Numbered from the stretch's first letter, positions 1 through 10,779 are shown. The stretch: DNA of 10,779 nt from a bacterium (GCA_050125095.1 JASFEA010000107.1:1-10779); one strand, 5' to 3'. The notes: generated by a model from the sequence alone, not told the origin. A program made the numbers and translations.

Positions 1-2
1 TG

Positions 3-150
3 ACGGTCGAAGGCGGCACCGGCCCTTATGAGATCCTCATAGTAGAGGACGGCACCTACAGCCTTGAGGCCGTGGCCACGGGTTACGCCAGGTTCGACTC
101 GCTGATAACCGTGGCAGGCGGCGATACCGTTGAAGCCGACATCGTATTGA
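3..150 (+). other. C-terminal part of a carboxypeptidase-regulatory-like/PEGA-type beta-sandwich domain
   Basis: GPYEILIVEDGTYSLEAVATGYARFDSLITVAGGDTVEADIVL fits the G-x-Y..G-x-Y-x-L-x-A-x-x-x-G-Y..V-x-x-G..D-I-x-L pattern of CarboxypepD_reg-like domains. Confidence 0.6.
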
Positions 151-3100
151 CATATACCACGGCCACGAAATACGTATTCGTCGACACATCGGGTGCACGC
201 ATCTTCTCGGAGAGCGTTACCATAAGCATGCCCGACAGCGGCCTCTTCACCTACCAGGACCTCCTCTTCGAGCCCAGGGACGACGACGATATACCCGCCA
301 TCGCCGACACGGCCGCGTACGACAGCATCATCGTGCGCGCCACGCTTCTCGACCCCTCGGTTCCGGTGAGGGGCAACGTGGTATTCGCGGCGGACGACAG
401 CGGCGGGACCGTCATAGACAGCATGATTACAAAAGACATGTTCGAGGGGGGGTACGGGAGGTTCTGGGTGCGCGACGACAGCCTGGAAGTCCTCCGGGTG
501 GAGGTGAGCAAAGGAGATGTCTCGGGATTCGTCGAGCTCCGCGTCAAGGAGCTCGAGCCTTACAGCATCAAGCTAATGCCCGACACGACCACCATTACCG
601 TAGGCGGAGCCGAGAGGATTGAGCTGGGCGTGCAGCTCCTGGATGACGTCGGCAATCCGATTCCAGTCTCTGACGTGGCCATAAGACTGAGGGCCCTGGA
701 AGGGGAGCCGATATTCGCCCCCAGCCTGGGCTATACAGACGGCAACGGCTATTTCATGGCATATGTCTTCGGGTTGAGGGCCGGTGATGTAGTCATAATC
801 GCTGAGACCGCCTCGGAGGACCATCCGGGCCTGATACCTGACACGACGCAGGTTGAGTTCCTTCCCAGGGCGGCGTCGGAGGTGTCGACGGACCTCGAGC
901 CGACGGCCATTGACCTCGGCGAAGAGGGAGAGGTCATATTCCAGGTCACCGACGAGTTCGGAAACGCGGTCGACGCTCCCGGCGTCACCATAGACCTTGA
1001 CACCTATCCGGGGGGCGTTCTCGACTCGCTGGAGACGCCGGTCGTGACTGATGCCGACGGCAAAGCCACCGCCTATCTCAGGGCGGGAGACTCATATGGA
1101 TTCGTGACCATATCCGGGGAGGTGGGCGGAGGGCTCGATTATCCGGTCGAATCGGTGACGCTCATAATTGCGCCCGCGACGCTGGTCTCGGTGGACGAAA
1201 CTGCGCCCGAGACCGACCCCGATCACAACAGCAACATAGATGCCGACATGACCAACATGTACGCATGGGTTGCGGACGACACGCTCAGCGTGACCCTGGA
1301 CTTCCAGACCTCCTGGTCGGACATGCATCTCATGGTCCTGGTCGAGAAGCACCATACCAAGGACGGGGGCGAGAGCGACCCGTTCCAGTTCCAGGTCTTC
1401 TACGGCCACCAGCTCAAACCCGATTTCGTATTCACGGCCAAGTACAGCGCCCGCGACTACGCCGACTTGAGGCAATGGGATGGCGGCGCGCGTGCCTGGG
1501 AGTTCTGGCAGCTCGAGAACGGCAACTGGACTTCGGACGAGAACGATCCCGGCAAGAACGCCATCGGCATGATTGACTTCGGAAGCTCCCGGGTGGTGTT
1601 CAAGTTCCCGCTGGCCGCCATCGGCGCGGTCTCTGTGGGCGATACATTGAGGCTGCAGTCATATGTCACGCAGGAGCCCTTCGGCACCAAGTACAACGCC
1701 CTGGACTCCAATCCCCATGACGCAACCAACGACATGGTGCCCAATGACGGGAGCGGCGAGTGGTGGAAGACGGCGGAGGACCGTGTATACCTGTCAAACT
1801 GGGCCGAGTTCATTGTCCCGGACCTCGGCGACATCGGGAATCCGCCCGGCCTCTCGAACGCCACGATAGATCCCGACAGCACGTACACGGGTGAGACGGT
1901 GACCTTCTCGGTCGACGTAAGGGACTCGGGCGGCGGAATCGGGGACGTGTTCGCCGACCTTTCCGCAATAGGCGGGGAAGAGGTGACCTGGCTCTTCGAC
2001 GACGGAACCAATGGTGACGCGCTCGCGGGCAACGGCACGTATACGACCATGTTCGAAGTCCCGACAAGCGCCGCGCAGGGCATTCATAACATCCACTTCT
2101 TCGCGCGCGACAGCCTGAATATCGCGGCCTCGATGGTGACCGCGCAAATCAAGCTCGTGGCGGAGATAGAGCCCTTCATTGCGGTCGAGGACTCGCTCGG
2201 CGACGACGCCGGCCCAAACCAGACCGACGACGCCGGAAGGCCCATAGACGGGCTCTATTATCTGTATCCAACCAACGGCGTCTTCACCCGGGGCGTGTAC
2301 GACCCCGAACTCGACACCAGAGTCGGCGGCAACTTCGACATAGAGTGGGTCGAGTTCTACATAGACGGTTCGTGGCTGCGAGTCCTGGTGAAGCTGGGGG
2401 AGATCCCCACTTCAAGGTACGTGGGCTGGAACGCGCCCAACCCCGGCGCCAGCTGCACCAACCCCAACAAGGCCGACTTCAACCTTCAGAAGATAGACAT
2501 GTATATCGATTCCGAGGAAAACGTCGGCTCGACCGCCGGCCTCACCAACCGCATGCACGATATCTCCAGGAGCGACGCCTGGGAGTACGCAGTGGCCGTC
2601 GAGGGCTGGTGGAAGGGTCTCATCAAGTCCAACGGTGAGAACGCGACAGCCGCATGGAGCATCAGCAAGCTCGCCCAGGACATGACGTTCTGCACCGACT
2701 ACGTAGAAGAGACGGTGGAGATCAAGATCTCGCTCGAGACGCTCGGGCTCATCGAGGAAGACGAGGAGATGACCGAGGAGGTCATCGACAGGGTCAAGCG
2801 CGAGGTGCTGCAGTGGGACTTCATCATCACATGCGCGGGCCATGACGGCGACAGCAATGACGAGAACCAGGGGCAGGTCCGCTGGGTGAACAAGGGCTCG
2901 GCCGAGTGGCAGTTCGGGGGCGGACGCGACAGCGAGGGCGGCAGGGACAGGGACCCCAATATCATCGATGTTGTAACGGTTCCCGGACTCGGCAAACAGC
3001 CGGGCCGGACCCAGGAGGAGATGCTCAACTACGAAGACCCGGTGGCCGTCAAGCGCTTCGATGAGGGGCTCATGGCCTGCGTTCTCGAGGCCACGTTCTC

Positions 3101-4280
3101 AGAAGACATCTCGCCCCCGACCATCACGCCTTTCAACCGCTACCTGTTCGGGCACGCTCCCTGGCGCGTCATGAAATACAGCCCCGCGGCCTTCTGGACA
3201 ATGATAGAGGACCAGAGCGACATCGAAGAGGTCATCTTCAGGTGGCGGCCGCTCGGCCAGACATACTGGAACGAAGCCGAGATGGGGAACATAGTCGGCA
3301 CCTACTGGGTCGCGGATATCGAGCCGGACACTCTTTTCGCCAACGTTCCGGCGGTCGAGCTCGTAGGCGGTTACGAGGGCCTTCCCTTTGAGGCCGAGAT
3401 CTACGCGCGGGACGAGTTCGGGAACGAGGGCAAGAGCGAGTTCATAACTTTCGGCGTCCTTCAGGAAGCGCTGGCGTCGCAGACCATAGAGAACGTTGAG
3501 CCCGAAGACGTGCTGATCACATACGACGGCACGTTCATCATACTTCCGGACACCACCGTGGCTGACGGCTATGACGCCTTCGACGTCACCGTGACTCCCA
3601 TGTCGGCCAGCCAGGACCCCATGGTGGACCTCGATAACCTTAAAGACGGCATGACTTACCTGGACGTCGGGAGGCAGATTGCGGTCACCGGCTACAGCCG
3701 CGCCGATACCGCGGATATTATGGAACTCGACAATCCGGTAGTCGTCGCGCTGCACTACCCGAGCTATCTTAAGAACAGGATCTCGGACGACTACATGATC
3801 GGTCTGTTCGGCTTCAACCGCGCAACCGATCGCTGGCTGAGCGTCCCCGGCACGCGCAACGAATGGGGTACGGCGGTTCGCGCCCGGATGAGCAGTATCG
3901 GCGACTTCGGCCTCTTCACCGACACGCGGCTGGGCTACGACACGGGCAAGGGGCTCTCGAGCGTGGCGGTGGAACCCAACCCGTTCTCCCCCAACGGCGA
4001 CGGCCTGTATGAGGAGACGCGTTTCACCTTCTTCGTCTCCAGGGAGACCGACTGGGTGACCATAGAGCTCTATGACGTCAGGGGCGACCTCGTGAGAACC
4101 ATATTCTGGCAGGCCCCGGGAATGGCATTCGGCAGGAATGAAATAGACATAACCTGGGACGGCAAGGACGACCAGGGGAACATAGTGCCGTACGGCATTT
4201 ATGTCGCGAGAGTGGAAGTGCGGTTTAAGGTCGCGCCCAACCTGGAGAGAATCAATATAGCGGTAGTGGTCTTAAAGTAG
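3..4280 (+). CDS. Large secreted multidomain protein, 5'-truncated (1425 aa in window): Ig-like repeats, DOMON-like glucodextranase/amylopullulanase-type domains and a C-terminal FlgD-Ig/T9SS-like sorting domain; probably an alpha-glucan-active surface protein
   Basis: The frame is open from nt 3 (TVEGGTGPYEILIVEDGTYSLEAVATGY...), so GTG 72 is internal and the true start lies upstream. Stop is TAG 4278-4280. Motifs: LLDDVGNP/TDGNG and VTDEFGNAV/TDADGKA (Big_1-like), LFDDGTNGDALAGNGTYT, DSLGDDAGP..YLYPTNGVF..FDI..WNAPN..FNLQKIDMYID (Glucodextran_C-like), PNPFSPNGDG..IELYDVRGDLVRT..WDGKDDQGNIVPYGIY..VVVLK. No catalytic GH domain recognised in the window. Confidence 0.85.
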   Translation, partial: TVEGGTGPYEILIVEDGTYSLEAVATGYARFDSLITVAGGDTVEADIVLTYTTATKYVFVDTSGARIFSESVTISMPDSGLFTYQDLLFEPRDDDDIPAIADTAAYDSIIVRATLLDPSVPVRGNVVFAADDSGGTVIDSMITKDMFEGGYGRFWVRDDSLEVLRVEVSKGDVSGFVELRVKELEPYSIKLMPDTTTITVGGAERIELGVQLLDDVGNPIPVSDVAIRLRALEGEPIFAPSLGYTDGNGYFMAYVFGLRAGDVVIIAETASEDHPGLIPDTTQVEFLPRAASEVSTDLEPTAIDLGEEGEVIFQVTDEFGNAVDAPGVTIDLDTYPGGVLDSLETPVVTDADGKATAYLRAGDSYGFVTISGEVGGGLDYPVESVTLIIAPATLVSVDETAPETDPDHNSNIDADMTNMYAWVADDTLSVTLDFQTSWSDMHLMVLVEKHHTKDGGESDPFQFQVFYGHQLKPDFVFTAKYSARDYADLRQWDGGARAWEFWQLENGNWTSDENDPGKNAIGMIDFGSSRVVFKFPLAAIGAVSVGDTLRLQSYVTQEPFGTKYNALDSNPHDATNDMVPNDGSGEWWKTAEDRVYLSNWAEFIVPDLGDIGNPPGLSNATIDPDSTYTGETVTFSVDVRDSGGGIGDVFADLSAIGGEEVTWLFDDGTNGDALAGNGTYTTMFEVPTSAAQGIHNIHFFARDSLNIAASMVTAQIKLVAEIEPFIAVEDSLGDDAGPNQTDDAGRPIDGLYYLYPTNGVFTRGVYDPELDTRVGGNFDIEWVEFYIDGSWLRVLVKLGEIPTSRYVGWNAPNPGASCTNPNKADFNLQKIDMYIDSEENVGSTAGLTNRMHDISRSDAWEYAVAVEGWWKGLIKSNGENATAAWSISKLAQDMTFCTDYVEETVEIKISLETLGLIEEDEEMTEEVIDRVKREVLQWDFIITCAGHDGDSNDENQGQVRWVNKGSAEWQFGGGRDSEGGRDRDPNIIDVVTVPGLGKQPGRTQEEMLNYEDPVAVKRFDEGLMACVLEATFSEDISPPTITPFNRYLFGHAPWRVMKYSPAAFWTMIEDQSDIEEVIFRWRPLGQTYWNEAEMGNIVGTYWVADIEPDTLFANVPAVELVGGYEGLPFEAEIYARDEFGNEGKSEFITFGVLQEALASQTIENVEPEDVLITYDGTFIILPDTTVADGYDAFDVTVTPMSASQDPMVDLDNLKDGMTYLDVGRQIAVTGYSRADTADIMELDNPVVVALHYPSYLKNRISDDYMIGLFGFNRATDRWLSVPGTRNEWGTAVRARMSSIGDFGLFTDTRLGYDTGKGLSSVAVEPNPFSPNGDGLYEETRFTFFVSRETDWVTIELYDVRGDLVRTIFWQAPGMAFGRNEIDITWDGKDDQGNIVPYGIYVARVEVRFKVAPNLERINIAVVVLK
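561..1170 (+). other. Two tandem bacterial Ig-like (Big_1/invasin-type) domains
   Basis: Two ~100-aa units share the pattern V-x-x-x-D-x-x-GN..TD-x-x-G..G-x-V-x-I: VQLLDDVGNPI..YTDGNG..AGDVVIIA and FQVTDEFGNAV..VTDADGKA..YGFVTISG. Confidence 0.7.
1200..1815 (+). other. Probable DOMON-like beta-sandwich domain (first, divergent copy)
   Basis: DMTNMYAWVADDTLSVTLDF..SDPF..PDFVF..RQWDG..VVFKFPLAAIG..ALDSNPHD resembles the DOMON-like carbohydrate-binding pattern and is Trp-rich. Recognised by eye only. Confidence 0.45.
1842..2160 (+). other. Choice-of-anchor X-like Ig domain
   Basis: DVFADLSAIGG..LFDDGTNGDALAGNGTYT (1992-2045) matches the L-x-DDG-x-x-GD-x-x-A-x-D/N-G-x-Y signature. Confidence 0.6.
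2187..3090 (+). other. Glucodextranase C-terminal/DOMON-like domain (as in GH57 amylopullulanases and GH15 glucodextranase)
   Basis: Ordered motifs D-x-x-GDD-x-GP, Y-x-YPT-x-x-VF, FDI, WNAPN, F-x-LQ-x-IDMYID, AWEYAV-x-VEGW, EWQFGGG, PNIIDV and TQEEML-x-Y. Confidence 0.8.
3966..4277 (+). other. C-terminal FlgD-Ig/T9SS-type sorting domain
   Basis: PNPFSPNGDG, TIELYDVRGDLVRT, ITWDGKDDQGNIVPYGIYVARVEV and terminal AVVVLK. Confidence 0.8.
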
Positions 4281-4283
4281 GAG
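4279..4283 (+). promoter_or_regulatory. Shine-Dalgarno site (AGGAG) for the PorV-like gene
   Basis: AGGAG overlaps the upstream TAG. It lies 6 nt before GTG 4290 and 0 nt before ATG 4284, which favours the GTG start. Confidence 0.6.
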
Positions 4284-4289
4284 ATGATC

Positions 4290-5159
4290 GTGAGAAGAGC
4301 GATAGCGGCTGTGTTGCTGGTGCTTCTGCCGGCAGCCGCGCACGGCGGCTTCCTCGCCATAGAGGAGGGGGCGCGCGCCACGGCGATGGGCGGCGCGTTC
4401 ACGGCCGTCTCCGACGACGCCACCGCCGTGTTCTGGAACCCCGCGGGGCTCGGCCTCATGGATGGATTGAGCCTGACGGGCATGGGAACCCGGCTCTTCT
4501 CGGTGGACGGCCTTTCGGAAAGCGTCGTCTCGCTCACTTACGCGGACTGGAAGAAGACGGGCATAGGGGCGGGCTGGGCGCGCACGGGCGTGGAAGACGT
4601 CTACAATGAAAACACCTTCGTTGTGAGCGCCGGCCGCCAGGTTTTCCGCGACGGGCTCTCGGTGGGAGGTACGTTCCGCATATACCGTCTCGCCGCCCCG
4701 GGATACGAGTACTATAACGACCCCAACTTCTCCGACGGGGCGCAGGATTATGCCGTGGACCTGGGCGTGCTTTACAGGGCGCGCACCTGGTCGGCGGGCC
4801 TGACTCTCCGCAACCTCGGCCAGCCCGAGATGAGTCTCATAAGCACAACCGAGGAGAAGGACCCTGTATCCTCAGAGGTGCGCGTGGGCGGGTCTTACAT
4901 TTTCAGGGAAGTCATGTTGATATCGGGCGAGGTCAGGATACCCAATGAAGTGCCAGGCTATTACACGCGCAGCGTCAGGTACGCCCTGGGCACCGAAATA
5001 TGGTTCGTCGGCGTCTTCGCCCTGCGTGCGGGAATCAACGACGGCAAGGCGACCGCCGGGCTCGGGCTCAAGATAAACTGGCTGACCATCGACGCGTCGC
5101 TGCTTTCGGTAAGGCGCCCGGGGACCAAGTACAGGCTGTCGCTGTCACTCGACTTCTGA
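4290..5159 (+). CDS. PorV/PorQ/UPF0164-like (FadL-superfamily) outer-membrane beta-barrel protein
   Basis: Signal peptide MRRAIAAVLLVLLPAAAHG, family N-terminal motif GARATAMGGAFTAVSDDATAVFWNPAGL, then AVDLGVLY, LRNLG, ALRAG, and a terminal beta-signal YRLSLSLDF. Alternative start is ATG 4284. Confidence 0.85.
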   Translation: MRRAIAAVLLVLLPAAAHGGFLAIEEGARATAMGGAFTAVSDDATAVFWNPAGLGLMDGLSLTGMGTRLFSVDGLSESVVSLTYADWKKTGIGAGWARTGVEDVYNENTFVVSAGRQVFRDGLSVGGTFRIYRLAAPGYEYYNDPNFSDGAQDYAVDLGVLYRARTWSAGLTLRNLGQPEMSLISTTEEKDPVSSEVRVGGSYIFREVMLISGEVRIPNEVPGYYTRSVRYALGTEIWFVGVFALRAGINDGKATAGLGLKINWLTIDASLLSVRRPGTKYRLSLSLDF

Positions 5160-5168
5160 GGTGGAGGT
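5158..5168 (+). promoter_or_regulatory. Shine-Dalgarno site(s) (GAGGTG/GGAGGT)
   Basis: GAGGTGGAGGT lies directly upstream of GTG 5172. Confidence 0.6.
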
Positions 5169-5171
5169 TAA

Positions 5172-6650
5172 GTGCTGAGAAAAGGTTTGCTTATAGCCCT
5201 CCTGATTCTGGCCGGGTGGAATGCGGCCTGGGCGGTAAACCTCGACGGCTACACCCAGTTCATGTTTACTTTAAACGGCGAGAACAGGAACTGGTATTTC
5301 GAGAATCCCGAGTACTTCTTCGAGCTCAGGTTCAACGCCGCGCCCTTCCCGGGCACCGAGATGTACATCAAGTCGCTGGCGCTTTCCAACAAATGGGACG
5401 GCGCCGTATTCGAGAACTTCCTCTTTCTCAAGGAAGGCCACCTCAAGTACCGCGGCAGCCGCATCGAGACTTACCTTTTCACCGGCCAGGACAGGTTCTG
5501 GCTGAATGAGCCGCTGCTCTACATCGTGGACACCGGCATCGTCAAGGACGACGACTGGGGGCCCAAGGCACAGGGTATCAGGCTCGACCTCTGGGGCTGG
5601 TGGGGATTCACATTCGCAGGATTCTATTCCGACAAAAGCACGGTCTACCCGGCGGTTTACGAGGGGCAGCTCCCCTCGGGCAGCGAGCTTGCCGACGCGG
5701 ACCTTGTGAGCTCCGACGACTACACGGCGTTCAGGATAAGGCGCCCGTTTACAAAGGGCAGGCTCGTGCTGGGGGCCACCTACGCCAAGAAAGTCTACGG
5801 GAGTACCGATATCGACTACGACCAGATGGTCGCGTTTGACTGGGAACTGTCCTTCGCGGAGATCGTCCCCTTCATATCAGATTACGGTCGCGGCATCATC
5901 ATAGCCGAAGGCGGGCGCAACATATCCGGCTACCTGGGCCCCGGCGAGCACCCTTACGGGTGGAAGGCGGAGCTTCGCGACGTGGGTTTCGGCCCCTTGA
6001 ACTTTATAGGGTCGCTGTTCGACTATGACGACAACTTCTATACCTACGGGCTTGCCAGCGGCTGGAACATAGGTCTCAATGACTATCACGGGCATTACGT
6101 TCAGCTGGACTACCGGGTGCCTTACGAAGCCATAAACCTCAAGGCGTGGCGCCTCAGGGAAAAGCCGCACACGCTCACGGTGGAAAAGCAGCCGCGCGAG
6201 GAGTCCGGCGGCGAGGTTTACATTGAGTTCATCCACGGCTTCACGGGCAAGGTGCAGTACAAGAAGCACATCAATAAGGACGGCGTCTGGCCAAACTGGT
6301 TCTTCGAAGTCATCGGGGAGAACAAGCTGGTCAAACTGCGCACGCAGTACCGGATAAGGGACGCCGGAACGGCCTACCAGGTTCGCGCGTTCGCCTTCGA
6401 ACTCAACGCGAACATCACCGAAAAATGGAAAGTATACTCGCGGATCATTCTGGCGGATGAGAAGACCGAGGCCAGGGAGTCGGTGTGGGCGCAGGTGCAG
6501 TACCTGGGCTGGAACAGCGCCGACTTCTTCGTCGAATTCGGAGACGGCGGCCAGAACTTCTCGCTGGCCAATTCCGACGATTTCATAAATCACGGCAGCA
6601 GCGACGTCACAAGGCGCTGGTTCAAGCTGTTTTTGAAACTCTATTACTGA
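5172..6650 (+). CDS. Uncharacterised outer-membrane beta-barrel protein (492 aa), putative glycan porin
   Basis: Sec signal MLRKGLLIALLILAGWNAAWA, very aromatic-rich, many alternating amphipathic strands (GHYVQLDYR, GGEVYIEF, AFAFELNAN, VWAQVQY) and C-terminal FKLFLKLYY. No family recognised; the porin role is inferred from context. Confidence 0.75.
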   Translation: MLRKGLLIALLILAGWNAAWAVNLDGYTQFMFTLNGENRNWYFENPEYFFELRFNAAPFPGTEMYIKSLALSNKWDGAVFENFLFLKEGHLKYRGSRIETYLFTGQDRFWLNEPLLYIVDTGIVKDDDWGPKAQGIRLDLWGWWGFTFAGFYSDKSTVYPAVYEGQLPSGSELADADLVSSDDYTAFRIRRPFTKGRLVLGATYAKKVYGSTDIDYDQMVAFDWELSFAEIVPFISDYGRGIIIAEGGRNISGYLGPGEHPYGWKAELRDVGFGPLNFIGSLFDYDDNFYTYGLASGWNIGLNDYHGHYVQLDYRVPYEAINLKAWRLREKPHTLTVEKQPREESGGEVYIEFIHGFTGKVQYKKHINKDGVWPNWFFEVIGENKLVKLRTQYRIRDAGTAYQVRAFAFELNANITEKWKVYSRIILADEKTEARESVWAQVQYLGWNSADFFVEFGDGGQNFSLANSDDFINHGSSDVTRRWFKLFLKLYY

Positions 6651-6651
6651 T

Positions 6652-6656
6652 GGAGG
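6652..6656 (+). promoter_or_regulatory. Shine-Dalgarno site (GGAGG) for the CBM48-barrel gene
   Basis: GGAGG lies 8 nt upstream of ATG 6665. Confidence 0.65.
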
Positions 6657-6664
6657 CGAAGGAG

Positions 6665-8788
6665 ATGAAAGCTGGTCTTGCGTTATCAGCTTTGGTTCTC
6701 CTCATCTTCGGTGTTTGCCATGGAGGTGTGGCTAAAGCACCCGATGGGGTTGAATTCACGTACTACGACCCGGCGGCGTTTTCGGTATCGCTCGCCGGCA
6801 ACTTCAACAACTGGGACGTCAACGCGACGCCCATGGTCAAGGACGAAGAGGGGACGTGGAGGGTCGTGGTACAGCTGGAGCCCGGGGATTACGAATACAA
6901 GTACGTCGTGAACGGCGGCGACTGGAAGGTCGACCCCGACAATCCCAACGTGGTGGGGGATTACGGCAATTCGGGCGTCACCGTAAACGAAGAGGGCGAG
7001 CCCGAGCTTGAGAAGCCAAAGGGCGGGATAGAGCTCATCTCCAACACGCCCGTTAACTCGCGCGTGCTTCTGACAGGATGGTACCGGGGCACCTTCGCCG
7101 CCAGGAAGAACGTCCTCGGCGACGTGAGGTGGAGGTTCACGCGCCCGCGCCATGAGATGTACCTGAGCGTCAATCCGACCGTAGGCAAGAACGTCAAGGG
7201 TTCCGGGACGCTTCGCATAGACAGCGGCGTGGGCGATATCCGCGAGATAAGGGCCGACTTCTATTCCGGGTGGCTCGACTTCGAGTCCGAGATGTTCGGA
7301 GTCACAGGCTATTACAATGAAGAGATGATAGCCTACGACAACCCGCTTGAGTCGGTCGGCAACATCGATCTCGGCGGTACATGGCAGAAGGACGACATCA
7401 AATACGGGCGCGGCAACCAGGGCGTAATACTCGACCTCCGGCTGGGCCCGACGGACAGCCGTTTCCTCTACGCCAACACGTATGAAAAGGACATTTACAA
7501 CAATCCGGTGAGATGGGTTTACAACTCCGGGACAGAGGACTACGACTCTTACTTCCGTTACGACAACACCGGCACCGATCTCCTCGGCCTGAGGACCGGG
7601 TTCGGCGTGGCCGGGGCGGACGTGGGCGTGACCTTCACTTCCGAGAGGAACGGATGGTGGGTGGGCTTTGAGGAGGAGAACGTGCTCGACCCCTACCTCG
7701 AGGACTACCGGGACAGGACGGGCGATGAAGGGAGCACCTGGTTCGAGGCGGCAACGTCACGGTGGCAGCTGGGCGCCGACGTAAGGTACGACCACGGAAA
7801 TTGGCTTTCGGTATTCGGCGAATTCGCCGGAGACTCCTACTGGAACGGGTGGGACGCAGCCAACCGGGTGCGCAAGCAGGGCGACCAGCTCGTCGACGGG
7901 GCCATTGAAGTCAAGATCGGCGAGGAAGACGGCTACCGGTTCAAGGCCGGCCTGGACGCCGACAAACAGACTTACGGCTTCAGGGCGTCCTATGAGCTGG
8001 CCGACTTCAGCGGCATGGAGGCCGAGAACCTCTACATGACCGCCGAGCAGATTCCCTTCGAGGACATCGACTCGAGGCTGTGGCCCTATTACGGGCCGCC
8101 GCTGCTGGAGGAGTCGACATACGTGCGCACGTACGTGAAGGTGAACGGTGTTGACGAGTTCTACATCTACCAGCACAATCCCCTTCCCGAGAGGCATGCC
8201 GGCCTCGGCGAGTTCGACCTCTGGTTCAAGAACCGGGGGCTCGACTTCGGCCTCGAGTTCGATATACGCGGATCCGAATGGACCGACCCCGTGAGCGAGA
8301 CAAAGACCAGCAACACCTGGCTCAGGATCGTCCCTTATGTCAGGGGCGACCTCTTCGGCGAGAGGATGGACTATGATCTCGCCTATGTGAGCACCGGTAA
8401 CAACCTGCACGGCCGGATGCCGTCGGAGTTCGACCTCGGGGAGCTGATCCTGAAGGGCGACGTGGGTATTAACAAGAACTGGTCGGTTTATTATAATCTC
8501 AGGTGGGCGGATTATGACTGGACGGAGGGCGGCCGCGATATGAGCGAGAGCTTCATCAATCCGCATGTGGCCCTGGTCTGGAGCCCCATGCCCAAGGTCG
8601 AGATAAGGTTCGGCTGGGGCGTCAATCCGCTCTACTATATCGACACTCCGGCCGAGGGCCGGGAGATCGGCCGCGAGAGGTGGAGGACAAGTTACATGTG
8701 GGTGAACCCGCATGACTCCCTCATAACGGCCGAGAAGGAAATGGAGAATATCAAGGTTGTGTCGCTCATGGGAGTGATAGCCTTTTAG
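6665..8788 (+). CDS. Secreted protein (707 aa) with an N-terminal CBM48/AMPK1_CBM glycogen-binding domain fused to a predicted outer-membrane beta-barrel
   Basis: Start reassigned from 6485 to ATG 6665 (GGAGG at 8 nt, signal peptide MKAGLALSALVLLIFGVCHG); ATG 6650 is an alternative. CBM48 at ~6743-6985: VEFTY..VSLAGNFNNW..PMVKDEEGTW..LEPGDYEYKYVVNG..WKVDPDNP. The remainder has amphipathic strands (WQLGADVRY, YRFKAGLD, FGLEFDIR, VEIRFGWG) and ends in SLMGVIAF. Confidence 0.82.
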   Translation: MKAGLALSALVLLIFGVCHGGVAKAPDGVEFTYYDPAAFSVSLAGNFNNWDVNATPMVKDEEGTWRVVVQLEPGDYEYKYVVNGGDWKVDPDNPNVVGDYGNSGVTVNEEGEPELEKPKGGIELISNTPVNSRVLLTGWYRGTFAARKNVLGDVRWRFTRPRHEMYLSVNPTVGKNVKGSGTLRIDSGVGDIREIRADFYSGWLDFESEMFGVTGYYNEEMIAYDNPLESVGNIDLGGTWQKDDIKYGRGNQGVILDLRLGPTDSRFLYANTYEKDIYNNPVRWVYNSGTEDYDSYFRYDNTGTDLLGLRTGFGVAGADVGVTFTSERNGWWVGFEEENVLDPYLEDYRDRTGDEGSTWFEAATSRWQLGADVRYDHGNWLSVFGEFAGDSYWNGWDAANRVRKQGDQLVDGAIEVKIGEEDGYRFKAGLDADKQTYGFRASYELADFSGMEAENLYMTAEQIPFEDIDSRLWPYYGPPLLEESTYVRTYVKVNGVDEFYIYQHNPLPERHAGLGEFDLWFKNRGLDFGLEFDIRGSEWTDPVSETKTSNTWLRIVPYVRGDLFGERMDYDLAYVSTGNNLHGRMPSEFDLGELILKGDVGINKNWSVYYNLRWADYDWTEGGRDMSESFINPHVALVWSPMPKVEIRFGWGVNPLYYIDTPAEGREIGRERWRTSYMWVNPHDSLITAEKEMENIKVVSLMGVIAF

Positions 8789-8793
8789 GGGGT
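8787..8793 (+). promoter_or_regulatory. Shine-Dalgarno-like site (AGGGGGT) for the lipoprotein gene
   Basis: Lies 7 nt upstream of ATG 8801. Confidence 0.5.
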
Positions 8794-8800
8794 TCGCCGA

Positions 8801-9886
8801 ATGAGGATGCGACTCAAGGTGCTGATTGCGCTTTCGGCTGTTGTCATGCTTGCGCTCGGCTGCACTTCGGCCCGCAGAATCGTGCGAGACAGGCTGCCTC
8901 CCCCGCATGAGGTCGAAGGCGGCATACTGTTCAGCTATTCGGCGCCGGCGGCCCGGATGGTGACTCTGGCGGGCCAGTTCAATAACTGGGCCGGCACGCA
9001 GGGCGGAGGCCGGTACGACCCGACCATCGACCCGATGAGCGACGAGGACGGGGACGGCATCTGGACCATCGTCAAGCCTCTGCCGCCCGGAAGATACCAG
9101 TACAAGTTCGTTATCGACAACGGCGCCGTCTGGGAGCTCGATCCAAGTAACGCCCTCACCGGCGAGGAGGGCGGCTTCACCAACTCGCTGCTTATCGTCC
9201 CCGATGACATAGCTTACACGCCCAGTGTCGTGACGGGCATGGAGCTGCCCGGCACGCTCGACAGGGGCGCCAAGAAGCCCGCCAAACAGGAAGTCACGCT
9301 GGAGCTGGACCGGCCGGACGCCGAGAAGGTCCACGTGGCCGGTCAGTTTAACGAATGGAAGGCCGACGATATAGAGCTCAAGAAGGGCGCGGACGGCATA
9401 TGGCGGACGACGCTCACTCTTGAACCGGGAACCTATACGTACAAGTTCATAGTCAACGGCCAGGACTGGATCGAAGACCCGGCCAATCCCGACAAGGTGC
9501 CCGACCCCTACGGCGGTCACAATTCCCTGCTAACGGTGGGAGCGGGCACTTCCGCCGTCGAGCCCAAAAAGAAAGAGAAGCCCCCGGCCGCCGAGAAACC
9601 CGCTCAAGAGGCCAGAGTGTATCCCGCCGGGGAAGTCGTCATTGAGCTCGACCGGCCCGACGCCGATTTCGTGCACGTTGCCGGGGAGTTCAACGACTGG
9701 AAGCCCGACGACATCGCGCTTACGAAGGGCGACGACGGCATATGGAGAACCACGCTCGACCTCGAGGCCGGAAGGTACGAATACAAATTCATAGTCAACG
9801 GCCAGGACTGGATCGAAGACCCGGCCAATCCCGACAAGGTGCCCGACCCCTACGGCGGAAACAACTCAGTACTGACCGTGGAGTAG
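8801..9886 (+). CDS. Lipoprotein with three CBM48/AMPK-beta-type glycogen-binding domains (non-catalytic)
   Basis: Basic N-region, hydrophobic core and lipobox LALG-C (Cys21, nt 8861). Three copies of AG-x-FN-x-W..G-IW..L-x-x-G-x-Y-x-YKF-x-x-x-G..W-x-x-DP-x-N at ~8918-9198, 9290-9538 and 9632-9880, joined by Lys/Pro/Glu-rich linkers. Confidence 0.88.
   Translation: MRMRLKVLIALSAVVMLALGCTSARRIVRDRLPPPHEVEGGILFSYSAPAARMVTLAGQFNNWAGTQGGGRYDPTIDPMSDEDGDGIWTIVKPLPPGRYQYKFVIDNGAVWELDPSNALTGEEGGFTNSLLIVPDDIAYTPSVVTGMELPGTLDRGAKKPAKQEVTLELDRPDAEKVHVAGQFNEWKADDIELKKGADGIWRTTLTLEPGTYTYKFIVNGQDWIEDPANPDKVPDPYGGHNSLLTVGAGTSAVEPKKKEKPPAAEKPAQEARVYPAGEVVIELDRPDADFVHVAGEFNDWKPDDIALTKGDDGIWRTTLDLEAGRYEYKFIVNGQDWIEDPANPDKVPDPYGGNNSVLTVE
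9290..9880 (+). repeat. Intragenic direct duplication (two ~249-nt CBM48 units, offset 342 nt) containing an exact 71-nt repeat
   Basis: 9290-9538 aligns without gaps to 9632-9880. 9446-9516 is identical to 9788-9858 (ttcatagtcaacggccagg...gacccctacggcgg). Confidence 0.95.
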
Positions 9887-9893
9887 GTGGGGG

Positions 9894-10779
9894 ATGAAGG
9901 CTTCCCTCAAAGGCAACCTGACGACGGCAGCCTTCCTCGCGCCGTTCCTTTTCATTTTCGCCTTGTTCCTGACGTATCCCCTGTTCTATTCCTTTTACCT
10001 CAGCCTCAACAAGGTAACCACGCTGGTCAACGTGTTCGAGAACCTGAAGTTCGTGGGCCTCGACAATTTCATAAAGCTCTTCCATGACAAGCTCTTCTGG
10101 TGGTCGCTTCTCATGACTCTCTACTACGCCGCCCTGGCGGTGCCCCTGGGGATCGCGAGCGCGCTGCTGCTTGCCGTGCTCATCAACAACAAGCTCAAAC
10201 TCAACAGGCTGTTCCGCACGGCTTTCTTTCTCCCCTATGTGCTGGACCTCTTCGTCGTCAGCGTCGTATGGACGTTCATCTACAGCCCTCACTTCGGCAT
10301 ATTGAACAGGATATTCGAGAGCGTCGGTATTCACTATTTCGCCGAGCAGGGATTCCTGGGCCGGCCGGAGACGGCGATGCCGGCGGTGGTCCTGGTAAAC
10401 GTGCTTAAGGGAGCGGGCTTCGGCATGCTGCTCTACCTGGCGGCGCTTCAGAACATACCGGTTGAGGTCTACGAGGCGGCGGACATCGACGGCGCGGGCT
10501 GGTGGCGTAAACTCCGCAGCATCACGATGCCGCTTCTCAAGCCCGTTACGCTTTTCATGATAATCGTCGGAGTCACGGCGGCGCTCAATGCATTCGTCGA
10601 GGTCTACGCGATGACCAGCGGCGGTCCGAGCGTCAATGTGGGGGAGCAGGCATACGGTGCGACATGGGTGACGGGCTACTACCTGTTCGACACCTTCTAC
10701 GTGAAGCTCAAGCTCGGATATGCGGCGGCGATGTCGTACGTGCTGCTCTTCCTGGCCGTCACGATCTCGCTCATAAACT
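9894..10779 (+). CDS. Carbohydrate ABC transporter permease, CUT1 family (MalF/UgpA/LacF-type), 3'-truncated
   Basis: Absent from the supplied track because it has no stop in the window. Manual translation from ATG 9894 (AGGTGG upstream): MKASLKGNLTTAAFLAPFLFIFALFLTYPLFYSFYLSL..KFVGLDNFIKLFHD..FRTAFFLPYV..GILN..LYLAALQNIPVEVYEAADIDGAGWWRKLRSITMPLLKP..MTSGGP..LGYAAAMS. It has a clear EAA motif and several transmembrane helices. Confidence 0.95.
   Translation, partial: MKASLKGNLTTAAFLAPFLFIFALFLTYPLFYSFYLSLNKVTTLVNVFENLKFVGLDNFIKLFHDKLFWWSLLMTLYYAALAVPLGIASALLLAVLINNKLKLNRLFRTAFFLPYVLDLFVVSVVWTFIYSPHFGILNRIFESVGIHYFAEQGFLGRPETAMPAVVLVNVLKGAGFGMLLYLAALQNIPVEVYEAADIDGAGWWRKLRSITMPLLKPVTLFMIIVGVTAALNAFVEVYAMTSGGPSVNVGEQAYGATWVTGYYLFDTFYVKLKLGYAAAMSYVLLFLAVTISLIN

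Follow-up and report, generated by a model that had tools for sequence, protein, structure and literature searches.

Outer-membrane glycan uptake is understood mainly through two designs, the SusCD-type TonB-dependent systems and the LamB-type porins. The SusCDEFG genes of Bacteroides form a co-localised starch locus in which SusE and SusF are non-catalytic starch-binding lipoproteins composed of tandem CBM-like domains. A TonB-dependent receptor has an N-terminal plug, a TonB box and a barrel of 22 strands, and LamB is a barrel of 18 strands. The maltodextrin system of E. coli joins LamB to MalE/MalFGK2 and the periplasmic enzyme MalS, and it is TonB-independent, with binding in the periplasm giving direction to uptake. 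In type IX secretion (T9SS), PorU pairs with PorV and PorZ with PorQ, and gene pairs of the SprB-SprF type encode a cargo and its cognate barrel.

The stretch of DNA analysed here (the window, 10,779 nt) carries six co-oriented ORFs on the plus strand, named g1 to g6, as had been proposed in a sequence-only reading of this DNA. The closest named relatives are Candidatus Eisenbacteria, and a Candidatus Eisenbacteria-like diderm is our best reading of the host. Like SusCDEFG, this would be a co-localised alpha-glucan capture locus at the surface of a diderm of the FCB group, with secreted amylolytic enzymes, a barrel step, and a lipoprotein (g5) comparable to SusE/F. Unlike SusCDEFG, it shows neither SusD nor SusC (nothing matches Plug, a TonB box or PF00593), and its barrels are plugless and of no known family. 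Inner-membrane uptake would rely here on an ABC importer with a solute-binding lipoprotein, and the cassette includes a large C-terminal-domain protein together with its cognate PorV/PorQ-like barrel.

The resemblance to the E. coli maltodextrin system lies in a barrel, for which we propose a TonB-independent conduit role, in binding that may give direction from the periplasmic side, and in a CUT1-type importer, with g6 nearest to UgpA/MalF and with MalG-like, solute-binding protein (SBP) and MalK genes present in relatives of the cassette. It differs from that system in lacking any LamB match, in the strand number of its barrels (about 24 against 18), in CBM48 domains that are fused to the barrels or encoded beside them, in the inclusion of a large surface protein, and in enzymes that are GH57 and not MalS-type GH13_19. 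Our literature search, which covered mostly listings and abstracts, returned no paper describing this cassette layout and none treating Eisenbacteria together with T9SS.

Gene models

The window genes are, on sequence grounds, real, because 99 homologues of g3 and 61 of g4 are present in the database at E<=1e-3. None of the seven antisense ORFs of the window matched Pfam, and a scan of the window with Rfam gave no matches. The gaps between consecutive genes are 3, 12, 14, 12 and 7 nt, so that the spacing of 7-14 nt given by the sequence-only reading holds for four of the five gaps and fails for g1-g2. A purine-rich stretch precedes the start codon after each of these gaps. The longest possible ORF for g4 starts at 6485, and the ATG at 6665 gives a product of 707 aa. 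We place the start at this ATG because the database protein P0100, which is identical to g4 over 99% of the query, has this same length. Features are listed in Table 1.

Table 1. ORFs and domains of the window, with positions counted along the whole stretch.
Feature	Position (nt)	Strand	Remarks
g1 ORF	3..4280	+	1425 aa; 5' open at window edge
g1 Glucodextran_C module	2250..3038	+	aa 750-1012; 74.8 bits, cut-off 22
g1 C-terminal Ig-like domain, FlgD_ig / PorU-CTD type	4020..4217	+	aa 1340-1405
g2 ORF	4284..5159	+	291 aa; 3 nt downstream of g1
g3 ORF	5172..6650	+	492 aa
g4 ORF	6665..8788	+	707 aa
g4 CBM48	about 6734-6970	+	CBM_48 49.5 bits, cut-off 22.4
g5 ORF	8801..9886	+	361 aa
g5 three CBM48 domains	about 8918-9199, 9287-9541, 9635-9880	+	
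g6 ORF	9894..10778	+	295 aa; 3' open, nearly complete

Conservation of the cassette

A five-gene cassette, g1 to g5, is conserved across several FCB-type phyla. A g4-type barrel is encoded in 47 of the 75 loci that were fetched, all 47 from metagenome-assembled genomes, and g3 lies upstream of it in 44 of 45 assessable loci and g5 downstream in 44 of 44. Among assessable loci, the g4-type barrel is accompanied by g2 in all 38 and by g1 in 30 of 35. Five loci give no g1 match, yet the ORF abutting g2 in them keeps the same C-terminal-domain motif, as it does in all seven such loci inspected. The phyla named in the locus records are Eiseniibacteriota, Fibrobacterota, Zixiibacteriota, Krumholzibacteriota and Gemmatimonadota. 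A loss of synteny in other genomes would have counted against the sequence-only reading, and what the 47 loci reveal is a gene order kept across several phyla.

Two features of the locus are distributed more narrowly. The ABC permease adjoins g5 in 15 of 34 assessable loci, all of them in closer relatives. WOR-3-like loci have g3-g4-g5 without g1 or g2, and GH57, GH13 or GDE genes occur in none of the eight within the fetched stretch. Among the four records that are named WOR-3, g5 follows g4 in each and g3 precedes it in three (none was found in L034), and in one WOR-3-like locus the family descriptions indicate trehalose synthesis genes alongside the cassette.

Importer and enzymes in related loci

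Linked to the cassette are genes for GH57/GH13 enzymes that are secreted, for a debranching enzyme and for an ABC importer of the CUT1 type. The claim that the window encodes a CUT1 permease is borne out by g6, which matches BPD_transp_1 (50.3 bits) and whose nearest models are UgpA (128 bits) and then MalF (78 bits), both under their equivalog cut-offs. By these matches, g6 is classed as the first (MalF/UgpA-type) permease of such an importer. Its homologues are about 305-333 aa long, and downstream of them come genes for a second permease and for a solute-binding lipoprotein. These partners (second permease, SBP and MalK) were found in related loci only, where the SBP carries a lipoprotein signal.

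Three related loci (L002, L007 and L066) encode a second permease, SBP_bac_1 and a GH57 enzyme with CBM48. The GH57 enzyme also carries Glucodextran_C in L002 and L066, and in L007, which also has GDE_C, this module sits on a separate ORF of 258 aa. Four others (L019, L021, L037 and L030) encode GH13 with up to five CBM48 domains, GH57 with CBM20, an SBP, two permeases, MalK and GDE_C. Overall, 27 of the 49 cassette loci have GH57, GH13 or GDE genes, and short flanks are common among the rest. The GH57 enzymes and one GH13 of L019 have signal-like N-termini, and the second GH13 of L019 is of lipoprotein type. The flank content anticipated from the window sequence was therefore seen in relatives as regards the MalG-type permease, SBP, MalK, GH57/GH13 with CBM48 and GDE_C, but a LacI-type regulator was not seen in the flanks of related loci. 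Among the flanks scanned, L021 contains an unrelated Wzx-like gene on the opposite strand, the sole exception to an absence of glycosyltransferase, OPX and PCP genes.

An adjacent SusC/D pair that accounted for uptake would likewise have counted against the sequence-only reading. No SusC or SusD was found among 56 flank ORFs scanned in eight related loci, and within the window, in agreement with the sequence-only reading, none of the six proteins matches SusC, SusD, LamB or Plug models of Pfam or NCBIfam.

A large surface protein and its companion barrel

We consider g1 to be, by its domain content, a large secreted or surface protein and g2 to be a PorV/PorQ-family-like outer-membrane barrel. 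The complete g1 homologues in our alignment (n=18) range from 1038 to 2295 aa. Pfam matches in g1 are to Ig-like Big_1/Invasin_D3, Glucodextran_C and FlgD_ig, and a profile of the homologues searched against the PDB matched domain C of glucodextranase 1ug9 (7.4e-18), the Ig domains of intimin, NOMO and FlgD. The glucodextranase-type domain already noted in this protein is therefore confirmed as Glucodextran_C. It is the best-conserved part of g1, with invariant columns of the homologue alignment densest at aa 730-1041. No catalytic domain was detected in g1 by Pfam, by phmmer or by a 23-sequence profile against the PDB. Thus, of the suggestion that this surface protein binds or processes glucan, we retain binding and set processing aside.

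The tail of g1 most resembles the C-terminal domains of PorU and PorZ. The C-terminal domain scores 27.4 bits against the FlgD_ig cut-off of 27, and the top NCBIfam match of the tail is the C-terminal part of PorU, at 31.7 bits when the tail is isolated. Type A T9SS sorting-domain models (TIGR04183/PF18962) have no match in g1. The type B model TIGR04131 also fails, and among the homologues it is matched by L037 alone, at 19.9 bits against 35. By these sorting-domain models, g1 is not classed as a T9SS cargo, its likeness being confined to FlgD_ig and PorU/PorZ, and the description of g1 as T9SS-like cargo is apt for its tail but not for the type A models.

The g2 protein resembles the NCBIfam PorV_fam model (NF033709) over its full length (6-326 of 326) but scores 83.1 bits, under the curated cut-off of 90. 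All 16 g2 homologues match this model, two of them above the cut-off (91.9 and 90.8 bits). The PorU/PorZ-like tail of g1 and the PorV/PorQ-like g2 recall the PorU-PorV and PorZ-PorQ pairs, and a barrel gene lies directly 3' of the presumed cargo gene in 38 of 38 loci, as in pairs of the SprB-SprF type. In contrast to T9SS pairs, g2 is short and falls under the family cut-off, and g1 fails both types of sorting model. It is probable that g2 anchors or shuttles g1.

CBM48 domains of g4 and g5

The four CBM48-like domains of the sequence-only reading are all recovered by Pfam, one in g4 and three in g5. We read g5 as a lipoprotein, since a hydrophobic stretch leads up to its Cys at position 21, and a Cys is found at or beside this position in most of 35 aligned homologues. 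Pfam assigns to g5 both AMPK1_CBM (113.7 bits in three stretches) and CBM_48 (98.1 bits, cut-off 22.4). The second and third copies arose by tandem duplication and share 80% DNA identity over 251 nt. The number of copies in g5 varies from one to three across homologues, and the conserved core in relatives comprises the Cys, an R-x-R-[LV]-P-P-P motif and one CBM48. Longer g4 homologues (749-903 aa) score much higher against g5.

When aligned to the CBM of AMPK beta2, the modules of g4 and g5 keep the positions that face its FNNW (here FNxW), YKF and W motifs. W50, K79, W87 and N102 of the g4 domain are invariant in 37 sequences, as are W63, K102, W111 and N128 of g5 in 35 sequences. According to PMC6274970, W100, K126 and W133 of AMPK beta1 are required for glycogen binding. 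By Pfam score and by these Trp/Lys/Trp positions, the modules are classed as CBM48 domains of the AMPK-type glycogen-binding kind.

Two paralogous plugless barrels

The AF2 model of g3 (pLDDT 82.3) is a large beta-barrel for which the DSSP list gives 24 strands, and its first strand begins at residue 22, which leaves no plug. In g4, an N-terminal CBM48 is followed by a linker and a large plugless beta-barrel (pLDDT 85.3) of about 24 strands. Both proteins, like g2, have a hydrophobic signal-like N-terminus and a terminal aromatic residue (F, Y and F in g2, g3 and g4), which upholds the earlier count of three such proteins. By profile alignment, g3 and g4 are distant paralogues (hhalign probability 94.4%, E 8.7e-8, 194 columns). 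The same alignment reveals a conserved non-strand segment, E-P-L ... D-D..G...Q-G, that is common to both, and the barrels contain many invariant charged and aromatic residues.

Neither barrel matched any Pfam model in the local copy, and g3 has no NCBIfam match. The g3 profile found 174 cluster representatives among 1.84 billion, and a wider profile search returned solely unnamed or ‘hypothetical’ proteins. One g3 homologue (P0015) has a precomputed Pfam label, PF27098.1, and one of the 61 g4 homologues (P0154) is labelled PF00593. Against PDB sequences, the g3 profile gave a single match (E 0.11) that we take as noise, and the g4 profile matched solely through its CBM48. Among PDB folds, g3 comes nearest to two ushers, PapC and FimD, and to TonB-dependent receptors, at TMq<=0.54 and 6-10% identity, and 0.54 is the best PDB TM-score of either barrel.

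Four known families were considered for these barrels and rejected. A TonB-dependent receptor or SusC is contradicted by the plugless models and by the lack of a Plug (PF07715) or TonB_dep_Rec match at E<=0.01, the best TMq to such a receptor being 0.49 for g3 and 0.41 for g4. LamB maltoporin has no Pfam or NCBIfam match here and differs in strand number, and a chaperone-usher usher has only the fold likeness, no usher or chaperone model matching. Membership of the LamB or TonB-dependent families would have undermined the sequence-only reading, and it is not indicated by models, plug or fold. DUF6029 (PF19494), an uncharacterised barrel family, is the nearest named look-alike of both barrels by protein-language-model features (scores of 0.96 and 0.94), but its Pfam HMM misses g3 and its relatives, matching 0 of 15 and 0 of 29 of them, and its proposed role is export of polysaccharide. 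That role was proposed in PMC9603273 from likeness to Wzi-type barrels near OPX genes.

Proposed mechanism and alternatives

The locus very probably serves alpha-glucan utilisation. We lean, by a modest measure, towards reading the window as the front part of a locus for starch, glycogen or pullulan that operates as follows. The very large, non-catalytic g1 would use its Ig repeats and its glucodextranase-C-type module to hold glucan at the surface, and the cognate g2 would tether it to the outer membrane by its C-terminal Ig domain. The g3 and g4 barrels would provide a TonB-independent passage for alpha-glucan chains or maltodextrins, and the CBM48 of g4 together with lipoprotein g5 would hold the chain at the channel. 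These modules might be located at the surface, in a role like that of SusE/F, or in the periplasm, as a ratchet giving direction. GH57/GH13 enzymes with signal peptides would trim the chain, and a solute-binding lipoprotein and a MalF/MalG/MalK-type importer would carry the oligosaccharides over the inner membrane.

That g3 and g4 are the glucan conduit is, in our estimate, an evenly balanced proposition. The folds match nothing closely (TMq<=0.54), so that a channel is predicted from barrel shape. More tentative still is the possibility that g3-g4-g5 represent a new class of TonB-independent glycan translocon, an alternative to SusCD in the FCB superphylum complete with g2-tethered g1. Here, two plugless barrels would feed long chains of alpha-glucan through to the periplasm, and the ratchet would consist of the CBM48 fused to the barrel and the CBM48 on a docked lipoprotein. 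A complex prediction that paired residues 22-707 of g4 with residues 22-140 of g5, its first CBM48, returned a score of 0.00 (mark 0.32) and weighs neither for nor against these readings.

It is unlikely that the barrels are a surface scaffold only, such that g3, g4 and g5 would be anchors displaying CBM48 modules and g1. Starch granules or glycogen would then be held near secreted GH57/GH13, and oligosaccharides would be left to enter by TonB-dependent receptors or general porins that are unrelated to the cassette and encoded at other sites. The freely varying CBM48 copy number, in g5 and in the longer g4 homologues, fits such avidity-driven binding, and a 10.8-kb window is compatible with transporters elsewhere in the genome. 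However, a pair of conserved paralogous barrels, each of about 24 strands, would be costly as an anchor, their invariant charged and aromatic residues and conserved non-strand segment suggest a functional lumen, and in closer lineages they are tightly coupled to the ABC importer.

Less probable again is a dedicated machine of secretion or attachment, an usher-like or T9SS-accessory translocon made up of g2, g3 and g4 that exports g1 and anchors it. Contacts between proteins would then be the task of the CBM48-like domains in g4 and g5, and the only link to starch would be g1 as a starch adhesin. The usher folds recovered with g3, the PorU/PorZ-like tail of g1 beside the PorV/PorQ-like g2, and a weak match of g5 to the plug model for T9SS in NCBIfam (28.6 bits against a cut-off of 100) point in this direction. 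Nevertheless, the usher matches have 6-9% identity and no Pfam usher model matches either barrel. The WOR-3 records retain g4-g5, and usually g3, without g1 or g2, and invariant glycogen-binding residues are unexpected in a purely protein-binding module.

Finally, we judge it very improbable that the locus exports or handles a self-made alpha-glucan, as capsule or periplasmic glucan, with the barrels as polysaccharide secretion porins and GH57 as a branching or remodelling enzyme: the language-model likeness to DUF6029, the secretion role proposed for that family in PMC9603273 and the trehalose synthesis genes of the WOR-3 locus scanned speak for it, but the DUF6029 HMM matches neither g3 nor its relatives, the flanks scanned lack glycosyltransferase, OPX and PCP genes, and the SBP, MalFG/MalK and a debranching enzyme of cytoplasmic type indicate uptake and breakdown.

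Returning to the import mechanism, we find the overall interpretation of the sequence-only reading partly supported. Every in-silico check that it suggested is favourable, and its limits lie in the predicted passage of maltodextrins through the barrels, in the adjacency of the ABC permease, in processing by g1, in a g1 tail that the type A sorting models miss, in the LacI-type regulator and in the WOR-3-like loci.

Implications

The cassette ties starch-degrading enzymes and an ABC importer to barrels of no described family in at least five mostly uncultured phyla. The g1-g2 pair may offer a natural case, outside Bacteroidota, of a PorV/PorQ-like barrel with a single cognate cargo. Should the barrels prove to be the conduit, they would constitute a third design for polysaccharide import, and two protein families that lack annotation would gain a function. 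The cassette genes would then also be a marker set by which the use of starch or glycogen could be predicted from genomes of Eisenbacteria, Zixibacteria, Krumholzibacteriota, Fibrobacterota and Gemmatimonadota.

Gene organization and conservation of the locus

The six genes of the window (g1 to g6; see table) are separated by gaps of 3, 12, 14, 12 and 7 nt, each of the five bounded starts being preceded by a purine-rich stretch, and GC content stays at 0.56-0.62 all along. The longest ORF for g4 starts at 6485, which adds 180 nt upstream (6485-6664) and overlaps the last part of g3 in a different reading frame. We place the g4 start at the ATG at 6665 because the database protein P0100 (identical over 99% of the query) is also 707 aa long. 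None of seven long antisense ORFs has a Pfam match; the ORF that spans g4 and g5, also without a match, most likely owes its existence to the 60% GC content. An Rfam scan of the window gave no matches.

Coordinates of the features of the window, and gene neighbours in related loci (counted in loci with enough flank to judge)
Feature	Window position	Strand	Length or residues	Placement	Loci
g1	3..4280	+	1425 aa, 5' open	upstream of g2	30/35
g2	4284..5159	+	291 aa	upstream of g3	38/38
g3	5172..6650	+	492 aa	directly upstream of g4	44/45
g4	6665..8788	+	707 aa		
g5	8801..9886	+	361 aa	directly downstream of g4	44/44
g6	9894..10778	+	295 aa, 3' open	adjoining g5	15/34
Conserved non-strand segment, g3	5484-5588	+	aa 105-139		
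Conserved non-strand segment, g4		+	aa ~218-253		
Basic, proline-rich motif of g5	8864-8905		aa 22-35		
CBM48 copy 2 of g5	9289-9539				
CBM48 copy 3 of g5	9631-9881				
Antisense ORF	7757-9520	-	587 aa		

We found 99 homologues of g3 and 61 of g4, mostly unnamed metagenome proteins. Those with a named organism come mostly from Candidatus Eisenbacteria/Eiseniibacteriota, and the rest are labelled only 'bacterium'. A g4 profile scan using one genome per species kept 75 loci, onto whose ORFs the six window proteins were mapped. A g4-type barrel is present in 47, all from metagenome-assembled genomes with no cultured host among the loci seen, and the phyla named are Eiseniibacteriota, Fibrobacterota, Zixiibacteriota, Krumholzibacteriota and Gemmatimonadota. 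The sequence-only reading had proposed conserved synteny as a check of its candidate system, and g3, g5, g2 and g1 do accompany g4 in nearly all assessable loci. The one locus without a g3 match has a fragmented ORF where its contig ends, and in the five loci lacking a g1 match the ORF abutting g2 keeps the same C-terminal motif (7/7 such loci inspected). The permease g6, a BPD_transp_1 protein whose nearest Pfam/NCBIfam models are UgpA and MalF, adjoins g5 only in loci whose g4 is closest to that of the window (best-segment identity 37-78%).

WOR-3-like loci are more divergent and fall under the barrel threshold. The records named WOR-3 keep g4-g5 and lack g1 and g2, with g3 present in three of four (none in locus L034). 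In the WOR-3 locus L046 (L046:6753-8508), the place of g1/g2 upstream of g3-g4-g5 is taken by a PD40 (TolB-like beta-propeller) lipoprotein and by a protein of 253 aa whose N-terminus is signal-like and whose last residue is F, and the neighbouring genes are for trehalose synthesis (GT20, TreT), not glucan hydrolases.

Two unannotated barrel families

Searches of Pfam and NCBIfam return nothing for g3, and for g4 only one N-terminal CBM48/AMPK1_CBM domain followed by ~600 residues without a match. AlphaFold2 models built from 46 homologues for g3 and 37 for g4 are confident (pLDDT 82.3 and 85.3, respectively; pTM 0.74 each). The DSSP list of the g3 model holds 24 predicted strands and, since these begin at residue 22, there is no plug domain. 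The g4 model comprises the CBM48 (~residues 19-107), a low-confidence linker and a barrel as large as that of g3 or larger. When compared with the PDB by Foldseek, g3 matches the ushers PapC/FimD and TonB-dependent receptors (TMq at most 0.54, 6-10% identity), and g4 matches TonB-dependent receptors and the Mtr complex (TMq at most 0.41). All of these fold matches are generic large barrels. Against PDB sequences, the g3 profile found nothing beyond a single match at E 0.11, and the g4 profile matched the CBM48 and not the barrel.

Profile-profile comparison of g3 with g4 (probability 94.4%, E 8.7e-8) shows a distant paralogy of the two barrels across their first ~200 residues. Within the shared region, between early strands, both carry a strongly conserved non-strand segment, E-P-L ... 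D-D..G...Q-G, possibly a loop in the lumen or at a constriction. The family of g3 is small: at E<=1e-3 it comprises 174 of 1.84 billion cluster representatives. In a protein-language-model atlas, both barrels lie beside DUF6029 clusters (scores 0.96 and 0.94); we rejected this identity, as the DUF6029 HMM matched 0/15 and 0/29 g3 relatives. Tests for membership of the SusC/TonB-dependent receptors, LamB and the ushers also failed for g3 and g4.

Two database relatives of g3 deserve mention. P0195 (698 aa) has a CsgG-like segment at its N-terminus (whole-protein E 1.9e-7, with no separate stretch passing), which would mean that a domain of a secretion-channel lipoprotein is fused to a g3-type barrel. 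The homologue P0015 bears the precomputed label PF27098.1, outside the Pfam set searched here, and a very recent Pfam family may already cover part of the g3 family.

The predicted surface protein g1 and its putative partner

Pfam and NCBIfam bear out the features that had been listed from the sequence alone, namely a glucodextranase-type domain, a PorV-like g2, the CBM48 domains and an ABC permease. Pfam divides g1 into Ig-like Big_1/Invasin_D3 repeats, Glucodextran_C (74.8 bits) and, at the C-terminus, FlgD_ig, which barely clears its cut-off (27.4 versus 27 bits). In NCBIfam, g1 is most similar to the C-terminal region of PorU, a type IX secretion (T9SS) protein. A profile of 23 g1 sequences matches domain C of Arthrobacter glucodextranase in the PDB (1ug9, 7.4e-18), as well as intimin-type Ig domains, NOMO-type transthyretin-like repeats and FlgD, and the same search found no catalytic domain. 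The consensus of complete g1 homologues opens with a signal-like hydrophobic stretch. The PorU C-terminal region is matched by four of the five g1 tails tested, one of which (from locus L021) has PorZ as its top match, and the tail from L037 shows a sub-threshold type B sorting-domain match alone. Among T9SS cargoes, g1 fits neither of the canonical types, A or B.

For g2, the NCBIfam PorV/PorQ family scores 83.1 bits over the full length against a cut-off of 90; all 16 homologues tested match this family, two of them above the cut-off. Membership of g2 is borderline. In Porphyromonas, PorU and PorZ retain their C-terminal domains and are seated on PorV and PorQ. The constant order of a C-terminal-domain protein followed by g2 fits a cognate tether or shuttle.

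CBM48 domains and the g5 lipoprotein

The lipoprotein g5 carries three CBM48 domains after a signal peptide ending at Cys21. In an alignment with the AMPK beta2 module, g5 retains the positions of FNxW, YKF and the Trp that follows. No variation occurs at the equivalent residues across 37 g4 homologues (W50, K79, W87 and N102) or, in the first CBM48, across 35 g5 homologues (W63, K102, W111 and N128). We take W100, K126 and W133 of AMPK beta1 to be the equivalents of the motifs seen in the g4 and g5 CBM48s. Mutation of these AMPK residues abolishes or weakens glycogen binding, according to PMC6274970.

The number of CBM48 domains in g5 is lineage-specific, with two in most close relatives and one in distant relatives. 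In the window, copies 2 and 3 form a tandem duplication, with a spacing of 342 nt and 80% identity at the DNA level across 251 nt. The conserved core comprises a predicted lipidated Cys, an R-x-R-[LV]-P-P-P motif and one CBM48. Directly behind the Cys, the motif reads R-x-R-[LV]-P-P-P-H, with R31 and P35 invariant in 35 sequences, and could be a docking or sorting signal. The surface-export signal of Bacteroidota is acidic, unlike this basic, proline-rich motif.

Catabolic context in relatives

The sequence-only reading expected GH13/GH57 enzymes, a second permease and a solute-binding protein in the flanks, and these are present in relatives. In the closer loci L002, L007 and L066, the genes after g6 encode a second permease, a solute-binding protein and a GH57 enzyme (817-1146 aa) bearing a CBM48 at its N-terminus. 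In L002 and L066 this GH57 also ends in Glucodextran_C; in L007 that domain is on a separate 258-aa ORF just upstream, and an amylo-alpha-1,6-glucosidase is also encoded. More distant loci have GH13 enzymes that carry three to five CBM48 domains each, CBM20-bearing GH57, a solute-binding protein, two permeases, MalK and GDE_C. Using phmmer probes, GH57, GH13 or GDE was found in 27/49 cassette (g1-g5) loci, many of the others having short flanks, and in 0/8 WOR-3-like loci. The GH57 enzymes have signal-like N-termini, as does one GH13 of L019, and the second GH13 of L019 has a lipoprotein-type one; the solute-binding protein carries a lipoprotein signal and GDE has none. The claim that SusC, SusD and LamB are absent also held among the 56 flank ORFs scanned in eight related loci.

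Other flanking genes were noted as well. After GH57, L002 encodes a protein of 706 aa that is hydrophobic in its N-terminal region and matches nothing in Pfam (L002:19281-21398), where L007 has the GDE_C enzyme. Upstream of g1, both loci, whose g4 is only 37-51% identical to that of the window, have genes for a 4Fe-4S (Fer4_5) protein and a SIR2-family deacetylase (L002:621-2197, L007:226-1984) with no obvious link to glucan use.

Discussion

Gene content, synteny and catabolic context are direct observations, and the locus is most likely an alpha-glucan utilisation system. At the outer membrane, we infer each mechanistic step as follows. Held by g2, g1 would catch polymer on the surface, g3 and g4 would provide TonB-independent passage, and the g4 CBM48 together with g5 would hold or ratchet the chain. 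Secreted GH57/GH13 enzymes would trim the chain, and the solute-binding protein and a MalFGK-type importer would take up the products. The g4 CBM48 and g5 may lie on either side of the membrane: barrel proteins usually have their N-terminal domain in the periplasm, but an autotransporter-like exposure is possible. Because the WOR-3 variant is without hydrolases, the substrate of the g3-g5 module may be broader or of another kind.

Alternatively, the cassette could be a pure surface scaffold, or a dedicated machine that secretes or anchors g1. Export of a self-made glucan, another alternative, rests on a proposal for DUF6029 in PMC9603273.

As an alpha-glucan utilisation system, the locus would be like the Sus and LamB/Mal systems in function, but its barrels fail SusC and LamB membership. 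We found no description of this layout in the open-access literature searched. We class it as a polysaccharide utilisation locus whose outer-membrane module is uncharacterised, and the transport role that we infer would belong to a conserved cassette that is made of unannotated families and clearly tied to starch catabolism.
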